Virus record (IMG/VR): IMGVR_UViG_2563366854_000001 | Location: 1 to 22,290 of that record | DNA: 22,290 nt | Source of the DNA: a virus | Lineage: Duplodnaviria; Heunggongvirae; Uroviricota; Caudoviricetes | Reading direction: 5' to 3' (one strand) | In this document: in pieces, positions 1 to 22,290 of the stretch | How the letters are laid out: every line of letters starts with the position of its first letter | Numbering within the stretch: position 1 is the first letter of the stretch | Position numbers and translations under genes: made by a program | The notes under the pieces: model-generated | What the model was told of the DNA's origin: nothing | What the model saw: the letters and a program-made list of their open reading frames with translations, nothing else | Database searches by the model: none

Positions 1-1164
1 TTACGCCTTCTTTATATCCTCCATAATTCCACAGTGGGACATATTTGGGACATTATCACCAAAAATGTCGTCTATTTTCCTTGCATGCTCTGTCAAATGA
101 TTAGGCGCAAGGTGAGCATACCTACGAACCATTTCTATGGACTCCCATCCGCCCATTTCCTGAAGCACAGATAATGGGACGCCTGACTGGATCAGCCAGC
201 TTGCCCAGGTGTGTCTGAGGTCATGGAAACGGAAATCTTCAATTCCTGCACGACGACAAGCTGATAGCCATGATGTCTTGCTGTCGATGCGCATCTTCCT
301 GACCGCAGGCGTTGATGTTCCATCTGCTCGCTTAGCCGCCTTGGTATGTACAAACACCCATTTGTGATGCTTGCCTATTTGATCACGCAACACTTTACAG
401 GCGGTATCGTTCAGCGCCACACCAATGGCGCGGTTTGATTTGCTCTCTTCTGGATTCACCCAGGCAACTCGTCGCTGCATGTCGATTTGTTGCCATTCCA
501 GATTTATGATGTTCGACTTTCTCAGACCAGTTGCCAGCGCAAACTTGACGACAGATTTCAGTGGTTCGGGGCACTCATCAATAAGGCGTTTTGCTTCCTC
601 CTTTTCCAGCCATCTGACTCGCTTGTTTCTGACCGCTGGTATCTTGATGACAGGCGCTTTTTCCAGCCACTTCCAGTCGCGTTCTGCAGCACGGAGAATG
701 GCCTTTATCATGGCAAGATGCTTTGCCTTTGTCTGAGTTGATACTGGCTTTGGTTCATAAACAGGCGGTTCTTTACCTTTCCTGATGGCGGCCTGAACTT
801 TCTGTTTCCATATTTCTTTCGTCTTTCTGTTATGCATTCTGCTTACAGCAGAGTAAATCTTTGCCTCCGAGATATCTTTAAGCCTTATACCCTCAAAATG
901 TTCAAGCCAGAACTCAATCCGGCTTTTATCTGAATCGAGAGATTTTTTATCAGCTTTTTCCTCAAGCCATCTTAGGCAGGCCTCTTCAAAAGTGACATCA
1001 GGTAAATCCCCTAGCTTTTCTACTCGCCAGAGTTCTGCTTTTCGCTTGTCGTGCAACTCCTGAGCTTGCCGCTTGTCCTTTGTGCCAAGAGATTCCTTAA
1101 TTCGTTTCCCGCCCGGGAGCGAATACGAGGCATACCATATTTCATTTCTGCGGAAGAGTGACAT
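1..1164 (-). CDS. int: Phage integrase, tyrosine recombinase family
   Basis: 387-aa ORF; C-terminal region carries the tyrosine-recombinase pattern (HDLRHTWAS...LGGW...RRYAH); start ATG at 1162-1164 preceded by AGGAAAG; sits at the prophage end next to an Xis-like gene. Confidence 0.9.
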
Positions 1165-1391
1165 TTTCTTTCCTCTGTTATGCCATCACCCGCGCTCACT
1201 TGGACAGTATGCAGCGGAGACTGAAGCGCCGCAATGCAAGCTTGCCGTGTTGTGAGGTAAGGAGATTTTGGCTTGGTTGGATCTTTACGTGTTGCCTGTA
1301 GGCGGCCTGTTCGTATCCAGTTGGTGGCGGTTGGTCTGGATATCTTAAGAAACTGACAGGCCTCATCGAGTGTGAGGCTGTATGGCTCCAT
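1020..1391 (-). CDS. xis: Excisionase / AlpA-like HTH DNA-binding protein
   Basis: Internal Met of the 1020..1475 ORF gives [31 protein letters not shown], typical of Xis/AlpA HTH; its ATG overlaps the stop of the upstream gene (TAATG at 1389-1393). The 3' end overlaps int by about 145 nt, so the true C-terminus is uncertain. Confidence 0.65.
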
Positions 1392-1696
1392 TATTTCACC
1401 TCTTGCTGTGTCATTGTTGAAAAATGGATACCAGCTCGTTGCTGCCAGACGATCCAACCGAGAGTCATATCCCATGCCATGTATTCGTTATCGCCGTTTT
1501 TTACTCTCCGACGATCTACTAAGTCACCGAAACGCTTTTCCATGAATAATTCATAGGCTTCGCGTTCATCTGGCTCTACTTCCAGAGATACGAGTGCGAT
1601 TTCATAAGCACGGCGCTCAATATCGTCTCGAACCTCTAGGCTGCTGATTCGTTCTTTGATTTCTTTAATCAGTTCTTTATTGGTAAATGTGGTCAT
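1391..1696 (-). CDS. Hypothetical early-operon protein (YfdT-like by size and position)
   Basis: 101-aa ORF, translationally coupled on both sides (GGAG-N5-ATG; TAATG overlaps); acidic helical composition. Confidence 0.6.
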   Translation of the reverse strand: MTTFTNKELIKEIKERISSLEVRDDIERRAYEIALVSLEVEPDEREAYELFMEKRFGDLVDRRRVKNGDNEYMAWDMTLGWIVWQQRAGIHFSTMTQQEVK

Positions 1697-2058
1697 TATG
1701 CTCCAGCCTCCGGTGCTTTTGGCATTACTGCCCAGTGAGTGATATTGACGTTTTCAAGGTCCCCGACCTGAAATGTCCACTGCCATTCTCCGGTTTCTTT
1801 TTGTCCCCAGGTGTACCAGAGAGAACGCCAGCCAATCAGCCAGCCTTCTCCATTAGCATCAAATAACAGAACACTTTCATTTGCTGGTGGCAGTTCAGCT
1901 GACACTGGTATTATTTTGTTTTCCAGTGCCGCACATTTAGCTTCAAGCGCGTCGAATTTACGTAACAGGTACTCAGCATTTGTTTCATTCACTTTCAGAT
2001 CTCGCGGTACACATTTCCCGCGAAGAAACCCTTCCATTTCGAAAACATTCATGCGCAT
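1696..2058 (-). CDS. Hypothetical Trp-rich phage protein (YfdS-like by size and position)
   Basis: 120-aa ORF; GGAG 9 nt upstream of ATG at 2058; 10-nt overlap with the upstream HD-domain gene. Confidence 0.6.
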   Translation of the reverse strand: MRMNVFEMEGFLRGKCVPRDLKVNETNAEYLLRKFDALEAKCAALENKIIPVSAELPPANESVLLFDANGEGWLIGWRSLWYTWGQKETGEWQWTFQVGDLENVNITHWAVMPKAPEAGA

Positions 2059-2585
2059 TTGCGTAACTCCGATAAATCGTTAAAACGTTCCATAAACATC
2101 CCGTAGGCATGACCCGGTGCCAGTGGAATCACGTTGAACATCTCTGTTGCCGGGATGCCTTCCAGTACAGGCCAGAAAGAGCCATCATCAAGCCCGAGAT
2201 CGCGGCGTTCGGTTGCCAGCATGATGAGATCGGCATATTTCACGGGTGTACTCATAACTGGGGGTAACCCGTATTCCTCACGGATTACGGCGTCTATTTT
2301 TTCTTCCATCCGTTTATAGTCAGGAAGAAGGCGTTTCAGTGGTGCGGGAATGTCCTGGCAATACGCTTCTGTTGCATCATGCATTAACGCTTCAAAAGCA
2401 AATTCCTGCGGCACCAGCTGGCTGCAAAGAACCGCATGTTGGGCGACGCTGTAGAAGTGCGAAAGATGACCGGCAAAGCGACAGATATTTGAAAGGGAAA
2501 CCGCGATATCGTTAATATCGATGTCGTCTTTATTTATCTTGTCATAATAAAAATGCTTCCCGGAAAAAGTTTTAATAAATGACAT
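2049..2585 (-). CDS. HD-domain phosphohydrolase (YfdR-like 5'-deoxynucleotidase family)
   Basis: Start taken at the internal Met MSFIKTF (GGAGAA-N4-ATG); HD signature in SVAQHAV...LMHDATEAY; size matches prophage YfdR-like proteins. Confidence 0.75.
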   Translation of the reverse strand: MSFIKTFSGKHFYYDKINKDDIDINDIAVSLSNICRFAGHLSHFYSVAQHAVLCSQLVPQEFAFEALMHDATEAYCQDIPAPLKRLLPDYKRMEEKIDAVIREEYGLPPVMSTPVKYADLIMLATERRDLGLDDGSFWPVLEGIPATEMFNVIPLAPGHAYGMFMERFNDLSELRKCA

Positions 2586-2679
2586 TTTGTTCTCCACGTA
2601 TATGCACTGCACCGCGCTGAATTCTGGTAAAAGGAAGCCCTCACCATCCGGTGATTATTGAGTTAATTACGTTTCCATA

Positions 2680-2701
2680 AATGCCCCCGCAGGGGCATTT
2701 G
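2680..2701. terminator. Perfect 9-bp-stem hairpin between the YfdQ-like and HD-domain genes (possible intra-operon attenuator or bidirectional terminator)
   Basis: AAATGCCCC-CGCA-GGGGCATTT; A/T tracts are part of the stem; no separate U-tract. Confidence 0.3.
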
Positions 2702-2712
2702 CAGTAATGAAA

Positions 2713-3537
2713 TCAGGCGGTGAAAGTACCAATAAAGGTTTCTACTTTGCTGTCTTTGAATTTCTCAACAAGCAGATCACGAAATTCGTTAGCCATTTCT
2801 TCCTGCACCGCTTCCAGCTGAATAATGCGCAGAACCAGTACAGGACGATCGCCAGTGATAATGCTGAGGCGTAATTTAAACGGACGTTCTTTCAGACCTT
2901 CAAACGGAACGCATTTAAATTCAAATGCCACTGGCATAATGTCTTTGGTCTTCGCTTCGACAGACTCCATCAGGGAGCGTTTGCCGCTGAAGTCATTATC
3001 TTCAAAATCAGCGGTCTGGTTTGCTTCAATCGTGATTTTACGGACTGCCGCAGCCGCTTTTGTTGCTTGAATGGCGTCACCATTAGCATCAAAGCCCACA
3101 AGGTAGTCGGCCCAGTCTTCGATCCATTCTGCCAGTGACCTCTGGGAGTTACGCTCGCCGTTAACAGACAACAGAGCAGAGAACGGTGCTGTCTTTTTCA
3201 GTTTGAGAGTGGCAGTGTTATCTGCGTGACCTGGCTCATCAATAGTACCCAGGTTAAGCACACTGACGGCACGCATATTATCGGCATCGATAAAGCAGCG
3301 GGTGCCTTCATCTGCAAGATCTTTAGAATAACGGGTAAAATCATCGATGCTGGCAGTGGAAAGTGCACCACGGAAACGGAAGCGATTTAAATTAAATTTT
3401 TCCAGATCATGAATGCGGAAATTCTCAGGCAATGCCACAGCATCGGCACCAATCTTACTGATAATTTCATTAACACCCTGAGCAGAAATAAGGGCATGGA
3501 TTTGATTAATTGCGGTTGCGTCTAAGTTCTGAGACAT
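2713..3537 (-). CDS. Conserved prophage protein, YfdQ-like
   Basis: 274-aa ORF with GAGGA 7 nt upstream of ATG; length and neighbourhood match the yfdQ position of KplE1/CPS-53-type prophages (recognition from memory). Confidence 0.65.
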
Positions 3538-3602
3538 AATAAGTCCTCACTATATAAAGATATTCAGTGATGAGATAAATAATCAGTTTATTACGAACGA
3601 TA

Positions 3603-3965
3603 TTAACGACCTGCTGCGCGGAGTTTTCCGTCAGGTTCACCGGCAAGAGTCAGTAATTGTCCCTGGTCTTCCTGCAGAATAGTCAGGCGACCACCGCGAT
3701 TGACATACATCGGCGTTTCGGTGGTGTCTTCTTCGGAAATTTTCCCGCGGTTAGTTGGGCGAACATATGAGAGTTTGTGTTTGATTTTCACACGGTTCTC
3801 ATCAAACGGTTCGATTTCCAGATTGAGTGAGACCTTCCCTTTGGTTTTCGTGTTCATCACACCGGAAGCGACCTCACTGAGAACTGCGCCGATTTTGGTT
3901 TCAAATACGCCGCCGTCCAGCTCCCCGATAAATGCCTGCACATCAGTACTGCGTTCGCTAGCCAT
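3603..3965 (-). CDS. Hypothetical phage protein (YfdP-like by size and position)
   Basis: Start at internal Met MASERSTD (GAGGAG-N8-ATG at 3963-3965); 120 aa. The longer 182-aa ORF upstream of this Met lies in GC-rich non-coding-looking sequence. Confidence 0.6.
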   Translation of the reverse strand: MASERSTDVQAFIGELDGGVFETKIGAVLSEVASGVMNTKTKGKVSLNLEIEPFDENRVKIKHKLSYVRPTNRGKISEEDTTETPMYVNRGGRLTILQEDQGQLLTLAGEPDGKLRAAGR

Positions 3966-4426
3966 TTTGCTGCTCCTCATCATATCGACCCTGCAAGGTC
4001 GGTTGGTTTCTCCACAAAACAGAGAAGAACACCTGCGGTGGCAGCCGCCCGGATGGATTGGGTTATGAGCCCGTCGTCCGGTGATGCTCTTCTCTGTTTT
4101 GTAAAAAGAGCGGTGCCAGCCGGAAGCAAGTGTACAAACTGGTACCGCCAAAGCAGTGGCTGTTGTGGTGCCGGGTGCCTCCCGGTGCCTGGCGAAGGTT
4201 GCACACCAGGCGGGTGGGTATCCACAGAAGGTCGACTGTCAGCCTCAACCTTAACCCGCGTGCGCTGAGCCGCATTCACCACAACGCTAAGGATTCTCTC
4301 TGGTTGAAAATACTTAGCTGTTATGTGCCTGCTTTTAGCCACATCAGGCGAGGTGGACCTGGTTATTCCCCAACAACAAGGATTCGGTTAATCTTGATAC
4401 CCCCAATAACATGGTGATTATTTAAG
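3966..4426. promoter_or_regulatory. GC-rich ORF-free divergent intergenic region with a long inverted repeat; candidate divergent promoters and/or structured RNA
   Basis: All frames carry overlapping junk-like ORFs; 17-bp inverted repeat (4015-4031 vs 4085-4101, one mismatch) enclosing a 53-nt GC-rich segment; flanked by divergently transcribed genes. Confidence 0.3.
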
Positions 4427-4930
4427 ATGGACAAATTTGATAGAAGTGCACAAAGGCAGTTGTTACAAATACTGTATGATGCTCATCCTTATGAAATTTC
4501 TGATGATGCGTTGCAGTCTGTTCGTGACGCATTTGGAGATGATAATGTCCTAATTTCGAACTTAATTTATCTCGAAGAACATGGCTTGATTAAGAATGCT
4601 CTTGATTATTACTTGGATGGCATAAATATAAATATTCCTGAATTAAGAATTACTAAAGATGGAATTGATTTCATTCGTGATGATGGAGGTCTTAAAGCTA
4701 TTCTTGGGATTATGACAATAAGATTGCATGATGAGACTCTCTGTGAACTTGAACGTATCATCAATAGTTCTACTTCTGCCACGACTGAAGATAAGAAGAA
4801 ATTACTCTCTCAGCTTCGAACGCTTCCTGCCGACGCCATAAAACAGCTGACGATTCGATTACTTGGTCAGGGGCTTGACCATCTGCCGGACGTATTTCAC
4901 GTAATTCAAAAAGCCCTCCATTCTCTGTAA
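4427..4930 (+). CDS. Hypothetical protein, putative N-terminal winged-helix domain (AT-rich accessory gene)
   Basis: 167-aa ORF starting at ATG 4427; AT-rich codon usage unlike flanking genes; motifs LIYLEEHGLIKN and ITKDGIDFI resemble wHTH recognition helix and wing. Confidence 0.6.
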   Translation: MDKFDRSAQRQLLQILYDAHPYEISDDALQSVRDAFGDDNVLISNLIYLEEHGLIKNALDYYLDGININIPELRITKDGIDFIRDDGGLKAILGIMTIRLHDETLCELERIINSSTSATTEDKKKLLSQLRTLPADAIKQLTIRLLGQGLDHLPDVFHVIQKALHSL

Positions 4931-5108
4931 ATTCTGATTCTGGTCGGATTAGACAGAATCGTCCCCATCCGACCTGCTTACTAAGTAGAATCCAGAATTC
5001 GTCTTGTTGGTTGGTGCTGATAAAAAATCCATTAGGATGAACGTAAGCACAGAATATGACCATAGAACCCTCTTTTGTTACGGGGATACTAAGATTGTTA
5101 AAGAGCTA

Positions 5109-5131
5109 AGCGTCCTGTAGGGCGCTTTTTT
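5109..5131 (+). terminator. Rho-independent terminator-like hairpin
   Basis: AGCGTCC-TGTA-GGGCGCT (7-bp stem with one G-U pair) followed by TTTTTT; about 180 nt downstream of the 4427..4930 stop. Confidence 0.5.
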
Positions 5132-5216
5132 GTTGCTAACGAATCATCCGGTCATTCATACGCCACCGGCGGCTACTTCGTGGGCGTCCTGCCTGTCCGT
5201 GATAGCTTACATTATG

Positions 5217-5288
5217 TTGCTACTTAAAGTAGCAAAAATCAACAACAAAAAGTAGATATTTGTTGTTGTCTATGATTTTTCTATAATT
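5217..5288. promoter_or_regulatory. Operator-like palindromes plus a sigma70-like plus-strand promoter
   Basis: Near-perfect palindrome TTGCTACTT-A-AAGTAGCAA (5217-5235), related to the 13-bp motif repeated next to cI/cro; second inverted repeat AACAACAAA-N9-TTTGTTGTT (5241-5267); TTGTTG (5260-5265), 16-nt spacer, TATAAT (5282-5287). Confidence 0.4.
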
Positions 5289-5426
5289 AATTGAAAGTTA
5301 AATGTTTTTGCTGATTTACTATGCTGTAAACTGAAAATATCGCACGAAGTTGGAGTAGGTATTGAGCATAGTGAATTATGAGGAGGGAGTTTTTTATGAG
5401 ATTAATCAGGGAGAAAGAAGAGTAAA

Positions 5427-5446
5427 GCCCGGTTATGCGGCCGGGC
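5427..5446 (-). terminator. Hairpin immediately downstream of the ParA-like gene (candidate terminator)
   Basis: GCCCGG-N8-CCGGGC; on the minus-strand RNA it is followed by UUUACUCUUCUUUCU; begins 8 nt after the ParA-like stop. Confidence 0.4.
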
Positions 5447-5453
5447 ACATGCA

Positions 5454-6530
5454 TTACTTTGTAAGTTCTAGAACTCGTTGAGCCAGCCCTTTAAATTGTT
5501 CGTTAAAGGCGTCTCTGCTTGATTTCATTGTATTTAAGGCATGCCCAAATTGCCCTGAATCGCGAATTTGCTGATCACTGATGGAGAAAACAGGTGTCGC
5601 TAGTTGTTGGCTTATTGCGATTAATGAGTTGAAATCGGAAATATGCGCAAGATCATAGGCTGATAAATCTCCACTGACTGTTGTTTTGTTAATTGCATGT
5701 TGCACTTTATCTCGTGGAATTATGCAGGTAATTTTTTCTAGATTTGGCACTAAGATCGAATCAACAGCATCACGGATAGCTGCCATCCATTTTTCGAAAG
5801 ATTTTACAGGTGCTCCTTTACGCGGCCTGTATCTCTGCTGAATCATACCTAGAAACTGCGGTGCATTTTTAATTGATTGTGAAGAGTTACCATCATTATT
5901 TTCTTTAAATAATGCTAATTCTTTGTGCCAGCGAGGTATATTTTTTGAGAGAGAGCGAATTGCTTGCCAGCAAAAAAAGTCTGGAGCTACAGGTACGATA
6001 AAATAGTCACTTGACATGAGAACTACTTCATTTAAACCTCCAACATTAGGGCTGAGATCATAAAGAATGTAATCAATATTATTCTTCATGGCGATTAGCT
6101 GTAATATTTTTGGCAGGTTCCCTGGTATATTTCTTGTAGCAGGAATACCAGCAGCAATTTTTAGAGAAACACTTATCTGTGAATCTAAGTCCGAAACATC
6201 TAAATGTCCGGGAAGAAGCAGAAGGTTTTCATGCAGTGTAGGGTGTAATTTTCCCGTTTCTTTTTCAAGGTATGCTTCAGGTTGTCCGCCATTAATCAAA
6301 TATTCTACAATAGGTCCAAGAGTTAAGTTATCTCTGCTAGAATAAAAAGAATCTAAACCCTCATCAATCTTTTCATAGCCAAGAACCATTCCTGTTAGAT
6401 TACATTGCGAATCAAGGTCAACCATCAATACTTTCTTGCCTTCATCCGCAAGTGCCCATCCAAGATTGAAGGTTGTTGTGGTTTTACTTACCCCACCTTT
6501 ATGATTAAAAAAACAAATTGATTTTGTCAT
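5454..6530 (-). CDS. ParA/MinD-family P-loop ATPase with long C-terminal extension (orphan; no ParB partner seen)
   Basis: 358-aa ORF; deviant Walker A NHKGGVSKTTT near the N-terminus, VLMVDLDSQCNLT motif, Walker-B-like ILYDLSPNVGG; AGGA upstream of the ATG; AT-rich; same strand as and directly downstream of the cI-like repressor. Confidence 0.8.
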   Translation of the reverse strand: MTKSICFFNHKGGVSKTTTTFNLGWALADEGKKVLMVDLDSQCNLTGMVLGYEKIDEGLDSFYSSRDNLTLGPIVEYLINGGQPEAYLEKETGKLHPTLHENLLLLPGHLDVSDLDSQISVSLKIAAGIPATRNIPGNLPKILQLIAMKNNIDYILYDLSPNVGGLNEVVLMSSDYFIVPVAPDFFCWQAIRSLSKNIPRWHKELALFKENNDGNSSQSIKNAPQFLGMIQQRYRPRKGAPVKSFEKWMAAIRDAVDSILVPNLEKITCIIPRDKVQHAINKTTVSGDLSAYDLAHISDFNSLIAISQQLATPVFSISDQQIRDSGQFGHALNTMKSSRDAFNEQFKGLAQRVLELTK

Positions 6531-6700
6531 ATTTCTCTATCCTTTCGACCCCCAGCATATTGTAATTTACGCTGGGTGATTATTTTATATTGTTAATGAT
6601 AATGTTTAATAAAAATAAGAGAGTAAAACAACTATTAGTAATAGCACTTGCTTGATAAATATTATTTTTTCACCTTTAGTTCTATAGTCTAAACGAAGAA

Positions 6701-7462
6701 CTAAAGCCGGTTGTATTTAATTGATTCGTGTATCAATGCTTTGCCCATAACATAAAGTTGATCTTGGGACTTCTCATCAATGTACCATTTCTCATAGGCT
6801 GGATTATCCGAAAGAACGGCGAGTTTGTTGCCTTGCATTTGTAGACGTTTAACGTGGAACGTCTTACCATAAACGAAAGAGTAAACACCATCAGTTTGGA
6901 AGTTGCGAACAGAAATGTCGACAAACAGTCGATCTCCGGAAACTAGAGTAGGGGACATGCTGTCGCCATTTACAGTCATAACTTTAATATCATCTTGAGA
7001 ACGATTACCGAAAAGAGAACGGGCATGCTCTGTTGTGAACTCAATGGCGTAGAGCACATCAACATAGTCTGAAAGCATATAGGTTCCAGGTCCTGCGCTA
7101 ACGCTAAGATCCAAAACTTCTATCCTGTATACATCGGGTTTTGTTGGATTGGGGATGCTTGCCATTTCCTTACATCCTTCTCTCTCGCCAACACCATATT
7201 CTAAATATGAAGCTGATACCCCCAGAGCCAATGCAAGTTTATTCATGACAGAGGCACGAGGCTTCGCAGCGCCGATTGTGTATCGCCGCGCCATTTCATA
7301 TGTAACGCCCACAAGACTTTTGAGTTGGGTGACAGAAATTCCCTTGTTTGTCATTAGCTCGTTTAGTCTCTTGGCGAAATCTGGATACTTCTGTTCTTCT
7401 ACCATAGGTAGAAGGTTACTCGCATCACATACGCTAGTCATTTCTATTTTAAGTAGTTGCAT
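6701..7462 (-). CDS. cI-like prophage repressor (XRE-type HTH plus S24 LexA-like peptidase domain)
   Basis: HTH LMTNKGISVTQLKSLVGVTYEMARRY; Ala-Gly cleavage-site-like SAGPG; S24 motifs VNGDSMSPTL and KRL. Start is ambiguous (7462, 7441 or 7405) with no strong SD, so it may be leaderless. Confidence 0.85.
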   Translation of the reverse strand: MQLLKIEMTSVCDASNLLPMVEEQKYPDFAKRLNELMTNKGISVTQLKSLVGVTYEMARRYTIGAAKPRASVMNKLALALGVSASYLEYGVGEREGCKEMASIPNPTKPDVYRIEVLDLSVSAGPGTYMLSDYVDVLYAIEFTTEHARSLFGNRSQDDIKVMTVNGDSMSPTLVSGDRLFVDISVRNFQTDGVYSFVYGKTFHVKRLQMQGNKLAVLSDNPAYEKWYIDEKSQDQLYVMGKALIHESIKYNRL

Positions 7463-7503
7463 TCTGCTATTTTAAGTAGCATCATCCCTCTGAATTTCAG
7501 AGG
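7444..7503. promoter_or_regulatory. Immunity-region operators between cI and cro
   Basis: Two identical 13-bp copies CTATTTTAAGTAG (7444-7456 and 7467-7479, 23 bp centre to centre) plus palindrome CCTCTGAA-T-TTCAGAGG (7487-7503) overlapping the cro SD. Confidence 0.55.
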
Positions 7504-7511
7504 AGAAAGGT

Positions 7512-7775
7512 ATGTCATCTCAAAACTACACAGAGAAAGCAGTAAAAGCTGCGGGAAAATCTTTATCTGAAGTAGCCCGTCACTTTGGTTTTAAGTCCAC
7601 TCAATCCGTCGCTAATTGGGTAATTAACAATCAAGTCCCGTCAGAACGGGTTTTACAACTTTGTGAGTTGGGAAACTGGTCCGTGACCCCTCATGAACTG
7701 CGTCCTGATATTTACCCCAATCCAAATGATGGATTACCTGAGTGCTATTCAAAAGTTAGCGGTTCAGCTGCGTAA
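7512..7775 (+). CDS. Cro/YdaS-like HTH regulator
   Basis: 87-aa ORF with GGAGAAAGG upstream; divergent from cI across the operators; C-terminal ELRPDIY resembles the YdaS family (memory-based). Confidence 0.7.
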   Translation: MSSQNYTEKAVKAAGKSLSEVARHFGFKSTQSVANWVINNQVPSERVLQLCELGNWSVTPHELRPDIYPNPNDGLPECYSKVSGSAA

Positions 7776-7803
7776 ACGTAACCACAGAAACGAGGAGTTA
7801 ACC

Positions 7804-8355
7804 GTGGGTAAGCATCACTGGAAAATAGAAAAACAGCCTGAGTGGTACGTGAAAGCTGTCAGAAAAACTATCGCAGCGTTGCCGGGGGGTTACGCTGAAG
7901 CTGCTGACTGGCTGGACGTAACAGAGAACGCATTATTTAACCGCCTTCGTGCCGATGGCGATCAGATTTTCCCGCTGGGATGGGCAATGGTTTTACAGCG
8001 TGCTGGTGGCACTCACTTCATTGCTGATGCTGTGGCGCAGTCTGCAAATGGCGTATTTGTGTCTCTTCCTGACGTCGAGGATGTGGACAACGCCGATATT
8101 AACCAGCGTCTGCTGGAAGTCATTGAACAGATCGGCAGTTATTCAAAACAGATTCGTTCAGCAATCGAAGACGGTGTAGTGGAACCGCATGAGAAGACAG
8201 CAATTAACGACGAGCTGTATCTCTCAATTTCGAAGCTGCAGGAGCATGCAGCACTGGTCTACAAAATCTTTTGCATTTCAGAAAGTAATGACGCCCGCGA
8301 GTGTGCAGCTCCGGGCGCCGTGGCGTGTCGTGACTGTGGAGAAACTAACGCATGA
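7804..8355 (+). CDS. YdaT-like protein (putative CII-type regulator)
   Basis: Start placed at GTG 7804-7806, 7 nt after GAGGAG and just after the cro stop; the ATG-initiated 7693 ORF would overlap cro by 80 nt. Assignment is by position and size. Confidence 0.5.
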
Positions 8356-8707
8356 ACAGTTTAACAACACACTACCGTCGCTCGCAACTGATTGCGCTTC
8401 CTGTACCGGGTGGAAAAGCGAAGGTGGAATATTGCTATGCAGTGAATGTACCAGGTGACAGGGAAATTGTAACCCACAGCTTTGCTGAGTGGGCTGTGGG
8501 TGATTTCAACCGGCAGAAGGAGACAGTCCTTTGCGACAAGTTAACCGCTGGTTCAAAGATCACTACGGAGTGCCCGTCAGAGTCATTCGTTGGGAACCGG
8601 AAACACAACGTGTTATCTACCTCCGCGAAGGCTATGAGCATGAGTGCTTCAGCCCGCTCGAACAGTTTCGTCGTAAATTCAGGGAAATAGAGGTCGGTCA
8701 TGAGCAC
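8352..8707 (+). pseudogene. Small gene with apparent frame discontinuity (frameshifted or mis-sequenced)
   Basis: N-terminal part is in the frame starting at ATG 8352 (ATGA-coupled to the upstream stop); the protein-like C-terminal part ([49 protein letters not shown]) is in another frame from about 8504 and ends at 8707, overlapping the O-like start. The frame-0 tail after about 8530 is Ser-rich junk. Confidence 0.45.
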
Positions 8708-9641
8708 TAAATTAACCGGCTATGTATGGGATGGTTGCGCTGCATCAGGCATGAAATTATCCAGCGTGGCAATTATGGCCCGCCTGGCTGATTTCAGTAA
8801 TGACGAAGGTGTGTGCTGGCCATCAATTGAAACCATTGCCCGCCAGATTGGCGCGGGGATGAGTACCGTCAGAACGGCTATCGCACGGCTGGAAGCAGAA
8901 GGCTGGTTAACGCGTAGGGCGCGTCGCCAGGGTAACCGCAATGCGTCGAATGTTTATCAGCTTAACGTTGCGAAGCTTCAGGCAGCGGCATTTTCTCAAC
9001 TGTCAGATTCTGACCCGTCAAAATCTGACGCATCAAAATCTGACCCGTCAAAATTTGATGCGTCGAAATCTGGCAAAAAAGCGGGTTTTCACCCGTCAGA
9101 ATCTGGTGGGGATCCGTCAGTAAAATCAAAACATGATCCGTCAGATAAAAAAACTTCTCGTCCGGACGCTTCGCAACCGGACACGCAGACGGCTGAACAG
9201 GATTTTTTAACTCGCCATCCTGATGCGGTTGTATTCAGCCCTAAAAAGCGCCAGTGGGGGACGCAGGATGATTTGACCTGCGCACAGTGGCTCTGGAAAA
9301 AAATCATCGCCCTGTACGAGCATGCCGCCGAATGTGACGGCGAGGTGGTTCGTCCCAAAGAACCGAACTGGATAGCCTGGGCAAACGAAATTCGCCTGAT
9401 GTGTGTGCAGGATGGTCGTACTCATAAACAAATCTGCGAGATGTACAGCCGCGTCAGTCGCGATCCGTTCTGGTGCCGTAACGTGCTCAGCCCGTCGAAG
9501 CTGCGGGAAAAATGGGATGAGCTTTCCCTGCGCTTATCGCCGTCCGTCAGCACGTACACCGAAAAACGCGAAGACCCGTACTTCAAAGCCAGTTACGACA
9601 ACGTGGACTACAGCCAGATCCCGGCAGGATTCAGGGGGTGA
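8700..9641 (+). CDS. Replication initiator, lambda O-like
   Basis: 313 aa; N-terminal HTH-like region; internal low-complexity linker encoded by tandem DNA repeats (iterons), as in lambda O; GAGG 6 nt upstream of ATG. Confidence 0.75.
   Translation: MSTKLTGYVWDGCAASGMKLSSVAIMARLADFSNDEGVCWPSIETIARQIGAGMSTVRTAIARLEAEGWLTRRARRQGNRNASNVYQLNVAKLQAAAFSQLSDSDPSKSDASKSDPSKFDASKSGKKAGFHPSESGGDPSVKSKHDPSDKKTSRPDASQPDTQTAEQDFLTRHPDAVVFSPKKRQWGTQDDLTCAQWLWKKIIALYEHAAECDGEVVRPKEPNWIAWANEIRLMCVQDGRTHKQICEMYSRVSRDPFWCRNVLSPSKLREKWDELSLRLSPSVSTYTEKREDPYFKASYDNVDYSQIPAGFRG
9000..9150. repeat. Iteron array: candidate phage origin of replication inside the O-like gene
   Basis: At least five tandem units of about 15 bp (consensus near CCGTCAAAATCTGAC) at 9001-9074, further degenerate copies to about 9145, followed by an A-rich tract (GATAAAAAAA). 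Confidence 0.6.
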
Positions 9642-9643
9642 TC

Positions 9644-10132
9644 ATGAGTCTTTTGAATGACGTTCAGAAATTCATTGAAGCCCATCCGGGGTGTACTTCC
9701 GGAGACATTGCGGATGCTTTTGCAGGTTACTCACGACAGCGCGTTCTGCAGTCAGCAAGCAAGTTACGTCAGAGTGGGCGTGTGGCTCACCGTTGTGAAG
9801 GGGATACACGCAGACATTTCCCGCGGCTGACTGAGATACCGCAGGAGCCGGAACCGCAACCAGTTCGTGAATCCAGACCTGTGCGCAATTTCTATGTCGG
9901 CACTAACGATCCCCGGGTGATTTTGTGCCTGACCCGCCAGGCGGAAGAACTGGAGTCCAGGGGCTTATACCGTCGTGCTGCAACGGTGTGGATGGCGGCA
10001 TTCCGTGAAAGCCACTCCCAGCAAGAGCGAAACAATTTTCTTGCGCGTCGTGAGCGGTGTTTACGGAAAAGCAGCAAGCGCGCTGTATCGGGTGAAGAGT
10101 GGTATCTGTCAGGGAATTACGTGGGGGCTTAA
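9644..10132 (+). CDS. Hypothetical protein, possible PerC-like regulator
   Basis: ATG 9644 overlaps the O-like stop (TGATCATGA); segment ESRGLYRRAATVWMAAF resembles the PerC-family motif (from memory, low certainty). Confidence 0.45.
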   Translation: MSLLNDVQKFIEAHPGCTSGDIADAFAGYSRQRVLQSASKLRQSGRVAHRCEGDTRRHFPRLTEIPQEPEPQPVRESRPVRNFYVGTNDPRVILCLTRQAEELESRGLYRRAATVWMAAFRESHSQQERNNFLARRERCLRKSSKRAVSGEEWYLSGNYVGA

Positions 10133-10458
10133 TGACGACGTTAACTCAATGCCAGCAGCAGGTGCTGGATATGCTGATTTCTTACCAGAAAGAACGTGGC
10201 TTCCCGCCAACCAATCAGGAGGTGGCTACCATGCTGGGATACCGTTCAGTGAATGCAGCGGTGGAGCATCTTCGCGCACTGGAGAAAAAAGGCGTCATCA
10301 CGATAAAGCGTGGCGTGGCCCGGGGCATCACGCTTCATACCGCGGTGAAGGACGACGACAGCGAGGTGGCCGGGATTATCCGCGCACTGCTTGCTGGTGA
10401 GGAAAACGCCAGGCTGCGTGCAGCCCACTGGTTACATGAGAGGGGGCTGAAAGTATGA
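10132..10458 (+). CDS. LexA DNA-binding-domain-like protein lacking the S24 peptidase domain
   Basis: MTTLTQCQQQVLDML...GFPPTNQEVATMLGYRSVNAAVEHLRALEKKGVI...RGI aligns by eye with the LexA N-terminal winged HTH (LTARQQEVFDLI...[36 protein letters not shown]); only 108 aa; TAATG coupling with the upstream gene. Confidence 0.75.
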   Translation: MTTLTQCQQQVLDMLISYQKERGFPPTNQEVATMLGYRSVNAAVEHLRALEKKGVITIKRGVARGITLHTAVKDDDSEVAGIIRALLAGEENARLRAAHWLHERGLKV

Positions 10459-10844
10459 AGCTGATTCTGCCTTTTCCACCCAGCGTGAACACCTACTGGC
10501 GACACCCCAACAAAGTGGCATTTGCTGGTAAGAGCCTGATAAGCGCGGCGGGGCGAAAATTCCAGAGTGCGGCGTGCACAGCAATAGTTGAGCAGTTACG
10601 TCGTCTGCCGAAACCAACGTCGGCACCTGCTTCAGTGGAGATCGTGTTGTTTCCTCCGGATAACCGGATCCGCGATCTGGACAACTATAACAAGGCGCTG
10701 TTTGACGCCCTGACCCACGCGGGTGTGTGGGAAGACGACAGCCAGGTGAAAAGAATGCTGGTGGAGTGGGGACCGGTTATCCCGGAAGGGAAGGTCGAGA
10801 TCACTATCAGTAAGTACGAGAAAACGGCGGGTGCAGCCGCCTGA
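10455..10844 (+). CDS. rusA: RusA-family Holliday junction resolvase
   Basis: 129 aa; LPFPPSVNTYWRH and DLDNYNKALFDALT motifs characteristic of RusA; ATGA overlap with the upstream stop. Confidence 0.9.
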   Translation: MKLILPFPPSVNTYWRHPNKVAFAGKSLISAAGRKFQSAACTAIVEQLRRLPKPTSAPASVEIVLFPPDNRIRDLDNYNKALFDALTHAGVWEDDSQVKRMLVEWGPVIPEGKVEITISKYEKTAGAAA

Positions 10845-10863
10845 TCAAGAGGAGAAACGAAGT

Positions 10864-11661
10864 ATGAATAATCTGATGGTCATTGATGGTATTGAAGTTC
10901 GTCGTGATGCTTATGGGCGTTACAGCCTGAACGATCTGCACAGGGCTGCCGGTTCTCTGGATAAGCATAAGCCTGCATTCTGGCTCCGCAATGAGCAAAC
11001 TGAACGTTTAATAAGCGAGTTGCAGATTTGCAACTCGGTCAATATAGAGCCAGTTAACGTTATTCGTGGCGGAAATAACCAGGGGACGTATGTCTGCAAA
11101 GAACTGGTGTATGCCTATGCAATGTGGATCAGCCCGTCATTCCATCTGAAGGTGATCCGTACTTTCGATATGGTAACCAGCGCATCGGAAAAATTATCCG
11201 GGCAGGCTGCTGACAAGATGCAGGCTGGCGTGATTCTGCTGGACTTTATGCGCCGGGAGTTAAACCTGTCTAACTCTTCAGTGCTTGGTGCCTGTCAGAA
11301 ACTCCAGGAGGCTGTTGGCTTACCGAATCTGGCACCGCGCTATGCCATTGATGCTCCTGCTGACGCGCCTGATGGCTCAAGCCGTCCCACGCTGTCACTG
11401 AGTGCACTGCTGAAGCAGTATGGTATCCGCCTGACAGCTAATCAGGCATATCACCAGATGGTGAAGCTGGGGATCGTCGAGCAGCGCGAACGATACAGCC
11501 GTACCGCGATTAACAACATCAAAAAATTCTGGTCGCTGACAGCGAAAGGCTGCATGTTCGGCAAGAACATCACCAGTCCCGCAAATCCGCGCGAGACGCA
11601 GCCGCATTTCTTCGAATCCCGATTCCCTGAGCTGTTAAAGCTGCTCGATACCGTTCATTGA
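10864..11661 (+). CDS. KilA-N domain protein (Bro/antirepressor-like)
   Basis: Start at internal Met MNNLMVIDG (GAGGAGAAACGAAGT-ATG); N-terminal KilA-N-like pattern (YSLNDLHRAAG ... GTYVCKELVYAYAMWISPSFHLKVI). Confidence 0.75.
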   Translation: MNNLMVIDGIEVRRDAYGRYSLNDLHRAAGSLDKHKPAFWLRNEQTERLISELQICNSVNIEPVNVIRGGNNQGTYVCKELVYAYAMWISPSFHLKVIRTFDMVTSASEKLSGQAADKMQAGVILLDFMRRELNLSNSSVLGACQKLQEAVGLPNLAPRYAIDAPADAPDGSSRPTLSLSALLKQYGIRLTANQAYHQMVKLGIVEQRERYSRTAINNIKKFWSLTAKGCMFGKNITSPANPRETQPHFFESRFPELLKLLDTVH

Positions 11662-11662
11662 G

Positions 11663-12658
11663 GTGACCGTGAGAGCACTATTGACCCCTGAAATTGCCCC
11701 GCGTATGGGGATCGTATTGTTCAGGCCCGGTTCAGAGCTGATGCCCCTGTTTATGCAGGGGCGTGTACTGCTGGAGCCTGAGCCGGAGCATTATTCATCT
11801 TTCGCCAGTGGTGCCGTTCCCGCGGCATCACAACCGCTGGCGGATGATCCTGCCGTTCGGGCCGTGTTCCGTAATGAGGCAGTGATTCGTCGTGCTGGTG
11901 GGGTGGAATGTCTTGAAAGCTGGTTACTTCGTGAAAAAGGCTGCCAGTGGCCTCATTCCGACTGGCACAGCGAGAACATGACCACAATGCGACACGCGCC
12001 GGGCGCAATCCGTCTGTGCTGGCACTGCGATAATCAGTTACGTGATCAGTTCACGGAGCGGCTGGAATCAATGGCAACGGATAACTGTGCCCGTTGGGTG
12101 TTGTCTGTAGTCCGTCGGGATCTCGATTTTAATGATAACCATGCCGTGACAATGCCGGAACTGTGCTGGTGGCTGGTTCGTAATGACCTGGCGGATGCCT
12201 TACCGGAAAGCGCAGCCCGTAAGGCACTGAGATTACCGAAGTCTGTTTTGCCGTCTGTCACCCGGGAAAGTGACCTTGTGCCTTCGGTTCCTGCCACCAG
12301 CATTATCCAGGATAAAGCGAAAAAGGTGCTGGCGCTGAAAGTGGATCCGGAGTCGCCGGAGTCTTTTATGTTACGCCCCAAACGTCGTCGCTGGGTTAAT
12401 GAACAGTACACGCGCTGGGTTAAGACGCAGCCGTGTGCATGTTGTGGAAAGCCAGCTGATGATCCGCATCATCTGATAGGCCATGGTCAGGGTGGAATGG
12501 GTACAAAAGCGCATGACCTTTTTGTGCTGCCTTTGTGCAGAAAACACCACGACGAACTGCATGCGGATACCGTGGCATTTGAAGAGAAGTATGGCTCCCA
12601 GCTGGAGCTGATATTTCGTTTTATCGATCGCGCACTGGCGATTGGTGTGCTGGCCTGA
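11663..12658 (+). CDS. HNH-motif phage protein (DUF968-like)
   Basis: C-terminal [21 protein letters not shown]...[10 protein letters not shown] is Cys/His HNH-like; start uncertain (GTG 11663 or downstream ATG 11705). Confidence 0.65.
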
Positions 12659-12675
12659 TTTTGTGGAGAAAGTTA

Positions 12676-13059
12676 ATGCGTGATATTCAGATGGTTCTTG
12701 AACGTTGGGGAGCGTGGGCGGCTAATAATCATGAAGATGTGGCCTGGTCGTCCATTGCCGCCGGTTTTAAGGGATTAATTCCTTCAAAAGTAAAATCTCG
12801 CCCGCATTGTTGTGACGATGACGCGATGATCATTTGCGGGTGCATGGCCCGTCTGAAAAAGAACAACAGCGATTTACACGATTTATTAGTAGATTATTAT
12901 GTATGTGGTATGACATTCATGTCACTGGCAAGTAAGCATTGCTGCTCGGATGGTTATATCGGGAAAAGGTTACAGAAGGCTGAGGGCATAATTGAAGGGA
13001 TGTTAATGGCATTAGATATCCGGTTAGATATGGATATCGTTGCTAATAATTCTAATTGA
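12676..13059 (+). CDS. Q: Late-gene antiterminator Q
   Basis: Start at [22 protein letters not shown] (GGAGA-N7-ATG); Q-family-like sequence with Cys-rich zinc-binding region; sits upstream of a hairpin terminator and the lysis cassette. Confidence 0.8.
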
Positions 13060-13197
13060 TATGCAATTGTTTACTAAAAGTTATTAAAAATGGGGCGTGG
13101 AAACGCCCCCAAAATAAAGGGTAATATATAACAGAAGGTTTATATAGTAAGAAGCAAGGTAGTGCTTCTAAAGGAAGTGGCTTGAGGGCTCCACTTA

Positions 13198-13245
13198 TAT
13201 GTTGCGGAGGCAAAGCCTCCCGCAACATATCTTTTTCGTAAGTCA
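13198..13245 (+). terminator. Strong rho-independent terminator (tR'-like) downstream of Q
   Basis: ATATGTTGCGGAGGC-AAA-GCCTCCCGCAACATAT followed by CTTTTTCG. A second hairpin GGGGCGT-GGAA-ACGCCCC at 13092-13109 has a U-tract on the opposite strand and may terminate the porin transcript. Confidence 0.6.
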
Positions 13246-13247
13246 GA

Positions 13248-14330
13248 TTAGAACTGATAAACCAGACCTACAGCGACGATGTCGTCGGTATCAATACCAG
13301 CTGTTTTGGTAAACTTACTATCGTCAATTAAGTTGATTTTGTAATCAACAAAAGTAGACATGTTTTTATTAAAGTAGTAAGTAGCACCGACATCGACATA
13401 CTTGACTAAGTCTCGGTCACCATGAACACCAAGGTCTTTACCTTTTGACTGAAGGTAAGCAACAGATGGGCGCAGACCGAAGTCAAACTGATATTGTGCT
13501 ACTGCTTCAAAGTTTTGTGCTTTGTTTGCAATATGGTTATTACCAAAAACGGTCATATTCTGAGTTTCAGAATATGTGGTAGCCAGATAGATATTGTTCG
13601 CATCATATTTCAGGCCTGCAGCCCATACTTCCGCATTTTTGCCGGAGGCATTGAATTTGCTCTTACCATAGGCGACCTGACCGTCAGTGCGATCTGATTT
13701 AGCATAGGTTGCACCCACGCCGAATCCTTCATACTCATAAGTAGTGGAGAAACCGAAACCATCACCATTGGCTTCAGTTACGTCAGTGCGGTCATTTTTA
13801 CCCTGATACTGAGCAGCAAAGTTCAGGCCATCGACCAGACCAAAGAAGTCGTTGTTACGATAAGTTGCAACACCAGTAGTGCGACCAGTCATGAACACAT
13901 CTGTTTGGGTCCAGGTATCACCACCGAATTCTGGCAGAACGTCAGTCCACGCACCGATGTCGTATGCTACACCGTAGTTACGGCCGTAATCGATGGAGCC
14001 GTAATCACCAAATTTCAGGCCTGCAAATGCAAGACGGGTTTTGTCTTTGGAAGAACCTTGAGATTCAGCACGGTTGCCTTTGAATTCATATTCCCACTGA
14101 CCGAAACCAGTCAGTTGATCGTTGATTTGGGTTTCACCTTTGAAGCCAAGACGGGCATAAGTAGTATCACCATCATCTGCATCATTAGAGGAGAAGTAGT
14201 GCTTGGCATTAACTTTCCCGTATAGATCCAGCTTGTTACTGTCTTTATTATAAATTTCAGCTGCCTGAGCAGACATCGCCATCAGTACTGATGCAGCTAC
14301 AGCAGAAATTGCCACTGTTAATTTTTTCAT
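13248..14330 (-). CDS. nmpC: Outer-membrane general porin, OmpC/NmpC family (lysogenic-conversion moron)
   Basis: Start at internal Met [23 protein letters not shown] (signal peptide); porin hallmarks AEIYNKD...LDLYGKV and C-terminal GLVYQF; lies between Q and the holin, as nmpC does in DLP12-type prophages. Confidence 0.85.
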
Positions 14331-14756
14331 TGTACGCCCTTTTTTTGAACTATTATTAAAAAATGATGTCACTGCGCGATAAATATTCATCTAATCAATG
14401 TGATTATTTCAAGATGTAAGTTTTAGTTTCTCATTTAATTTGTGAAGTAGATCTCTATTTTTATCTGAACCTTTTCTATCTAATCCTATTCATGGCTCTT
14501 GTCTGAACAAAAATAAATCTATTAGCTAATTTATATTAATGGCACTTATTTATAAGTGCTCTATAATTCTTTAGCTTAATTTAAACAAACTAAAAATAAC
14601 ATCGGAAATTATTAACTGATTATTTGTTGAAGTTTTCTTATGTATTTGTGGTGGTGTTTTGAACACTCGGTGGCATTCTCACAAATATCATTTAGTAGTT
14701 TACGTACGTAAAAAATTGGTTATGCTGTTAAGAGTGGTTACTTCGTCACACAGCTT

Positions 14757-14790
14757 AAACCCGCCGTCGAGCGGGTTTTTCCATTTTTTG
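14757..14790 (+). terminator. Hairpin with U-tract upstream of the lysis cassette
   Basis: AAACCCGC-CGTCGA-GCGGGTTTTT followed by CCATTTTTT. Confidence 0.4.
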
Positions 14791-14918
14791 AGTCTCGATA
14801 TTAGCTGATAACCCAATACCTGAGTTATTCACTGACTCCGAATCTGTTACGTTTCTGCCTTTATTGCGATACGTAATATCCCCTTAATTTACACCCGCTT
14901 TGTCTGCGAGGTGGGGTT

Positions 14919-15134
14919 ATGAAATCCATGGATAAGTTAACAACGGGTGTCGCCTATGGCACCTCAGCAGGTAGTGCCGGTTACTGGTTTTTACAGCTGC
15001 TCGATAAAGTCACGCCCTCACAGTGGGCAGCAATAGGTGTGCTGGGTAGCCTGGTATTTGGCCTGCTGACGTACCTGACAAACCTTTATTTCAAGATTAA
15101 AGAAGATAAGCGCAAGGCTGCGAGAGGTGAATAA
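14919..15134 (+). CDS. Class II holin, phage-21 S-type pinholin with dual-start motif
   Basis: 71 aa, [29 protein letters not shown]...; Met1-Lys-Ser-Met4 dual start; two TM segments; charged C-terminus. Confidence 0.9.
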
Positions 15135-15631
15135 TGCCTCCATCATTACGAAAAGCCGTTGCTGCTGCTATTGGTGGCGGAGCAATTGCTATAGCATCAG
15201 TGTTAATCACTGGCCCAAGTGGTAACGATGGTCTGGAAGGTGTCAGCTACATACCATACAAAGATATTGTTGGTGTATGGACTGTATGTCACGGGCATAC
15301 AGGAAAAGACATCATGCTCGGTAAAACGTATACCAAAGCAGAATGCAAAGCCCTCCTGAATAAAGACCTTGCCACGGTCGCCAGACAAATTAACCCGTAC
15401 ATCAAAGTCGATATACCGGAAACAATGCGCGGCGCTCTTTACTCATTCGTTTACAACGTGGGTGCTGGCAATTTCAGAACATCGACGCTTCTTCGCAAAA
15501 TAAACCAGGGCGATATCAAAGGCGCATGTGATCAGCTACGTCGCTGGACATATGCTGGCGGTAAGCAATGGAAAGGTCTCATGACTCGTCGTGAGATTGA
15601 GCGTGAAATCTGTTTGTGGGGTCAGCAATGA
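15134..15631 (+). CDS. SAR endolysin (lysozyme with N-terminal signal-anchor-release domain)
   Basis: 165 aa; Gly/Ala-rich weakly hydrophobic N-terminus ([20 protein letters not shown]) followed by a lysozyme-like domain; TAATG coupling to the holin. Confidence 0.9.
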
Positions 15632-16089
15632 ACAGAGTAACCGCGATTATCTCCGCTCTGGTTATCTGCATCATCGTCTGCCTGTCATGGGCTGTTAATC
15701 ATTACCGTGATAACGCCATTACCTACAAAGCCCAGCGCGACAAAAATGCCAGAGAACTGAAGCTGGCGAACGCGGCAATTACTGACATGCAGATGCGTCA
15801 GCGTGATGTTGCTGCGCTCGATGCAAAATACACGAAGGAGTTAGCTGATGCGAAAGCTGAAAATGATGCTCTGCGTGATGATGTTGCCGCTGGTCGTCGT
15901 CGGTTGCACATCAAAGCAGTCTGTCAGTCAGTGCGTGAAGCCACCACCGCCTCCGGCGTGGATAATGCAGCCTCCCCCCGACTGGCAGACACCGCTGAAC
16001 GGGATTATTTCACCCTCAGAGAGAGGCTGATCACTATGCAAAAACAACTGGAAGGAACCCAGAAGTATATTAATGAGCAGTGCAGATAG
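15628..16089 (+). CDS. Rz-type i-spanin
   Basis: ATGA overlap with the endolysin stop; N-terminal TM helix followed by coiled-coil-like periplasmic domain. Confidence 0.8.
15848..16030 (+). CDS. Rz1-type o-spanin lipoprotein, embedded in Rz in the +1 frame
   Basis: 60-aa ORF wholly inside Rz; lipobox LVVVGC; proline-rich mature region ([15 protein letters not shown]). Confidence 0.75.
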
Positions 16090-16120
16090 AGCTGCCCATA
16101 TCGATGGGCAACTCATGCAA

Positions 16121-16414
16121 TTATTGTGAGCAATACACACGCGCTTCCAGCGGAGTATAAATGCCTAAAGTAATAAAACCGAGAAATCCATTTACGAATG
16201 TTTGCTGGGTTTCTGTTTTAACAACATTTTCTGCGCCGCCACAAATTTTGGCTGCATCAACAGTTTTCTCCTGTCCAATTCCCGAAACGAAGAAATGATG
16301 GGTGATGGTTTCCTTTGGTGTTACTGCTGTCGGTTTGTTTCCAACAGTAAACGTCTGTTGAGCACATCCTGTAATAAGCATTGCCAGAGCGGCAGAAAAC
16401 AACATTTTTTTCAT
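16121..16414 (-). CDS. bor: Bor-family outer-membrane lipoprotein (serum-resistance moron)
   Basis: Start at MKKMLFSAALAMLITGCAQQTF (lipobox); AGGA upstream; C-terminus ...GIYTPLEARVYCSQ matches lambda Bor closely. Confidence 0.9.
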   Translation of the reverse strand: MKKMLFSAALAMLITGCAQQTFTVGNKPTAVTPKETITHHFFVSGIGQEKTVDAAKICGGAENVVKTETQQTFVNGFLGFITLGIYTPLEARVYCSQ

Positions 16415-16775
16415 CTTATTATCCTGCATTGTTAAAAACGGCAGAATCCTATGTGACAACAATTAAACGATAGTTAAATGGATTGATGAAAATTAAAACT
16501 ATATAGGTGGATGCTCAGCCTATTGGAGGAGGGGGGGGCACTCAGAATCCTGTGGAATGAAATAAACCGCTCTATCTGTCCATTACCCTTTTAGCTGCGC
16601 TGTATCGTCGCCGTATTCCCGCATTAACCATGACCGTAGCCCGACGGGGAATTCCTTCTGCGTGAGTGTGCGGGAATAATCAAAAACGATGCACACCGGG
16701 TTTTACTGTGCTGACAGACGCAGGGTTACCCTCATAGTCGCTTTTCCGGTGCGATGGTGGAAGAAACCGGGATGT

Positions 16776-16970
16776 TCATCCATCATCACTTTGGATTGAT
16801 GTATATGCTCTCTTTTCTGACGTTAGTCTCCGACGGCAGGCTTCAATGACCCAGGCTGAGAAATTCCCAGACCCTTTTTGCTCAAGAGCGATGTTAATTT
16901 GTTCAATCATTTGGTTAGGAAAGCGGATGTTGCGGGTTGTTGTTCTGCGGGTTCTGTTCTTCGTTGACAT
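16776..16970 (-). CDS. Small YlcI-like protein
   Basis: 64-aa ORF MSTKNRTRRTTTRNIRFPNQMIEQINIALEQKGSGNFSAWVIEACRRRL; position after bor matches DLP12 ylcI (memory-based). Confidence 0.55.
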   Translation of the reverse strand: MSTKNRTRRTTTRNIRFPNQMIEQINIALEQKGSGNFSAWVIEACRRRLTSEKRAYTSIQSDDG

Positions 16971-17099
16971 GAGGTTGCCCCGTATTCAGTGTCGCTGATT
17001 TGTATTGTCTGAAGTTGTTTTTACGTTAAGTTGATGCAGATCAATTAATACGATACCTGCGTCATAATTGATTATTTGACGTGGTTTGATGGCGTAGAT

Positions 17100-17350
17100 G
17101 CACGTTGTGACATGTAGATGATAATTATTATCATTTTGCGGGTCCTTTCCGGCGATCCGACAGGTTACGGGGCGGCGACCTCGCGGGTTTTCGCTATTTA
17201 TGAAAAATTTCCGGTTTAAGGCGTATCCGTTCTTCTTCGTCATAACTTAATGTTTTTATTTAAAATACCCTCTGAAAAGAAAGGAAACGACAGGTGCTGA
17301 AAGCGAGCTTTTTGGCCTCTGTCGTTTCCTTTCTCTGTTTTTGTCCGTGG
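17100..17350. other. Lambda-type cos site (cosQ-cosN-cosB); cohesive-end sequence GGGCGGCGACCT at 17170-17181
   Basis: Sequence ...CGACAGGTTACG|GGGCGGCGACCTCGCGGGTTTTCGCTATTTATGAAAA... corresponds to the joined right and left ends of phage lambda, immediately upstream of Nu1. Confidence 0.85.
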
Positions 17351-17358
17351 AATGAACA

Positions 17359-17904
17359 ATGGAAGTCAACAAAAAGCAGCTGGCTGACATTTTCGGTGCG
17401 AGTATCCGTACCATTCAGAACTGGCAGGAACAGGGAATGCCCGTTCTGCGAGGCGGTGGCAAGGGTAATGAGGTGCTTTATGACTCTGCCGCCGTCATAA
17501 AATGGTATGCCGAAAGGGATGCTGAAATTGAGAACGAAAAGCTGCGCCGGGAGGTTGAAGAACTGCGGCAGGCCAGCGAGGCAGATCTCCAGCCAGGAAC
17601 TATTGAGTACGAACGCCATCGACTTACGCGTGCGCAGGCCGACGCACAGGAACTGAAGAATGCCAGAGACTCCGCTGAAGTGGTGGAAACCGCATTCTGT
17701 ACTTTCGTGCTGTCGCGGATCGCAGGTGAAATTGCCAGTATTCTCGACGGGATCCCCCTGTCGGTGCAGCGGCGTTTTCCGGAACTGGAAAACCGACATG
17801 TTGATTTCCTGAAACGGGATATCATCAAAGCCATGAACAAAGCAGCCGCGCTGGATGAACTGATACCGGGGTTGCTGAGTGAATATATCGAACAGTCAGG
17901 TTAA
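17359..17904 (+). CDS. nu1: Terminase small subunit Nu1
   Basis: 181 aa, MEVNKKQLADIFGASIRTIQNWQEQGMPV...; essentially lambda Nu1. Confidence 0.95.
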   Translation: MEVNKKQLADIFGASIRTIQNWQEQGMPVLRGGGKGNEVLYDSAAVIKWYAERDAEIENEKLRREVEELRQASEADLQPGTIEYERHRLTRAQADAQELKNARDSAEVVETAFCTFVLSRIAGEIASILDGIPLSVQRRFPELENRHVDFLKRDIIKAMNKAAALDELIPGLLSEYIEQSG

Positions 17905-19936
17905 CAGGCTGCGGCATTTTGTCCGCGCCGGGCTTCGCTCACTGTTCAGGCCGGAGCCACAGACCGCCGTTGAATGGGCGGATGCCAGTTACTATCTCCC
18001 GAAAGAATCCGCATACCAGGAAGGGCGCTGGGAAACACTGCCCTTTCAGCGGGCCATCATGAATGCGATGGGCAGTGACTACATCCGCGAGGTGAATGTG
18101 GTGAAGTCTGCCCGTGTTGGTTATTCCAAAATGCTGCTGGGTGTTTATGCCTACTTCATAGAGCATAAGCAGCGCAACACCCTTATCTGGTTGCCGACGG
18201 ATGGTGATGCCGAGAACTTTATGAAAACCCACGTTGAGCCGACTATTCGTGATATTCCGTCGCTGCTGGCGCTGGCCCCGTGGTATGGCAAAAAGCACCG
18301 GGATAACACGCTCACCATGAAGCGTTTCACCAATGGGCGTGGCTTCTGGTGCCTGGGCGGTAAAGCGGCAAAAAACTACCGTGAAAAGTCAGTGGATGTG
18401 GCGGGTTATGATGAACTTGCTGCCTTTGATGAGGATATTGAACAGGAAGGCTCTCCGACGTTCCTGGGCGATAAGCGTATTGAAGGCTCGGTCTGGCCAA
18501 AGTCCATCCGTGGCTCCACGCCCAAAGTGAGAGGCACCTGCCAGATTGAGCGTGCAGCCAGTGAATCCCCGCATTTTATGCGTTTTCATGTTGCCTGCCC
18601 GCACTGTGGGGAGGAGCAGTACCTTAAATTTGGCGATAAAGAGACGCCGTTTGGCCTCAAATGGACGCCGGATGATCCCTCCAGCGTGTTTTATCTCTGC
18701 GAGCATAATGCCTGCGTCATCCGTCAGCAGGAGCTGGACTTTACTGATGCCCGTTATATCTGCGAAAAGACCGGGATCTGGACCCGTGATGGCATTCTCT
18801 GGTTTTCGTCATCCGGTGAAGAGATTGAGCCACCGGACAGTGTGACCTTTCACATCTGGACGGCGTACAGCCCGTTCACCACCTGGGTGCAGATTGTCAA
18901 AGACTGGATGAAGACGAAAGGGGATACGGGAAAACGTAAAACTTTCGTAAACACCACGCTCGGTGAGACGTGGGAGGCGAAAATCGGCGAACGTCCGGAT
19001 GCTGAAGTGATGGCAGAGCGGAAAGAGCATTATTCAGCGCCCGTTCCTGACCGTGTGGCTTACCTGACCGCCGGTATCGACTCCCAGCTGGACCGCTACG
19101 AAATGCGAGTATGGGGATGGGGGCCGGGTGAGGAAAGCTGGCTGATTGACCGGCAGATTATTATGGGCCGCCACGATGATGAACAGACGCTGCTGCGTGT
19201 GGATGAGGCCATCAATAAAACCTATACCCGCCGGAATGGTGCAGAAATGTCGGTATCCCGTATCTGCTGGGATACTGGCGGGATTGACCCGACCATTGTG
19301 TATGAACGCTCGAAAAAGCATGGGCTGTTCCGGGTGATCCCCATTAAAGGGGCATCCGTTTACGGAAAGCCGGTGGCCAGCATGCCACGTAAGCGAAACA
19401 AAAACGGGGTTTACCTTACCGAAATCGGTACGGATACCGCGAAAGAGCAGATTTATAACCGCTTCACACTGACGCCGGAAGGGGATGAACCGCTTCCCGG
19501 TGCCGTTCACTTCCCGAATAACCCGGATATTTTTGATCTGACCGAAGCGCAGCAGCTGACTGCTGAAGAGCAGGTCGAAAAATGGGGGGATGGCAGGAAA
19601 AAAATACTGTGGGACAGCAAAAAGCGACGCAATGAGGCGCTCGACTGCTTCGTTTATGCGCTGGCGGCGCTGCGCATCAGTATTTCCCGCTGGCAGCCGT
19701 ACTGGATGCACTGGAGAAGCATGACACCGGGGCGACGTTTTTTGATGGTCGCCCCGCTGTTTTTGATGAGGCGGATTTTCCGGCAGTTGCCGTTTATCTC
19801 ACCGGCGCTGAATACACGGGCGAAGAGCTGGACAGCGATACCTGGCAGGCGGAGCTGCATATCGAAGTTTTCCTGCCTGCTCAGGTGCCGGATTCAGAGC
19901 TGGATGCGTGGATGGAGTCCCGGATTTATCCGGTGA
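17879..19936 (+). pseudogene. A: Terminase large subunit A, 3'-truncated and fused out of frame to U
   Basis: Lambda-A-like through ...ALAALRISISRWQ (to about 19696), then continues as junk in the wrong frame of U-derived DNA until a stop at 19936. Confidence 0.85.
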
Positions 19937-20067
19937 TGAGTGATATCCCGGCACTGTCAGATTTGATCACCAGTATGGTGGCCAGCGGCTATGACTACCG
20001 GCGCGACGATGATGCGGGCCTGTGGAGTTCAGCCGATCTGACTTATGTCATTACCTATGAAATGTGA
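19697..20067 (+). pseudogene. U: Tail terminator U, 5'-truncated remnant with no own start
   Basis: Frame-1 translation from 19696 reads AVLDALEKHDTGATFFDGRPAVFDEADFP...LTYVITYEM*, lambda U minus its first few codons. Confidence 0.8.
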
Positions 20068-20074
20068 GGACGCT

Positions 20075-20815
20075 ATGCCTGTACCAAATCCTGTAATGCC
20101 GGTGAAAGGTGCCGGGACCACCCTGTGGGTTTATAAGGGGAGCGGTGACCCTTATGCGAATCCGCTTTCAGACGTTGACTGGTCGCGTCTTGCAAAAGTT
20201 AAAGACCTGACGCCCGGCGAACTGACCGCTGAGTCCTATGACGACAGCTATCTCGATGATGAAGATGCAGACTGGACTGCGACCGGGCAGGGGCAGAAAT
20301 CTGCCGGAGATACCAGCTTCACGCTGGCGTGGATGCCCGGAGAGCAGGGGCAGCAGGCGCTGCTGGCGTGGTTTAATGAAGGTGATACCCGTGCCTATAA
20401 AATCCGCTTCCCGAACGGCACGGTCGATGTGTTCCGTGGCTGGGTCAGCAGTATCGGTAAGGCGGTGACGGCGAAGGAAGTGATTACCCGCACGGTGAAG
20501 ATCACCAATGTGGGACGTCCGTCGATGGCAGAAGATCGCAGCACGGTGACGGCGACAACCGGCATGACGGTGACACCCGCCAGTGCTTCCGTAGTGAAAG
20601 GGCAGAGCACCACGCTGACCGTGGCATTCCAGCCGGAGGGCGCAACCGACAAGAGCTTCCGTGCGGTGTCTGCGGATAAAACAAAAGCCACCGTGTCGGT
20701 CAGTGGTATGACCATCACCGTGAACGGCGTTGCTGCAGGCAAGGTCAACATTCCGGTTGTATCCGGTAATGGTGAGTTTGCTGCGGTTGCAGAAATCACC
20801 GTCACCGCCAGTTAA
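20075..20815 (+). CDS. V: Major tail protein V
   Basis: Start at [22 protein letters not shown] (GAGGA upstream); near-identical to lambda V, including the C-terminal Ig-like region. Confidence 0.9.
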
Positions 20816-20830
20816 TCCGGAGAGTCAGCG

Positions 20831-21253
20831 ATGTTCCTGAAAACAGAATCATTTGAACATAACGGCGTGACCGTCACGCTTTCTGAACTGTCAGCCCTGC
20901 AGCGTATTGAGCATCTTGCCTGGTTGAAAGAGCAGGAAAAAAAGGCTGAATCCAGCGGCAACCTGCAGGTGTCTGTAGAGGATCTTATCAGAGGCGGGGC
21001 GTTTCTGGTGGCGATGTCTCTGTGGCATAACCATCCGCAGAAGACAAAGCTGCCGTCCATGAATGAAGCCATTACGCAGATTGAGCAGGAAGTGCTTACC
21101 ACCTGGCCCACGGAGGCAATTGCTCAGGCTGAAAACGTGGTGTTACGTCTGTCCGGAATGTCTGAGTTTGTGGTGAATAATGCCCCTGAACAGGCAGATG
21201 ACGCCGGGCCTGCAGAGCCTGTTTCTGCGGGAAAGTGTTCGACGGTGAGCTGA
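20831..21253 (+). CDS. G: Tail assembly chaperone G
   Basis: 140 aa, MFLKTESFEHNGVTVTLSELSALQRIEHL...; ends shortly after the slippery site. Confidence 0.9.
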   Translation: MFLKTESFEHNGVTVTLSELSALQRIEHLAWLKEQEKKAESSGNLQVSVEDLIRGGAFLVAMSLWHNHPQKTKLPSMNEAITQIEQEVLTTWPTEAIAQAENVVLRLSGMSEFVVNNAPEQADDAGPAEPVSAGKCSTVS

Positions 21254-21654
21254 GTTTTGCCCTGAAACTGGCGCGTGAGATGGGGCGACCCGACTGGCGC
21301 GCCATGCTTGCCGGGATGTCATCCACGGAGTATGCCGACTGGCACCGCTTTTACAGTACCCATTATTTTCATGATGTTCTGCTGGATATGCACTTTTCCG
21401 GGCTGACGTACACCGTACTCAGCCTGTTTTTCAGCGATCCGGATATGCATCCGCTGGATTTCAGTCTGCTGAACCGGTGTGAGGCTGACGAAGAGCCTGA
21501 AGATGATGTGCTGATGCAGAAAGCGGCAGGGCTTGCCGGAGGCGTCCGCTTTGACCCGGACGGGAATGAAGTTATCCCCGCTTCCCCGGATGTGACGGGC
21601 ATGACGGAGGATGACGTAATGCTGATGACAGTATCCGCTATAAACATTCAGTAG
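20831..21654 (+). CDS. G-T tail assembly chaperone fusion made by programmed -1 frameshift; T part C-terminally altered
   Basis: Slippery heptamer GGGAAAG at 21229-21235; the -1 frame continues as VFDGELSFALKLAREMGRPDW... (T domain); the last residues (…TVSAINIQ*) differ from what I recall of lambda T. Confidence 0.7.
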
Positions 21655-21986
21655 AGACGATAGATTCAGAGCACGCCGATCTCATTTTCAGGATGCGCCC
21701 TGTGTGGTACAGGTCGCAATGCGAAAATGACAGGCGTGACTGGGGATTCTATGGATTGATTGCCGAGGAAGTAGGAGAAATTGCCCCTCAGTTTGTTCAC
21801 TGGCGACCAGCCAACGAAGATGATGCACCGGAAACCATTTCCAGCAATGGCCTTGTTGCCGAAGGTGTAATGTACGAACGTCTGGTTGTTCCACTGATTC
21901 ACCATATCCAGAAACTGACTGAAAGAGTTGATGAACTTGAGTCAGAATTGAAGTTGTTATCAACTTCCCAAAGCGATATCGGATAA
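21637..21986 (+). pseudogene. Tail-fibre C-terminal remnant (intramolecular-chaperone / S74-like domain)
   Basis: Open frame without a credible start; WGFYGLIAEEVGEIAPQFV...NGLVAEGVMYERLVVPLIHHIQKLTERVDELESEL resembles the C-terminal chaperone domain of tail fibres and tailspikes. Confidence 0.5.
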
Positions 21987-21996
21987 AGGAGGAGTA

Positions 21997-22290
21997 ATGG
22001 ATATAACACCTTTTCTTCATGCGCTTTGTGCTGTGGCTGCGCAGGTAATGATTGGTCTTTTTGCCGGAAACTGGGTTTACGGGGCGATAGCCGGTTGTAC
22101 GTTCTTCATTGCGCGTGAACACACCCAGGCAGAATATCGCTGGATTGAAATGTTCGGGCATGGCAAGCGGATTAACATGCCGTGGTGGGGCGGTTTTGAT
22201 CCGCGTGTTTGGGATGTGGCAAGCCTGATAGATTTTGCTGTGCCGGTGGTGGCGTGTCTGCTGGTCTGGCTGTTGGTTAATCGTGGGTGA
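21997..22290 (+). CDS. Small hydrophobic membrane protein, function unknown
   Basis: 97 aa with strong SD (AAGGAGGAGTA-ATG); two predicted TM segments; stop is the last codon of the window. Confidence 0.6.
   Translation: MDITPFLHALCAVAAQVMIGLFAGNWVYGAIAGCTFFIAREHTQAEYRWIEMFGHGKRINMPWWGGFDPRVWDVASLIDFAVPVVACLLVWLLVNRG

Follow-up and report, generated by a model that had tools for sequence, protein, structure and literature searches.

A conserved stem-loop between yfdQ and yfdR of enterobacterial prophages as a possible processing or stability signal of the leftward early mRNA

Results

Genes and signals around the yfdQ-yfdR gap

The window analysed here is the whole 22,290-nt stretch of tailed-phage DNA. 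The genes near the element under study are all located on the minus strand: yfdP (3603-3965), yfdQ (DUF2303, phrog_210; 2713-3537), yfdR, encoding an HD-domain 5'-deoxynucleotidase (phrog_318; 2049-2585), yfdS (1699-2058), a yfdT-like ORF (1394-1696), xis (1023-1475) and int (1-1164). A cI-like repressor is encoded at 6701-7462, and position 7512 is the start of cro (plus strand). This gene layout, taken together with the cI-like repressor and cro, identifies the locus as the leftward early operon assumed in an earlier note on this DNA, here of a lambdoid prophage. The other genes of the operon were described there as translationally coupled, which holds in part and fails for yfdP and yfdQ, separated by an AT-rich gap of 65 nt (3538-3602).

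The gap between yfdQ and yfdR is 127 nt long (2586-2712), precisely as was reported earlier, and extends from the yfdQ stop codon UGA (2713-2715) to the yfdR ATG (2585-2583). The ORF list gives an upstream GTG (2612) as the yfdR start; the annotations of Escherichia coli K-12 and phage SfV use the ATG. The Shine-Dalgarno sequence of yfdR, GGAGAA, read from the sequence and conserved in the alignment, is located at 2590-2595 of the minus strand. No promoter was called on the minus strand of the gap, and xis, int and the other downstream genes require transcription across it. The gap is as conserved as its coding flanks (mean pairwise identity 74% vs 70-76%).

The hairpin in the window

A perfect hairpin between the YfdQ-like and HD-domain genes, noticed earlier, was confirmed; however, the inverted repeat AAATGCCCC-CGCA-GGGGCATTT occupies positions 2679-2700 and not, as initially stated, 2680-2701, a shift of one base. 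On the sense (minus-strand) RNA it reads AAAUGCCCC-UGCG-GGGGCAUUU and forms a stem-loop, hereafter hp1, in which all nine base pairs, five of them G-C, are formed and the 4-nt loop UGCG is of the UNCG type with a C-G closing pair. The first base of hp1 is 12 nt 3' of the yfdQ stop codon. The predicted free energy is -15.0 kcal/mol for hp1 alone and, in a 61-nt context, -17.5 kcal/mol (z about -2) on either strand; the equality of the two values is due to the perfect palindrome being flanked by AAA and TTT. In shuffled windows, perfect stems of at least 9 bp with loops of 3-8 nt are expected at 0.49 per shuffle, and at least one occurs in 33% of the shuffles. At such a chance rate, about 0.5 per 22-kb shuffle, the sequence of the window alone proves nothing; the comparative evidence does.

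Distribution

The yfdP-yfdQ-gap-yfdR-yfdS-yfdT block is present in 2997 of the 5426 complete E. coli genomes, among them that of K-12, where the hairpin lies in the cryptic prophage CPS-53 (NC_000913.3, 2474869-2474890, plus strand). The block also occurs in the Shigella serotype-converting phages SfV and SfIV, in mEp460, in Stx2c-converting phages and others, and in the Salmonella phage ST64B the element is located between sb36 and sb35. A YfdQ search of species-representative genomes yielded 32 loci with YfdQ merely 55-75% identical, in genera including Buttiauxella, Serratia, Phytobacter, Kosakonia, Izhakiella, Mixta, Erwinia, Citrobacter, Klebsiella, Kluyvera, Enterobacter and Pseudocitrobacter. 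Nearly all of these loci carry a hairpin of different sequence at the equivalent position after the stop codon, the arms being AAAUGCCCC/GGGGCAUUU, UUAAUUGCCCUGC/GCGGGGCAAUUAG, UAAAUCCCCG/CGGGGAUUUA, UUAAUAGCCCCCG/CGGGGGUUAUUAG, UUAAGUGCCCU/GGGGUACUUAG, UCAAAUACCCCA/UGGGGUAUUUGG and others. At least 83 distinct versions of hp1 were collected from prophages of Escherichia, Shigella, Salmonella, Citrobacter, Klebsiella, Kluyvera, Erwinia, Mixta, Serratia and other genera. Within an E. coli genome hp1 occupies a median of one place and at most five, always in the yfdQ/yfdR prophage context. The identity of hp1 with REP or BIME elements was considered and rejected, as these are expected in many dispersed copies.

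Covariation and strand

Plain MAFFT alignment followed by RNAalifold picked up hp1 alone, and the initial covariance-model alignment misregistered hp3 (see below) and a part of hp1; the hairpins were therefore re-derived by base-anchored scripts and by an end-anchored alignment. When the instances of hp1 from 281 loci were anchored at the stem base, 83 distinct versions were obtained, and four of the stem positions each showed four pair types (at position 3, for example, AU 39, UA 17, GC 16 and GU 11). Among the same 83 versions there are 54 different loops of 3-9 nt, to which the 11-nt loops of one subtype (L201) should be added. In the end-anchored alignment of 69 sequences standard pairs make up 88.5% of the cells, as compared with 34-46% when the 3' partners are slid by 1-3 columns, although the percentage for the upper stem is inflated by the selection of these sequences for at least eight contiguous pairs; the diversity of pair types and the lower-stem pairs lie outside this selection. 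Changes on both sides were found in 9 of 17 pairs (110 cells), and the covariation score of 0.326 (0.142 in shuffles) was reached by none of 500 shuffles. As an unselected check, segments upstream of an hp2-like anchor were inspected: a stem of at least 8 bp is present in 104 of 128 unique segments, the remainder being spurious anchor matches, the 11-nt-loop subtype, singletons with one mismatch and two deletion variants.

Judging by its position in the 127-nt gap and, above all, by its conservation with covariation, hp1 is a genuine element. The same comparison of sequences shows selection acting on the stem of hp1 and not on the sequence of its loop, and the free variation of the loop in both sequence and length argues against loop-specific recognition of hp1 by a protein.

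As to the strand, G-U pairs are frequent in the stems, and their antisense equivalents are A-C mismatches. For 46 of 53 unique variants, the extended form of hp1 described below folds more stably as sense than as antisense RNA (on average -21.2 vs -18.3 kcal/mol), the test statistic being indicative only, since the variants are related. In three rare stem variants of E. coli (L048, L078, L114) pairing is kept only by means of sense-strand wobble; in two others (L055, L097) one pair is broken. The G-U pairs, folding energies and wobble variants together show that the structure belongs to the leftward (sense) mRNA.

The extended stem and its companion hairpins

The earlier note did not recognise hp1 as the apical part of a longer stem starting from the yfdQ stop codon. 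RNAfold predictions for the 53 unique homologues share one architecture, in which an internal loop divides the upper from the lower stem, and in the window this imperfect structure of about 50 nt, with the 9 bp of hp1 at its apex, spans positions 2666-2715 (minus strand), from the yfdQ UGA (2715-2713) to GUAAU (2670-2666). In most homologues the stop-codon stretch (UAAUUGC...) pairs with GCGUAAUU 3' of the hairpin with few mismatches, and the full helix amounts to 17-20 bp over about 22-25 rungs. The internal loop has a conserved 3' strand, RAARCG. The lower stem covaries between contexts (CGUUU/AAACG vs CGCUU/AAGCG; alignment column 7-47: CG 41, UA 21, UG 7). The E. coli type is weaker, its lower stem having two alternative registers, UGAUUUCAU/AUGGAAACG or AUUAC/GUAAU.

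Two further conserved hairpins, also unseen by the earlier note, are located in the same gap. An A/U-rich single-stranded spacer (2655-2665, minus strand), A/U-rich in every homologue and possibly an entry site for an endonuclease or another factor, separates hp1 from hp2 (UCACC-GGAU-GGUGA; 2641-2654, minus strand), which is followed by the conserved GGGCUUCC...ACC motif (2620-2640). The homologues have UCGCC-N3-6-GGCGA and then a conserved GGGAUUC...AACCAAAA motif. The hp2 stem, in which 99.7% of the cells are paired in 67 leaders, covaries (GC/GU/AU; UCGCC/GGCGA vs UUGCC/GGCAA), and its loop consists of 3-6 nt of any sequence. The third hairpin, hp3 (2604-2617, minus strand), is a short GC stem with the hexaloop GUGCAG (2607-2612), 8 nt 5' of the yfdR Shine-Dalgarno sequence. 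Its stem, of 3-4 bp only in the window, varies among homologues (GCGCG/CGCGC, GCAG/CUGC, GCGCU/AGCGC, GUGCG/CGCAC, UGCGCCA/UGGCGCG), while the hexaloop is nearly invariant. A further hairpin, hp0 (CGACC-UUGCAG-GGUCG; 3986-4001, minus strand), is located 7 nt 5' of the yfdP Shine-Dalgarno sequence. A hexaloop hairpin was also seen in the rightward operon; the narrow-pattern scan for it returned near-identical sequences and was thus uninformative on covariation.

A covariance model of the whole gap (R1) matched the three-hairpin leader at 2577-2718 (minus strand; 109.6 bits, E = 4e-29); this is the sole sense-strand match in the window, and the model gives one sense copy per locus. Searches against Rfam 15 gave no gathering-level match in the window, and at E values up to 10 the leaders of the window and of one other locus (L018) produced only noise (E > 0.4). 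Two other readings of the gap were discarded. Pairing of the hp3 loop with the GUGCA/GCAC linker into a pseudoknot, checked by eye, is not kept in the E. coli and Phytobacter types. The mini-ORF that follows the hairpin in E. coli (AUG-GAA-ACG-UAA) is not conserved, other genera having an open GUG frame; moreover, the length of the hp2 loop changes by single nucleotides (3, 4, 5 or 6 nt), which shifts the frame and excludes a coding reading of the gap.

Arrangement of the leader in other phages

A scan of viral contigs for hp2 and its 3' motif retrieved at least 120 contigs, 107 of them with enough upstream DNA. Among these 107 listed contigs, motif tests detected yfdQ upstream and yfdR downstream in 36, yfdR only in 13, yfdQ without a yfdR match in one and neither gene in 57, the last group including a few spurious anchor matches and some contigs with a variant yfdR start. 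The contigs without yfdQ contain the same hp1-hp2-hp3 series with hp0 (a GC stem with the loop UGGCAG or UUGCAG) directly 5' and unrelated genes 3'. In one locus (L198) and in phage mEp390 the contiguous hp0-hp1-hp2-hp3 series closes an untranslated leader of about 640 nt, which begins at a pL-like promoter adjoining the repressor gene. The equivalent leader in the window is located upstream of yfdP. It comprises an STnc100/PasD-like sRNA region (4164-4283, minus strand), which at 35.6 bits falls short of the gathering score, as well as a hairpin that carries a U-run, a long-range helix and hp0. Hence yfdP and yfdQ sit, between hp0 and hp1, inside a cassette that is contiguous elsewhere. A boxA resemblance in the L198 leader, CGCTCTCA, was rejected, as it represents the 3' arm of a covarying long-range helix and is probably coincidental.

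Other prophages have only parts of the series. In two E. coli prophages (L003, L004) hp0, yfdP and yfdQ are absent, and of hp1, whose 5' arm lacks its outer part, the 5-bp core GCCCC-UNCG-GGGGC is retained; their homology to the window begins inside the hairpin. Serratia prophages keep hp1 alone before yfdR; in two further loci (L011, L012) hp1 and hp2 precede a different gene and hp3 is missing; in L114 and L181 the whole extended hp1 is kept and divergence to foreign DNA follows immediately. These separable arrangements indicate that hp1 is a self-contained module, which stays with whatever gene or leader lies 5' of it.

Terminator features

We scored hp1 as an intrinsic terminator by a d'Aubenton-Carafa-type score with modern energy parameters, which provides a relative measure only. 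The sense strand gave d = +7.8 (T 2.84) and the antisense strand d = -8.4 (T 2.55); a canonical terminator elsewhere in the window (5108-5127, plus strand) scores d = +22.4 (T 4.85). A consensus terminator scan left the hp1 site uncalled on both strands, neither of which has a U-run. The GC-rich stem-loop of an intrinsic terminator, with 5-14 bp and a short loop, is present in hp1; the U-tract (about five or more U in eight residues) is not, the tail being AUGGAAAC after the full stem and AUUUAUGG (4 of 8) after the GC core. Among 21 homologues d ranges from -39 to +14 (T 2.0 to 3.7) and is negative in 12, i.e., the terminator features are not kept though the hairpin is. In the E. coli and Citrobacter types the tail is moderately rich in U and d is 0 to +14, with at best 5 U in 8 in the Citrobacter and Klebsiella types, and the versions from Mixta, Erwinia, Serratia and the leader context have d of -10 to -39 with tails such as UUAGUGAAG or CUAAAACG. 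The sole homologue with a proper U-tract is the rearranged variant L181, where UUUUU is followed by foreign AT-rich DNA; the lack of such tracts elsewhere accounts for scores from borderline to strongly negative. Behind the stem, conservation favours residues other than U, and these pair with the 5' flank; the property that is conserved is therefore not termination.

The authors of the SfV record annotated three rho-independent terminators in the region, none of them at hp1. In the K-12 Term-seq data (PMC7815308), yfdQ and yfdR are without entries and no 3' end is recorded between 2474700 and 2475099, the region being barely transcribed. A Rho-termination region lies inside yfdP, at 2473888 (plus strand; Adams et al., 2021, PMC7815308); as Rho stops transcription there, upstream of the hairpin, these data are uninformative on 3' ends at hp1.

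Discussion

The earlier note offered three roles for the hairpin: an attenuator, an RNA processing site or a bidirectional terminator. The second of them is compatible with all the evidence presented above, and we prefer it in a somewhat broader form, with a probability of roughly 0.4: hp1 may be an intercistronic signal of RNA processing or stability, acting after transcription. It is a cis-acting structure of the leftward early mRNA, namely the top of the stem-loop of about 50 nt that starts at the yfdQ stop codon. The long double-stranded stem might be cut by a double-strand-specific nuclease of the RNase III type, and/or, once the A/U-rich spacer has been cut, the stable GC-rich top of this stem might stop 3'-to-5' exonucleases. 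As a result, the yfdP-yfdQ and yfdR-...-xis-int segments of one transcript would gain different lifetimes and expression levels. RNA polymerase should mostly pass hp1, which would be at best a weak terminator.

The anatomy of hp1 appears to match both phage RNase III sites and hairpins that serve as barriers to 3' exonucleases. In phage RNase III sites a lower and an upper stem are separated by an internal loop. The hairpins of this kind in phages T7 (R1.1-type) and lambda (the N leader, between nutL and N) share with hp1 the intercistronic or leader location, the stem-internal loop-stem layout and the irrelevance of the loop, as well as their presence in an early operon whose downstream genes are still transcribed. 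Furthermore, the order found in the contiguous hp0-hp3 cassettes (a specific hairpin, a long hairpin, a Shine-Dalgarno sequence, the first gene) resembles that of boxB, the RNase III hairpin and N. The likeness is anatomical only: there is no sequence similarity, and hp1 is shorter (about 17-20 vs about 22 bp). RNase III accommodates about 22 bp (PMC6212723), and its sites have some two helical turns (roughly 20-22 bp) of largely paired RNA, so that the mismatched hp1 helix, with its 17-20 bp or so, is rather short for this enzyme, and the E. coli type, with its weak lower stem, is ambiguous. As for stabilising hairpins, the REP sequence in malE-malF and the stem-loops of puf and pap are likewise stable GC-rich stems after a stop codon with an A/U-rich stretch behind, and this likeness predicts differential stability of the upstream cistron; unlike REP, hp1 is single-copy per prophage and belongs to a phage-specific family.

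Among the alternatives, a leaky intrinsic terminator or attenuator on the sense strand, which would partially stop transcription after yfdQ in the lysogen and be read through under processive antitermination, seems rather doubtful to us. Lambda has a mid-operon terminator, tL3, which may serve as a precedent; tL2 and tL3 of the lambda pL operon resemble hp1 in having a GC-rich stem and lying between early-left gene blocks upstream of xis-int. The GC-rich stem, the stable UNCG loop and the AUUUAUGG tail bring the window version to its borderline d, the Citrobacter and Klebsiella types and L181 come closer to a U-tract, and a boxA-like sequence, AGCTCTTTAACAA, located upstream on the same strand (5107-5095), suggests that antitermination may operate. 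However, hp1 differs from tL2 and tL3 in the absence of a U-run, in flanks that are conserved and mutually paired, which a terminator does not need, and in a terminator score that is not conserved: the U-tract is interrupted, the scan left the site uncalled, and the Mixta, Erwinia, Serratia and leader-context versions keep the hairpin in spite of their strongly negative scores. No 3' end is listed in the K-12 Term-seq data either, although these are uninformative at this barely transcribed site. Some weak or leaky termination may take place in the E. coli and Citrobacter types; as most homologues keep the hairpin with very poor U-tracts, the attenuator of the earlier note is a weak possibility confined to the E. 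coli version and is rejected as a conserved property. The bidirectional terminator, or a terminator of antisense plus-strand transcription coming from the int side, was suggested by the perfect palindrome flanked by AAA and TTT, and we consider it very improbable: both strands lack a U-run, d is negative for the tail on the plus strand, UUUGCAGUAAUG, and the G-U pairs of the homologues, converted to A-C mismatches on the plus strand, weaken the antisense fold in 46 of 53 variants, i.e., selection is for the sense strand only. Still less credible is a chance palindrome without function; one such hairpin per 22 kb is common enough in shuffled sequence, yet the covariation across many genera refutes it.

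Two other explanations arise from the neighbourhood of hp1. The hairpin might be a scaffold within the hp0/hp1/hp2/hp3 leader, through which a phage or host factor controls translation or elongation into the next gene; in variants of this explanation hp1 positions or insulates the sequence-specific hairpins or keeps the gap folded against Rho loading. It is consistent with the nearly constant company of hp2 and hp3, with the nearly invariant hexaloop (G/U)(U/G)GCAG of hp0 and hp3, whose stems covary and lie within a few nucleotides of a Shine-Dalgarno sequence, with the occurrence of the cassette before several unrelated genes and with the activity of Rho in this region of K-12. Nevertheless, even with its variants taken jointly, we find it improbable rather than likely, as no candidate binding factor was identified and the modules are separable (hp1 alone in Serratia, no hp3 in L011 and L012, foreign DNA right after hp1 in L114 and L181), which suggests that hp1 functions on its own. 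The same breakpoints, inside the hairpin in L003 and L004 and right after it in L114 and L181, together with the position of yfdP-yfdQ between hp0 and hp1, which adjoin in other phages, could point to a DNA-level element, such as a single-strand hairpin or a recombination hotspot marking the junctions of mosaic modules. This is quite improbable, since homologous recombination alone would place junctions in conserved intergenic sequences, a recombinase core motif was not found, and the neighbouring hairpins linked to Shine-Dalgarno sequences point to a role in RNA. As for boxB of the nut and rrn type, it resembles hp1 as a short hairpin of an early phage transcript, with a boxA-like sequence upstream in the window; boxB is read through its conserved loop, however, and the loop of hp1 is fully variable (54 loops in 83 variants). 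If anything in the region is boxB-like, it is hp0 or hp3 and not hp1.

The preferred reading of hp1 as a processing or stability signal could be part of a larger scheme, which we propose tentatively: the temperate phages of enterobacteria may have a modular system of RNA leaders not described before, with hp1 as one of its modules. Such a system would combine the loop-agnostic hp1, hp2 with its GGGAUUC motif and the hexaloop hairpins hp0 and hp3, located 7-12 nt from Shine-Dalgarno sequences, and genes would be accommodated between the modules in blocks, e.g., yfdP-yfdQ. A dedicated RNA-binding factor of the phage or host would read the hexaloops, as at a new type of boxB-like antitermination site or a translational operator, and hp1 would act as the processing or insulating unit between the blocks.

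In general, stem-loops between the cistrons of early phage operons are already known, and hp1 alone looks ordinary. What is new is a well-supported and widespread structured RNA family without an Rfam counterpart, present in E. coli K-12 and in phage ST64B, and the embedding of hp1 in a modular leader, whose hp0 and hp3 look like recognition sites for a putative factor. As the element is found in CPS-53 of K-12, SfV, SfIV, Stx2c phages and ST64B, its role is directly testable in standard strains.

The position of hp1 in the operon gives such a role its possible meaning. It divides yfdP-yfdQ, whose function is unassigned, from yfdR-yfdS-yfdT-xis-int, the last two genes being responsible for the control of excision. 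Overexpression of yfdQRST blocks chromosome replication, according to a study that makes no statement on transcripts (PMC4776307). If hp1 sets the relative stability of, or read-through between, the two halves of the operon, it would help prophages to keep excision and toxic early genes quiet. If this is true, a structured RNA family and its two companion hairpins would be added to the poorly catalogued class of phage regulatory RNAs.

RNA hairpins of the leftward early operon

The hairpin hp1 (a 9-bp stem-loop at 2679-2700 (-)) shares the gap between yfdQ and yfdR with two more conserved hairpins, hp2 and hp3, located within 2604-2654 (-), and covariation across genera is seen in the stems of both. 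The former, UCACC-GGAU-GGUGA, is followed by a conserved GGG(A/C)UUC...ACC motif, and the latter carries a nearly invariant hexaloop, GUGCAG, with the yfdR Shine-Dalgarno sequence 8 nt downstream. The same type of loop is found in hp0 (CGACC-UUGCAG-GGUCG, 3986-4001 (-)), which lies 7 nt upstream of GAGGAG, the Shine-Dalgarno sequence of yfdP. In other phages (L198 and mEp390) hp0 is placed directly 5' of hp1; as judged from these arrangements, hp0 and hp1 would be modules of a single leader into which yfdP-yfdQ seem to have been inserted as a block.

According to the earlier note, the genes of this operon other than those flanking hp1 are translationally coupled. This does not hold for all of them, since yfdP and yfdQ are separated by an AT-rich gap of 65 nt (3538-3602 (-)), in which no hairpin was found. 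The yfdQ-yfdR junction is silent in the transcriptome data for E. coli K-12 because a Rho-termination region is located inside yfdP of this strain (NC_000913.3, 2473888 (+); Adams et al., 2021, PMC7815308).

Two E. coli prophages (L003 and L004, CP073768 and CP047405, respectively, 2990-3020 in each) lack yfdP and yfdQ; their homology to the window begins within hp1, of which only the 5-bp core GCCCC-U(A/G)CG-GGGGC is left, immediately 3' of GGAGAAACUAAC. The second of these prophages, with its shortened leader, also contains strong Rfam matches to C4 antisense RNA (83.6 bits) and IsrK (67 bits) at 174-362 (-), adjoining a Rha-family gene. As to mobile elements, in another homologous locus (L112, about 2130-2140) IS1 is inserted immediately past the hp3 loop, and two E. 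coli chromosomes (hits H1 and H2) have annotated IS1 copies inside the matched yfdQ/yfdR region.

One more hexaloop hairpin, GGCGG-GUGCAG-CCGCC (10826-10841 (+)), has the loop and the Shine-Dalgarno spacing of hp0 and hp3, yet belongs to the rightward operon: GAGGAG is located 7 nt downstream of it, followed by ATG at 10865. The hairpin is partly coding, being situated at the end of a 129-aa ORF (10455-10844 (+)), which by its look we take to be RusA-like, and its sequence is nearly invariant in 119 viral contigs, too uniform to show covariation.

Region upstream of yfdP

Upstream of hp0, an 18-bp long-range helix is formed by 4085-4102 and 4014-4031 (-) (ACAAAACAGAGAAGAGCA / UGUUCUUCUCUGUUUUGU); it encloses about 50 nt, and GGAGAAACCAAC and hp0 come just after it. 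A helix of different sequence occupies the equivalent position in L198. Farther upstream, Rfam gave an STnc100-like match at 4164-4283 (-) (35.6 bits, E 2.8e-5), which is below the gathering score of 47 for this family; it is followed by a terminator-like hairpin plus UUUUU (about 4104-4149 (-)). Both are also present in L003 and phage ST64B. STnc100 was described as related to the prophage sRNA PasD (2026 preprint).

A boxA-like sequence, AGCTCTTTAACAA, at 5095-5107 (-) agrees with the rrn/nut boxA consensus TGCTCTTTAACAA at 12 of 13 positions, for which the estimated chance expectation is about 0.03. It adjoins a good plus-strand terminator (5108-5127), and 32 nt downstream of it is a 97-aa ORF (4770-5063) that had no PHROG match. 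This boxA-like element may be a nutL-like site.

Follow-up and report, generated by a model that had tools for sequence, protein, structure and literature searches.

The GC-rich spacer at positions 3966–4426 of the 22,290-nt prophage sequence analyzed here (the window) is non-coding; what is conserved in it is a minus-strand RNA structure lying immediately 5′ of yfdP. It contains four minus-strand modules: an STnc100-like domain, an intrinsic terminator (T1), a three-way-junction RNA (3WJ) of ∼100 nt, and a small hairpin followed by a Shine-Dalgarno sequence. The 3WJ is a well-supported and widespread RNA motif, undescribed and unannotated, which sits in a modular phage leader of known general kind. 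As an explanation of the whole region we lean, with modest confidence, toward a gate on early-left transcription, set by the terminator, with a cis-acting leader element downstream of it.

The window is a lambdoid prophage integrated at a tRNA-Arg gene in E. coli, and its sequence is identical to that in strain NCTC86. The early-left operon (yfdT, a phage protein gene, yfdR, yfdQ, and yfdP) lies on the minus strand and is of the type found in the SfV/ST64B/CPS-53 phage group. Its first conserved gene is yfdP (3603–3965, minus strand, ATG at 3965), identified from the RefSeq annotation of the identical locus and from its match to phrog_204 (E = 1e-49), with the Shine-Dalgarno sequence GAGGAG at 3978–3973. 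A reading of this stretch made from the sequence only had placed the spacer after the last early-left gene; since transcription runs leftward, the spacer lies 5′ of yfdP, upstream of the first conserved gene of the operon. To the right of the spacer are a 167-aa island gene (4427–4930, plus strand, phrog_3983) and then, on the minus strand, a ParA-family gene and an XRE-family (cI-like) repressor gene, from which a cro-like gene diverges. The description of the spacer as GC-rich was accurate, with a GC content of 0.55–0.59 across 3900–4300 compared with 0.33–0.39 in the right-hand island.

Matches to the spacer occur in 2782 of 5426 complete E. coli genomes (around half) and in temperate phages of many enterobacterial genera, including the Shigella serotype-converting phages SfII, SfIV, and SfV, Salmonella phage ST64B, and Stx2c phages. 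RefSeq records carry no annotation over it, and some phage records have hypothetical ORFs across it. BLASTN comparison showed that the conserved part of the spacer tracks the early operon, not the island: the yfdP-proximal 213–391 nt travel with yfdP into mEp460, Stx2c phages, and SfV despite differing upstream sequence. The mosaic junction with the island is at the right edge of the spacer (∼4410–4426). The proposal of a recombination scar is not supported as the explanation of the spacer; the segment is under structural selection. The conserved element belongs to the head of the operon, neither to yfdP nor to the island.

The 17-bp inverted repeat reported within the spacer (4015–4031 and 4085–4101) is real and longer than claimed. 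With at most one mismatch allowed, the longest repeat is 18 bp, compared with a maximum of 13 in 200 dinucleotide-preserving shuffles; the reported 17-bp repeat lies within 25-nt arms (4014–4038 and 4078–4102) of 84% complementarity. On the minus strand the repeat forms P1 (∼4102–4083 and 4033–4014), a helix of 20 contiguous pairs that closes the 3WJ (4107–4006) and reaches 25 pairs if the T1 U-run (4107–4103) pairs with GGAGA (4013–4009). The sub-hairpins suspected in the enclosed segment do form, as P2 (4081–4049), which has a large and nearly invariant loop, and P3 (4048–4035), a variable hairpin.

Related loci were gathered from relatives of YfdP (one genome per species) and from viral contigs containing the core motif, yielding 72 distinct sequences that were reduced to 34 diverse representatives (alignment A1). 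The 3WJ is present in Escherichia/Shigella, Salmonella (ST64B), Mangrovibacter, Enterobacter, Atlantibacter, Leclercia, Superficieibacter, Kosakonia, Phytobacter, Scandinavium, and Pseudocitrobacter, among other genera. RNAalifold recovered P1, P2, and P3 from the 34 aligned sequences. Standard pairs filled 98.1% of the paired cells of A1, vs. 91.8% in shuffled alignments and 41–60% when pairing partners were slid, and compensatory changes were present at 12 of the 34 base pairs; none of 500 shuffles reached the observed value on any measure. A model built from A1 (R1) scored 108.8 bits on the minus strand of the window, where it has a single copy, and 37 bits on the plus strand; across 87 loci it gave 59 full-length matches, at 81–121 bits. 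The spacer itself folds to −178.3 kcal/mol on the minus strand (z = −4.43) and to −167.4 kcal/mol on the plus strand (z = −2.37), and conserved G-U pairs would become A-C mismatches on the opposite strand. The compensatory changes and the strand asymmetry together indicate selection on RNA pairing. The earlier suggestion of a structured non-coding RNA is thus strongly supported by covariation, strand-specific model scores, and minus-strand folding (z = −4.4), with the amendment that the structure is not a single RNA and instead constitutes a cis-encoded operon leader with several modules. No family in Rfam 15 matches the 3WJ, even at E-values up to 10; literal searches of the literature for the 3WJ motif sequences returned nothing, and those on yfdP and on ST64B small RNAs yielded nothing relevant.

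In most loci the 3WJ precedes yfdP, and in others (L034, L057, L082, L084, L091, and L143) it precedes unrelated first genes. A short form, consisting of P2 and P3 on a P1 of only ∼6 bp, was found in L151 on the opposite strand and 8.6 kb away, directly after a terminator and ∼110 nt before a holin-like gene beginning MKM; this site is a late-operon leader. Similar short forms occur in L035, L052, and L072, the last of these also after a terminator and just upstream of an ORF likewise beginning MKM. The full-length P1 is a near-perfect duplex of the length (∼20 bp or more) expected of an RNase III hairpin. The short forms, with only ∼6 bp, keep the conserved P2/P3 core all the same, so that the core must have a role other than RNase III processing. 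A purely structural role offers no explanation for the near-invariant P2 loop, and the core probably binds a conserved factor. The 3WJ has the size of an aptamer and lies 5′ of a gene, as a riboswitch would; the genes downstream of it, among them yfdP, other early genes, and a holin, are not related to one another, and no conserved alternative pairing of the 3WJ with a ribosome-binding site or terminator was found.

Several identities were considered and set aside. A Nus-factor site in the 3′ arm of P1 was rejected. The arm is boxA-like in most relatives, where it resembles UGCUCUUU, yet it lies within a helix, covaries (GCUCUU to GCCCUU), and reads GUUCUU (GUUCUUC) in the window. A hammerhead or other ribozyme was discarded, the junction having almost no unpaired conserved bases and no Rfam match. 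The P2 loop can form five base pairs with the start-codon or Shine-Dalgarno region in some loci, but this pairing is not conserved, and a closing helix P0 (GUAGUC upstream of T1 with ACUAAC downstream of P1) shows no covariation. PasB is located in a structural-gene operon and is therefore not this element.

Terminator T1 (4149–4103, minus strand) consists of a hairpin at 4149–4110, formed by GGCGGUACCAG and CUGGCACCGC, followed by UCUUUUU, and it adjoins the 5′ arm of P1. It appears in the minimum-free-energy fold and has the shape of an intrinsic terminator, a GC-rich hairpin with an immediate U-run on the transcribed strand. An automated terminator scan missed it because the loop limit of the scan was 8 nt. 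Among 84 distinct upstream contexts in relatives, 80 have a GC-rich hairpin (−15 to −33 kcal/mol) followed, 0–5 nt from its end, by a run of 5–8 T that adjoins P1 at this same position. At least six unrelated stem sequences serve as the terminator before the 3WJ in these contexts, and such an exchange of non-homologous hairpins at one fixed site points to termination itself as the selected property. The T1 copy in the window carries an A-C mismatch in its stem and is predicted at −17.8 kcal/mol, vs. −22.5 kcal/mol in near-identical relatives. An ops-like sequence in T1, GGCGGTAC, was set aside, a key position being mismatched.

Divergent promoters, also proposed for the spacer, are mostly not supported. 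A consensus scan found no sigma-70-like site on its minus strand, and we therefore read the spacer as internal to a PL transcript; on the plus strand the scan returned one candidate promoter-like site, TTGATA-16-GATTAT (4394–4421), which adjoins the ATG (4427) of the 167-aa island gene. The candidate PL lies at ∼5205–5240 on the minus strand, with a −10 element CATAAT at 5216–5211 and an operator at 5220–5232 that repeats, with one mismatch, the cI/cro-region operator CTATTTTAAGTAG (two copies, at 7444 and 7467). Downstream of it on the minus strand are a PL-proximal RNA that we term stem A (5196–5140), a hairpin at 5126–5109, and a perfect rrn-type boxA, GCUCUUUAACAA (5106–5095). Stem A is nearly invariant across genera and its inner hairpin covaries. 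The hairpin between stem A and boxA can also be read as the plus-strand terminator of the convergent island gene. A strict version of the stem A motif precedes the 3WJ in 61 of 111 contexts (55%), at a median distance of 930 nt, and 18 loci contain the boxA 12-mer, in every case on the same strand and 0.75–1.45 kb 5′ of the 3WJ. In ST64B the order is a repressor gene, its own terminator, operators and PL, and a 650-nt leader; the leader contains a first terminator, a P1-like hairpin, an STnc100-like domain, T1, and the 3WJ, and its first ∼57 nt are 96% identical to window positions 5196–5140. Within 3966–4426 there is no lambda-type nut site (boxA GCUCUUUA, boxB, and a cognate N), and the perfect boxA lies outside the spacer.

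This anatomy suggests that the early-left genes are gated by a conserved PL-proximal RNA with an rrn-type boxA, by a terminator acting as the gate, and by an RNA element that follows it. Leftward transcription would begin at the candidate PL, ∼1.2 kb upstream, pass the putative nut- or put-like site formed by the conserved RNA and the perfect boxA, cross the island, enter the spacer, make the STnc100-like domain, and meet T1. T1 would serve as a gate, as tL1 does in lambda, so that unmodified RNA polymerase would stop there and free a short RNA ending in the T1 hairpin, insulating the early-left lytic genes in the lysogen; that RNA could be an STnc100-like small RNA. Polymerase made termination-resistant at the PL-proximal site would read through T1, and the 100-nt 3WJ would be present only in the read-through transcripts, where the 20–25-bp P1 helix would take up the terminator U-run and flanking sequence. 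There the 3WJ would act in cis on the mRNA, with P1 as a double-strand-specific (RNase III-type) processing and 5′-stabilizing site that separates the ∼1.2-kb leader from the coding mRNA, and the P2 loop as a predicted docking site for a conserved host factor. If correct, the account bears on how early-left genes are gated in the N-less lambdoid phages of this group.

The lambda PL leader, with its nutL site, terminator tL1, and RNase III hairpin in the N leader, is among the closest known parallels to the leader as a whole. Both have a long untranslated early-left leader, a boxA site near PL, an intrinsic terminator as gate (a predicted one in the case of T1) to the delayed-early genes, and, immediately before the ribosome-binding site of the first gene, a long hairpin. 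Unlike lambda, the window has no identifiable gene for N or for an N-like protein (neither small ORF matches Pfam) and no counterpart on the rightward operon; its boxA has the rrn consensus and comes after its hairpin rather than before, and the gene-proximal hairpin is a three-way junction with a near-invariant loop.

Some observations run against this gating account. A search for a second copy of the 3WJ, stem A, or boxA on the rightward operon found none, leaving no nut- or put-like partner there, in which respect the prophage departs from lambda and HK022. The strict stem A motif is upstream in only 55% of 3WJ contexts, and stem A has no BLAST similarity to the HK022 putL/PL region. The stem mismatch of T1 in the window, the dual reading of the boxA-adjacent hairpin, the ∼6-bp P1 of the short forms, and the near-invariance of the P2 loop belong to the same list.

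The STnc100-like domain (4283–4164, minus strand) comprises four hairpins closed by UGUGGUG and CACCACA. It matches Rfam family RF02076 (STnc100) at 35.6 bits (E = 5.5e-6, model positions 31–147 of 206), below the gathering score of 47 that defines membership. This sub-threshold match was the only notable one when the window was scanned against Rfam at E-values up to 10; no family reached its gathering threshold in the window, and STnc100 did not reach it in 16 related loci either. In an alignment of 16 sequences (A3) the domain varies in the middle but not in its 5′-terminal 30 nt or 3′-terminal 25 nt, with the closing helix kept through U-A to U-G changes; the case for the predicted structure is thermodynamic, together with the partial Rfam match, and does not come from covariation. 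The domain has the closing helix and the terminal hairpin CCGGGAGGCACCCGG with an intrinsic terminator after them, as judged by alignment to the RF02076 model, by comparison with Stx phage Min27, and from A3.

STnc100 and PasD are reported to be prophage small RNAs with base-pairing targets (bioRxiv 10.64898/2026.05.13.724894), and with them the domain shares a prophage-borne multi-hairpin architecture, a UGGUG...CACCA-type closing helix, and a 3′ hairpin CCGGGAGGCACCCGG followed by an intrinsic terminator. It differs in its central hairpins, which are unrelated, and in its position in the early-left leader, between PL and yfdP, vs. the late region near Q, stx, and lysis genes; moreover, it covers only ∼120 of the 461 nt of the spacer. 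At the canonical locus in Min27, STnc100 lies after stx2B, where the homologous domain is followed by its own terminator and no 3WJ is nearby. The domain is found in 32 of 111 contexts with T1 and the 3WJ and is missing from most; in Phytobacter a true tRNA gene fills its slot. One could suppose that the region chiefly yields an independent small RNA of the STnc100/PasD type that acts in trans, made from the domain and T1 under its own promoter, the remainder being incidental. The partial Rfam match, the domain-then-terminator arrangement of canonical STnc100, and the base-pairing targets reported for STnc100 and PasD speak for this. We nonetheless consider it rather unlikely: the match falls short of the gathering score, the minus strand has no promoter-like site upstream, and this reading would leave the 3WJ, the more strongly conserved element, unexplained. 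A terminated or processed RNA would in any case fit the terminator-gate account, and to that extent the small RNA is no true alternative to it.

The apex of P2, CGGGCUCAUAACCC (4073–4060, minus strand), has three G-C pairs and the loop CUCAUAA, and matches, at all 14 bases, the anticodon stem-loop of the E. coli initiator tRNA (metZ). The longest substring shared with metZ is these 14 nt; in 2000 shuffles the longest was 13 nt, reached once. The 14-mer is kept in 17 of the 34 representatives of A1 and CUCAU in 33 of 34. We take this sequence resemblance as a lead rather than a mechanism. Taken further, the 3WJ or the P2 hairpin could be a functional mimic of the initiator-tRNA anticodon arm that engages a host component recognizing tRNA-fMet, either acting in cis on how translation of the first gene is initiated or serving as a decoy. 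Candidate partners would be the 30S P site with IF3, MetRS, or an anticodon nuclease such as VapC (Shigella, Salmonella). VapC cleaves initiator tRNA. Apart from the 14-base identity, including the three G-C pairs, and the near-universal CUCAU, the idea gains from P3 loops that are often anticodon-loop-like (CUUCCUAA, ACUCCUAA) and from the true tRNA gene in the neighboring slot in Phytobacter.

Against mimicry, the equivalents of tRNA positions 37 and 38 vary (AA, UA, UC), the stem is down to two G-C pairs in 6 of 34 members, and L029, which has no such loop, still scores 86 bits. Neither ARAGORN nor the Rfam tRNA model calls the element, the latter giving no match over 3800–4600 at E-values up to 10, and the resemblance to a tRNA extends only to the 14 nt of the anticodon arm. 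Conserved pairing to the start-codon region was looked for and not found. The likeness was also noticed post hoc, with a chance probability of ∼1e-4 per tRNA and ∼4e-3 over all tRNAs, as estimated from sequence lengths and in agreement with the shuffles. We judge functional mimicry unlikely, and equally doubtful the broader proposition that the 3WJ represents a new class of phage cis-RNA that copies the initiator-tRNA anticodon arm and follows the gating terminators of early and late operons. Were that proposition true, antiterminated transcripts alone would display the 3WJ, which would dock a tRNA-fMet-recognizing host component, such as the 30S P site with IF3, MetRS, or an anticodon nuclease belonging to a toxin-antitoxin or defense system, and so couple the lytic program of the phage to translation initiation or host defense.

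HK022, an N-less lambdoid phage, has put RNAs of two stems and ∼70 nt right after PL (PMC9378689). The window shares with it a conserved RNA immediately downstream of PL, a likeness that applies to stem A (5196–5140) and not to the spacer; the 3WJ differs in following a terminator, in being a ∼100-nt three-way junction, and in having no PR-side partner. A put-like action of the 3WJ, the STnc100-like domain, or both on RNA polymerase, promoting processivity over the rest of a long operon, would agree with the near-invariance across genera that so conserved a partner as RNA polymerase would lead one to expect, with the position of the elements at the head of long operons (early-left and late), and with the lack of a Pfam match that would identify an N-like protein in either small ORF. 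It seems to us quite improbable. The 3WJ lies downstream of T1 and thus cannot suppress it, the STnc100-like domain is in only 32 of the 111 T1 and 3WJ contexts, and late operons have a known regulator in the Q-type antiterminator, with quuD annotated in the window. The two-stem form of HK022 put, its location upstream of the terminators that it suppresses, and homology to putL or putR (compared for stem A) were not found, leaving no match in sequence or architecture.

The spacer had been called ORF-free, which is not strictly correct, as ORFs of 120, 70, 95, and 76 aa cross it; the substance of the claim stands, in that none of the four has a Pfam match and the frames are broken or shifted in relatives. 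A stop codon interrupts the sense frame in 10 of the 34 relatives in the 3WJ alignment, a 1-nt deletion falls in the most conserved core in 6 of 34, element lengths modulo 3 are distributed 16/12/6 over the 34 members, and the conserved 3′ arm is used in all three frames among members. No reading frame conserved across the relatives was found, as a protein-coding gene would have. Short parts of the translated ORFs match the PHROG profiles phrog_33599 (minus strand) and phrog_3651 (plus strand), which cover the same ∼100 nt on opposite strands; these entries most likely derive from ORFs called across the conserved RNA. That the spacer is a decayed or small protein gene, or a recombination linker at a module boundary kept only by horizontal exchange, as these two PHROG matches and the mosaic junction at its right edge might suggest, is largely refuted and highly improbable given the opposite strands of the PHROGs, the broken frames despite conserved nucleotides, and the compensatory changes and strand asymmetry that mark selection on RNA pairing. 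Recognizing the leader RNA removes false genes from annotation and adds a well-supported new RNA motif.

The remaining parts of the spacer are smaller. Its upstream end (4426 to ∼4320, minus strand) is less conserved and contains a small hairpin at 4356–4339. A further minus-strand hairpin, H1 (GCUAAG...CUUAGC, 4286–4318), corresponds to inverted repeat I3, appears in the minimum-free-energy fold, and is followed by GUUGUGGUGAAU. In relatives the position of H1 is filled by a long P1-like or 3WJ-like hairpin, and other contigs have a 3WJ-like hairpin directly 5′ of GUUGUGGUGAAU and the STnc100-like domain. At the other end, the tail GUGGAGAAAC (4015–4006, minus strand) is conserved across genera and is kept in L008, where T1 and the 3WJ are absent. 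The small hairpin CGACC-UUGCAG-GGUCG (4001–3986, minus strand), just 5′ of the Shine-Dalgarno sequence, is also conserved across genera, and hairpins with UUGCAG-type loops recur before different first genes. Compared across loci, the leader parts are shuffled modules of one toolkit, of which Rfam covers one piece only; STnc100 is thereby tied to a larger set of leader modules that includes a terminator, a long hairpin, the motif GUUGUGGNGAA, and the domain. The host metY-nusA-infB leader runs from a tRNA through terminators and an RNase III hairpin to its genes. The phage leader has a similar order, in layout only, of a tRNA or tRNA-like RNA, an intrinsic terminator, a long hairpin, and genes, and in Phytobacter the first of these is a real tRNA.

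On the minus strand, the segment at 5095–5240 carries, in this order, a candidate early-left promoter (PL) with an OR-type operator (5220–5232), a 57-nt near-invariant RNA whose inner hairpin covaries (5196–5140), a second hairpin (5126–5109), and a perfect rrn-type boxA, GCUCUUUAACAA (5106–5095). Taken as a whole, the arrangement resembles a nut or put site, and we treat it as a candidate for one. No N protein was recognisable in the window's phage, and the rightward operon has no counterpart of this PL-proximal RNA/boxA site. Directly 3′ of the ParA-family gene, a terminator-like hairpin (GCCCGG...CCGGGC, then TTTACTCTTC; 5427–5446, minus strand) fits the end of the repressor–ParA immunity transcript, just ahead of PL.

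An unannotated 97-aa ORF (4770–5063, minus strand) lies just downstream of the boxA and is convergent with the 167-aa gene of phrog_3983 (4427–4930, plus strand), the 3′ ends of the two overlapping by ∼160 nt. Both are kept in the related Mangrovibacter locus, with 57% and 60% amino-acid identity and an unchanged overlap; they are a conserved convergent pair inserted into the PL leader. A promoter-like site, TTGATA-16-GATTAT, was also seen on the plus strand within 4394–4427, ending 5 nt ahead of the ATG of the 167-aa gene, the mRNA of which would be leaderless or almost so if this site were used.

Two PHROG families match translations of the conserved RNA downstream in the leader, phrog_33599 on the minus strand (3980–4342) and phrog_3651 on the plus strand (4038–4268). 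One conserved RNA segment is shared by families on opposite strands, and both appear to have arisen from false ORF predictions in phage genome entries.

The loop of terminator T1 in many relatives holds a conserved Shine–Dalgarno-like GGAGGA followed by GAUAAUGUUCUG or GUGUUCUG (L002, which is Salmonella ST64B, at ∼4165–4105; L006, L022, L025, L028, and L030), and the T1 hairpin of these relatives thus encloses a start codon. The reading frame downstream of that codon is not conserved among them, and the window's own T1 does not have this feature. In the relatives, the loop could serve translation-sensitive attenuation.

Just 5′ of T1, the Phytobacter locus has a tRNA gene (L018, 2722–2800; tRNA-Ile with anticodon AAT by ARAGORN, 52.8 bits to the Rfam tRNA model) in the exact slot that the STnc100-like domain occupies in the window. 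The closing helix of that domain is acceptor-like, and its last hairpin is stacked straight onto this helix.

The junction RNA, the three-way junction of the leader, also occurs in shortened form in L151, L072, L052, and L035, where it follows a terminator directly. In L151 (12006–12060, plus strand), the locus whose context was examined in detail, it lies ∼110 nt 5′ of a holin-like gene starting MKM and is part of a late-operon leader.

In K-12-type CPS-53 (L005 and L012, 2740–3000), iteron-like repeats, GACGGGTCAGATTTTGATGCGTCAGATTTTGAC, stand in place of the entire leader 5′ of yfdP. A palindromic repeat in the window (9021–9068) is similar to them; its match to the junction-RNA model (17 bits) is weak and at chance level. 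The rightward arm of ST64B (6732–6920) carries isrK (64 bits) adjoining a C4 antisense RNA (80 bits), which together are a P1/P7-type immunity module.

Follow-up and report, generated by a model that had tools for sequence, protein, structure and literature searches.

The 167-aa gene in the window, by which we mean the whole 22,290-nt stretch of viral DNA analysed here, very probably has its true partner in a small gene on the opposite strand, with which it forms a gene pair of characteristic architecture. Comparison of homologous loci showed that temperate phages of gamma- and beta-proteobacteria keep the two genes together, convergent and in the same relative reading frame, and that both genes evolve under purifying selection; as far as sequence analysis goes, dual coding of the stretch that they share is established. 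The window is a lambdoid prophage of E. coli, SfV/ST64B-like, in which the pair and its neighbours are arranged as follows:

1-1164, minus strand: integrase (from the list of open reading frames and domain matches).
2713-3537, minus strand: DUF2303 gene, among the early-left genes.
Left of the 167-aa gene, minus strand: yfdT/R/Q/P-like early-left genes.
4411-5091, no strand assigned: exchangeable cassette with only the two genes inside (blastn breakpoints 4410/5092 with Kati and 4356/5138 with SfV).
4427-4930, plus strand: 167-aa gene, an ATG-to-TAA open reading frame.
4770-4930, no strand assigned: dual-coding overlap of 161 nt, at the 3' end of the 167-aa gene.
5063-4770, minus strand: unannotated 97-aa gene (the small gene), converging on the 167-aa gene; its product runs from MVIFCAYVHPNGFF to VLWRRQEAFEAERVISSYLQSWQK (MVIFCAYVHPNGFF...VLWRRQEAFEAERVISSYLQSWQK).
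5068-5072, minus strand: Shine-Dalgarno sequence GAGGG of the small gene, 4 nt before its ATG, with comparable sites in homologues.
5454-6530, minus strand: ParA-like gene, right of the 167-aa gene.
6701-7462, minus strand: cI-type repressor gene (S24/HTH).
7512-7775, plus strand: cro-like gene.

An earlier note on this DNA had described the 167-aa gene as AT-rich, sharply different in composition from the genes beside it, and directed away from the early-left operon and towards the ParA-like gene. Both the open reading frame and this geometry were confirmed, with a G+C content of 0.345 over 4401-4800 against 0.54 over 3801-4400 in the left flank; the low G+C content runs on through the ParA-like gene and part of cI, to about 7000. 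The flanks of the two-gene locus are common to phages Kati, SfIV, SfII and SfV at 93-97% identity, and the same slot holds other cargo in Kati, SfV and IHE3034, prophages that are otherwise near-identical. BLASTP ruled out the cargo of IHE3034 and Kati as diverged alleles of the 167-aa family. Several features of a moron were found here, namely swappable cargo in a fixed slot between conserved phage genes, a deviant base composition and an orientation opposed to the flanking operon, and we put the chance that the 167-aa gene forms with its partner a conserved accessory module of the moron type only a little short of even. Genes that lie antisense to prophage lytic genes and have their own transcription are typical accessory loci (PMC7067206), and the prophage morons STMMW_20121 of ST64B and STnc6030 of BTP1 (PMC7067206) share with the present locus a low G+C content, an anti-lytic orientation, a terminator beside them and a patchy occurrence, being carried by some and lacking from others of a set of otherwise near-identical prophages. 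Whereas a typical moron is a single self-contained unit, the present one carries a second, oppositely oriented gene that overlaps the first by about 55 codons and that would belong to the lytic transcript.

By comparison with its relatives, the 167-aa gene is not a chance open reading frame. The family phrog_3983, to which PHROG assigns no function, matches its product end to end (E = 2.6e-59), and a profile search of 1.84 billion representatives recovered 1,132 relatives, with 347 at E <= 1e-30; almost every one is a stand-alone protein 155-175 aa long. Homologues are carried by phages of Edwardsiella, Pseudomonas, Klebsiella, Acinetobacter and Halomonas and by prophages of Enterobacterales, Xanthomonadales, Burkholderiales and Neisseriales, and across them the gene has a pN of 0.39 and a pS of 0.82. 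Pfam gave nothing above cut-off for the 167-aa protein (best DUF1542, E = 0.012, below threshold). Neither protein of the pair had a significant match in Pfam, NCBIfam, PADLOC or the PDB (sequence search with single sequence and profile), neither matched SieB (PF14163) in Pfam or PHROG, and Rfam returned a sub-threshold chance match only. A literature search gave no description of the 167-aa family (WP_000357060, phrog_3983) or of the small-protein family.

The small gene was found by clustering all open reading frames around 27 loci homologous to the 167-aa gene. Its Shine-Dalgarno sequence and ATG span 5061-5072 (AAGAGGGTTCTATG in the window), and most small open reading frames likewise begin with ATG after a GGAGG-, GAGG- or GGGGG-type site. 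The predicted protein has a pI of 4.9 and is not a short hydrophobic peptide; it conserves mainly glycine, proline and hydrophobic residues together with one arginine, a pattern that suits a binder better than an enzyme. Only 5 database copies were recovered by a single-sequence search of 5.8 billion proteins, and 77 by profile; every entry is labelled hypothetical and lacks a Pfam domain. The family is almost always passed over by gene finders because it overlaps a gene that is called: RefSeq has nothing annotated at the small gene in NCTC86. The earlier note had likewise overlooked that a second gene, on the other strand, overlaps the 3' end of the 167-aa gene.

Searches with HMMs of both proteins found the pair in 90 of 108 loci, with overlaps of 152-218 nt. 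In all 46 distinct pairs the length of the overlap leaves a remainder of 2 when divided by 3, and position 3 of each codon of the 167-aa gene lies opposite position 2 of a codon of the small gene. When the search was started from the small protein instead, seven of eight further loci had a full-length 167-aa gene, and one locus carried two tandem modules. Consistent with its third positions facing second positions of the small gene, the pS of the 167-aa gene drops from 0.82 outside the overlap to 0.48 inside it, whereas in a control set of 18 loci without the small open reading frame it was 0.81 in the body of the gene and 0.78 in the last 55 codons. The pS of the small open reading frame inside the overlap is 0.34. 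In its non-overlapping part, pairwise pN and pS are 0.38 and 0.78, the differences at the three codon positions are 0.43/0.32/0.62, and dN/dS is about 0.21 in unsaturated pairs.

These measurements bear on whether the antisense frame might be non-coding, with RNA structure or antisense-RNA regulation constraining the 3' end of the 167-aa gene and the apparent similarity of the small proteins a shadow of its conservation. Such a reading would gain from the clustering, across seven G+C-rich loci, of antisense frames that lie wholly within the 167-aa gene, and from the rarity with which gene finders call the small one. The alignment of the small proteins is, however, conserved throughout, including about the first 44 residues, whose codons lie outside the 167-aa gene and show the third-position-biased change and low dN/dS given above. 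Its consensus, HPNGFF...FWVLLS..LGWGRF followed by GGLFEL.E.R.A...P......S.VLWR..EA, contains motifs kept between phages of Pseudomonas, Acinetobacter, Burkholderiales and enterics, and the Shine-Dalgarno sequence and ATG are conserved as well. When the last codons of the 167-aa gene were reshuffled synonymously, the antisense frame escaped stop codons in 1.8% of trials (median 0.5%), whereas it is open in 46 of 46 distinct pairs, which were themselves selected for having the open reading frame. Finally, two loci (L113 and L115) retain an intact small gene beside a decayed 167-aa gene. Taken together, the comparisons largely refute a non-coding antisense frame, which we regard as very improbable.

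Elements of this general kind are already known, both as accessory cargo set against lytic genes and as antisense open reading frames in E. coli. One antiparallel overlapping pair in E. coli is reportedly formed by laoB and the gene of a CadC-like regulator. Pairs of the laoB type likewise consist of a coding frame that is antisense to an annotated gene and overlooked by annotation pipelines, but they are young, taxon-restricted and overprinted, whereas here 46 distinct pairs from several orders of Proteobacteria preserve the overlap with its frame unchanged. In a literature search we found no conserved pair that shares about 55 dual-coding codons across distant phages and has one member wired to lytic read-through.

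We then located the signals around the pair in the window:

4394-4421, plus strand: candidate promoter of the 167-aa gene, TTGATA-16-GATTAT, weak and sigma-70-like (9/12 match).
5095-5106, minus strand: boxA-like element GCTCTTTAACAA of a putative nutL-like site; the ATG of the small gene lies 32 nt further on.
5108-5127, no strand assigned: G+C-rich hairpin from the terminator scan, followed on the plus strand by TTTTTTG.
5214-5242, minus strand: putative PL, TTGATT-17-CAACAT, with operator CTACTTTAAGTAG in its spacer (OL), mirroring PR.
5446-5427, minus strand: terminator after the ParA-like gene, from the terminator scan.
7457-7485: PR, TTGCAT-17-CATCAT, the rightward counterpart of PL.

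The stretch 5214-5259 is a 46-nt inverted match to OR at 7440-7485, with a repeated operator CTAYTTTAAGTAG, and by analogy with PR we place a putative PL at 5242-5214 on the minus strand. The rrn-type boxA consensus is TGCTCTTTAACAA, which we take GCTCTTTAACAA to match; the element probably marks a nutL-like site. Read along the minus strand, the hairpin (5127-5108) lies in the PL leader and adjoins the boxA-like element (5106-5095), from which the Shine-Dalgarno sequence follows 23 nt on and the ATG 32 nt on. The block 5092-5203 around the hairpin is conserved in SfV, Kati and about 1,500 E. coli genomes. The small gene is the first open reading frame after PL and the nutL-like site in the window, and this succession of OL/PL, hairpin with boxA-like element, and Shine-Dalgarno sequence with ATG suggests that an N-type antiterminated transcript from PL would have it as its first cistron. 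On the plus strand, the hairpin with its TTTTTTG suggests that a transcript of the 167-aa gene should end only past the whole small gene, including its ribosome-binding site. The position of the 167-aa gene, antisense within the PL transcription unit and separated from the ParA-like gene by PL/OL and two terminator-like hairpins, had been overlooked before.

Three candidate features did not hold. A consensus promoter for the 167-aa gene was rejected, given the weakness of the match at 4394-4421, whose -35 element is not conserved in Kati or IHE3034; across the region, sigma-70-like matches are no more numerous than in shuffled sequences. A plus-strand terminator past the start of the small gene is present in only 10 of 46 modules and was rejected as a general feature. 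A 16-nt repeat (4413-4428 and 6575-6590) was rejected as a shared regulatory site, its copies lying at non-equivalent positions and perhaps matching by chance.

The arrangement also bears on the ParA-like gene, which occupies the position of rexAB downstream of cI and whose module the 167-aa gene had been proposed to serve as a regulator or effector. We ran the co-occurrence analysis suggested with that proposal in 5,426 complete E. coli genomes, of which 76 have the 167-aa gene and 109 the ParA-like gene, with the two contiguous in 60, so that they separate in both directions and the proposal fails. IHE3034 keeps ParA and cI beside an unrelated 171-aa gene in the slot, and in other genomes (H43 and L036) the 167-aa gene stands beside a different immunity region. 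A ParA neighbour is absent from four phage records that carry a homologue of the 167-aa gene and does not recur among the other compared loci of such homologues. The two genes are on opposite strands and in different transcription units, and between them lie the terminator (5427-5446), OL/PL (5214-5259) and the nut-like site. A winged-helix DNA-binding protein that works with the ParA-like ATPase, whether it acts as a ParB-like protein, as an adaptor or as the regulator of its transcription, could still appeal to the fold modelled below, to the adjacency in 60 E. coli genomes and to the common AT-rich stretch, but the DNA-reading helix of the model is acidic. The co-occurrence counts leave the ParA partnership largely refuted and, in our estimate, hardly credible.

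An AlphaFold model of the 167-aa protein, built from a 27-sequence alignment (pLDDT 77.8), has residues 6-84 in the order helix-helix-helix-strand-strand-helix at pLDDT 86-90, with a three-helix bundle and a beta-hairpin wing. The motif LIYLEEHGLIKN is present and maps to helix 3 and the start of the wing, and ITKDGIDFI, also present, to the helix after the wing. An invariant DDGGL linker (86-89), in a stretch modelled with low confidence (86-96), leads to a C-terminal helical domain of about residues 89-166. The structure prediction that the earlier note had asked for thus returned a winged-helix fold in residues 6-84, with weak, YjcQ-like Foldseek matches against viral models; of the winged-helix DNA-binding fold it had suggested, the winged helix stands at the level of the model, whereas conventional DNA binding is less likely. 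The N-terminal domain has a pI of 4.36 and a net charge of -9, and in all 27 aligned homologues the helix-3 segment has 0-3 lysines or arginines (mostly 0-1) and 1-6 aspartates or glutamates. The basic recognition helix or wing expected of a DNA-binding regulator was not found, and an acidic winged helix with an acidic DNA-reading helix argues against a conventional operator-binding regulator. A protein partner or mimicry of nucleic acid is, we infer, a likelier role for the domain than operator binding. Conserved polar residues of the protein are R6, Q9, H52, D81, D86, H101 and K123.

Structurally, the N-terminal domain resembles winged helices of the YjcQ type and of the MarR/PadR type (PDB 2hgc, 6c28 and 4asn). 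It differs from them in being acidic, with a helix 3 almost free of lysine and arginine, and the 167-aa protein as a whole matches no Pfam model, adds the conserved DDGGL linker and has a C-terminal helical domain for which full-length-protein searches detected no relative. For YjcQ itself (PF09639), the window protein gave no match and the PhiR49_2 homologue only E = 0.18, at 12.5 bits against a cut-off of 23.3.

Among the 46 distinct modules, the gene upstream of the small open reading frame runs in the same direction as it in 37, and in 24 both flanks are on its strand, opposite to the 167-aa gene. These orientations imply that the small gene typically belongs to a phage operon within which the 167-aa gene is a lone antisense gene. 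The slots that the module occupies are classic moron sites. In the window it follows PL/nutL; other copies follow cro, lysis genes or tail genes, fill the interval between Q and holin, or adjoin cI or Mnt-like repressors. In the Q-S slot a Q antiterminator stands on one side and a lambda-S-type holin on the other; elsewhere the flanking genes are cro-like, cI-like, Arc/Mnt-like, Bro-N or tape-measure genes, or an HNH endonuclease gene between the lysis and terminase genes. A hairpin with a T-run on the strand of the small open reading frame ends 7-28 nt before its start in 23 of the 46 modules, compared with 10% of random windows, and two further modules (L065 and L070) have such a hairpin that is hidden by the chosen start. 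As the interval between hairpin and start leaves no room for a promoter, the small gene must there be reached by read-through of the terminator.

Because the small gene goes with the lytic operon and the 167-aa gene opposes it, mutually exclusive expression of the two is predicted, and we lean slightly towards it. In a lysogen, the 167-aa protein would be made from its own or the repressor-gene promoter, and its transcript, antisense to the whole small gene including the ribosome-binding site, would keep the small gene silent. At the lytic switch, antiterminated transcription from PL, PR or PR' would read through into the small gene and yield the small protein, and convergent transcription together with antisense pairing would silence the 167-aa gene. 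The pair could then be a widespread and previously unrecognized two-protein phage switch in which the direction of transcription through the locus decides which protein exists, a proposal that we make tentatively. With similar reserve, we suggest a role as effector plus antidote: the 167-aa protein may be an effector expressed in the lysogen, for instance one that serves superinfection exclusion or defence or that restrains lytic growth, and the small protein its cognate antagonist or antidote, which would free the phage's own lytic cycle. Strict dependence of one gene on the other is argued against by loci in which each is found alone, by a discordant orientation in AbIPP1 and by the varied slots, which imply different timing.

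The nearest parallel in logic is SieB/Esc of P22, an abortive exclusion protein and a self-protecting product of the same locus. There, as the effector-plus-antidote model would have it for the present pair, a single DNA stretch in a PL-proximal accessory locus of a lambdoid prophage supplies effector and antagonist, and the likeness goes no further than that logic. Esc is an in-frame internal product of the same strand, whereas the present two proteins are encoded on opposite strands; SieB has no sequence relation to the pair.

A position near immunity genes would also suit a second-immunity or lysis-lysogeny control module that tunes the phage's own switch and does not act on other phages. 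The 167-aa protein would then stabilize lysogeny, for example with its acidic winged helix sequestering an antirepressor, an antiterminator or a replication factor, and would be antagonized by the small protein made from lytic transcripts. A cI-type repressor lies within 3 kb in 12 of 27 loci. In AbIPP1 the homologue of the 167-aa gene follows cI on the same strand, and in GF-2, opposite arc-ant, it overlaps an Arc/Mnt-like repressor gene at the stop codon; both repressor genes are expected to be expressed in lysogens. The module follows cro in another locus (L112) and PL/OL in the window, and its convergent, mutually antisense layout fits a bistable switch. Many copies, however, lie at a distance from any immunity region, in the interval from Q to holin or following Rz, HNH or tape-measure genes, and the module is dispensable among near-identical prophages, Kati, SfV and IHE3034 having other cargo in its slot, whereas core components of a switch are not usually exchangeable cargo. 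We consider control of the phage's own switch unlikely.

The antisense geometry recalls toxin-antitoxin loci, and a reversed toxin-antitoxin or abortive-infection pair can be framed in which the small protein is a toxin or a host-directed early effector, released when the terminator is read through, including by the antiterminator of a superinfecting phage, while the 167-aa protein and the antisense transcript act as antitoxin and protect the lysogen. A transcript of the 167-aa gene would cover the Shine-Dalgarno sequence and start of the small gene, as in type I systems, a terminator stands directly before the small open reading frame in about half of the modules, and loci with the 167-aa gene alone are commoner than those with the small gene alone, all of which would fit. 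Type II systems are co-directional bicistronic operons, whereas here the genes converge with overlapping 3' ends in all pairs, and no toxin or antitoxin family or fold was recognizable in them. The geometry of type I fits in the window, where the plus-strand terminator at 5108-5127 lies past the Shine-Dalgarno sequence and ATG of the small gene; such a terminator is present in only 10 of 46 modules, and in place of a non-coding antisense partner and a short hydrophobic toxin both products are proteins under purifying selection. Cis-antisense pairs with convergent transcripts overlapping at their 3' ends include TxpA/RatA, BsrG/SR4 and lambda cII/oop; the present units are likewise convergent, with RNAs predicted to be fully complementary over about 160-700 nt, and differ from type I systems in that both partners are conserved proteins. 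We judge a reversed toxin-antitoxin pair distinctly unlikely.

As a case of long antiparallel dual coding, the pair is statistically clean and phylogenetically deep, has an internal control in the partnerless loci, and bears on the open debate whether prokaryotic antisense open reading frames function. It brings to light a family of proteins that automated annotation nearly always misses, and it corrects as wrong a plausible guilt-by-association link to the ParA-like gene. Its slots, PL-proximal, between Q and S, and next to cI or Mnt, are those in which temperate phages keep exclusion, defence and virulence cargo. If the proposed model is true, the locus would rank with the most deeply conserved cases of antiparallel dual coding known from bacteria or their viruses and would represent a new coupling of prophage-borne exclusion or defence, or of lysis control, to self-immunity. 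The arrangement of the two genes offers a testable hypothesis of how a prophage could shut off a function that it carries when its own lytic cycle begins.

The two-gene module, in which the 167-aa gene with a winged-helix N terminus converges on the small gene (an unannotated 97-aa ORF), varies in its make-up among the phage and prophage loci that we compared. In two Acinetobacter prophages, L113 (4155-4457) and L115 (2993-3295), the small gene is intact and the 167-aa gene is reduced to its last ~50 codons, 64% identical to the homologue carried by phage AbIPP1; the surviving codons are the stretch that the small gene requires for its own C terminus. The whole module occurs twice in tandem in L118 (2206-3571), a single viral contig. 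Further, a shorter subgroup of the 167-aa family (~150-156 aa), found in Klebsiella-type and related prophages (L103, L104, L107, L111, L019 and L098), has a C-terminal tail that differs from that of the rest of the family, and the small partner ORF is absent from these six loci. This subgroup may be a natural solo variant of the family, useful for comparison.

Several features of the window concern the surroundings of the module and the Q-S slot, between Q (12661-13059) and the holin gene (14919-15134).

3603-4151 and 3980-4342, minus strand: two overlapping ORFs (span 3603-4342), one 226-aa gene in phage Kati
4413-4428 and 6575-6590: 16-nt direct repeat, GGTGATTATTTAAGAT and GGTGATTATTTTATAT, 14/16 identical
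5092-5203: PL leader block, comprising a hairpin, a boxA-like GCTCTTTAACAA and downstream sequence
5214-5259: OL operator repeats CTAYTTTAAGTAG, one full copy and one partial
5446-5427, minus strand: terminator of the ParA-like gene, following it
5454-6530, minus strand: ParA-like ATPase, 358 aa, occupying the rexAB position immediately after cI
7440-7485: OR operator repeats CTAYTTTAAGTAG, two copies 23 nt apart
13248-14390, minus strand: OmpC/NmpC-type porin gene, 380 aa

The porin gene occupies the Q-S moron slot; it is encoded on the strand opposite to Q and the holin gene, and the G+C content of its DNA is low (0.30-0.40). In other phages this same slot holds many homologues of the two-gene module.

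Among 5,426 complete genomes of E. coli, ~1,500 keep the PL leader block at ~88-98% identity, independently of the flanking cargo or immunity region; the block thus looks like a nutL-type module common to SfV-like and related lambdoid prophages. The putative PL and PR promoters are built alike, each with its operator within the 17-nt spacer. Downstream, the two ORFs at 3603-4342 may reflect a frameshift that splits the first conserved early-left gene, and this gene could encode the N-like factor. The Kati counterpart combines a YfdP-like C terminus with an N-terminal extension, and in IHE3034 the equivalent of the upstream ORF is flagged in RefSeq as a frameshifted pseudogene.

One copy of the direct repeat sits immediately 5' of the 167-aa gene, the other in the cI-ParA intergenic region; the repeat may be due to chance in AT-rich DNA. 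In E. coli, 109 genomes carry the ParA-like gene, with 99.9-100% identity. ParA/MinD models match its product in the N-terminal P-loop region only (AAA_31, E = 2e-29), the PADLOC candidate PDC-M28B matches weakly over residues 3-40 only (E = 6e-9), and no ParB-like partner was evident.

The slot occupied by the module in the window carries other cargo in related phages, none of it related to the 167-aa/97-aa pair.

SfV (L005), 3196-3655: unannotated 81-aa ORF (plus) facing orf33, 98 aa (minus), 83-nt overlap
Kati (L006), 3227-3854: 144-aa gene (plus) facing a 68-73-aa gene (minus), 29-nt overlap
IHE3034 (L008), 3101-3616: one 171-aa coiled-coil-like gene (plus), single

In related phages, too, this position tends to carry convergent pairs (SfV and Kati), and it may serve more generally to house cassettes made up of two genes, one per strand.

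Follow-up and report, generated by a model that had tools for sequence, protein, structure and literature searches.

The window analysed here, 22,290 nt in length, comes from an SfV/CPS-53-like lambdoid prophage of E. coli that carries an integrase and is integrated at the tRNA-Arg gene downstream of fimZ. GC content is 0.376 at positions 4427-6700 and 0.481 in the window overall; among stretches of 2,274 nt, GC is lowest here (minimum at 4451). Third-position GC (GC3) is 0.30 in one of the two genes of this block, ORF167, and 0.28 in the other, which encodes a ParA-like ATPase, while the neighbouring genes range from 0.40 to 0.55. The description of an AT-rich block with a codon style unlike that of its surroundings, as given in the earlier note, is thus borne out, and both genes are foreign by composition. 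The features of the region, in window coordinates, are as follows.

4394-4421, plus strand: promoter-like site TTGATA-16-GATTAT for ORF167, putative, with 9/12 consensus matches
4427-4930, plus strand: ORF167, 167 aa, GC 0.379, GC3 0.30, phrog_3983
5108-5135, plus strand: intrinsic terminator of ORF167 (hairpin 5108-5127), an 8-bp stem AAGCGTCC/GGGCGCTT followed by TTTTTTGTT
5136-5200, minus strand: conserved backbone element of 65 nt, shared by 1,310 of the 5,426 E. coli genomes
5159-5136, minus strand: 7-codon mini-ORF (MNDRMIR, then stop) inside the conserved element; the SfV counterpart reads MKSRMIR, then stop
5214-5259: OL, with a perfect 15-bp palindrome GCTACTTAAAGTAGC at 5219-5233 and a weaker half-site near 5243-5255
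5427-5446, minus strand: GC-rich hairpin with a weak T tail, 8 nt past the ParA stop
5454-6530, minus strand: solo ParA/MinD-superfamily ATPase of 358 aa, from a subfamily of about 357 aa, directly downstream of the cI-like repressor
6531-6700, minus strand: cI-ParA spacer, GC 0.27, with a promoter-like site at 6608-6579
6701-7462, minus strand: cI-like repressor (HTH_3 and Peptidase_S24); the RefSeq start is at 7405 (234 aa, WP_001535858.1)
7440-7485: OR, two identical operators CTATTTTAAGTAG at 7444-7456 and 7467-7479, 23 bp apart

Operators and the immunity region

The operator-like palindrome CTAYTTWAAGTAG occurs at 5220-5232, 7444-7456 and 7467-7479, giving six strand-hits where 0.95 would be expected, a count reached in 0 of 100 shuffles. 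The copy at 5220-5232 is the 13-bp operator core of OL (CTACTTAAAGTAG), and OR sits between cI and a cro-like gene (7512-7775). Because 5214-5259 is an inverted copy of 7440-7485 (78%), OL and OR bracket cI and ParA only; ORF167 is left outside, and no operator copy is found at its left edge. The palindromes that had been proposed to bound the whole block are therefore real, but they do not bound 4427-6700. ParA is on the cI strand, inside the OL-OR immunity region, confirming its placement at the rexAB-equivalent position downstream of a cI-like repressor. No terminator was detected in the cI-ParA spacer, and the hairpin at 5427-5446 is likely to be the end of a cI-ParA transcript.

By symmetry with OR, a leftward PL promoter (TTGATT-17-CAACAT) would overlap OL, and the early-left transcript would then have the conserved element at 5136-5200 as its 5' leader. 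This PL site was missed by a consensus promoter scan, which found 8 sites against 9.8 expected in the AT-rich region; as the scan is not above chance in such DNA, every promoter named here should be read as putative. The 65-nt element is invariant across three immunity types and annotated in none of the 1,310 genomes that have it. Its fold is no better than that of shuffled sequence (z -0.18), and an Rfam search gave no match within the island, with one sub-threshold STnc100 match outside it. Of the promoter, mini-ORF and hairpin unit that had been described between the two genes, the hairpins stand, but the unit is mostly prophage backbone, its 65 nt being kept whatever the immunity type. A 97-aa antisense ORF (5063-4770) was considered as a remnant of SfV orf33 and ruled out on comparison.

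Two accessory genes in two slots

ORF167 is a genuine gene convergent to ParA, and its product has a putative N-terminal winged helix, as had been suggested, and a helical C-terminal half; it has no Pfam, NCBIfam or PADLOC match. Only 6 nt separate the promoter-like site from the ATG, and the ORF167 mRNA would therefore have little or no leader. The terminator is retained in PMV-1 and MS6198 and is common to prophages with a different plus-strand ORF in the slot. A tandem-repeat search (TRF) of the region returned only a 19-nt chance array, inside ORF167.

The adjacency and common AT-richness of ParA and ORF167 had hinted at a system of two genes, in which the winged-helix protein would serve the ATPase as adaptor or regulator. 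Population data point instead to two independent morons in two slots with OL between them. Among 5,426 complete E. coli genomes, ParA is found in 109, ORF167 in 77 and both in only 60, such that 49 of the 109 ParA genomes have no ORF167 and 17 of the 77 ORF167 genomes have no ParA. The left slot beside ParA holds other plus-strand ORFs in PMV-1, CFS3273 and EC93 (in PMV-1 a 171-aa ORF with no relation to ORF167 stands in its place), and ORF167 occurs with other repressors, and without ParA, in MS6198 and 15.TR.026. Farther afield, ORF167 homologues are found beside BstA in Proteus, in a P2/186-like prophage and beside terminase genes in Serratia, and no ORF167 relative adjoins ParA at any of about 63 loci with ParA homologues. 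The operators, moreover, separate the two genes. The two-gene reading is largely refuted by these co-occurrence data, and we consider it highly improbable. This prophage has two unrelated accessory genes in the block, not a single island with a single system as the earlier note had supposed, and ORF167 is no partner of ParA but an accessory gene in its own right, mobile independently.

The earlier note had also proposed that the locus next to cI be compared across related prophages for cargo swapping. Free swapping was not seen: in all six E. coli loci inspected, ParA is paired with the same repressor allele, WP_001535858.1, and it therefore behaves as part of the immunity cassette and not as freely swapped cargo. 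The slot downstream of cI is usually empty within this E. coli prophage lineage, an observation that counts against a defence reading.

The solo ParA and its subfamily

The long orphan ParA/MinD-like ATPase reported earlier is genuine. It has the ParA/MinD fold and a Pfam domain above the gathering score, and it carries an intact deviant Walker A motif (xKGGxxK[ST]) as NHKGGVSKTT at residues 9-18. Residues K11, G12, G13, K16, T17, D38, D40 and D158, covering Walker A, the A' DxD and Walker B, are invariant in 40 homologues. Signature motifs of the subfamily are SLKIAxGIPATRNIPGNLP, QQRYRPR and DFNSLIAISQ, and the protein has no recognisable effector domain. No PADLOC system matches either gene of the block; in PADLOC-DB v2 the sole ParA match is PDC-M28B, a candidate family, at 33.5 bits and over P-loop residues 3-40 only. 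The lack of a fuller PADLOC match and of an effector domain both count against a defence reading.

A protein of this fold might serve to partition or segregate the phage genome or a plasmid-like state, or might interfere with the partition of competing plasmids and plasmid-prophages; an ordinary ParA/ParB/parS cassette, named in the earlier note as a finding that would refute its reading, was accordingly looked for. Neither ParB nor any other centromere-binding adaptor gene adjoins ParA, which is flanked by cI upstream and by the hairpin and OL downstream. No parS or tandem centromere-like repeats were found by TRF or repeat comparison, the only significant repeats being the repressor operators. 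The NCBIfam ParA_partition model gives 55.8 bits against a cutoff of 180, over residues 5-43 only, and the RepA, SopA and MinD models are likewise far below their cutoffs. The prophage, for its part, is integrated next to a tRNA gene and has an integrase, and ORF167 is not a fixed partner. A partition cassette is rejected on these grounds, which leaves the earlier note unrefuted on that point, and we regard a partition or plasmid-interference role as very unlikely.

The subfamily comprises at least 554 species representatives from many phyla. In a number of prophages and phages its members lie on the repressor's strand downstream of non-homologous repressors, in most cases immediately after them. 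Members in mobile elements include the following.

Pseudomonas: after an S24 repressor
Salmonella: after a CI_repr repressor
Klebsiella: after an S24 repressor
Acinetobacter: after an Arc-like repressor
P22-like phages ST160/SE1: after c2 and a DUF3024 gene, 60% identity
Pf filamentous prophage: 31% identity

Other settings are also occupied. In M. gigas, the member is carried by a P4-like island with HicAB, DarTG and an R-M system next to it, and the Serratia member adjoins a holin gene, with a Q antiterminator gene two genes off on the other side. A PADLOC scan of the two genes on either side of 22 close homologues (E<=1e-5) found mad8 three times, mad3, AriA and NsnB twice each, and also MzaA, AbiLi, RmrA and DRT reverse transcriptases. 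Close homologues (at least 49% identity) have no conserved partner gene. Many members of the subfamily are found amid housekeeping genes (HSP70, DnaJ and EF-G neighbours), which counts against a defence reading, as does the degree of conservation, with 60-65% identity between members from the Gamma-, Beta- and Deltaproteobacteria, a level that would appear unusually high for an immune gene.

In other phyla, relatives do have a partner, the ATPase gene being joined in one operon to a HEPN RNase gene. Sixty-three subfamily loci, for the most part distant members at 38-45% identity to the window ParA, had a gene that could be called; in 12 of them a HEPN partner of about 200 aa is directly downstream, and the two ORFs of these dyads overlap, by 17 nt in most. 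The one partner scanned fully is HEPN_RiboL-PSP (Pfam 1.9e-10). Three further loci of the 63 have another RNxxxH partner, and one HEPN-linked relative comes from an Enterobacterales MAG. No adjacent co-oriented HEPN (Rx4-6H) gene is present downstream of 5454 in the window, where a 55-aa ORF (5287-5454) contains no Rx4-6H motif.

The account towards which we lean, with modest confidence, is that of two unrelated accessory genes, ParA being a candidate single-protein anti-phage ATPase, which is the role that we consider most likely for it, and ORF167 a separate moron. Expression of ParA, within an OL-ParA-cI-OR immunity cassette, would take place in the lysogen, driven by the repressor promoter through read-through or by the AT-rich region upstream of ParA itself. 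On binding ATP the protein would assemble into a sandwich dimer of the ParA type, and this dimer may attach to DNA or to a partner made by the phage and stop an incoming phage at a step after injection, producing a superinfection block. In other phyla the same ATPase would act as sensor or switch for the adjacent HEPN RNase effector. ORF167, with a putative winged-helix product, would be expressed from its own promoter-like site to its own terminator, antisense to the early-left operon. Points in favour of the defence reading of ParA are its placement between OL and OR, the absence of a detected cI-ParA terminator and the hairpin after the gene; further points are the recurrence after unrelated repressors, the mobile-element sites, the PADLOC neighbours, the HEPN dyads, the invariant motifs and the precedent of GiPD474, a prophage defence protein compared with ParA below.

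Placement in the immunity region, linkage to a single repressor allele in the six E. coli loci, and the nature of ParA proteins as DNA-binding ATP switches (by fold) would also suit a modulator of the lysis-lysogeny decision or of prophage maintenance, one that acts on the prophage's own DNA or switch, or that positions or silences the prophage, and not on foreign phages. RexA, which is reported to bias the lambda switch (PMC11077077), might be taken as a precedent. We consider such a role unlikely, as the subfamily follows S24, CI_repr and Arc-like repressors with different operators and also occurs outside immunity regions, in the Serratia lysis region, the P4-like island and the housekeeping contexts; association with unrelated repressors and with non-immunity sites is evidence against a repressor-specific job. 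The HEPN-linked relatives, including the one in an Enterobacterales MAG, raise another alternative, in which the solo ParA is an orphan antitoxin that disarms ParA-HEPN systems of the host, given that the ParA/Soj protein has been postulated as the antitoxin of the HEPN toxin (PMC3710099). Placement with the repressor, however, would mean expression in the lysogen and not early in the lytic cycle, solo copies are far commoner than dyads among close homologues, and the analogous solo GiPD474 gives defence, not counter-defence; we think an anti-defence role quite unlikely.

A broader proposal, which we find possible but doubtful, is that the subfamily of about 357 aa is a pan-bacterial immune ATPase, solo in the immunity regions of proteobacterial prophages and HEPN-coupled elsewhere, in which a ParA-type ATP/DNA switch by itself senses or blocks invading DNA with no enzymatic effector. 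Were this so, the strong conservation would be explained by a target that does not vary, either in the host or in the replication of phages, and the locus described here would be an entry to a mechanistically new class of defence, with GiPD474 as an independent second example. The usual view of ParA-type ATPases is that of machines for positioning DNA. Should the solo ParA protect lysogens, such ATPases would be a recurrent immune module. The one distant example of ParA-type defence, GiPD474, was reported in 2025, and the present subfamily is far wider spread and has a solved, uncharacterised relative (PDB 3pg5). Its solo and HEPN-coupled forms offer a natural comparison that could show how the ATPase senses infection. 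With copies in 109 of the 5,426 complete genomes of E. coli and also in P22-like phages of Salmonella, the gene could affect host range in phage therapy.

Comparison with known systems

A literature search on the subfamily, WP_000167381, WP_000357060, WP_001535858 and ParA-like defence returned only the GiPD474 paper and a 2013 survey of HEPN proteins. The single gene GiPD474 follows the repressor of Gifsy-1 in S. Typhimurium 4/74 and encodes a ParA-like protein of 361 aa (Bosma, Noireaux & Bowden 2025, PMC12724215). Its role in defence was demonstrated by deletion and complementation; protection is about 5 log against T4 and Alf5, and the gene also restricts FO1 (Felix O1) and works in E. coli K-12 (PMC12724215). 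We recovered its sequence from viral contigs through the primers of that paper, which have no match to the Salmonella homologue loci. Like the window ParA, GiPD474 is a protein of about 360 aa with an AAA_31 ParA/MinD/Soj-like core, a deviant Walker A motif and an extra C-terminal part, and both are single genes next to a repressor that has cro- and cII-like genes on its other side. In Salmonella, a relative with 73% identity to the window ParA follows a 155-aa CI-type (PF07022) repressor, as GiPD474 does. The two proteins are, however, only 22% identical, colinear over residues 8-342 (hhalign probability 98.3%), which is below the family criterion for GiPD474 of at least 70% identity and at least 70% coverage (PMC12724215), and GiPD474 lacks the subfamily signature motifs; the window ParA is thus not a member of its family. 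The ParA family profile scores GiPD474 at 52 bits and a generic Soj at 55 bits. Given this Soj-level score and the low identity, what connects the window ParA to a proven defence gene is fold, size and slot rather than close homology, and the window ParA is a candidate defence protein. The earlier note did not recognise its gene combination as a described system; November 2025 did bring a publication on a single-gene, ParA-like defence at this position, but the window ParA is a different protein.

The suggestion that the cI-proximal position carries defence cargo is upheld by GiPD474 and remAIN in Gifsy-1 (PMC12724215), and by a Proteus prophage that has BstA_C in the repressor-adjacent place, after an S24 repressor, with an ORF167 relative also aboard. 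Lambda rexA-rexB, BstA and remAIN are placed and oriented with respect to cI as the window ParA is, within the immunity region, but have no sequence relationship to it, and the window ParA would be one cytoplasmic ATPase rather than a sensor and a membrane protein.

With type I partition ParA proteins (Soj, SopA, ParF, McdA) it shares the fold and ATPase motifs, but it is about 100 residues longer, has subfamily-specific inserts and comes without ParB or parS; among structures, only the uncharacterised DIP2308 (PDB 3pg5) aligns with it over its full length. The ParA/Soj-HEPN dyad, predicted to be a toxin-antitoxin or conflict module (Anantharaman et al. 2013, PMC3710099), has ATPases of the same subfamily of about 345-360 aa, with 38-45% full-length identity to the window ParA, although in the window the place of the HEPN gene is taken by the hairpin, 190 nt of AT-rich DNA and OL.

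Layout of the immunity region

The window is an SfV/CPS-53-type lambdoid prophage, and its block 4427-6700 is matched at 100% in prophages adjoining a tRNA-Arg gene, downstream of fimZ, on many E. coli chromosomes.

Genes and operators of the window
1-1164, minus strand: integrase
up to ~3965, minus strand: early-left genes yfdT/R/Q/P
4427-4930, plus strand: ORF167, 167 aa with a predicted winged-helix N-terminus
5214-5259: left operator region, OL
5454-6530, minus strand: ParA, a 358-aa ParA/MinD-type ATPase
6701-7462, minus strand: cI-like repressor (HTH_3 + Peptidase_S24)
7440-7485: right operator region, OR
7512-7775, plus strand: cro-like YdaS protein
beyond the cro-like gene: cII-like protein, then replication genes

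We located the motif CTAYTTWAAGTAG at 5220-5232, 7444-7456 and 7467-7479 and at no other site (6 strand-hits against 0.95 expected). The segment 5214-5259 repeats 7440-7485 in inverted orientation; we therefore take these regions to be the left and right operators of the cI-like repressor. Operator-like palindromes had been described as bounding the whole block. The operators are present, but they enclose only cI and ParA, leaving ORF167 outside. The arrangement OL-ParA-cI-OR matches lambda's OL-rexB-rexA-cI-OR, so the rexAB-equivalent position proposed for ParA in the earlier note stands. The AT-rich character and distinct codon style claimed for the block also held: its GC is 0.376 against 0.481 for the whole window, of which it is the lowest-GC 2.27-kb stretch, and GC3 is 0.30 in ORF167 and 0.28 in ParA against 0.40-0.55 in their neighbours. 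Both are real genes. A second AT-rich patch (~13250-14330, minus strand; GC dips at 12800-13400 and 14200-14800, down to 0.30) coincides, by the annotation of an identical prophage, with the gene for an OmpC/NmpC-like porin, located downstream of that for the Q antiterminator, a classic moron with no relation to the ParA/ORF167 block.

We detected no terminator in the spacer between cI and ParA (170 nt, 27% GC), and a GC-rich hairpin directly follows the ParA stop. A 55-aa ORF (5287-5454, minus strand), whose ATG overlaps that stop codon (TAATG), crosses the hairpin at 5446-5427 and continues into AT-rich DNA; inspection of this ORF revealed no HEPN motif. The repressor ORF has three possible starts, at 7462 (inside OR), 7441 and 7405 (the RefSeq start). 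From a promoter-like site at 7475-7446, transcription would begin close to the 7441 ATG, a hint that the cI mRNA may be leaderless, as in lambda.

Left of OL, a 65-nt stretch (5136-5200, minus strand) does not vary among prophages carrying three different repressors, and 1,310 of the 5,426 complete E. coli genomes contain it, always without annotation. As it sits just downstream of PL, the putative early-left promoter overlapping OL, we infer that it is the early-left leader. It contains a 7-codon ORF, MNDRMIR-stop, whose frame SfV keeps open as MKSRMIR-stop, with two amino-acid changes; its fold is no better than that of shuffled sequence. Might it serve as a leader peptide, a nut-like site or a small RNA? 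Rfam also gives a match below threshold to STnc100, a Salmonella sRNA, on the early-left strand of the conserved DNA that separates ORF167 from yfdP (4164-4283, minus strand; 35.6 bits against a gathering score of 47, E 2.6e-5).

ParA and ORF167 as separate genes

The combination of ParA and ORF167 had been put forward as a possible new system, a reading that the distribution of the two genes does not bear out. Among the 5,426 complete E. coli genomes, 109 have the ParA gene and 77 the ORF167 block, and the two co-occur in only 60; no ORF167 relative lies near the ParA homologues at ~63 loci. In PMV-1, CFS3273 and EC93 ParA is present and the left slot, the ORF167 position, holds a plus-strand ORF of 171-173 aa unrelated to ORF167, while in MS6198 and 15.TR.026 ORF167 stands beside another repressor, without ParA. 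A Salmonella homologue of ORF167 is in a P2/186-like prophage, and one from Serratia adjoins terminase genes. In Proteus sp. G2658 (locus 1786-3745) the homologue is convergent with a BstA_C-domain gene directly after an S24 repressor, which is the window's two-slot layout with a known defence gene replacing ParA. We therefore reject a two-gene system and regard ORF167 as a moron, probably of winged-helix type, separate from ParA. Its layout is that of a classic moron: it is oriented towards OL, antisense to early-left transcription, and ends at a strong plus-strand terminator (5108-5127). A 97-aa ORF (4770-5063, minus strand) with a good Shine-Dalgarno sequence (AGAGGG, 5 nt ahead of its ATG at 5063) runs antisense into the 3' end of ORF167. 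SfV has orf33 at this position, and the two are unrelated. The 97-aa ORF could be spurious, or else the beginning of a gene that the incoming ORF167 module cut short.

As to cargo swapping at this locus, which the earlier note suggested looking for, the left slot does vary, other relatives having a ClpX-type zinc-finger gene, a 91-aa gene, a 170-aa gene or SfV orf33 there, but their post-repressor slot is empty and ParA is tied to one repressor allele. That allele (WP_001535858.1) was present at six of six E. coli ParA loci inspected, so ParA moves as a component of a single immunity cassette. In E. coli strain 550 (NZ_CP058223.1 4724768-4728531) an IS3-family element interrupts the ParA coding sequence ~26 nt from its 5' end, a natural ParA knockout in an otherwise identical prophage.

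The ParA subfamily and its neighbours

ParA belongs to a subfamily of ~357-aa proteins with at least 554 species representatives in many phyla, 60-65% identical between Gamma-, Beta- and Deltaproteobacteria. Its invariant motifs are QQRYRPR, DFNSLIAISQ and SLKIAxGIPATRNIPGNLP, the last a conserved loop of low confidence in the predicted model. The sole solved structure aligning over the full length is the uncharacterised DIP2308 (3pg5). The NCBIfam partition, RepA, SopA, MinD and BcsQ models match ParA at the P-loop only, far below cutoff. The ordinary partition cassette was not found: the locus has neither an adaptor gene nor centromere repeats. The element is integrated as well, and we reject ParA as a partition ATPase in any sense that can be tested.

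Members lie downstream of non-homologous repressors, on the same strand and mostly immediately, in Pseudomonas, Salmonella, Klebsiella and Acinetobacter prophages, and a 31%-identical relative follows the repressor of a Pf filamentous prophage. In the P22-like phages ST160 and SE1 the homologue comes after c2 and a DUF3024 gene (ST160 locus 3021-3362) and before the N-like gene 24; the DUF3024 gene may represent additional cargo or a lineage-specific partner. Elsewhere a member sits in a P4-like island beside HicAB, DarTG and an R-M system, and one in Serratia adjoins a holin gene, with a Q antiterminator gene two genes off on the other side. Within two positions of 22 close homologues from species representatives, we found S24 repressors, PADLOC matches (MADS, PARIS/OLD-type ATPases, Menshen, Mza, AbiL, RmrA and DRT components) and otherwise ordinary housekeeping genes.

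At 12 of 63 ParA loci with a callable gene, mostly of distant members (38-45% identity), a ~200-aa HEPN gene follows directly, the ORFs overlapping mostly by 17 nt; the one partner scanned fully is HEPN_RiboL-PSP, and 3 more loci have another partner with an RNxxxH motif. These HEPN-linked pairs are the ParA/Soj-HEPN dyad, predicted to be a toxin-antitoxin-like conflict module (Anantharaman et al. 2013, PMC3710099).

Proposed function and comparison with GiPD474

In S. Typhimurium 4/74 the Gifsy-1 repressor is directly followed by GiPD474, a ParA/MinD/Soj-like gene of 361 aa that works singly. Deletion and complementation showed that it restricts Felix O1, Alf5 and T4 (~5 logs for T4 and Alf5), without restricting T7, SP6 or S16, and it is active in E. 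coli K-12 too (Bosma et al. 2025, PMC12724215). We recovered its sequence by locating the published primers in viral contigs. It aligns colinearly with the window's ParA at 22% identity (hhalign probability 98.3%), and scores 52 bits against the subfamily profile, about the same as generic Soj. The two thus resemble each other by analogy (fold, size, slot), their homology being confined to the superfamily level, and ParA is not a member of the published GiPD474 family. A 73%-identical Salmonella relative of ParA follows a 155-aa CI-type (PF07022) repressor like that of GiPD474, so one slot is occupied alternately by two different ParA-like genes.

Placement, mobility, neighbours, HEPN-linked relatives and the analogy with GiPD474 together lead us to favour, with moderate confidence, the reading of ParA as a single-protein anti-phage ATPase expressed in the lysogen. 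It might form an ATP-dependent dimer that would bind DNA or a phage product and then block a post-injection step, as judged from known ParA-type protein behaviour and the intact ATPase motifs. Less likely alternatives to this anti-phage reading are a role in the switch or in prophage maintenance, a role as an orphan antitoxin or in anti-defence, partition or interference with partition, and a two-gene system with ORF167.

Brenes and Laub reportedly screened E. coli prophages for defence genes in 2025. To our knowledge the HEPN-dyad link of this subfamily has not previously been brought together with the immunity regions of prophages. ParA-like defence genes next to the repressor are already a known kind; the subfamily in the window is distinct from GiPD474 and much more widespread.

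Follow-up and report, generated by a model that had tools for sequence, protein, structure and literature searches.

The intergenic DNA at positions 5205-5260 of the window, by which we mean the whole stretch of 22,290 nt that was analysed, contains palindromic sequences resembling phage operators. It raises the question of which regulatory protein they serve, and of the direction in which the promoter associated with them is read.

Organization of the immunity region

The window is a CPS-53/KplE1-like lambdoid prophage of Escherichia coli, and the following features of its immunity region are needed for the analysis.

6701-7405, minus strand: cI-type repressor (HTH and S24 peptidase), 234 aa according to PGAP in relatives
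7512-7775, plus strand: Cro-like YdaS-family protein, divergent from the repressor gene
7693-8355, plus strand: CII (CP76) protein, a neighbour in the immunity region
5454-6530, minus strand: ParA-like ATPase, in the same orientation as cI
5427-5446 (read from 5446 to 5427), minus strand: intrinsic terminator at the end of the cI-ParA-like immunity operon, from a consensus scan

The repressor ORF as opened in the window spans 6701-7462 on the minus strand, and the start assigned by PGAP lies at 7405. Its product matches PF01381 (N-terminal HTH), PF00717 (C-terminal S24 peptidase) and phrog_4 (transcriptional repressor), and the domain matches provide the combination of HTH and S24 peptidase that characterizes the CI/LexA-type, SOS-cleavable repressors. 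The nearest phage repressors are HK639 cI (59%) and HK022 cI (42%). The gene order runs from cI through the ParA-like gene and the terminator to OL, with yfdP/yfdQ-type early genes to the left; the OL site, about 2.2 kb from OR, lies beyond the 3' end of the cI operon, where the leftward early operon begins. The identical immunity region was found in 109 of 5,426 complete E. coli genomes, and the phage database contained no close relative of it, the matches there being to the leader RNA described below only.

The ParA-like P-loop ATPase matches AAA_31 and phrog_164, and its weak matches to PADLOC PDC-M28B are restricted to the P-loop. It occupies a cargo slot between cI and OL, which is the slot of rexAB in lambda and which in relatives is filled by diverged ParA genes or by one of several unrelated small-gene pairs. 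A role as superinfection-exclusion or defence cargo is possible.

Operator sequences shared by OL and OR

The palindromes were compared with the intergenic region of cI and cro. The preliminary description of this DNA had presented the first of them as a palindromic version of the 13-bp motif that is repeated beside cI/cro, and this is borne out: the sequence TTGCTACTT-A-AAGTAGCAA (5217-5235) is a perfect 9-1-9 palindrome, and the 13-mer CTAYTTWAAGTAG, searched for with up to two mismatches, occurs at 5220, 7444 and 7467 only in the 22,290 bp. Counted as strand-matches, six were observed against 0.95 expected, and none of 100 shuffles reached six. The operators and the elements of PR around which they are arranged are as follows.

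5220-5232: OL1, 13-bp operator core CTACTTAAAGTAG, inside the extended perfect palindrome 5217-5235 and within the PL spacer
5243-5255: OL2, weaker operator CAACAAAAAGTAG, at a distance of exactly 23 bp from OL1, as between the two OR sites
7444-7456: OR2, CTATTTTAAGTAG, upstream of the PR -35 element
7467-7479: OR1, CTATTTTAAGTAG, downstream of the PR -35 element
7457-7462, plus strand: PR -35 element TTGCAT, flanked by OR2 and OR1
7480-7485, plus strand: PR -10 element CATCAT

A third operator was sought at OL at distances of ±22-24 bp and at +45, allowing at most one mismatch in CTAC/GTAG, and none was found; OL has two sites only and not the three tandem operators of the lambda, P22 and 434 type. 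The operator strings had no relevant context in the searched literature, which likewise contained nothing relevant on KplE1 immunity.

Perfect inverted repeats with arms of at least 9 nt and a loop of at most 3 nt numbered 2 in the window against 0.37 expected, and those with arms of at least 10 nt and a loop of at most 12 nt numbered 3 against 0.28. Single perfect palindromes of this size nevertheless arise by chance in about 20-30% of simulated windows, so that the palindrome alone is weak evidence, and the palindromes might be fortuitous features of an AT-rich intergenic spacer without any regulatory role. The first palindrome stands above chance because its motif is shared with the cI/cro intergenic region, and with that region exclusively, and because it is conserved in relatives. 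The exact spacing of 23 bp, a core that outlasts the turnover of its flanks in 11 loci and an alignment of OL to OR that requires no gaps (see below) also contradict a fortuitous origin, which we consider very improbable. The same distribution of the motif, its retention in the 11 loci and the gapless alignment favour the further proposal of the preliminary description, namely that the first palindrome is an OL-like operator to which the cI/cro repressor would bind.

In strain EC93 (L136), two positions differ from the window, G5216A and C5233T. The latter breaks the outermost pair of the extended palindrome and leaves the 13-mer core untouched. Additional perfect inverted repeats, TATGTTGCGG with a 12-nt loop (13198-13229) and CATATTCTGA with a 3-nt loop (13554-13576), were observed near or inside the minus-strand ORF 13248-14390.

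The OR region contains three more elements.

7399-7411: CTACCATAGGTAG, an OR3-like palindrome with its centre at the start codon of cI (7405 to 7403)
7413-7441, minus strand: candidate PRM, ATGACT (7441 to 7436), 17 bp, TAACCT (7418 to 7413), kept in L013 despite a diverged spacer
7487-7503: perfect palindrome (8-1-8), CCTCTGAA-T-TTCAGAGG, where the cro-like mRNA is predicted to begin

The predicted start of the candidate PRM falls on the A of the cI ATG (7405), so that the cI mRNA would be leaderless, as it is in lambda. The Shine-Dalgarno sequence GAGGAG is part of the palindrome at 7487-7503, which is largely kept in relatives; this palindrome could form a hairpin that sequesters the ribosome binding site, or it could be a binding site.

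Conservation of the OL core in related prophages

The OL-region search matched 206 genomes, and variants of the OL core were present in about 200 E. coli genomes. Ten diverged loci, all of them from E. coli (L002-L004 and L007-L013), were compared, and operators were scanned for as CTAC-N5-GTAG with at most one mismatch in the eight outer positions. In 11 E. coli prophage loci with the repressor, OL1 and OL2 are always 23 bp apart and a core of about 40 bp is kept, the OL2 of L004, with two mismatches, being the sole exception to the mismatch limit. Three OR sites are present in every locus, at x, x+45 and x+68. The conserved core consists of OL1, the spacer CAAAAATCAA and OL2; in L013 the spacer is CAAATAGCAA according to an anchored alignment. 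Outside a stretch reaching from about 12 nt before OL1 to 3 nt after OL2, the sequences belong to at least five unrelated flank families, and the cargo between cI and OL (ParA-like genes or differing small-gene pairs) and the first leftward genes vary among the loci as well.

As the relatives are all E. coli and share ancestry, the conservation of the 40-bp core is partly a matter of descent, but the complete turnover of both flanks means that descent does not explain it entirely. Moreover, in L008, L011 and L012 it is OL2 that has the better sequence (CTACAAAAAGTAG) and OL1 that bears a mismatch (CTACTTAAAGTTG), which argues that both positions behave as operators of one protein. The loci of Citrobacter (L005) and Enterobacter (L006), whose repressors are 60-72% identical, were left out of the footprinting because their operator motifs differ.

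The proposed leftward promoter PL

The promoter elements proposed for PL, both from homology and consensus, are the following.

5237-5242 (read from 5242 to 5237), minus strand: PL -35 element TTGATT, inside the inter-operator spacer
5214-5219 (read from 5219 to 5214), minus strand: PL -10 element CAACAT, 17 bp from the -35 element

OL1 fills the 17-bp spacer between these hexamers, and OL2 abuts the -35 element upstream. The hexamers themselves are weak (4/6 and 3/6, that is 7/12), and neither PL nor PR was picked up by a generic consensus scan. The minus-strand sequence of OL is CTACTTTTTGTTG-TTGATTTTTG-CTACTTTAAGTAG-CAACAT, and the plus-strand sequence of OR is CTATTTTAAGTAG-TTGCATTCTG-CTATTTTAAGTAG-CATCAT. 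The two align without gaps, with a mean column identity of 79% over seven OL and OR sequences; among the columns that do not vary are those of TTG in the -35 element and of A2 and T6 in the -10 element. The OR spacer of L013, TTGATTTTTG, reproduces exactly the reverse complement of the OL spacer of the window. The gapless alignment identifies OL/PL as a paralogue of OR/PR that points leftward. In relatives, the -10 candidates at a distance of 17 bp are CAGAAT, CATCAT, CAATAT and TAGATT, in which A2 and T6 are always kept, and the corresponding PR elements are CATCAT and CATTAT.

From consensus and homology, the start of PL is predicted at about 5206-5208 on the minus strand. An alternative -10 element, CATAAT, overlaps the proposed one at 5211-5216, 20 bp from the -35 element, and the change G5216A of EC93 converts it into a perfect TATAAT; owing to this overlap, the exact -10 element and start are uncertain by about 3 nt.

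Taken together, we estimate a probability of roughly 80% that 5205-5260 is an ordinary lambdoid OL/PL region of an uncharacterised immunity type that faces leftward, a reading carried by the distribution, conservation and geometry of the motif, by the paralogy of OL and OR and by the promoter context of the leader RNA. This corrects the direction of the promoter, which is predicted to read leftward into the early genes and not rightward. The operator specificity is new, and the region is distinguished by two operators in place of three and by weak hexamers. An operator set (CTAC-N5-GTAG, 23 bp apart) and a promoter layout are now assigned for an uncharacterised immunity group, which permits the immunity type to be predicted and experiments on induction or repression to be designed rationally, for example in the strains NCTC86, ECOR29, EC93 and APEC O18.

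The mode of action suggested by this arrangement can be outlined as follows, repressor binding and its cooperativity, the exact start and IHF binding being predictions from the sequence. A sigma-70 promoter on the minus strand would fire leftward from about 5207, and dimers of the CI-type repressor are predicted to bind the two 13-bp CTAC-N5-GTAG sites. The distance of 23 bp between OL1 and OL2, and between OR1 and OR2, corresponds to about two helical turns and would allow cooperative binding. CI bound at OL1 and OL2, probably in a cooperative manner, would occlude the spacer and the -35 element and thereby block RNA polymerase, and RecA-stimulated self-cleavage through the S24 domain (SOS) would release CI and derepress PL.

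The second palindrome and the proposed rightward promoter

Two further elements to the right of OL1 had been proposed.

5240-5268: second palindrome, CAACAACAAA (5240-5249)-N9-TTTGTTGTTG (5259-5268), with perfect arms of 10 nt
5260-5287, plus strand: TTGTTG-N16-TATAAT, with TTGTTG at 5260-5265 and TATAAT at 5282-5287 (its end is not at 5288)

The second palindrome, given in the preliminary description as AACAACAAA-N9-TTTGTTGTT, is present, and its arms are slightly longer than claimed, but its status as a separate, conserved operator-like site could not be upheld. Its left arm combines the PL -35 element (minus-strand TTGATT) with the left half of OL2, and the AAGTAG half-site of OL2 falls within the loop. 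Of the six flank families, five either lack the right arm (families of L003, L008 and L011) or have it in degenerate form (L002 and L013). On this comparison, the palindrome is lineage-specific and not a separate conserved site.

It might nonetheless be a protein-binding site in its own right, recognized by Cro or a different regulator, or form a cruciform or hairpin serving as an insulator or terminator before PL. The perfection of the 10-nt arms and the rarity of repeats of this size (the 3 against 0.28 mentioned above) would be in keeping with such a role, as would the RNA hairpin predicted for the minus strand (-10.5 kcal/mol, z = -3.5, as compared with -8.9 kcal/mol for the plus strand), which is followed by AUUUUUG. 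However, the loss or degeneration of the right arm occurs in loci with the same repressor and Cro types, the sequence is of the low-complexity type (CAA)n/(TTG)n with only three G-C pairs in the stem, the upstream operon already has a strong terminator (5446 to 5427), and no conserved feature depends on the hairpin. We regard an independent function of the second palindrome as distinctly improbable.

The outward promoter toward the mini-ORF was not substantiated. TTGTTG-N16-TATAAT scores 3/6 and 6/6, that is 9/12, which was reached in 202 of 500 shuffles of the AT-rich segment, so the match is at the level of chance; it is missing from the list produced by the consensus scan, and the five other flank families have no counterpart at a conserved position. 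The evidence favours a promoter that faces leftward. Divergent transcription would require that, besides PL, this plus-strand promoter fires rightward under the same operators, producing a short mini-ORF transcript or an antisense RNA that covers the 3' end of the cI-ParA operon. The perfect TATAAT and the 16-bp spacer are compatible with it, and so are the purine-rich, Shine-Dalgarno-like stretch and the tiny ORF that precede the terminator hairpin (5380-5425), with loosely similar arrangements in L002 and L003. Against these points stand, in addition to the 3/6 match of the -35 element, the frequency of the score in shuffles and the missing counterparts, a mini-ORF peptide that is not conserved, the ATG of the conserved sequence AAATGTTTTT being lost in L004, L007, L010 and CH4784; on the plus strand, the hairpin at 5427-5446 lacks a T-run, and the rightward TATAAT overlaps the conserved IHF-like core described below. 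A second, divergent promoter is thus considered unlikely.

Two ORFs of this segment were discarded during the analysis: the mini-ORF 5396-5425 (MRLIREKEE), which is not conserved in relatives, and a 55-aa ORF at 5287-5454 on the minus strand, which is spurious, with no match in Pfam, PHROG or PADLOC and no tblastn match in relatives.

An IHF-like site upstream of PL

To the right of OL2 lies a candidate site for IHF.

5284-5309, minus strand: putative IHF-like site, core TTTCAATTAATTA (5296 to 5284) and A-tract AAAAA (5309 to 5305)

The core matches WATCAANNNNTTR at 12 of 13 positions, and the A-tract is situated 8 nt upstream of it, so that the sequence combines both parts of an IHF site, the core and a 5' A/T tract; the layout of A-tract, N8 and WATCAANNNNTTR is that of the H' site of lambda attP. 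Relative to PL, the site, which the rightward TATAAT overlaps, is placed at about -83 and, with the A-tract, extends from about -77 to -102. In the alignment of the related loci, a conserved TTGAAW/TTGATT to the right of OL2, at an offset of 36-39, corresponds to the reverse complement of the IHF core, and an IHF-like core with at most one mismatch was identified at an offset of 29-32 from OL2 in five of the six flank families (P about 0.01-0.02 per family), that of L013 matching at 13 of 13 positions. The IHF-like site keeps its position in relatives whose flanks are otherwise unrelated.

IHF bound at the candidate site would bend the upstream DNA and probably stimulate PL. Lambda pL is reportedly stimulated by IHF together with a distant UP element (Giladi et al. 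1992 and 1998). In lambda, too, AT-rich DNA and a core of the IHF type are situated some 75-105 bp upstream of the promoter, but the lambda upstream region agrees less well with the 13-mer IHF consensus than the site described here, no match with one mismatch or fewer being found.

A structured leader RNA at the start of the predicted PL transcript

Immediately downstream of the predicted PL start, the following elements were identified.

5139-5200 (read from 5200 to 5139), minus strand: structured leader RNA of 62 nt, with an outer stem 5196-5200/5139-5143
4427-4930, plus strand: rightward gene of 167 aa, phrog_3983, separating the PL leader from the leftward early genes
5108-5127, plus strand: terminator of the phrog_3983 gene, from a consensus scan

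The leader RNA begins about 8 nt past the predicted PL start. Its outer stem encloses the invariant sequence GGCAGGACGCCCACGAAGUAGC and a hairpin (5165-5169/5148-5152) with the loop GGCRWAYGAA, the invariant segment between the arms of the outer stem being 22 nt long. Within 4700-7800, only 5092-5203 is common to sequenced phages, among them SfV, SfII, SfIV, ST64B and mEp460. The core of the leader RNA, of which each locus has a single copy, was found in at least 120 IMG/VR contigs and in 1,534 of 5,426 E. coli genomes. Among 109 distinct sequences, compensatory changes were observed at 9 of 13 pairs, and 97.5% of cells were paired, as compared with 22-45% in slid controls; the covariation score was 0.567, against at most 0.131 in the controls.

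Additionally, 105 distinct contexts upstream of the leader RNA, with many different operator types, were examined. A sigma-70-like promoter scoring at least 9/12 was found on the RNA-sense strand in 79 of them and on the opposite strand in 16, and at a score of at least 10/12 the counts were 49 and 0, respectively. The distance from the -10 element to GGCAGG is 20-32 nt, most often 20-21 nt in the subfamily of the window, where TTGATT-17-CAACAT is at a distance of 20 nt. These results point to the leader RNA as the 5' leader of PL transcripts and support the leftward direction of PL in the window.

The PL transcript would accordingly open with the 62-nt leader and then run antisense through the rightward gene 4427-4930 and the terminator 5108-5127. 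It is important to mention that a rightward gene with its own terminator directly downstream of the leader, which PL must read through in antisense, counts against the model. A 97-aa ORF at 4770-5063 on the minus strand was considered as the first gene of PL and rejected as probably spurious, since it has no family match and overlaps a real gene, the plus-strand gene 4427-4930 (phrog_3983, E = 2.6e-59).

No match to Rfam (release 15) was obtained at gathering thresholds over the whole window, and a permissive search of 5000-5500 returned noise (E about 1-10). The leader core and leader strings gave nothing relevant in the searched literature, and the supplements of a paper on putRNA structure contained no sequence matching the leader RNA. 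Membership in the put family was rejected: the covariance model R1 had no match in HK022 (putL) or in the HK639 leader at E ≤ 1, and the architecture differs. Antitermination of the N/nut type was discarded as well, given that the ORFs that come first after the leader vary widely across about 110 loci, none of them looking N-like by eye.

The leading hypothesis for the function of the leader RNA is put-like antitermination, and we put it forward tentatively. In its wider form, which is equally speculative, the leader would represent a new class of cis-acting regulatory RNA, likely a put-like processive antiterminator or anti-pausing element acting on RNA polymerase, that replaces N/nutL in N-less phages of the SfV/ST64B/mEp460/CPS-53 type, with OL/PL as its dedicated, repressor-controlled promoter. 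With the direction of the promoter corrected, a structured RNA comes to light at the start of the PL transcript that is widespread and shows strong covariation, and that is a candidate for early-gene antitermination in N-less lambdoid phages.

On the minus strand, a sequence AGCTCTTTAACAA (5107 to 5095), which agrees at 12 of 13 positions with the boxA of rrn operons, comes after, and not before, a hairpin optimised for the plus strand. Some relatives carry CGCTCTTTAACAA in its place.

Comparison with lambda, HK639 and HK022

The OL/PL region of the window and that of lambda share their place past the cI operon (about 2.2 kb from OR here, about 2.4 kb in lambda), the presence of repeated operators of the same repressor over the leftward early promoter, with neighbours 23-24 bp apart, and an AT-rich upstream region with GCAAAAA at about -100. 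The leaderless cI mRNA and the OR3-like site on the PRM start of lambda are also matched here by candidates. In contrast, lambda has three operators and the window two, the lambda operators are of 17 bp and those of the window are 13-bp CTAC-N5-GTAG sequences, OL1 lies in the promoter spacer here and over the -10 element in lambda, and the PL hexamers score 7/12 here and 10/12 in lambda. Finally, PL is followed in the window by the structured leader RNA, and not by an N gene or a canonical nutL.

HK639 and HK022 have the same repressor family and gene order (cI, cro, cII) as the window, and in both phages PL is directly followed by a cis-acting leader RNA without an N gene, as observed here. 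The operators of HK639, however, are of the ATAAC-N-GTTAT type and differ from CTAC-N5-GTAG. Like the leader RNA of the window, the put RNA of HK022 begins about 10 nt or less from the PL start, has a strong structure and high conservation between immunity types, and is found in phages whose first gene is not N-like. The two show no sequence similarity, and they differ in that HK022 put RNA is composed of two tandem stem-loops, whereas the RNA described here has an outer stem around the invariant 22-nt segment and the hairpin, and in that the latter is present in a single copy per genome region, unlike put.

Two features of the leader RNA, GCAGGACGC-CAC and a hairpin whose loop is AUGAA, recur in the PL leader of lambda (L138, 35300-35900; +1 AUCAGCAGGACGCACUGACCACCAUGAAGGUG...). 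The lambda leader looks like a shortened relative, located upstream of the nutL boxA.

Follow-up and report, generated by a model that had tools for sequence, protein, structure and literature searches.

A solitary ParA-type ATPase gene behind a prophage repressor is a candidate single-gene phage defence

Background

What does a ParA-type ATPase do when it is encoded alone, directly behind the repressor gene of an E. coli prophage? This question is raised by a gene, hereafter parA, in a 22,290-nucleotide stretch of viral DNA (the window; IMG/VR record IMGVR_UViG_2563366854_000001). An earlier note, made from the sequence alone, had described the product as an orphan ATPase of the ParA/MinD class, and listed as candidate roles superinfection exclusion or abortive infection, positioning of the prophage or replisome, and a toxin-like ATPase.

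Two defence systems of Gifsy prophages are relevant for this question. GiPD474 (STM474_RS13505), described by Bosma et al. (2025, PMC12724215), is a single-gene phage-defence ATPase of Gifsy-1/Gifsy-3; by itself, it blocks the phages FO1, T4, and Alf5 in both Salmonella and E. coli. Meanwhile, RemAIN of Gifsy-1 (Sargen & Helaine 2024) is described in PMC13043305 and PMC9879122; according to the former, RemA, the immunity protein RemI, and the HEPN nuclease RemN function together as one unit. Literature searches on the window protein, DUF3024, and ParA-like defence retrieved only the GiPD474 and Gifsy papers.

Results

The window gene encodes a complete ParA-type ATPase

The parA open reading frame is a real gene, since its product has more than 5000 homologues. 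RefSeq holds an identical protein under the name "ParA family protein", and the sequence matched Pfam AAA_31 (2e-29) and PHROG 164, labelled "ParA-like partition protein" (9e-52), while the NCBIfam model ParA_partition matched far below its cut-off. The protein displays the xKGGxxK[ST] motif of the ParA/MinD (SIMIBI) class with its N-terminal signature lysine, the DxD of Walker A', the Walker B aspartates, and the overall fold of these ATPases. The class assignment made from three motifs of this 358-residue protein was therefore correct, all three being present alongside the Pfam and PHROG matches. Residues K11, G12, G13, and K16 do not vary in the alignments of the window and GiPD474 families, and their conservation among 117 representatives of the window family is at least 98%. 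Likewise, D38, Q42, and N44, as well as D158 and P161, are invariant in both families. In silico, the protein is thus a complete ParA fold and is predicted to be catalytically intact (Lys11, Lys16/Thr17, Asp38/Asp40, Asp158).

The structure model consists of one compact fold (pTM 0.90), in which the C-terminus forms a long helix spanning residues 330-357 (block pLDDT 91-97). What had been read as an unrecognised C-terminal extension of more than 100 residues is not a separate domain; the protein is a single ParA fold with insertions. No effector domain is fused to the window protein, and nothing points to a toxin-like ATPase. Members of the window family are about 357 residues long, patchy in occurrence, and strongly conserved, with 96 of 358 positions at least 98% identical among the 117 representatives. 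A near-invariant basic motif, QQRYRPR, is aligned by hhalign with "QNRSRTN" of GiPD474. We consider it a candidate DNA-binding patch, which may be the equivalent of the nsDNA-binding Arg of Soj.

Table 1 Features of the parA locus (positions in the window)
Feature	Position	Strand	Basis and remarks
Candidate OL: palindromic operator-like site CTACTTTAAGTAG, 1 mismatch vs OR repeats	5220..5232	.	Site search; inside conserved block 5092-5285
Exchangeable cassette with cargo gene parA, its spacer, and its terminator, flanked by cI and conserved left-operator block	5286..6698	.	blastn breakpoints
Intrinsic terminator (GCCCGG-loop-CCGGGC, then T-rich tract), 8 nt past parA stop	5417..5446	-	Sequence
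ParA/MinD-class ATPase gene, parA (candidate stand-alone defence ATPase)	5454..6530	-	ATG-to-stop ORF, 358 aa; RefSeq WP_000167381.1
QQRYRPR, near-invariant basic motif past strand beta-6, candidate DNA-binding patch	5820..5840	-	Conservation
ILYDLSPN, residues 155-162, Walker B (Asp158)	6045..6068	-	Sequence
VLMVDLDSQCN, residues 34-44, Walker A'/switch-I (Asp38, Asp40, Gln42, Asn44)	6399..6431	-	Sequence
Deviant Walker A KGGVSKTT, residues 11-18 (signature Lys11, Lys16, Thr17)	6477..6500	-	Sequence and alignments
AT-rich cI-parA spacer, part of swapped cassette	6531..6700	-	Sequence; sibling homology ends at cI stop codon
cI-type repressor gene (HTH_3 + Peptidase_S24)	6701..7462	-	Pfam, RefSeq; RefSeq start 7405 (234 aa)
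Candidate OR operators: two exact 13-nt repeats CTATTTTAAGTAG, 23 bp apart, cI/cro divergent region	7444..7479	+	Repeat search
cro-like gene (YdaS family), divergent from cI	7512..7775	+	Pfam, RefSeq

The gene lies between the repressor and a candidate left operator

The parA gene follows a cI-type repressor gene in the same orientation at a distance of 170 bp (Table 1), and in E. coli this cI is always linked to this parA. No terminator was detected in the spacer between the two genes, which holds a weak promoter-like site (6608-6579) and a 9-bp hairpin (6576-6551), and a ribosome-binding site (AAGGA) lies 9 nt upstream of the parA start codon. Expression in the lysogen, as the earlier note had supposed from the position behind cI, is plausible. 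Directly past parA sits an intrinsic terminator, which is predicted to close the cI-parA transcription unit. On the other side of cI, the cro/YdaS gene is followed by a CII/CP76-like gene.

Three distinct operator-like sites (four strand matches) were found in the window, against 0.35 expected by chance. The site that we regard as candidate OL would place parA between cI and OL/PL, which is the slot occupied by rexAB in phage lambda. Rfam searches of the whole window, together with a sensitive scan of 4900-6750, returned nothing.

Defence genes alternate with parA in the same prophage slot

Among E. coli genomes, the cI segment was found with at least 99% identity in 108 and this parA with at least 99% identity in 109. 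Some 97 other genomes carried a cI of 91-95% identity in which homology ended at the cI stop codon. In three of these that were inspected, the slot was occupied by a 93% identical GiPD474 orthologue (two genomes) or by a two-gene cassette encoding proteins of 120 and 210 aa (one genome). RefSeq lists an E. coli orthologue of GiPD474 as WP_000606712.1. The slot between cI and PL is also able to carry accessory genes other than defence genes.

The same exchange is seen in Salmonella. There, a window-family gene (P0010, 73% identical to the window protein) and gipd474 occupy loci with nearly identical cro and cI genes (94% amino acid identity between the CI proteins), and the DNA of the two loci is again nearly identical from the cargo terminator on. 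The Salmonella remAIN locus rejoins this same flank. Because the slot holds gipd474 in sister prophages, the window protein most likely acts in single-gene phage defence rather than in DNA partition.

The window family is a distant sister of GiPD474

A direct BLASTP comparison aligned residues 8-342 of the window protein with residues 25-350 of GiPD474 (E 1e-13) at 22% identity, a level at which a common function is not guaranteed. Comparison of the two family profiles gave an hhalign probability of 99% (E 3.7e-18, 303 columns), much of this score coming from the common ParA core. Based on these alignments, we treat the window family as a distant, near-full-length homologue and sister family of GiPD474, the two forming separate tight families; at the criterion of at least 70% (PMC12724215), it is not a member of the GiPD474 family. 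Nor are the two families simple orthologues, since they co-occur within about 5 kb at two loci (L012 and L100).

The resemblance extends to several other characteristics. Both proteins are of similar size (361 aa in GiPD474 and 358 aa in the window protein), have a ParA/AAA_31 fold, and lack an effector domain. Both are encoded by single genes directly downstream of a prophage repressor, in the same slot of near-identical Salmonella and E. coli prophage backbones, and both families are sporadic, that of GiPD474 showing 55-65% identity between distant taxa. They differ in the Walker A motif, which is KGGVGKT in GiPD474, following an N-terminus 17 residues longer, and KGGVSKTT starting at residue 11 in the window protein. 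The conserved motifs within the insertions also differ: SQISVSLKIAxGIPATRNIPGNLP and DFNSLIAISQ in the window family, against CPQSNVSE, CTADAASIRG, and KDGNTLAAIINHEG in GiPD474. Of the two families, an anti-phage phenotype has been proven for GiPD474 only.

Other known systems are more distant. RemA is likewise a ParA-like ATPase with a deviant Walker A, encoded by the first gene past the repressor in the same Gifsy slot, and displays 27% identity over residues 5-213 (the N-terminal two thirds), but it has 279 residues and lacks the C-terminal expansions. In contrast to the remAIN locus (L074), no co-directional partner ORFs follow the window gene, and no HEPN gene lies nearby. The structural-genomics protein DIP2308 of the actinobacterium Corynebacterium diphtheriae (PDB 3pg5; about 24% identity) adds a structure but no mechanism. 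Compared to canonical ParA/Soj, McdA, and MinD, the window protein is about 100 residues longer and comes without a ParB, McdB, MinE, or MinC adaptor and without a centromere, and its family is mobile, sporadic, and almost absent from plasmids. In phage lambda, the two RexAB proteins make up a sensor plus membrane system, and BstA belongs to the KilA-N proteins; RexAB and BstA resemble the window gene in their genomic logic as cI-to-PL cargo, but have no kinship to it in sequence or fold. BstA is a lysogen-expressed cargo right downstream of cI and has its own terminator (PMC8585504).

Distribution and genomic contexts of the window family

Among complete E. coli genomes, about 2% (109 of 5426) carry the window family, on the chromosome in every case, and further carriers include Salmonella, Klebsiella, Pseudomonas, Helicobacter, and Akkermansia. 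Its members are 54-70% identical from Enterobacterales to Akkermansia, Veillonella, and Desulfovibrio. This degree of identity across phyla, combined with the patchy occurrence, indicates horizontal spread.

Family members are found behind mutually unrelated repressors in Klebsiella, Pseudomonas, Mesosutterella, Morganella, and the P22-like phages ST160 and SE1, which makes a dedicated partnership with the repressor unlikely. The earlier note had suggested looking for the gene at other prophage hotspots, and such copies do exist: in the Q-lysis slot in Serratia, and in Arc/antirepressor regions in Acinetobacter and Chromobacterium. In M. gigas, the gene is carried by an integrative int-AlpA-primase island together with HicAB, DarTG, and a type I RM methylase gene (hsdM). 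In Campylobacter and Helicobacter, it adjoins Menshen NsnA, a MADS mad3-like protein, and a type IIG RM enzyme, and on a metagenome contig (L100) it adjoins a GiPD474-family gene. Meanwhile, many copies are flanked by housekeeping genes, and nothing recognisable as a defence gene or a mobile element adjoins them.

Related ATPase domains are fused to a Ulp1/RickCE protease and, in one case, to Schlafen AlbA_2. These fusions are ambiguous and we did not count them as evidence for defence, since the protease fusion examined resembles a secreted effector and has housekeeping genes around it. The PADLOC models (2023) gave only a P-loop-region match for the window protein (PDC-M28B). This result is uninformative, because the same models miss GiPD474 and, for RemAIN, match RemA in its P-loop region only and neither of the other two proteins.

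Searches for partition partners

The absence of ParB and parS stated in the earlier note held up. Neither the Pfam scans, run on 17 ORFs of the window, nor the annotation of this prophage stretch by RefSeq revealed a ParB-domain protein, and no iterated centromere-like repeats occur near parA, the region 4900-7600 holding only the operator-like 13-mers of cI/cro. Across 52 loci, no neighbouring gene family is conserved beside the window-family gene, be it ParB, ParG, or another adaptor, and no minC- or minE-like genes were seen nearby. The N-terminal HTH or regulatory extension of type Ia proteins is absent from the window protein.

Individual candidates were also considered. The convergent gene for a 167-aa protein (4427-4930, PHROG 3983), which had been raised as a possible partner, was rejected: in E. 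coli prophages with an identical ParA, its place is taken by variants of 164-171 aa or by unrelated genes, or it is missing, as it is in other genera. A 55-aa ORF overlapping the parA stop codon (5287-5454) was set aside as a ParB/ParG-like partner, as it spans and passes the intrinsic terminator, has a low-complexity hydrophobic look, matches nothing in Pfam, PHROG, NCBIfam, or PADLOC, and is not annotated by RefSeq. DUF3024, which lies between c2 and ParA, was rejected as an adaptor, being seen only in ST160/SE1 (by annotation) and, among the 52 loci, in Morganella. In Salmonella, Klebsiella, Morganella, and Pantoea, the gene is followed by convergent ORFs of 65-91 aa, which resemble one another only weakly, match no family, and do not occur in E. 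coli.

Discussion

Among the roles listed at the outset, the comparative evidence favours superinfection exclusion or abortive infection, through the homology to GiPD474, the common slot, and the defence-island neighbours that the gene has elsewhere. We propose that the window gene probably encodes a lysogen-expressed, stand-alone ParA-type ATP switch that provides superinfection immunity. This reading is supported by the solitary gene, the homology to GiPD474 and RemA, the common slot, the recurrent linkage to repressors, the defence contexts, the near-absence from plasmids, and the horizontal spread. Several observations count against it. First, the family is extremely conserved, while immune sensors tend to diversify; such conservation fits a protein that touches a conserved cellular component. 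Second, both an effector domain and a linked effector gene are absent. Third, there are the copies among housekeeping genes that have no defence neighbours. To these are added the low identity to GiPD474 and the non-defence genes that the cI-PL slot can take up.

As a defence gene, parA would be an accessory gene in the immunity region of a lambdoid prophage, made in the lysogen, which, and with it the prophage, would be protected from superinfecting phages by ATP-dependent dimerisation of a ParA-type switch. Transcription may proceed together with cI (PRM-type read-through) and/or from the weak promoter of its own. How the block might work is a matter of speculation, and the following DNA-binding switch is unlikely to be right as drawn. 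ATP binding would shut a sandwich dimer, which would bind DNA or the nucleoid non-specifically via the conserved RYRPR patch. The ATPase cycle may then be altered by a cue from the phage, be it DNA, protein, or an intermediate of replication, and the infection would be stopped after adsorption. The block could be direct, if the switch binds or mis-positions phage DNA or the complexes that replicate and package it, or indirect, with a host-encoded effector being engaged.

Among the alternatives, the gene may encode an accessory ATPase that is expressed in the lysogen but has no part in defence, either regulating lysogeny, induction, or a host process, much as the anti-activators or division regulators Soj, FleN, and MinD do, or positioning a conserved host structure to the benefit of the lysogen. 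The very high conservation across phyla suggests contact with a universal cellular component, and both the many copies outside prophages and the lack of an attached effector agree with such a role. Nevertheless, a sporadic gene in mobile contexts, found in a small fraction of E. coli genomes, is unlike a core housekeeping or regulatory function. In addition, the repressors ahead of it are unrelated to each other, its slot is common to two experimentally shown defence systems, and elsewhere it neighbours DarTG, RM, and Menshen genes. We consider a role outside defence unlikely.

The window protein might also be directed at co-resident or incoming temperate prophages, satellites, and plasmids rather than at virulent phages, possibly with an effector encoded elsewhere in the cell. 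According to PMC12724215 and PMC13043305, remAIN, with its ParA-like RemA in the same slot, blocks the lytic cycles of co-resident prophages and incoming phages. A DNA binder of the ParA type could plausibly serve against foreign DNA as it replicates, and the GiPD474-family gene on contig L100 lies directly beside a co-oriented gene for a Pol-beta/HEPN protein. On the other hand, the 52 loci show no HEPN gene or further effector tied to the window family, and GiPD474 acts on the virulent phages T4 and FO1 when a heterologous host carries this gene alone. Such specialisation in competition seems quite improbable to us; it overlaps with general phage defence, and the two are not separable in silico.

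A classical partition or positioning ParA for the phage genome (for instance in a transient plasmid or pseudolysogenic state) or for a cellular cargo, served by an unrecognised adaptor and centromere, is suggested by relatives of about 30% identity in Pf1-type filamentous prophages that replicate episomally and by the database label, but is highly improbable and largely refuted by context: besides the missing adaptor, ParB domain, and flanking repeats, only 23 of 72,556 plasmid records (and no plasmid in the E. coli set) carry the family, its prophage carriers are integrating lambdoid or P22-like elements, many copies lie outside prophages, the gene's site can instead hold gipd474, remAIN, or a two-gene cassette unrelated to it, and contig L100 has a canonical chromosomal parAB besides its window-family gene. 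Positioning of the prophage or replisome, as listed in the earlier note, is likewise unsupported.

Returning to phage defence, the window family, GiPD474, and perhaps the DIP2308-like and Pf1-prophage proteins could belong to a widespread class of long orphan ParA proteins that serve as effector-less, single-protein immune ATPases, acting by the ParA mechanism itself. This generalisation is tentative, and we regard it as rather doubtful. In such proteins, ATP-dependent binding to DNA or the nucleoid would trap or mis-position invading DNA or block its replication or packaging, or the protein would sense a universal cue of infection; no nuclease or NADase effector would be involved. Their conservation across phyla would then reflect a target that is hard for phages to change.

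Conclusions

ParA-like ATPases are recent entries among phage-defence proteins, with RemA reported in 2024 and GiPD474 in 2025. The window family is a second, clearly separate family with the architecture and prophage slot of GiPD474, and it is not recognised by defence-annotation models (PADLOC 2023). If its role in defence is true, the cI-to-PL slot of enterobacterial prophages would be a three-way, or larger, hotspot of ParA-type immunity, and the two families would form a matched pair with which the surfaces that sense phages could be separated from those that block them. The extreme conservation would then point to a conserved cellular or viral target. Genes of this kind influence the host range of phages used in therapy, as is the case for GiPD474 and Felix O1.

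A long ParA-type ATPase behind the prophage repressor

The window belongs to a lambdoid prophage; E. coli WP8-S17-ESBL-12 has the identical stretch beside fimZ, at the argU tRNA. The translation of the window gene, here parA, contains all three ParA/MinD-type motifs listed in the earlier note. The product matched the Pfam families AAA_31 (2e-29) and CbiA, as well as PHROGs family 164 ('ParA-like partition protein', 9e-52), and the identical RefSeq protein WP_000167381.1 is named 'ParA family protein'. Matches to NCBIfam were at P-loop level only, all far under the curated cut-offs. The catalytic residues K11 (signature), K16, T17, D38, D40 and D158 are invariant, and the ATP switch is intact.

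As the earlier note had it, parA follows cI in the same orientation. The cI-type repressor gene (HTH_3 and Peptidase_S24) lies 170 bp upstream, no terminator was detected between the two genes, and an intrinsic terminator with a T-tract stands 8 nt past the parA stop codon. The cro/YdaS gene and a CII/CP76-like gene are divergent from the repressor. A perfect 9-bp hairpin, CCCAGCGUA-N8-UAUGCUGGG, lies about 5 nt 5' of the parA ribosome-binding site, within the exchangeable cassette, and might serve to process or stabilise a putative cI-parA co-transcript; for the whole cI-parA spacer, predicted folding exceeds that of shuffled sequence by only a small margin (z -1.9). Elsewhere in the prophage, an OmpC/NmpC-like porin gene after the Q antiterminator gene is classic lysogenic-conversion cargo.

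The AlphaFold2 model, built from a 63-sequence alignment (mean pLDDT 88.9, pTM 0.90), is a single compact domain with the strand order of ParA. ParA2, pNOB8 ParA, MinD and FleN had lower Z in the comparison with this model. About 100 additional residues are dispersed through the fold in five places, and the model shows no effector module of any kind (nuclease, protease, TIR or other). The C-terminal extension of more than 100 aa that had seemed unrecognisable is therefore no separate domain, being the C-terminal third of one expanded ParA fold.

Features of the window and of compared loci (window positions unless a locus or residues are named)
Feature	Position	Strand	Details
parA	5454-6530	-	358 aa, ATG to stop
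KGGVSKTT	6477-6500		residues 11-18
VLMVDLDSQCN	6399-6431		residues 34-44
ILYDLSPN	6045-6068		residues 155-162
Helical insertion	residues ~52-100		model; Walker A' to strand 3
Two lengthened helices	residues 185-211, 243-266		model
Variable loop	residues 270-290		model
Long C-terminal helix	residues 330-357		model
cI-type repressor gene	6701-7462		co-oriented with parA
cro/YdaS gene	7512-7775		divergent from cI
parA terminator	5446-5427
Hairpin	6551-6576	-
Exchangeable cassette	~5286-6698		blastn bounds
Conserved block	5092-5285		non-coding
13-nt motif, two copies	7444-7456, 7467-7479		between cI and cro
Operator-like palindrome	5220-5232		inside conserved block
Second variable slot	~4179-5091		directly left of conserved block
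Convergent ORF	4427-4930	+	167 aa, PHROG 3983
Terminator of convergent ORF	5108-5127	+
Porin gene	13248-14390	-	380 aa
gipd474	L007:5723-6808
Conserved block, Salmonella	L077 ~7490-7560
120 + 210 aa gene pair	L098:2958-3949		E. coli 20AR1039
Tail-to-tail ParA-type genes	L100:4622-7636		SRR21361704_118
IS3-family insertion	L097:4981-6194		E. coli O157:H7 146N4
Small convergent ORFs	L075:7139-7345, L079:7146-7349, L008:9112-9309, L058:9219-9494	-
Pseudomonas Orf317	L003:3079-4032		Pf1-like prophage

A conserved family in accessory and defence contexts

More than 5000 relatives turned up among 5.8 billion proteins searched. The top 120 are nearly all 355-375 aa long and at least 60% identical, and their hosts include Enterobacterales, Pasteurellaceae, Acinetobacter, Pseudomonas, Xanthomonas, Chromobacterium, Laribacter, Limnohabitans, Mesosutterella and Megalodesulfovibrio. 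Scanning species by species, with a single genome for each, gave 57 loci and extended the range to Alpha- and Epsilonproteobacteria, Akkermansia (56%), Veillonella (54%), Deferribacteres, cyanobacteria and Corynebacterium (36%). Among 117 family representatives, 96 of the 358 positions are at least 98% identical, variable residues being limited to 51-60, 81-100, 141-150, 211-220, 251-290 and 341-358. At 50% clustering this tight family is essentially one cluster, surrounded by about 130 clusters (E <= 1e-30) of mostly 340-360 aa.

ATPase-domain relatives (35-41% identical) also occur as fusions. P0301, P0302, P0304 and P0315 (608-673 aa) carry a C-terminal Ulp1/RickCE-like cysteine protease; of P0361 (731 aa) and P0250 (1112 aa), one has N-terminal Schlafen AlbA_2 and HATPase_c_4 domains and the other is two ATPases in tandem. 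The one protease fusion examined has housekeeping-gene neighbours and an acidic low-complexity tail, and may thus act as a secreted effector rather than in immunity. Pf1-like filamentous prophages, and also phage WX-TY, carry a full-length relative (~30% identical; Orf317 in Pseudomonas) at their accessory end, annotated 'putative regulatory protein / Soj-like'.

In E. coli the constant companions of parA are cI (WP_001535858) and cro (WP_001535859); the prophages concerned occupy different integration sites (argU/intD, thrW and one or more others). In other genera, the repressors directly upstream of family genes are mutually unrelated. The family gene stands behind a 155-aa CI in Salmonella Gifsy-type prophages (P0010, 73% identical to the window protein), directly behind a repressor in Klebsiella, Pseudomonas and Mesosutterella, and behind a repressor and a DUF3024 gene in Morganella and the P22-like phages ST160/SE1. 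Other prophage hotspots, which the earlier note had suggested searching, do hold the gene: it lies between Q antiterminator and lysis genes in a Serratia prophage remnant and in Arc/antirepressor regions in Acinetobacter and Chromobacterium. In Megalodesulfovibrio gigas it occupies an int-AlpA-DUF3987-primase island, where HicAB, DarTG and a type I RM methylase gene (hsdM) come after it. In Campylobacter and Helicobacter it adjoins Menshen NsnA, a MADS mad3-like protein or a type IIG RM enzyme, and in Mannheimia it lies on a small RepB/ParE/IS islet. Across these mixed repressor, accessory and defence contexts it behaves as a self-contained accessory gene hopping among known accessory and defence hotspots.

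Exchange with validated defence systems

The same slot of Gifsy prophages holds two published systems. GiPD474, a single-gene 361-aa ParA/AAA_31 protein from the Gifsy-1 immunity region of S. Typhimurium 4/74, alone lowers plating by up to 5 logs, in both Salmonella and E. coli, for the phages Felix O1, Alf5 and T4 (PMC12724215). According to PMC9879122 and PMC13043305, remAIN begins with RemA, a 279-aa ParA-like ATPase whose partners are RemI, an immunity protein, and RemN, a HEPN nuclease. We recovered the gipd474 sequence by scanning the primers of PMC12724215 against IMG/VR (GGVGKT at residues 29-34, as in that paper), and the remAIN locus as L074.

Residues 8-342 of the window protein align with GiPD474 25-350 (22% identity, E 1e-13), and an hhalign comparison of the family profiles spans 303 columns (probability 99%, E 3.7e-18). 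This alignment pairs the C-terminal motif DFNSLIAISQ..P of the window family with KDGNTLAAIINHEGCP of the GiPD474 family, and the basic motif QQRYRPR with QNRSRTN. RemA is 27% identical to the window protein over residues 5-213. Like the window family, the GiPD474 family has an odd population structure (~345-361 aa, 55-65% identity over distant taxa).

The DNA of Salmonella window-family and gipd474 loci is almost identical from cro to about codon 125 of cI (CI proteins 94% identical), diverges over the cargo gene and resumes near-identity at a common terminator; the remAIN locus rejoins the common flank about 400 bp further on. At 99% identity or more, the window cI segment occurs in 108 E. 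coli genomes and parA in 109. About 97 further E. coli genomes have a cI 91-95% identical, with homology stopping exactly at its stop codon. Two of three inspected genomes of this kind carry a 361-aa GiPD474 orthologue in the slot (the one compared is 93% identical to GiPD474); the third, 20AR1039, has an unannotated co-directional pair of 120 + 210 aa genes with no PADLOC match, a candidate further immunity-region system. Hotspot equivalence with GiPD474 and remAIN, and distant homology to both, are thus established. IS3-family insertions interrupt the immunity region in E. coli strain 550 (NZ_CP058223.1, hit H1), where one splits a 3.3-kb region, and in 146N4, inside cro or directly behind it; such prophages have probably become locked or defective as a result, with the ParA-type gene still kept.

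The left edge of the cassette is a conserved block whose core, CAGGCAGGACGCCCACGAAGTAGCCG..GG.GGC.TA.GAA, is near-identical in Salmonella Gifsy-type prophages, including gipd474 and remAIN loci. It had no Rfam match and a predicted fold no better than shuffled (z -0.8); possible roles are those of a PL leader or of a nut/put-like antitermination element. The motif CTATTTTAAGTAG occurs in two exact copies 23 bp apart, and a palindrome in the block, CTACTTTAAGTAG, has one mismatch to them, giving three distinct window sites against 0.35 expected by chance. The cI repressor probably uses these sites as its OR and OL operators, which would place parA between cI and a candidate OL/PL, the slot of rexAB in lambda and bstA in BTP1 (PMC8585504).

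The block also separates parA from a second variable slot, which could be another accessory or defence hotspot. Its convergent 167-aa gene, whose co-occurrence with parA had been raised earlier, is variable or missing in E. coli prophages, replaced in siblings by 164-171 aa variants, an 'ECs1072 family' gene, or ClpX-zinc-finger and hypothetical genes.

Window-family and GiPD474-family genes occur within about 5 kb of each other in Gallibacterium (L012) and on the metagenomic contig L100, so the two families are not simply interchangeable orthologues. On L100 they lie tail-to-tail between murB and trmE, with canonical chromosomal parAB nearby and a Pol-beta nucleotidyltransferase/HEPN protein directly beside the GiPD474-family gene, co-oriented. 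By analogy, this looks like a mini-island in which a HEPN module joins the two long ParA families, recalling RemA-RemN.

Proposed role and alternatives

The most economical reading, which we consider moderately probable, is that parA encodes a stand-alone ParA-type ATPase acting as a superinfection-immunity (phage-defence) factor for the lysogen. The lysogen would express parA, and its product would dimerise in an ATP-dependent manner and bind DNA non-specifically via the conserved RYRPR patch, whose position may match that of the arginine with which Soj binds DNA, after its strand 6; a phage cue would then trigger a post-adsorption block. The first candidate role in the earlier note, superinfection exclusion or abortive infection, was reasonable; its observation is real, and the function is what we infer. 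Main uncertainties for the defence reading are the low identity to GiPD474 and the unusually strong family conservation, which could equally mean contact with a universal cellular component unrelated to immunity.

A different lysogen-benefit or regulatory role is less likely. Still less likely is a role limited to competition between mobile elements.

True partition is very improbable. All-against-all BLAST of the ORFs of 52 loci found no neighbour family common beyond closely related genera, and Pfam scans of the nearest two genes on either side (103 proteins upstream, 103 downstream) found no recurring family; S24 repressors were 5 of 103 upstream neighbours and housekeeping enzymes were frequent. 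No ParB-domain protein appeared in the scanned window ORFs or the RefSeq annotation of the prophage stretch covered, and no iterated repeats flank parA, bearing out its orphan status. Relatives (E <= 1e-20) are encoded by only 23 of 72,556 plasmid records, and parA, in 109 of 5426 complete E. coli genomes, is always chromosomal and at least 99% identical. The gene thus has no conserved partner, and a conventional partition system is ruled out for practical purposes. In Salmonella, Klebsiella, Morganella and Pantoea, the gene after the ParA-like one is a small convergent ORF of 65-91 aa, with weak mutual similarity among the copies (~20-27% identity) and no Pfam match for the Salmonella copy, the one scanned. 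It is prophage backbone and not cassette, since the Salmonella copy sits in the flank common to the gipd474 locus.

ParA-like defence ATPases in prophage immunity regions have been known since 2024-2025. The window family lies outside the published GiPD474 and RemA papers, the former with a cut-off of at least 70% identity (PMC12724215), and outside PADLOC 2023, which missed GiPD474 and matched RemAIN only at the P-loop region of RemA. The locus offers a clean experimental handle on such immunity genes: matched prophages that differ only in their ParA-type cassette.

Follow-up and report, generated by a model that had tools for sequence, protein, structure and literature searches.

The repeats that lie between the divergent cI and cro genes of this DNA very probably serve as operators in a lambda-type immunity switch, that is, predicted binding sites of a cI-like repressor. 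The DNA, called the window below, is a stretch of 22,290 nucleotides and constitutes an E. coli lambdoid prophage sited at argU. The conserved core of the predicted operator is the 13-bp element CTAC-N5-GTAG with an A/T-rich centre, and not the pseudo-palindrome CTAnTTnAAnTAG suggested in the initial annotation. The sites co-vary with the recognition helix of the repressor, and they are replaced where its DNA-binding domain is replaced.

The two genes that flank the repeats are the following:

6701-7405, minus strand: cI-like repressor of 234 amino acids, HTH_3 and Peptidase_S24, recognition helix VTYEMARRYTIGAAKPR
7512-7775, plus strand: cro, 87 amino acids, YdaS-family HTH, ATG at 7512

Their assignment as cI and cro, made earlier, is borne out by domain matches. 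The repressor, which is divergent from cro, matches PF01381 and PF00717 (E = 1.3e-16 for the S24 domain), cro matches PF15943 over the cut-off (E = 2.2e-11), and phrog_4 and phrog_35 were also matched at the pair. The next gene after cro is CII-like (PF06892 / phrog_101). By eye, VSAGPG (with its Ala-Gly), GDSMSP and VKRL can be found in the cI translation, and we take these to be the LexA-type motifs of RecA-dependent autocleavage that provide the Ala-Gly site and the catalytic Ser and Lys residues. When searched against the PDB sequences, cI has no match to any solved structure at the sequence level, and the sole resemblance of Cro is to the Cro protein of entry 3bd1. Rfam yields no matching family within the window.

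Of 5426 complete E. coli genomes, 206 (ca 4%) carry this immunity group. Among isolated phages there is no close nucleotide-level match to the stretch, and the distant blastn matches cover only the C-terminal part of cI or short stretches of the repressor N-terminus and cro, with no sequenced phage carrying the whole immunity region.

Five sites were identified in the window, three at OR and two at OL:

7467-7479: O1 (OR1), CTATTTTAAGTAG; extended 17-mer TGCTATTTTAAGTAGCA at 7465-7481; inside the predicted PR spacer
7444-7456: O2 (OR2), CTATTTTAAGTAG; 23 bp from O1, start to start
7399-7411: O3 (OR3), CTACCATAGGTAG; core of the palindrome CTTCTACC-ATA-GGTAGAAG at 7396-7414
5220-5232: OL1, CTACTTAAAGTAG; inside the perfect 17-bp palindrome TGCTACTTAAAGTAGCA at 5218-5234
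5243-5255: OL2, CAACAAAAAGTAG; 23 bp from OL1

The two identical 13-bp repeats, 23 bp apart, had been noticed before and are confirmed as O2 and O1. Their identity is a property of this lineage and does not hold elsewhere. Most other sampled lineages have CTAC at O1. The recurrence of the half-site family some 2.2 kb away is likewise real, in the form of the 17-bp palindrome around OL1. The immunity switch itself is supported by the relatives, while the third OR site and the second OL site had been missed in the earlier map. The OL/PL module, 46 bp long, repeats the OR/PR module in inverted orientation, the arms at 5214-5259 and 7440-7485 (46 nt) being 78% complementary. In most relatives OL2 is the full CTACAAAAAGTAG. 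As OL has just two detected sites, the OL3-OR3 loop model of lambda is not directly transferable.

It is important to consider how easily such sites arise by chance. The motif search that had been suggested, with CTA-N7-TAG, gives five occurrences in the window where 2.3 are expected, a count attained in 7 of 100 shuffles, so that taken alone it is not significant. The arrangement, on the other hand, is. When no more than one mismatch is allowed in the 8 outer bases of CTAC-N5-GTAG (a cut-off of 7/8), the window has five sites, all of them inside the OR and OL clusters; two pairs are spaced by 22-24 bp, compared with none in 300 dinucleotide shuffles, and exact 13-mers repeated within 50 bp occur at a mean of 0.02 per shuffle. 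Applied to 2.9 million viral contigs, the operator-pair pattern returns 65 loci, 64 of which belong to the same repressor/cro family or the same prophage, the remaining one being an unrelated A/T-rich phage contig that fits by chance. The six 13-mers of this switch (the strand variants of O1/OL1, O2 and O3) occur in no relevant paper in the searchable literature.

The DNA between cI and OL contains the following features, together with a leader block beyond OL:

5454-6530, minus strand: ParA-family cargo gene; follows cI, where lambda has rexAB
5427-5446, minus strand: terminator-like hairpin after the cargo gene
5135-5200, minus strand: conserved PL leader block, common to prophages of different immunity type, including e14

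The OL/OR bracket around this accessory island, proposed earlier, is real, and the cargo inside it is different or missing in relatives. OL stays at the boundary with cargo of 0 or 2.5 kb alike, and in some relatives it lies just 120-165 bp from the cI stop. A PADLOC match of the ParA-family gene was dismissed as coverage of the P-loop only.

The presence of a ParA-family ATPase gene between the two clusters offers a different explanation of the repeats, namely that they are centromere-like sites for the cargo protein, or else mere chance matches in A/T-rich intergenic DNA. The insignificant motif counts and the single fortuitous contig speak in its favor. Against it stand the paired arrangement, absent from all 300 shuffles, the retention of the sites across genera, and their presence in relatives with other cargo or with none. 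Since the sites persist without ParA, the centromere reading is rejected, and we consider this explanation as a whole extremely improbable and already effectively refuted.

Conservation of the repeats alongside orthologous repressors, named in the initial annotation as a point on which the operator proposal depends, is indeed observed, in ca 24 lineages and in four other genera. Within the lineages, whose cI N-domains range from 100% down to 50% identity, the layout of three OR sites plus OL is kept, with O3, O2 and O1 at -6, +39 and +62 relative to the cI ATG (+61 for O1 in some lineages) and with a spacing of 23 bp for the OL pair. The DNA between the conserved blocks is free to vary in sequence and fixed in length. 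O1 retains both half-sites in all lineages (family consensus CTACTTTAAGTAG). At O2, invariance is limited to the left half and GTCATTT, and the right half drifts (AAGTAG, CAGTAG, AAGTTG, TGGTTG); in some lineages O2 or O3 falls below the 7/8 cut-off. The three-site OR arrangement is also found in isolated phages of Providencia, Acinetobacter, Moraxella and Aggregatibacter, with O1-O2 distances of 20-24 bp and O2-O3 distances of 44-55 bp, the latter being 45 bp in every enteric lineage.

The recognition helix of cI, V[ST]YEM[AV]RRYT[IL]G[AT]AKPR, is invariant among all carriers of the motif, and its core V[ST]YEM.RRYTLG is retained in the phages of the four distant genera, while the Cro helix changes there from TQSVANW to PWAVSKW. 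The proposed comparison with related repressors also shows the converse: where the cI N-domain has been swapped and the C-terminal domain is the same, other repeats are present instead. A scan of the GTDB genomes with cI returned two loci only, both of them N-domain-swapped, which served as negative controls and are no orthologues.

O3 is centered on the cI ATG (7405-7403), and one could ask whether it is no more than an RNA hairpin or an artefact of coding. This was rejected as the full explanation, because in Aaphi23 and Mcat4 the site lies in non-coding DNA upstream of an SD. In some lineages O3 shows a symmetric change of CTAC to CCAC and of GTAG to GTGG, with O1 unchanged. This observation counts against the switch model, as it fits a hairpin as much as an operator.

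Three promoters and their start points can be predicted from the sigma-70 consensus:

7457-7485, plus strand: predicted PR, -35 TTGCAT (7457-7462), 17-bp spacer holding O1, -10 CATCAT (7480-7485), predicted +1 at G7492
5214-5242, minus strand: predicted PL, -35 TTGATT (5242-5237), 17-bp spacer holding OL1, -10 CAACAT (5219-5214), predicted +1 near 5207
7405-7441, minus strand: predicted PRM, -35 ATGACT (7441-7436), 17-bp variable spacer, -10 TAACCT (7418-7413), predicted +1 at A7405, first base of the cI AUG

They are weak relative to the consensus, with 7 of 12 positions for PR and also for PRM. Across lineages, TTG and nAnnAT are found at fixed positions in OR and OL modules alike, and the predicted geometry of PL equals that of PR in all of them. 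The PRM layout ATGACT-17-TAACCT-7-ATG is conserved and is clearer in Providencia (ATGACA-17-TAAACT-7-ATG), Moraxella (ATGACG-17-TAAAAT) and Aaphi23 (TTGAAT-17-TATCTT). O2 abuts the predicted PR -35 on one side and is 2 bp from the predicted PRM -35 on the other, with its center at ca -45 relative to the predicted PRM start, on which O3 is centered. There is no SD ahead of the cI ATG at 7405, and with the predicted start at the AUG the cI mRNA would be leaderless.

Another option is that cI starts at ATG 7441, which would give a 246-residue repressor whose start codon is the ATGAC block assigned above to the PRM -35. The maintenance promoter would then lie inside the repeats, and repressor bound at O1/O2 would plainly repress its own synthesis:

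minus strand: alternative maintenance promoter from the promoter scan, -35 TTAAAA (7475-7470), -10 TAAAAT (7451-7446)

This is in fact the only promoter-like match in the scan (9 of 12 positions), which does not report PRM. In addition, AAAATAGAAATGAC is invariant, and the extension of 12 codons contains no in-frame stops in 11 independent enteric lineages, whereas the two remaining frames of the same lineages have 4 and 11 stops in the variable region. The GenBank annotators of the Providencia phage PSTCR8lys also picked the equivalent start. However, the ATGAC frame of Moraxella Mcat4 stops after six codons, and in Aaphi23 the block is TTGAAT and contains no ATG, with O3, the -10 and the 17-bp spacer all retained. 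The extension has no conserved residues beyond those imposed by O3 and the -10, its length is constant to the codon, which fits a promoter geometry, and ATG 7441 is just 4 nt from the alternative -10. PGAP places the start at 7405 in all genomes seen. Overall, we regard the start at 7441, and with it the reading of the block as a start codon, as unlikely.

With PRM starting at 7405, the following scheme is what we infer from the sequence for binding, cooperativity, activation and promoter starts. The cI-like repressor (HTH plus S24 autopeptidase) would recognize the 13-bp CTAC-N5-GTAG sites. Bound at O1/O2 and OL1/OL2, it would occupy the spacers and flanks of PR and PL and shut off both the rightward (cro-cII-replication) and the leftward early transcription. 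As O2 would be located just upstream of the -35 of the weak leftward PRM, whose message from the cI AUG would be leaderless, repressor bound there would be positioned to boost its own synthesis. O3, on the PRM start, may lower PRM when repressor is abundant or upon binding of Cro. The cargo gene would be carried on the cI transcript, which would terminate before OL.

In lambda, cI and cro are divergent, three OR sites and a second set at OL are present, and the cargo rexAB is located between cI and OL. The resemblance of the present system is extensive. It has cI (HTH plus S24) divergent from cro, a CII-type activator gene downstream of the latter, three related pseudo-palindromic OR sites with an OL set ca 2.2-2.4 kb off, and non-essential cargo in the rexAB position with a terminator at its end. 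Neighboring sites are 23 bp apart, equal to the center-to-center distance of the cooperating dimers in lambda; one site is beside the predicted PRM -35 and one on the predicted promoter itself, and the cI message may be leaderless as well. The OR/OL-PR/PRM/PL switch of lambda is summarized in PMC8630535. The differences from it are in the details: the operator, with its 13-bp core CTAC-N5-GTAG, is unrelated to the lambda 17-mers, O2 and O3 are 45 bp apart instead of 23, O3 is on the PRM start and the start codon instead of the PRM -10/-35, and only two OL sites are detected. Furthermore, Cro belongs to the YdaS family and CII to the 186/CP76 family, an anti-SD inverted repeat is present at cro, and cI is without a sequence-level match to a solved structure. 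The switch is an ordinary variation on lambda with no new principle, and the only possibly new element is the anti-SD repeat at cro.

A related YdaS-cro prophage is CP-933P (PaaR2/YdaS/YdaT; PMC8630535 and PMC9986795). Its repressor mRNA is leaderless by 5' RACE and includes the cargo genes, and OR and OL sets are present (PMC8630535). The two systems share a Cro of the YdaS family and the OR plus OL sets. The operators of CP-933P are 18-bp repeats with the consensus half GTTTAGTAA (PMC8630535), whereas the type here is CTAC-N5-GTAG. The CII analogue of CP-933P is YdaT, a POU-like protein that binds TTGATT-N6-AATCAA, while the gene after cro here is PF06892/phrog_101. The operators and this gene separate the switch from the CP-933P/Rac type. 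The cargo of CP-933P is a toxin-antitoxin pair, compared with the ParA-family ATPase here. The e14 element of E. coli K-12 (ymfK/cohE, ymfT/croE, ymfL) is similar in gene order, in the YmfL-type CII-like gene and in the PL leader block. It was rejected as the same immunity type, as its repressor is only 33% identical, in the C-terminal domain alone, and its repeats are of the GTACC/GGTAC type.

For the immunity group, the analysis defines the operator sequence, the site map and the probable promoters. Pairs of CTAC-N5-GTAG at 23 bp are nearly diagnostic for the immunity type, and are thus of use for predicting superinfection immunity between prophages. The stretch from OL to cI is where cargo is inserted and would be expressed in lysogens, and the repressor/operator pair would be a compact and orthogonal one for synthetic circuits.

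The remaining element is the palindrome at the cro ribosome-binding site, which had been listed alongside the operator repeats:

7487-7503, plus strand: inverted repeat CCTCTGA/TCAGAGG, CCTCTGAA-T-TTCAGAGG, the 3' arm overlapping the cro SD GAGGAG (7500-7505)

Its presence over the SD is confirmed, and it is probably an RNA hairpin and not a protein site. Most likely, it forms an anti-SD hairpin in which CCUCU pairs with the SD. The evidence comes from the relatives; in single-sequence folding its stability is unremarkable (z = -1.1). In a subset of 14 sequences, 86.7% of the cells are paired, 3 pairs are changed on both sides, and the covariation score is above all 500 shuffles. For all 23 leader sequences, RNAalifold gives no consensus structure, because the most distant lineages are without the hairpin; it is weak or absent in some lineages and in Providencia.

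We have also considered a role at the DNA level, in which a dimeric protein, be it Cro, a host factor or the CII-like protein, would bind the palindrome as a fourth operator at the PR start. It is a perfect palindrome with 8-bp arms centered near the predicted PR start, both strands fold equally well in the window, and the CCTCT/AGAGG arms are widely conserved. However, the distance between the arms varies (17, 18, 19 bp or longer in total), and the inner positions co-vary instead of being conserved. The L087 group has poor DNA symmetry while its RNA pairs via G.U (-16 vs -7 kcal/mol). The right arm is already accounted for by the SD, and the element is unlike CTAC-N5-GTAG and is not repeated near OL. 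A DNA site is quite improbable.

If the element is an RNA hairpin, the question is which transcripts contain it. One scenario has PR starting upstream of 7487, so that the hairpin is part of the normal PR message, as a translational attenuator or a 5' stabilizing structure for cro. The compensatory changes in the SD-pairing hairpin in most enteric lineages agree with this, as do the G.U pairs, which favor the plus strand (6 vs 3), the plus-strand fold, which is the more stable one in 21 of 30 sequences, and the pairing of the L087 group, which reaches across the CATTAT hexamer. On the other hand, the sole conserved sigma-70-like geometry has its -10 at 7480-7485, followed by a pyrimidine run and then a purine exactly 7 nt past the -10 (G7492), and no other upstream -10 has a usable -35. 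The 5' arm lies between this -10 and the predicted start, an arrangement seen in relatives too, and would thus stay untranscribed; the z-score of -1.1 does not favor the scenario either. We judge it somewhat unlikely.

The alternative is that the palindrome straddles the PR start as an insulator similar to that of IS10. The cro mRNA initiated at PR would then be without the 5' arm and open to free translation, whereas in rightward transcripts arriving from the cI/cargo side the cro SD would be buried in the fold. For IS10 and IS50, such fold-back inhibition of transcripts that read through was reportedly described by Davis, Simons and Kleckner in 1985 and by Schulz and Reznikoff in 1991. The resemblance is that the inverted repeat pairs with the RBS and has its 5' arm upstream of the element's own predicted start, so that only entering transcripts fold; the differences are that the gene here is cro and not a transposase, and that the start is a prediction from the sequence. 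We know of no phage cro for which such a mechanism has been described. The insulator, taken together with an operator/recognition-helix pair that is undescribed in the searchable literature and common to temperate phages of genera ranging from Escherichia to Moraxella and Aggregatibacter, is a combination that we propose only tentatively and consider doubtful. If true, it would shield lysogeny from stray transcription by a device built into the phage switch itself.

The switch lies in a lambdoid prophage of E. coli. The sequence around it matches strain Z247 at 100% identity; in that strain, the prophage adjoins tRNA-Arg and folD. The genes and sites are as follows, all promoter assignments being predictions:

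6701-7405, minus strand: cI repressor, HTH_3 + Peptidase_S24, start as in PGAP
7512-7775: cro, YdaS family by PF/domain annotation
7804-8355: CII-like activator, PF06892 / phrog_101 type
5454-6530, minus strand: ParA-family gene immediately 3' of cI, co-oriented with it in a rexAB-like position
7444-7456 and 7467-7479: O2 and O1, identical 13-mer CTATTTTAAGTAG
7399-7411: O3, added OR site CTACCATAGGTAG, at the core of an extended palindrome that has its centre on the cI start codon
5218-5234: distal perfect 17-bp palindrome TGCTACTTAAAGTAGCA, containing OL1
5243-5255: OL2, added OL site CAACAAAAAGTAG
7457-7485: predicted PR, TTGCAT (7457-7462), 17-bp spacer, CATCAT (7480-7485), from the conserved module order
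5242-5214: predicted PL, TTGATT (5242-5237), 17-bp spacer, CAACAT (5219-5214), from the conserved module order
7487-7503: inverted repeat CCTCTGAA-T-TTCAGAGG, overlapping GAGGAG, 7 nt ahead of the cro ATG

The initial annotation had proposed an immunity switch from the identical 13-bp repeats, the palindrome at the cro Shine-Dalgarno sequence (SD) and the distal site, all of which are in place; the sites at 5243-5255 and 7399-7411 were not in its list. The CTA-N7-TAG search it suggested gives 5 matches in the window against 2.3 expected, a count that is unconvincing alone. CTAC-N5-GTAG with no more than one mismatch among the 8 outer bases (a 7-of-8 cut-off) occurs at five places in 22 kb (5220, 5243, 7399, 7444 and 7467), which yield two pairs at exactly 23 bp, as none of 300 dinucleotide shuffles does. 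The arrangement of the sites, unlike simple counts, convincingly exceeds chance. An independent repeat search also finds 5214-5259 and 7440-7485 to be a 46-nt inverted repeat (78% complementary), so that the distal element is an entire promoter-operator module facing the other way.

Two further sequences resemble these sites. TTATCTGAAGTAG, at 7563-7575 within cro (codons L-S-E-V of the HTH), has as its counterpart in several relatives a full CTA-N7-TAG (CTATCTGAGGTAG in L038; CTATCAGAAGTAG in L051, L054 and L055). It might act downstream of PR as a weak fourth site, or be incidental to the coding sequence. The perfect palindrome CTATTAGTAATAG, at 6632-6644 in the gap that separates the cI stop from the ParA-family start, matches CTA-N7-TAG and not CTAC-N5-GTAG; it is missing in the O157 relative L003, whose ParA-family cargo differs.

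Relatives were collected from complete E. coli genomes, from IMG/VR by repressor protein, and from IMG/VR by the operator-pair pattern alone. The region is present in 206 of 5426 complete genomes, and the IMG/VR searches gave 58 and 65 loci, respectively. All but one of the pattern loci (64/65) either have a homologue of the repressor/cro pair beside them or are themselves on a split contig from such a prophage. The sole false positive, at 780-815 of L093, is a 23-bp tandem repeat (GCAACTATAAAAAGTAGCGTTGC) in an unrelated A/T-rich viral contig, with no repressor/cro homologue near the match. Loss of the repeats in phages with orthologous repressors, which the initial annotation named as counting against it, is not what is seen: the sites are kept in about 24 distinct lineages, whose repressor N-domains are 100% to 50% identical to that of the window. 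In these, the positions of O3, O2 and O1 relative to the cI ATG are -6, +39 and +62 (61 in some lineages), with O2 or O3 under the 7-of-8 cut-off in some, and the two OL sites stay 23 bp apart. Between the conserved blocks, the DNA is free to vary in sequence and fixed in length. The family consensus is CTAC-(T/C)(T/A)(T/A)(A)(A/G)-GTAG; O1 and O2 are identical in the window because its lineage has T, not C, at position 4 of O1.

The proposed OL/OR-like bracketing of the accessory island also holds, since the inverted 46-nt module keeps its OL pair with or without cargo, 120-165 bp beyond the cI stop in the latter case and 1-2.7 kb in the former. The cargo varies even among close relatives, being ParA-family genes or unrelated hypothetical genes. 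In the window, the ParA-family ATPase gene is followed by a terminator (5427-5446), and its PADLOC match (PDC-M28B) is confined to the P-loop.

The cI helix V[ST]YEM[AV]RRYT[IL]G[AT]AKPR is invariant in all lineages with the sites. Lineages that share the C-terminal domain but have another N-domain (LTPKAVSKWFNGEAIPRR) carry other repeats. Four isolated phages, Providencia PSTCR8lys, Acinetobacter AbTJ, Moraxella Mcat4 and Aggregatibacter Aaphi23, have an N-domain identity of only 48-54%; they retain V[ST]YEM.RRYTLG, the core of the helix, together with the site triplet in the same order (O1-O2 20-24 bp, O2-O3 44-55 bp). On this correspondence, the motif is seen to follow the DNA-binding domain of the repressor. 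The presumptive Cro recognition helix, TQSVANW, stays window-like in Providencia and changes to a PWAVSKW-like form in Aaphi23, Mcat4, AbTJ and the related locus L116, where the motif is kept, which indicates that the motif goes with cI and not with Cro.

The OR and OL modules of all enteric lineages have the order upstream site, TTGnnn, 4 nt, downstream site, nAnnAT. The spacers of the predicted PR and PL are filled by O1 and OL1, with O2 and OL2 directly against the -35 hexamers. Towards cI, the blocks are ATGACT (7441-7436), 17 variable bp, TAACCT (7418-7413; TAATCT in most relatives), 7 nt and the ATG at 7405, which has no SD upstream. The layout is more canonical in Providencia (ATGACA-17-TAAACT-7-ATG), Moraxella (ATGACG-17-TAAAAT, then O3, SD, ATG) and Aaphi23 (TTGAAT-17-TATCTT, then O3, SD, ATG). 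From this we infer that ATGAC is the predicted PRM -35 and that the enteric cI message is probably leaderless. The repressor mRNA of the related prophage CP-933P is leaderless by 5' RACE, and that of lambda is likewise known to be (PMC8630535). With the predicted PRM, O2 would be centred at about -45, the position of lambda OR2, and O3 would lie on +1.

It is improbable, we consider, that cI instead starts at ATG 7441, 12 residues earlier, and is simply autorepressed from a promoter within the O1/O2 repeats. This ATG, inside ATGAC, is in frame with cI, the 12-codon stretch is stop-free in 11 independent enteric lineages (its variable part has 4 and 11 stops in the remaining two frames), and TTAAAA-18-TAAAAT within the two repeats is the only promoter from the scan tool. 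However, Moraxella has a stop within the ATGAC frame, Aaphi23 lacks an ATG at the equivalent position, and the length is absolutely constant despite a lack of peptide conservation. The stop-free frame (7405-7441, minus strand) has no explanation if the block is merely a promoter spacer.

The immunity-switch interpretation is in this way supported and extended. On every sequence-level criterion that can be tested, the switch is of the lambda OR/OL kind, and it is predicted to work like lambda's. It differs from lambda in its O2-O3 spacing of 45 bp, in the position of O3 on the predicted start point, in having two OL sites instead of three, and in its YdaS-type Cro and 186-type CII. The CP-933P/Rac type was rejected, its CII analogue and operators being different, as was the e14 immunity type. 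The operator specificity of the switch was not found in the searchable literature, and a PDB sequence search gave no solved structure of the repressor.

At the cro ribosome-binding site, a stem in which the SD pairs with a pyrimidine-rich 5' arm is retained in most enteric lineages despite differing sequence (CCTCTGA/TCAGAGG, CCTCTA/TAGAGG, CCTGTGA/TCACAGG, CTCTTGG/CCAGGAG and, via G.U pairing, CCCTTTT/AGGAGGG) and variable loop length. In a 14-sequence alignment, 86.7% of cells pair, both sides have changed in three pairs, and the covariation score is higher than in any of 500 shuffles or any slid control. The balance of G.U pairs, 6 vs 3, is towards the plus strand. The variable arm spacing and the G.U pairing argue for an RNA element, not a protein site. 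The 5' arm (7487-7493) falls between the PR -10 and the predicted PR start, G7492, the first purine past the pyrimidine run, 7 nt after the -10, with the same geometry in relatives. If this start is right, PR transcripts would lack the 5' arm and leave the SD free, and only transcripts entering from upstream would fold, a parallel to the fold-back inhibition of IS10/IS50. Were the PR start further upstream, the hairpin would attenuate or stabilise the cro mRNA, a possibility that we consider less likely than not. The most distant enteric lineages and Providencia have the hairpin only weakly or not at all, and this patchy presence makes it an accessory feature outside the core switch; the upside of the fold-back idea, if true, would be modest.

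The leader block reached by the predicted PL (5135-5200) is conserved also in prophages of other immunity, e.g. e14 (3105-3175 of locus L128), which fits an exchangeable immunity cassette. Just past it, at roughly 100 nt downstream from the predicted PL, AGCTCTTTAACAA (5095-5107, minus strand) matches the rrn/lambdoid boxA consensus at 12/13 positions, and may be a nutL-like antitermination site; relatives with a different leader type, e.g. L045, have CGCTCTTTAACAA. Left of OL, 4427-5127 has many mismatches between the window and strain Z247 and looks like a second variable cargo slot. It holds a plus-strand ORF of 167 aa (phrog_3983), which converges with PL and has a terminator to itself (5108-5127), and, antisense to this ORF, a minus-strand ORF of 97 aa (4770-5063) with a strong SD.

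Within the replication-initiator-like gene (8700-9641), the 15-bp unit TCTGACCCGTCAAAA is present in 4.3 tandem copies (9009-9072), which encode DPSKSDASKS repeats and resemble the iterons of a lambda-type origin placed within the O gene. In L003 (4981-6194; E. coli O157:H7 strain 146N4), cro is interrupted by an IS3-family element while the operators and cI are intact, and this copy of the prophage can probably no longer leave the repressed state.

Follow-up and report, generated by a model that had tools for sequence, protein, structure and literature searches.

The window, that is, the whole stretch of 22,290 nucleotides analysed here, is a lambdoid prophage of the SfII/SfIV/CPS-53 type with its integrase gene at 1–1164. 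The left part of its early region runs from a CI-like repressor gene (6701–7462, minus strand) through a Cro-like gene (7512–7775), a CII-like gene and the gene of a DUF4222 protein (8352–8690) to an O-like replication initiator gene of 313 codons, which occupies 8700–9641 on the plus strand. Beyond it lie yfdN (PerC-like; 9638–10132) and the genes of a protein with a LexA DNA-binding domain, RusA, a KilA-N protein, an HNH/DUF968 protein and Q. This order places the repeats described below, which are internal to the initiator gene, within the rightward early operon, like ori-lambda. The segment 8300–10200 shares 97–99% identity with the Shigella phages SfII and SfIV and with several E. coli phages, and genes 98–99% identical to 8700–9641 are present in SfII, SfIV and PhiR29. 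Sequences resembling the gene are found in 3381 of 5426 complete E. coli genomes (1580 nearly full length), and the replication module is also carried by phages of Klebsiella, Citrobacter and Yersinia, in addition to the serotype-converting Shigella phages SfII and SfIV. E. coli K-12 contains, adjoining yfdN, a 5'-truncated copy of the initiator gene known as yfdO.

The initiator matches PHROG 391 (“replication initiation O-like”) over its full length (E = 7e-134). An AlphaFold (AF2) model built on 21 homologues divides it into three parts: an N-terminal winged helix (residues 1–98; 8700–8993, plus strand), a linker (residues 102–160) with pLDDT below 50, and a helical domain modelled with confidence over residues 162–280 (pLDDT above 90), which belongs to the C-terminal domain (residues 162–313; 9183–9641, plus strand). 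The N-terminal domain, whose model contains helices at residues 43–50 and 54–66 followed by a β wing at 70–88, matches Pfam HTH_36 at residues 23–70 (E = 4e-11); the other Pfam matches in this part are GntR and MarR-like winged helices, none of them being Phage_rep_O. Foldseek returned for this domain only generic winged helices of the MarR/ArsR type with weak scores, no initiator structure was among the matches of the solved-structure and Foldseek searches, and an NCBIfam search gave nothing specific for the protein. Proteins with MarR/ArsR-type winged helices typically bind palindromic DNA as dimers, and the N-terminal domain is the presumed reader of the iterons. The C-terminal domain has homologues in lambda O and phi80 gp15. 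Lambda O is 35.6% identical over residues 131–277 (tblastn, E = 2e-18), and in the hhalign comparison it aligns through the C-terminal domain only (probability 99.6%, E = 2.5e-24, 38% identity over 124 columns), while phi80 gp15 is 34% identical over residues 167–278 (BLASTP, E = 2e-24). Neither Pfam nor profile comparison matched the lambda O N-terminal domain to that of the window.

Between these two domains, the gene contains six in-register copies of a 15-bp unit, each formed by a 13-bp palindrome (consensus GTCAGAWTCTGAC) and a 2-bp spacer. Iteron 1 (9002–9014; GTCAGATTCTGAC) is a perfect palindrome. It is followed by iteron 2 (9017–9029; GTCAAAATCTGAC), iteron 3 (9032–9044; ATCAAAATCTGAC), iteron 4 (9047–9059; GTCAAAATTTGAT), iteron 5 (9062–9074; GTCGAAATCTGGC), which is the most degenerate, and, after a longer gap, iteron 6 (9095–9107; GTCAGAATCTGGT), the start-to-start distances given by the repeat search being 15, 15, 15, 15 and 33 bp. 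The units are in turn inverted repeats of one another, as illustrated by 9002–9014 against 9017–9029. Tandem Repeats Finder reported the central part, 9009–9072, as an array of period 15 (4.3 copies, 81% matches, score 86) and scored the same array also at period 30, with 88% matches. The gap between iterons 5 and 6 (9075–9094) contains runs of six A (9075–9080) and four T (9086–9089); when 44 homologues were compared, its right part, TTTTCACCC, fell within a conserved block and the A-run was found to vary. Of all the sites, iteron 6 shows the highest conservation across genera. A search of the whole 22-kb window with the pattern GTCARAWTCTGAC, allowing up to two mismatches, recovered sites at 9002, 9017, 9032, 9047, 9062 and 9095 and a single stray one at 13552; the 13 strand-hits compare with 2.15 expected and were reached in none of 100 shuffles. 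No second multi-copy family of local direct repeats, or iteron cluster, was detected in the 22-kb window. DnaA boxes with up to one mismatch are absent between 8418 and 9291, their count in the window being below chance, and there is no promoter-like site within or near the array.

A preliminary description of this DNA had reported tandem repeats of about 15 bp at 9000–9150, lying in an O-like gene, translated as a low-complexity SD/SK linker and followed by an A-rich tract. The array is real, with its period of 15 bp and its six palindromes between 9002 and 9107, and the family match and the C-terminal homologies bear out the assignment of the gene. The units are in frame with the open reading frame 8700–9641 and encode the peptide LSDSDPSKSDASKSDPSKFDASKS; they take up codons 101–136 of 313 and, together with the boxes to their right, codons 101–153, which is almost exactly the disordered linker of the model. 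The A-rich tract exists, as the A6 run at 9075–9080 and a further run of seven A to the right of the array, but it is modest.

The right-hand part of the element is a conserved block at 9111–9159. It comprises two GATCCGTCAG boxes (9111–9120 and 9135–9144), 24 bp apart and with one Dam site each, and the A7 run (9147–9153). The least stable 41-mer of the gene, 9119–9159, lies here (−47.5 kcal/mol, ~58% A+T), and a stability minimum is found at the equivalent GATC-box stretch in the KpF5 homologue and in those carrying other types of N-terminal domain (types B and C, see below). The same computation gave −44.4 kcal/mol for the known AT-rich region of lambda O and −47.7 kcal/mol for the stretch just past the gp15 sites of phi80. 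Because the least stable 41-mer falls within it and equivalent minima exist in lambda, phi80 and the homologues, 9111–9159 is taken as the candidate unwinding region. As the tract reaches only the 95th percentile of instability in the window, the unwinding step is one that we infer; far less stable stretches, which carry no repeats, occur elsewhere in the window, for example at 6579, 14514 and 4621.

The conservation of the repeats was analysed in relatives of the gene, of which the database has 2334. From 80 genomic loci that were fetched, 53 genes with an N-terminal domain of the window's type (type A), less than 93% identical in N-domain DNA, were kept; they span Escherichia, Proteus, Providencia, Yersinia, Pantoea, Rahnella and Tatumella. 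In the N-terminal domain these genes have a median DNA identity of 75% to the window, and of 46% at third codon positions. In every one of them the linker carries 4–11 palindrome matches, all read in one and the same frame, with a spacing of exactly 15 bp in 217 of 270 intervals and a gap of 33 or 48 bp to the last site. Synonymous conservation was evaluated at columns with a conserved amino acid in an ungapped, fixed-anchor block of 60 nt spanning site 6 through the second GATC box. The fraction of the commonest codon is 0.93 in this block against 0.53 in the N-terminal domain, and third-position conservation 0.89 against 0.55. Codon usage, tallied by a register-free count, differs very strongly over the entire linker: the AAA:AAG ratio for lysine is 271:5 in the linker and 164:118 in the N-terminal domain (Fisher 4e-35, on counts that are not phylogenetically independent), and the TTT:TTC ratio for phenylalanine, with the same dependence among counts, is 102:14 and 9:46, respectively. 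Serine in the linker is nearly always encoded by TCA or TCT, AGC being the commonest serine codon elsewhere in the gene.

These observations bear on the simplest alternative, according to which the region is nothing more than a low-complexity stretch of protein linker, whose DxSKS repeat expanded through slippage, whose DNA plays no role in cis and whose codons were made uniform by recent duplication. The model does predict a disordered linker here. The units of a given genome have codons in common by descent, and copy number shifts by whole units, close relatives having gained two units or lost one (proteins of 303 to 337 residues), a variation that is typical of iteron arrays. Yet the synonymous sites are fixed across genera, while those of the N-terminal domain are nearly randomised, and the residue of the pentapeptide that varies (P, A, T, G, V, R and others) is the one whose codon lies over the 2-bp spacer between palindromes. 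Palindromic units are not predicted by protein constraint either. In phiP27, a 1-nt deletion followed later by a 1-nt insertion places GGCAAAAAAACGGTTTTGACCCTTCAGAATCTGG in another reading frame, so that it is translated as KKTVLTLQNL instead of the KKAGFHPSESG of the window frame, and the DNA, site 6 included, is nevertheless retained. Given the fixed synonymous sites, the codon bias, the variation confined to the spacer and the phiP27 frame, a pure protein-linker reading fails; it is largely refuted by phiP27 and has in our judgement only a very slim chance of being correct. The comparison shows in four independent ways, through architecture, synonymous sites, codon choice and the placing of amino-acid variation, that the repeat DNA is selected as DNA, beyond its coding role, and since the repeats are conserved as DNA rather than as protein they are very probably a replication origin. 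The DxSKS pentapeptide repeat would then be explained as origin DNA translated into a disordered inter-domain linker, and it is because the region encodes such a linker that the protein can tolerate the constraint on its DNA, which makes the locus a clear example, fit for a textbook, of a DNA element that acts in cis and is overprinted on coding sequence.

Selection on the DNA could also act through a nucleic-acid structure, either an mRNA hairpin affecting translation or stability, or a single-stranded DNA hairpin or cruciform serving as a signal for primosome assembly. The stretch 8990–9160 does fold far better than shuffled sequences (−49.5 kcal/mol, z = −5.0), a result that tandem palindromes produce automatically, as they give a long hairpin. 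The consensus fold of 30 homologues, on the other hand, reaches only −2.2 kcal/mol and has no compensatory pair; the second predicted hairpin is not conserved, its 5' arm varying freely and its 3' arm being invariant. Single 13-bp palindromes with a 1-nt centre form no hairpin, and it is the isolated site 6 that is best conserved. No match to Rfam was found within the window. A structural role of this kind is therefore exceedingly unlikely as the explanation of the repeats. In addition, a terminator-like hairpin was considered on the minus strand at 9082–9095 and was rejected, as it is not conserved in relatives.

The relatives fall into types defined by their N-terminal domains, and each type has its own palindrome, repeated with the identical 15-bp period. 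The type A palindrome is that of the window, GTCAGAWTCTGAC. Type B, found in Qin/Rac-like E. coli prophages, has GTCAAnnnTTGAC (locus L086), and type C has TCCAGAWTCTGGA in one locus (L087) and TTCAGAWTCTGAA in another (L023), the phiP27 palindrome being similar to the latter. The iteron sequence thus co-varies with the DNA-binding domain of the initiator across types A, B and C, with the B and C examples being few (about seven independent sequences for type B and three or four for type C); further scans of viral contigs for these two types yielded almost only near-identical E. coli sequences, that is, within-species variants. The modules are also exchanged. In phiNP and YeP2, the N-terminal domain, the repeats and the right-hand block are as in the window and the C-terminal domain is unrelated, and in some E. 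coli proteins (P0035) a type B N-terminal domain is joined to a C-terminal domain of the window type. The N-terminal domain and the iterons determine specificity in lambda, phi80 and related phages; they are inherited together and can be exchanged against C-terminal domains. The window family follows the same modular pattern.

The right-hand block, in turn, is common to all the N-domain types and has fixed synonymous sites. Its position, at the junction of N-terminal modules with unrelated C-terminal domains in phiNP, YeP2 and phiP27, suggests another origin for this uniformity: the GATCCGTCAG block might be a recombination patch at a module boundary, kept uniform by the exchange of N- and C-terminal modules. 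Such exchange could add to the uniformity of a block that all types have in common. As the main explanation it is highly improbable, since near-complete synonymous identity across many genera is hard to keep by exchange alone, the gene has its stability minimum at this very block in all types, and the right-hand arm of the origin is shared by lambda and phi80 too; moreover, it would concern only a part of the element.

Our preferred reading, which we hold with a probability of a little under 80%, is that this SfII/SfIV/CPS-53-type lambdoid prophage replicates from an origin at 9002–9159, located within its own initiator gene. The suggestion in the preliminary description that the array is a candidate origin is supported by the O-like nature of the gene, by a position equivalent to those of the lambda and phi80 origins and by repeats that are selected as DNA. 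Rightward early transcription would lead to expression of the O-like protein, and dimers of its N-terminal winged helix would occupy the six 13-bp palindromes. Because five of the sites are packed at 15-bp spacing, adjacent dimers would face roughly opposite sides of the helix, and the bound dimers may jointly build a nucleoprotein complex resembling the O-some. The resulting strain is predicted to melt the adjoining block at 9111–9159, with its two GATC-bearing boxes and A-run, after which the lambda-O-like C-terminal domain would recruit the replicative helicase. Against this reading stand the modest melting tract, the lack of a loader gene and of nearby DnaA boxes, and the 15-bp centre-to-centre spacing, tighter than that of lambda (~20–24 bp), at which the sites may not all be occupied simultaneously.

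A more restricted view would make the repeats initiator-binding sites, acting in autoregulation, in copy control of the titration/handcuffing type or in anchoring, and place the true origin elsewhere in the phage. Indeed, what the comparative data show directly is only binding-site character, namely palindromes and their type-specific variants, and the adjacent melting region is moderately unstable when set against the stretches at 6579, 14514 and 4621. Those other stretches are nonetheless free of repeats, the array is the sole iteron cluster of the 22-kb window, its position is homologous to the mapped origins of lambda and phi80, and a conserved block of least stability abuts it in all types. 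We consider sites of this kind, detached from initiation, to be improbable, and retain the interpretation of 9002–9159 as the origin.

The layout of the lambda origin has been described (PMC7466680). The likeness to it that had been proposed for the window holds in all points that computation can address, with several differences. Both elements are embedded in the part of the initiator gene that encodes the linker joining the DNA-binding N-terminal domain to a C-terminal domain that is homologous in the two proteins, and in both, several direct repeats, each with dyad symmetry of its own, precede the stretch of the gene that melts most easily. A remnant of similarity is also present in the right origin arm, where TCGTCAGAGAATTCTGG, which lambda has in common with phi80, aligns with CCGTCAGAATCTGG in the site-6 region of the window. 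The differences are that the N-terminal domain belongs to HTH_36, another family than that of lambda O, that the melting tract is shorter and weaker (−47.5 against −44.4 kcal/mol), and that the window has two conserved GATC boxes and no P gene next to the initiator. As for the iterons themselves, their comparison with those of lambda stands for dyad symmetry and position and not for dimensions, the window having six 13-bp sites at 15 bp and lambda four 19-bp sites at ~20–24 bp. The element would work like ori-lambda and is related to it through the C-terminal domain and the right origin arm, but its initiator cannot simply be counted among the lambda O proteins.

Phi80 is comparable in the same respects. 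In its GenBank record, gene 15 carries four annotated gp15-binding sites in the same relative position (residues 121–147), the C-terminal domain of gp15 is 34% identical, and the flanking least stable 41-mer is nearly equivalent to that of the window (−47.7 and −47.5 kcal/mol). On the other hand, the N-terminal domain and the iteron sequence are unrelated, the phi80 iterons being TCCCGAAAACGGGAA-like with a spacing of ~21 bp, and the P-like gene 14, which has no counterpart in the window, lies directly downstream of gene 15. The layout is also found in the type B prophages of the Qin/Rac group and in phiP27, which have an initiator of the same protein family, linker palindromes spaced by 15 bp and the GATCCGTCAG right-hand block; the oriJ of Rac is an experimentally active origin (PMC3945230). 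These elements differ from the window in their palindromes (type B, GTCAAnnnTTGAC) and in that a DnaC-like loader follows the initiator, accompanied in phiP27 by a DnaB-like helicase, both of which the window lacks. A further resemblance is that to plasmid iteron replicons, which also combine a winged-helix initiator, tandem cognate repeats beside an unwinding region and a variable number of repeats. In plasmids with winged-helix Rep proteins (pSC101, R6K, P1), the iterons are usually ~17–22 bp long and arranged in helical phase outside the rep gene, Rep binds them as a monomer, and DnaA boxes are found close by. The sites of the window are instead palindromic, spaced by 15 bp, internal to the gene and without a nearby DnaA box.

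In the accessible literature, covering also the topics of yfdO and oriJ/ydaU, we found no description of the origin of the SfII/SfIV/CPS-53-type module, no binding or replication experiments on its initiator family and no occurrence of the iteron sequence in a relevant context; the paper on SfIV refers to a “replication module” only. An arrangement of this kind would be expected by specialists, and it widens the lambda paradigm without calling it into question. The novelty lies in a clearly bounded and widespread probable origin for which no description was found, together with the question of how the helicase is loaded. If 9002–9159 is taken as the origin, with its predicted recognition sequence, the induction and replication of these prophages become testable, as do incompatibility and exclusion between co-resident prophages of different types and the function of an O-like initiator that has no helicase loader of its own.

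Regarding this last point, no homologue of P, DnaC or DnaB was found by family and profile matches across the 22-kb window, early region included, and the gene immediately after the initiator is yfdN, PerC-like and not a loader of the P/gp14/DnaC kind. The lambda mechanism is for this reason not completely transferable, and the helicase would have to be delivered by host factors or by an unrecognised partner. The situation is common in the family, as a recognisable loader lies downstream in only 10 of 81 related loci. One tentative and rather unlikely possibility is that the TTTTSACCCGYCAGAATCTGG-N-GGGGATCCGTCAGTAA...GATCCRTCAGATAAAA block is a dedicated entry site for the host replication machinery, through which phages with an O-like initiator and no P, DnaC or DnaB would load the host helicase, with Dam methylation and SeqA controlling, through two or three invariant GATC sites, when the origin fires. 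Such gating, if real, would account for the frequent presence of a DNA methyltransferase gene beside the initiator gene, observed within ~2.6 kb downstream in 50 of the 81 loci; the window does not contain one.

The initiator gene of phage phiP27 (locus L089, positions 1501–2427) precedes genes for DnaC-like and DnaB-like proteins and contains the conserved DNA of the sixth palindrome of the iteron array (site 6; window 9095–9107) translated in another reading frame. The frame changes through a one-nucleotide deletion and is restored by a compensating insertion further on; the region concerned spans approximately nucleotides 1925–1965. This phage provides a natural experiment, showing that it is the DNA of site 6 that is conserved and not the peptide encoded by it. 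Among the viral contigs of E. coli (L171–L249), the amino-acid variants of the linker are found at the spacer codon, which spans the 2-bp gap between palindromes and where proline is replaced by threonine or glutamine; the other variants are changes in the copy number of whole pentapeptide units, with two units gained or one lost. A terminator-like hairpin followed by a T-run is present on the minus strand between iterons 5 and 6 (9082–9095), but its stem varies in the relatives and it is thus probably fortuitous.

The copy of the gene adjoining yfdN in E. coli K-12 (match H34; loci L007 and L008) lacks the first 233 nucleotides, and consequently most of the DNA-binding domain, while the iteron array and the C-domain are kept. 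The K-12 copy is an orphan candidate origin that lacks a functional initiator.

In the early right operon (window 7400–13100), no gene resembling P, DnaC or DnaB was found beside the O-like initiator gene. When 81 related loci were compared for the genes located within about 2.6 kb downstream of the initiator, a recognisable helicase loader was present in only 10 and a DNA methyltransferase in 50. In the close relatives SfII, PhiR29 and vB_EcoS-569R4, the O-like gene and yfdN are separated by a Dam-type methylase gene, at the place that corresponds to the junction at 9638–9641 of the window (compare SfII and PhiR29_1, matches H1 and H9). The window and SfIV have no such gene at this junction, and despite its absence both retain the invariant GATC sites of the origin block.

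Two genes 3' of the initiator gene there is a small ORF (10099–10458, plus strand) consisting essentially of a LexA DNA-binding domain alone (LexA_DNA_bind, E = 4e-19), without the peptidase domain. The leftward early region contains a gene for a ParA/MinD-type ATPase (5454–6530, minus strand; AAA_31, E = 2e-29; PHROG "ParA-like partition protein"), in a prophage that also carries an integrase. Finally, a probable lysogenic-conversion "moron" is the full-length Gram-negative porin gene (13248–14390, minus strand; Pfam Porin_1, E = 2e-151), which has the Q-like antiterminator gene on one side and the lysis genes on the other.

Follow-up and report, generated by a model that had tools for sequence, protein, structure and literature searches.

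The N-terminal domain of LexA is a winged helix-turn-helix in which Ser39, Asn41, Ala42, Glu44 and Glu45 contact DNA, and the protein dimerizes through its C-terminal domain (PMC3091678). On its own the N-terminal domain binds DNA 10-1000-fold more weakly, yet this weak operator binding delays derepression unless the fragment is removed, and degradation by ClpXP is needed for full derepression (PMC11442139). A phage version of such a domain has been described in the Bacillus thuringiensis tectivirus GIL01. Its 66-aa protein gp6, referred to as a 'truncated LexA homologue', binds a palindrome of its own (GaCACAn nTGTGaC) over the -35 of the late promoter P3 and activates P3, the same promoter that host LexA and gp7 repress (PMC6182141). 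Among phage proteins that carry the LexA DNA-binding domain (LexA-DBD) only, gp6 is the closest characterized example that we found, and the only one. A second point of reference is the Gifsy operon, in which dinI, an antirepressor gene and irsA are under LexA control (PMC3121763).

The gene described here lies in a 22,290-nucleotide stretch of a caudoviral genome (IMG/VR virus record IMGVR_UViG_2563366854_000001, positions 1 to 22,290), which we call the window, and specifies a 108-aa product (MTTLTQCQQQVLDMLISYQKERGFPPTNQEVATMLGYRSVNAAVEHLRALEKKGVITIKRGVARGITLHTAVKDDDSEVAGIIRALLAGEENARLRAAHWLHERGLKV). Like gp6, the window protein has a LexA-DBD (hhalign probability 96.7%, with 32% identity over 63 residues of the winged helix), but BLASTP yields no pairwise alignment between the two. 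The proteins also differ in that gp6, which derives from a Gram-positive LexA, lacks the 39-aa tail of the window protein and has the helix VSHKTAHRYL, with its critical K38, where the window protein has RSVNAAVEHL. The phages differ as well, since the late genes of the window phage use Q antitermination. Like the free LexA fragment, the window protein is built on the DNA-binding domain only, but that fragment is short-lived, being degraded by ClpXP via a degron that cleavage exposes, whereas the phage protein has a gene dedicated to it and a C-terminal module of its own.

Prophage context and conservation of the gene

The window is a lambdoid prophage with integrase, S24-type cI-like, cro-like, cII-like, O-like, Q and lysis genes (Table 1). 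A ParA-like ATPase gene adjoins the cI-like repressor gene, and Q is followed by a porin moron, the lysis genes and terminase. The LexA-DBD gene sits on the lytic strand within the replication/nin block. Its ATG at 10132 and its TGA at 10456-10458 delimit 108 codons, as the earlier note had placed them; an in-frame GTG at 10099 falls within the upstream gene, and homologues begin MTTLT. At its start the gene shares a base with the stop codon of the PerC-like gene (GGGGGCTTAATGACG), and at its end it overlaps the start of rusA (GTATGAAG, AAAGTATGAAG) by 4 nt, an overlap that is identical in the Cronobacter and Salmonella relatives.

Table 1. Coordinates of the LexA-DBD gene, its parts and its surroundings in the window
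Feature	Position	Strand	Basis or remarks
Integrase	1-1164	-	
cI-like repressor, HTH_3 + Peptidase_S24	6701..7462	-	PF00717 E=1.5e-16; PF01381 E=2e-5
Mosaic block carrying the LexA-DBD gene	7750..12600	+	Coverage by 80 related IMG/VR loci
O-like replication gene	8700-9641		
Upstream gene, 164-aa YfdN-like PerC-family protein	9638..10132	+	PF06069 E=9.2e-10; PHROG 1324 E=5e-78; RefSeq annotation
TAATG overlap	10130..10134	+	Stop of PerC-like gene and start of LexA-DBD gene share one base
Gene for LexA-DBD-plus-tail protein	10132..10458	+	108 aa, stop included; ORF, PF01726, PHROG 362
LexA-type winged helix-turn-helix, residues 1-69	10132..10338	+	AF2, Foldseek, alignment to LexA
Acidic linker and two-helix hairpin, residues 70-108	10339..10455	+	AF2 secondary structure; conservation
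ATGA overlap	10455..10458	+	rusA ATG 10455-10457 and LexA-DBD gene TGA 10456-10458
Downstream gene, RusA Holliday-junction resolvase	10455..10844	+	PF05866 E=8.5e-15; PHROG 34 E=3.5e-57
Q	12661-13059		

The gene had been described in the earlier note as lying directly upstream of rusA and translationally coupled to it. Adjacency and the stop/start overlap are both present, but they do not establish a functional link with rusA, because the whole gene block is chained by overlaps and this one is an instance of the usual tight packing. The block runs in the order cII-like gene, ORF 8352-8690, DUF4222, O-like, PerC-like, LexA-DBD, RusA, KilA-N and DUF968, and is practically without intergenic DNA. 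Coverage among 80 related IMG/VR loci is 59-80/80 in the block, compared with 6/80 in the immunity region and 5-10/80 in the Q region. Judged from this pattern, the E. coli-type gene is inherited within the block that extends from about 7750 to 12600 (cII-like to DUF968).

A simple scan of the + strand detected no promoter-like or terminator-like site between 7512 and 12346. Because no such site splits the LexA-DBD gene from the early operon, the gene would most simply form part of the early rightward (replication/nin) transcript. A role as the immunity repressor was considered and rejected, because the prophage has its own cleavable S24-type cI-like repressor, encoded by a separate gene beside cro.

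Exhaustive HMMER searching combined with a profile search defined a family whose members share the winged helix and a C-terminal hairpin (consensus EAVxLLRALLAGExxARERAIxFLxxxG) and are 40-65% identical to the window protein. Its hosts are prophages of Escherichia, Shigella, Citrobacter, Salmonella, Cronobacter, Klebsiella, Raoultella, Enterobacter, Atlantibacter, Kosakonia and Hafnia, and the entire family, including a 130-aa Klebsiella relative, falls within PHROG 362. Occasional frameshifted copies occur (P0030, P0112 and P0118). Members occupy a conserved slot with the order (PerC-like)-(Dam)-LexA_DBD-(small ORF)-RusA-(KilA-N or Ant-like)-DUF968-Q, with start/stop overlaps throughout.

Of 5426 complete E. 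coli genomes, 2233 (~40%) carry the gene, at 2855 places, 12 of which are on plasmids. It is also carried by 51 deposited phage genomes, including SfV (as orf42, 'unknown'), SfII, SfIV, mEp460 and Stx2a, Stx2c and Stx2k phages. The identical protein is in RefSeq as WP_000210176.1, a 'LexA family transcriptional regulator', and names in the deposited phages include 'LexA DNA binding domain protein' and 'LexA-like protein'. A catalogue of Stx phages lists the corresponding group as pham 237 ('LexA family transcriptional regulator, pfam01726') in 15 Stx phages (PMC8136144); a full-text literature search for the enterobacterial family returned catalogue mentions only and no functional study. Thousands of genomes already carry annotations of the gene and its domain content, and gp6 is a precedent for a phage regulator with a LexA-DBD only. 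The features that this family has of its own are the conserved C-terminal hairpin and the loss of Glu44 across the family.

All 80 of the related IMG/VR contigs carry an intact copy, and among these copies 50 distinct nucleotide sequences encode only 14 distinct proteins. Their pN/pS is 0.05 for the whole gene, 0.01 for the winged helix and 0.12 for the tail. This is a real gene under strong purifying selection. The notion that a truncated LexA or cI-type repressor gene has been left to decay here, without any function today, draws on the resemblance to the front half of LexA and on the frameshifted copies, but it is hardly credible next to the intact 80/80 copies, the occurrence in 2233 E. 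coli genomes and a tail that retains 40-50% identity across genera; the overall pN/pS led us to reject a decayed pseudogene.

Domain architecture and proposed dimerization

The earlier note had read the protein as a LexA N-terminal winged helix-turn-helix without the S24 domain, and both sequence and structural comparisons bear this out. The whole PF01726 (LexA_DNA_bind) profile, positions 1-65 of 65, is matched with 69 bits (cutoff 23.7; E=2.9e-19). In a sequence search of solved structures every top match was a LexA; 1lea, the DNA-binding domain of E. coli LexA, was matched with E=8e-16, residues 2-69 aligning gap-free to residues 2-69. Over the first 70 residues, 35 (50%) are identical to E. 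coli LexA, again without gaps. An AlphaFold2 (AF2) monomer model built on 34 family sequences (pLDDT 82) predicts helices at 6-22, 28-35 and 40-52 and wing strands at 56-58 and 66-68. Foldseek superimposes model residues 1-68 on the LexA-DNA complex 3jso with an rmsd of 0.9 Å over 68 residues, at 50% identity. A PADLOC search gave a marginal match of the winged helix to a CARF model (E=3.6e-4) and no defense-system membership.

The likeness to E. coli LexA (residues 1-84 in 1lea and 3jso) continues past the winged helix, in that the alignment extends into the LexA hinge region, but the proteins then part ways. The window protein stops at residue 108 and has no PF00717 match; the S24 peptidase, with its Ser119/Lys156 dyad and the LexA dimer interface, is absent. 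RecA-stimulated autocleavage and the LexA type of dimer would be lost with it. The TIGR00498 lexA equivalog model aligns over positions 1-91 of 203 only, with 67.4 bits, below its cutoff of 110.95, whereas PHROG 362, a phage group whose label 'transcriptional repressor' is an annotation, is matched across its whole length (residues 1-108 on profile positions 1-106 of 106, E=7e-58). The window protein is further set apart from E. coli LexA by the replacement of Glu44 with valine, by a new C-terminal two-helix hairpin, by being phage-borne and by its probable expression from a lytic operon.

After residue 69 the chain passes through an acidic linker of low pLDDT into the hairpin, whose helices are predicted at 75-88 and 93-103. 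In the model, the hairpin stands where LexA has its S24 domain. Its first helix (IIRALLAGEE) lines up with the hinge/cleavage-site region of LexA, and comparison with Pfam and TIGR00498 finds no S24 resemblance in the tail. The hairpin is kept in Escherichia, Cronobacter, Salmonella, Klebsiella, Enterobacter, Atlantibacter and Kosakonia; A97 is invariant across the family, and A93 and L101 are nearly so.

Because the LexA dimer interface is the C-terminal domain, a LexA domain without S24 needs another means of pairing. Tandem domain duplication is one such solution among S24-less LexA-DBD proteins, as P0129, P0130, P0146, P0150, P0152 and P0153 contain two PF01726 domains each. For the present family we infer from the model that the conserved amphipathic hairpin serves as a dimerization element, perhaps by forming a four-helix bundle. 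Half-site spacing would then need not be 16 bp, because the dimerization module differs from that of LexA.

Mixed dimers with LexA, which the earlier note had raised, are not supported by this architecture and are unlikely, since the C-terminal interface through which LexA dimerizes is missing. More broadly, the protein might act as a poison or partner of LexA, altering its repression or its cleavage either through mixed dimers or by occupying one half-site of an operator with host LexA at the other. The alignment of the first tail helix with the cleavage-site region is compatible with such a role, and the DNA-binding fold is all that the two proteins otherwise share. We consider this very improbable given how LexA dimerizes (PMC3091678), the lack of conservation of the AG dipeptide within the family and the absence of anything S24-like from the tail.

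Recognition helix and candidate operators

The recognition helix of the window protein (helix 40-52 in the model) reads RSVNAAVEHL. The likeness to LexA that the earlier note had seen by eye holds for four of the five DNA-contacting residues, S39, N41, A42 and E45, but fails at the fifth, where E44 is replaced by V. Arg64-Gly65 of the wing is also kept. Position 40 is a valine, which is uninformative because P, A, V and S all occur there in true LexAs.

A comparison of 129 tail-bearing family representatives with 79 full-length LexAs from diverse Gamma- and Betaproteobacteria shows that the change at position 44 is general. (The LexA controls came from a scan of genome contigs for diverse family loci, which returned almost only true lexA genes.) All 79 true LexAs have Glu44, and none of the 129 family representatives does. 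At position 45 the LexAs carry only E or D, whereas the family has E, D, L, T or N, and the pair at positions 44-45 differs by subfamily (V-E, T-D, N-D, L-L, A-E or F-E). About 10 helix types exist in the family, for example RSVNAAVEHL, ASPNAATDML, RSPNAANDHL, SSSNAVLLHL, SSPNAAAEHL and SSANGAFEHI, with S39 and N41 invariant throughout. The SOS box, on the other hand, is identical throughout the Enterobacteriaceae. Because the helix varies while the box is constant, the family as a whole does not appear to be held to LexA specificity, and the loss of Glu44 points to a re-tuned regulator, not a LexA copy. By analogy with LexA, in which neutralization of acidic residues (E45K, E71K) raises DNA affinity (bioRxiv 10.1101/2020.07.07.191791), loss of this acidic side chain could alternatively raise affinity and might compensate for a weaker dimer.

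SOS boxes were sought with a position weight matrix that represents 16 literature boxes of E. coli and gives approximate scores. None in the window rises above chance: the best approximate score, 15.0, falls in the DUF968 gene, and shuffled sequence reaches 18. The sole exact CTGT-N8-ACAG in the window is within the cI-like gene, and neither an SOS box nor dinI lies upstream of the LexA-DBD gene.

The surroundings differ in other genera. Versions of the protein from Klebsiella, Raoultella and Enterobacter are 130-135 aa long, with an N-terminal extension, and belong to a different transcription unit. In Klebsiella the order is SOS box, dinI homologue, an 85-aa PHROG-1813 gene and the LexA-DBD gene, with the near-consensus box TACTGTTTATTTATACAGTA located ~40 nt upstream of the dinI homologue. 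By the approximate matrix, 72 of 76 Klebsiella-type viral contigs have a strong SOS box ~600 nt upstream; these boxes comprise at least 13 sequence variants, and CTGT...ACAG is kept in all of them. An Enterobacter prophage, which has a short repressor without an S24 domain, shows the order SOS box ACCTGTACATTCATACAGTA, 82-aa PHROG-1813 gene, LexA-DBD gene, 67-aa ORF, RusA, DUF968 and Q. The Klebsiella and Enterobacter boxes are obvious by eye, despite the approximate matrix. In these arrangements the Klebsiella and Enterobacter relatives belong to SOS-box-controlled operons, which makes a link between the family and the SOS response possible.

The layout of these loci recalls the Gifsy operon. 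The Klebsiella or Enterobacter relative stands in the slot of irsA, 3' of an SOS box, of dinI (in Klebsiella only) and of a small gene, and 5' of nin and Q. The E. coli-type gene of the window differs from the Gifsy arrangement in having no upstream SOS box or dinI. Identity of the family with IrsA itself was rejected, as IrsA is a DUF1367 protein (PF07105; E=4e-98 for Gifsy-2 STM1020) and hhalign against the family alignment gives a probability of 0.6%. The small upstream gene, tried as a GftA-type antirepressor, has no detectable similarity to one and belongs to PHROG 1813, a group of unknown function.

These observations bear on whether the protein simply imitates LexA. It is possible, as the earlier note proposed, that the window protein occupies SOS boxes without being cleavable. 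Taken to its full extent, a true LexA mimic would bind CTGT-N8-ACAG, escape cleavage by RecA* and re-repress the host SOS regulon after prophage induction, along with the LexA-controlled genes of competing prophages and colicin plasmids. We regard this as possible but doubtful. The 50% identity to the LexA N-terminal domain, the retention of S39, N41, A42, E45, R64 and G65 and the occurrence of P40V in true LexAs are in keeping with it, as is the residual operator binding of the free LexA domain, which has to be removed by ClpXP for full SOS induction (PMC11442139). Relatives are found behind strong SOS boxes together with the SOS modulator DinI in the 72/76 Klebsiella-type loci, and an SOS box precedes the Enterobacter loci. 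A host-borne target would further fit with the variable immunity and Q modules and with the lack of linked operator space. Against a mimic stand the distribution of E44 and the variation of positions 44-45 between subfamilies that face a single enterobacterial SOS box. The Klebsiella type, for which the linkage to SOS boxes is found, has the most divergent helix (SSSNAVLLHL). The dimer geometry, and hence the half-site spacing, may not match those of LexA, and gp6, the only characterized analogue, has its own site.

Our preferred reading, in which we place about even confidence, is that the window protein is a stable, RecA-insensitive, LexA-derived and sequence-specific DNA-binding regulator, paired through its hairpin, that recognizes a CTGT-like half-site with altered specificity or affinity. 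On this account, cleavage of the prophage's S24-type repressor would allow the early rightward promoter to drive the LexA-DBD gene along with the replication genes, and the product of the LexA-DBD gene would be translated within the overlapping chain of PerC-like, LexA-DBD and RusA genes. The hairpin would take over the dimer contact made in LexA by the C-terminal domain, and the recognition helix, with four contacts kept and E44 changed to V, would read the CTGT-like half-site with changed specificity or affinity. Such a protein would be a LexA-type regulator re-tuned in the manner of GIL01 gp6, and not a plain copy of LexA operator specificity. Possible targets are a variant SOS-type operator, whether of the host or of an element resident in the same cell, and a site within the conserved block of the phage.

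Features of the locus count against this preferred reading. The flanking immunity and Q modules are variable, so that a target at a phage promoter is hard to place, and the conserved block leaves no intergenic operator space in a window that has no SOS box above chance. A search for clear inverted repeats between 7700 and 12700 brought up nothing beyond ori-type iterons in the O-like gene and palindromes in coding sequence, with no candidate operator in the conserved block or near Q and no gp6-like site. The ORF that contains a perfect 9-bp repeat at 8472-8501 is conserved in Cronobacter, but the repeat itself is not.

The absence of a target site from these searches, and the linkage with RusA and DUF968 that is conserved across genera, would also suit a protein-binding adaptor that is not primarily a reader of DNA sequence and that serves, for instance, replication or the action of RusA or the DUF968 nuclease. 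We find this improbable, as conservation is highest in the recognition helix and wing (pN/pS 0.01, with S39 and N41 invariant), the linkage resembles the usual packing of nin regions and the Klebsiella type lacks RusA.

Implications for lysogens and co-resident elements

LexA cleavage triggers prophage induction, Shiga-toxin release, mutagenesis and persistence. It is conceivable, although on present evidence unlikely, that the phage protein acts as an uncleavable LexA surrogate that reoccupies SOS-type operators while RecA* is still active. This would take place after prophage induction for the E. coli type and after SOS firing for the Klebsiella and Enterobacter types, in Klebsiella together with DinI from the SOS-box promoter. 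The surrogate would then shut off the host SOS regulon as well as the LexA-controlled antirepressors, colicins and toxins of competitors. If this is true, a phage-borne SOS brake would be widespread, in ~40% of sequenced E. coli.

For a specialist the protein itself is unsurprising, and its interest would lie in being a widespread, uncleavable brake on LexA-controlled promoters. If the protein instead reads a phage-specific site, it would represent a second independent capture and re-targeting of the LexA-DBD by a phage, after GIL01 gp6. An uncleavable reader of LexA-type operators could alter the strength or duration of the response of lysogens to DNA damage and to DNA-damaging antibiotics, and it could also decide which co-resident prophage wins. 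Even a modest effect of this kind would be widespread, given the 2233/5426 E. coli genomes that carry the gene and its presence in Stx2 and Shigella serotype-converting phages.

SOS boxes around repressor genes and LexA-DBD operons

The relatives of the LexA-DBD protein that are encoded in SOS-box-controlled operons of Klebsiella and Enterobacter prophages (see table) are 130-135 aa long. These operons run in the order SOS box, (dinI), PHROG-1813 small gene, LexA_DBD, PHROG-1212, (RusA), DUF968 and Q, and a strong SOS box lies ~600 nt 5' of the LexA_DBD gene in 72 of 76 viral contigs of the Klebsiella type. The slot that LexA_DBD takes in these relatives is filled in the Gifsy dinI-antirepressor operon by irsA (DUF1367).

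Within the window, the sole exact CTGT-N8-ACAG is CTGTCGCCATTTACAG (6960-6975), inside the cI-like repressor gene. One-mismatch sites number 13 against 6.9 expected, a count reached by one of 100 shuffles. None of the window's exact or one-mismatch sites scores like a real SOS box on our approximate PWM. Near-consensus boxes occur at unusual positions in some E. coli-type relatives (~2095 in L102, ~9075 in L100); TACTGTTTTTATATACAGTA lies within the cI-like repressor gene of 12 E. coli-type loci, and in 15 loci the 5' end of a gene for a 350-aa DNA methyltransferase overlaps TACTGTAAAAATAAACAGTG.

Neighbouring genes and putative origin

Features of the window and of related prophage loci
Feature	Location	Strand	Description
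ParA/MinD-type ATPase, 358 aa	5454-6530	-	AAA_31, E=2e-29
Perfect 9-bp inverted repeat	8472-8501		ACCCACAGC-N12-GCTGTGGGT; within ORF 8352-8690
Iteron-like inverted repeats	9002-9064		GTCAGATTCTGAC / GTCAAAATCTGAC / TGACGCATCAAAATCTGAC; inside O-like replication gene
Two-part protein gene	9638-10132		Upstream of LexA-DBD gene; N-terminal MarR-like winged helix, PerC/ANR-like C-terminus
380-aa ORF	13248-14390	-	Between Q and lysis genes, on the opposite strand
LexA-DBD relatives in SOS-box-controlled operon	L002 5385-6393 (Klebsiella); L008 5560-6408 (Enterobacter); L172-L251

The ATPase gene adjoins the cI-like repressor gene, has no ParB nearby and gives a weak PDC-M28B match in PADLOC. Its product is reminiscent of STM14_3218, an orphan ParA-like protein of the Gifsy-1 immunity region (PMC9879122). 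The two-part protein, whose N-terminus corresponds to PHROG 1687 and C-terminus to PF06069 (NF033650 scores below cutoff), is a second putative regulator; its gene and the LexA-DBD gene are chained at the level of translation. The 380-aa ORF is the counterpart of a porin moron annotated at the same location in locus L001.

The iteron-like repeats probably mark the phage origin, and their motif recurs in the Salmonella relative L007 (2262-2289). The 9-bp repeat lies in a conserved ORF that carries no annotation, and is lost in the Cronobacter homologue.

Possible relation of the tail to the LexA linker

Among homologous proteins, six contain two PF01726 domains each (P0129, P0130, P0146, P0150, P0152 and P0153), and P0153 is a PTPS-domain fusion. 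In the window protein, tail helix 1 contains IIRALLAGEE (residues 81-90, window 10372-10401), whose AG dipeptide is not conserved within the family. This stretch aligns with VGRVAAGEP, the LexA hinge/cleavage-site segment (Ala84-Gly85), and the match to the lexA model extends to position 91. Judged from this alignment and match, the tail may thus descend from the LexA linker.
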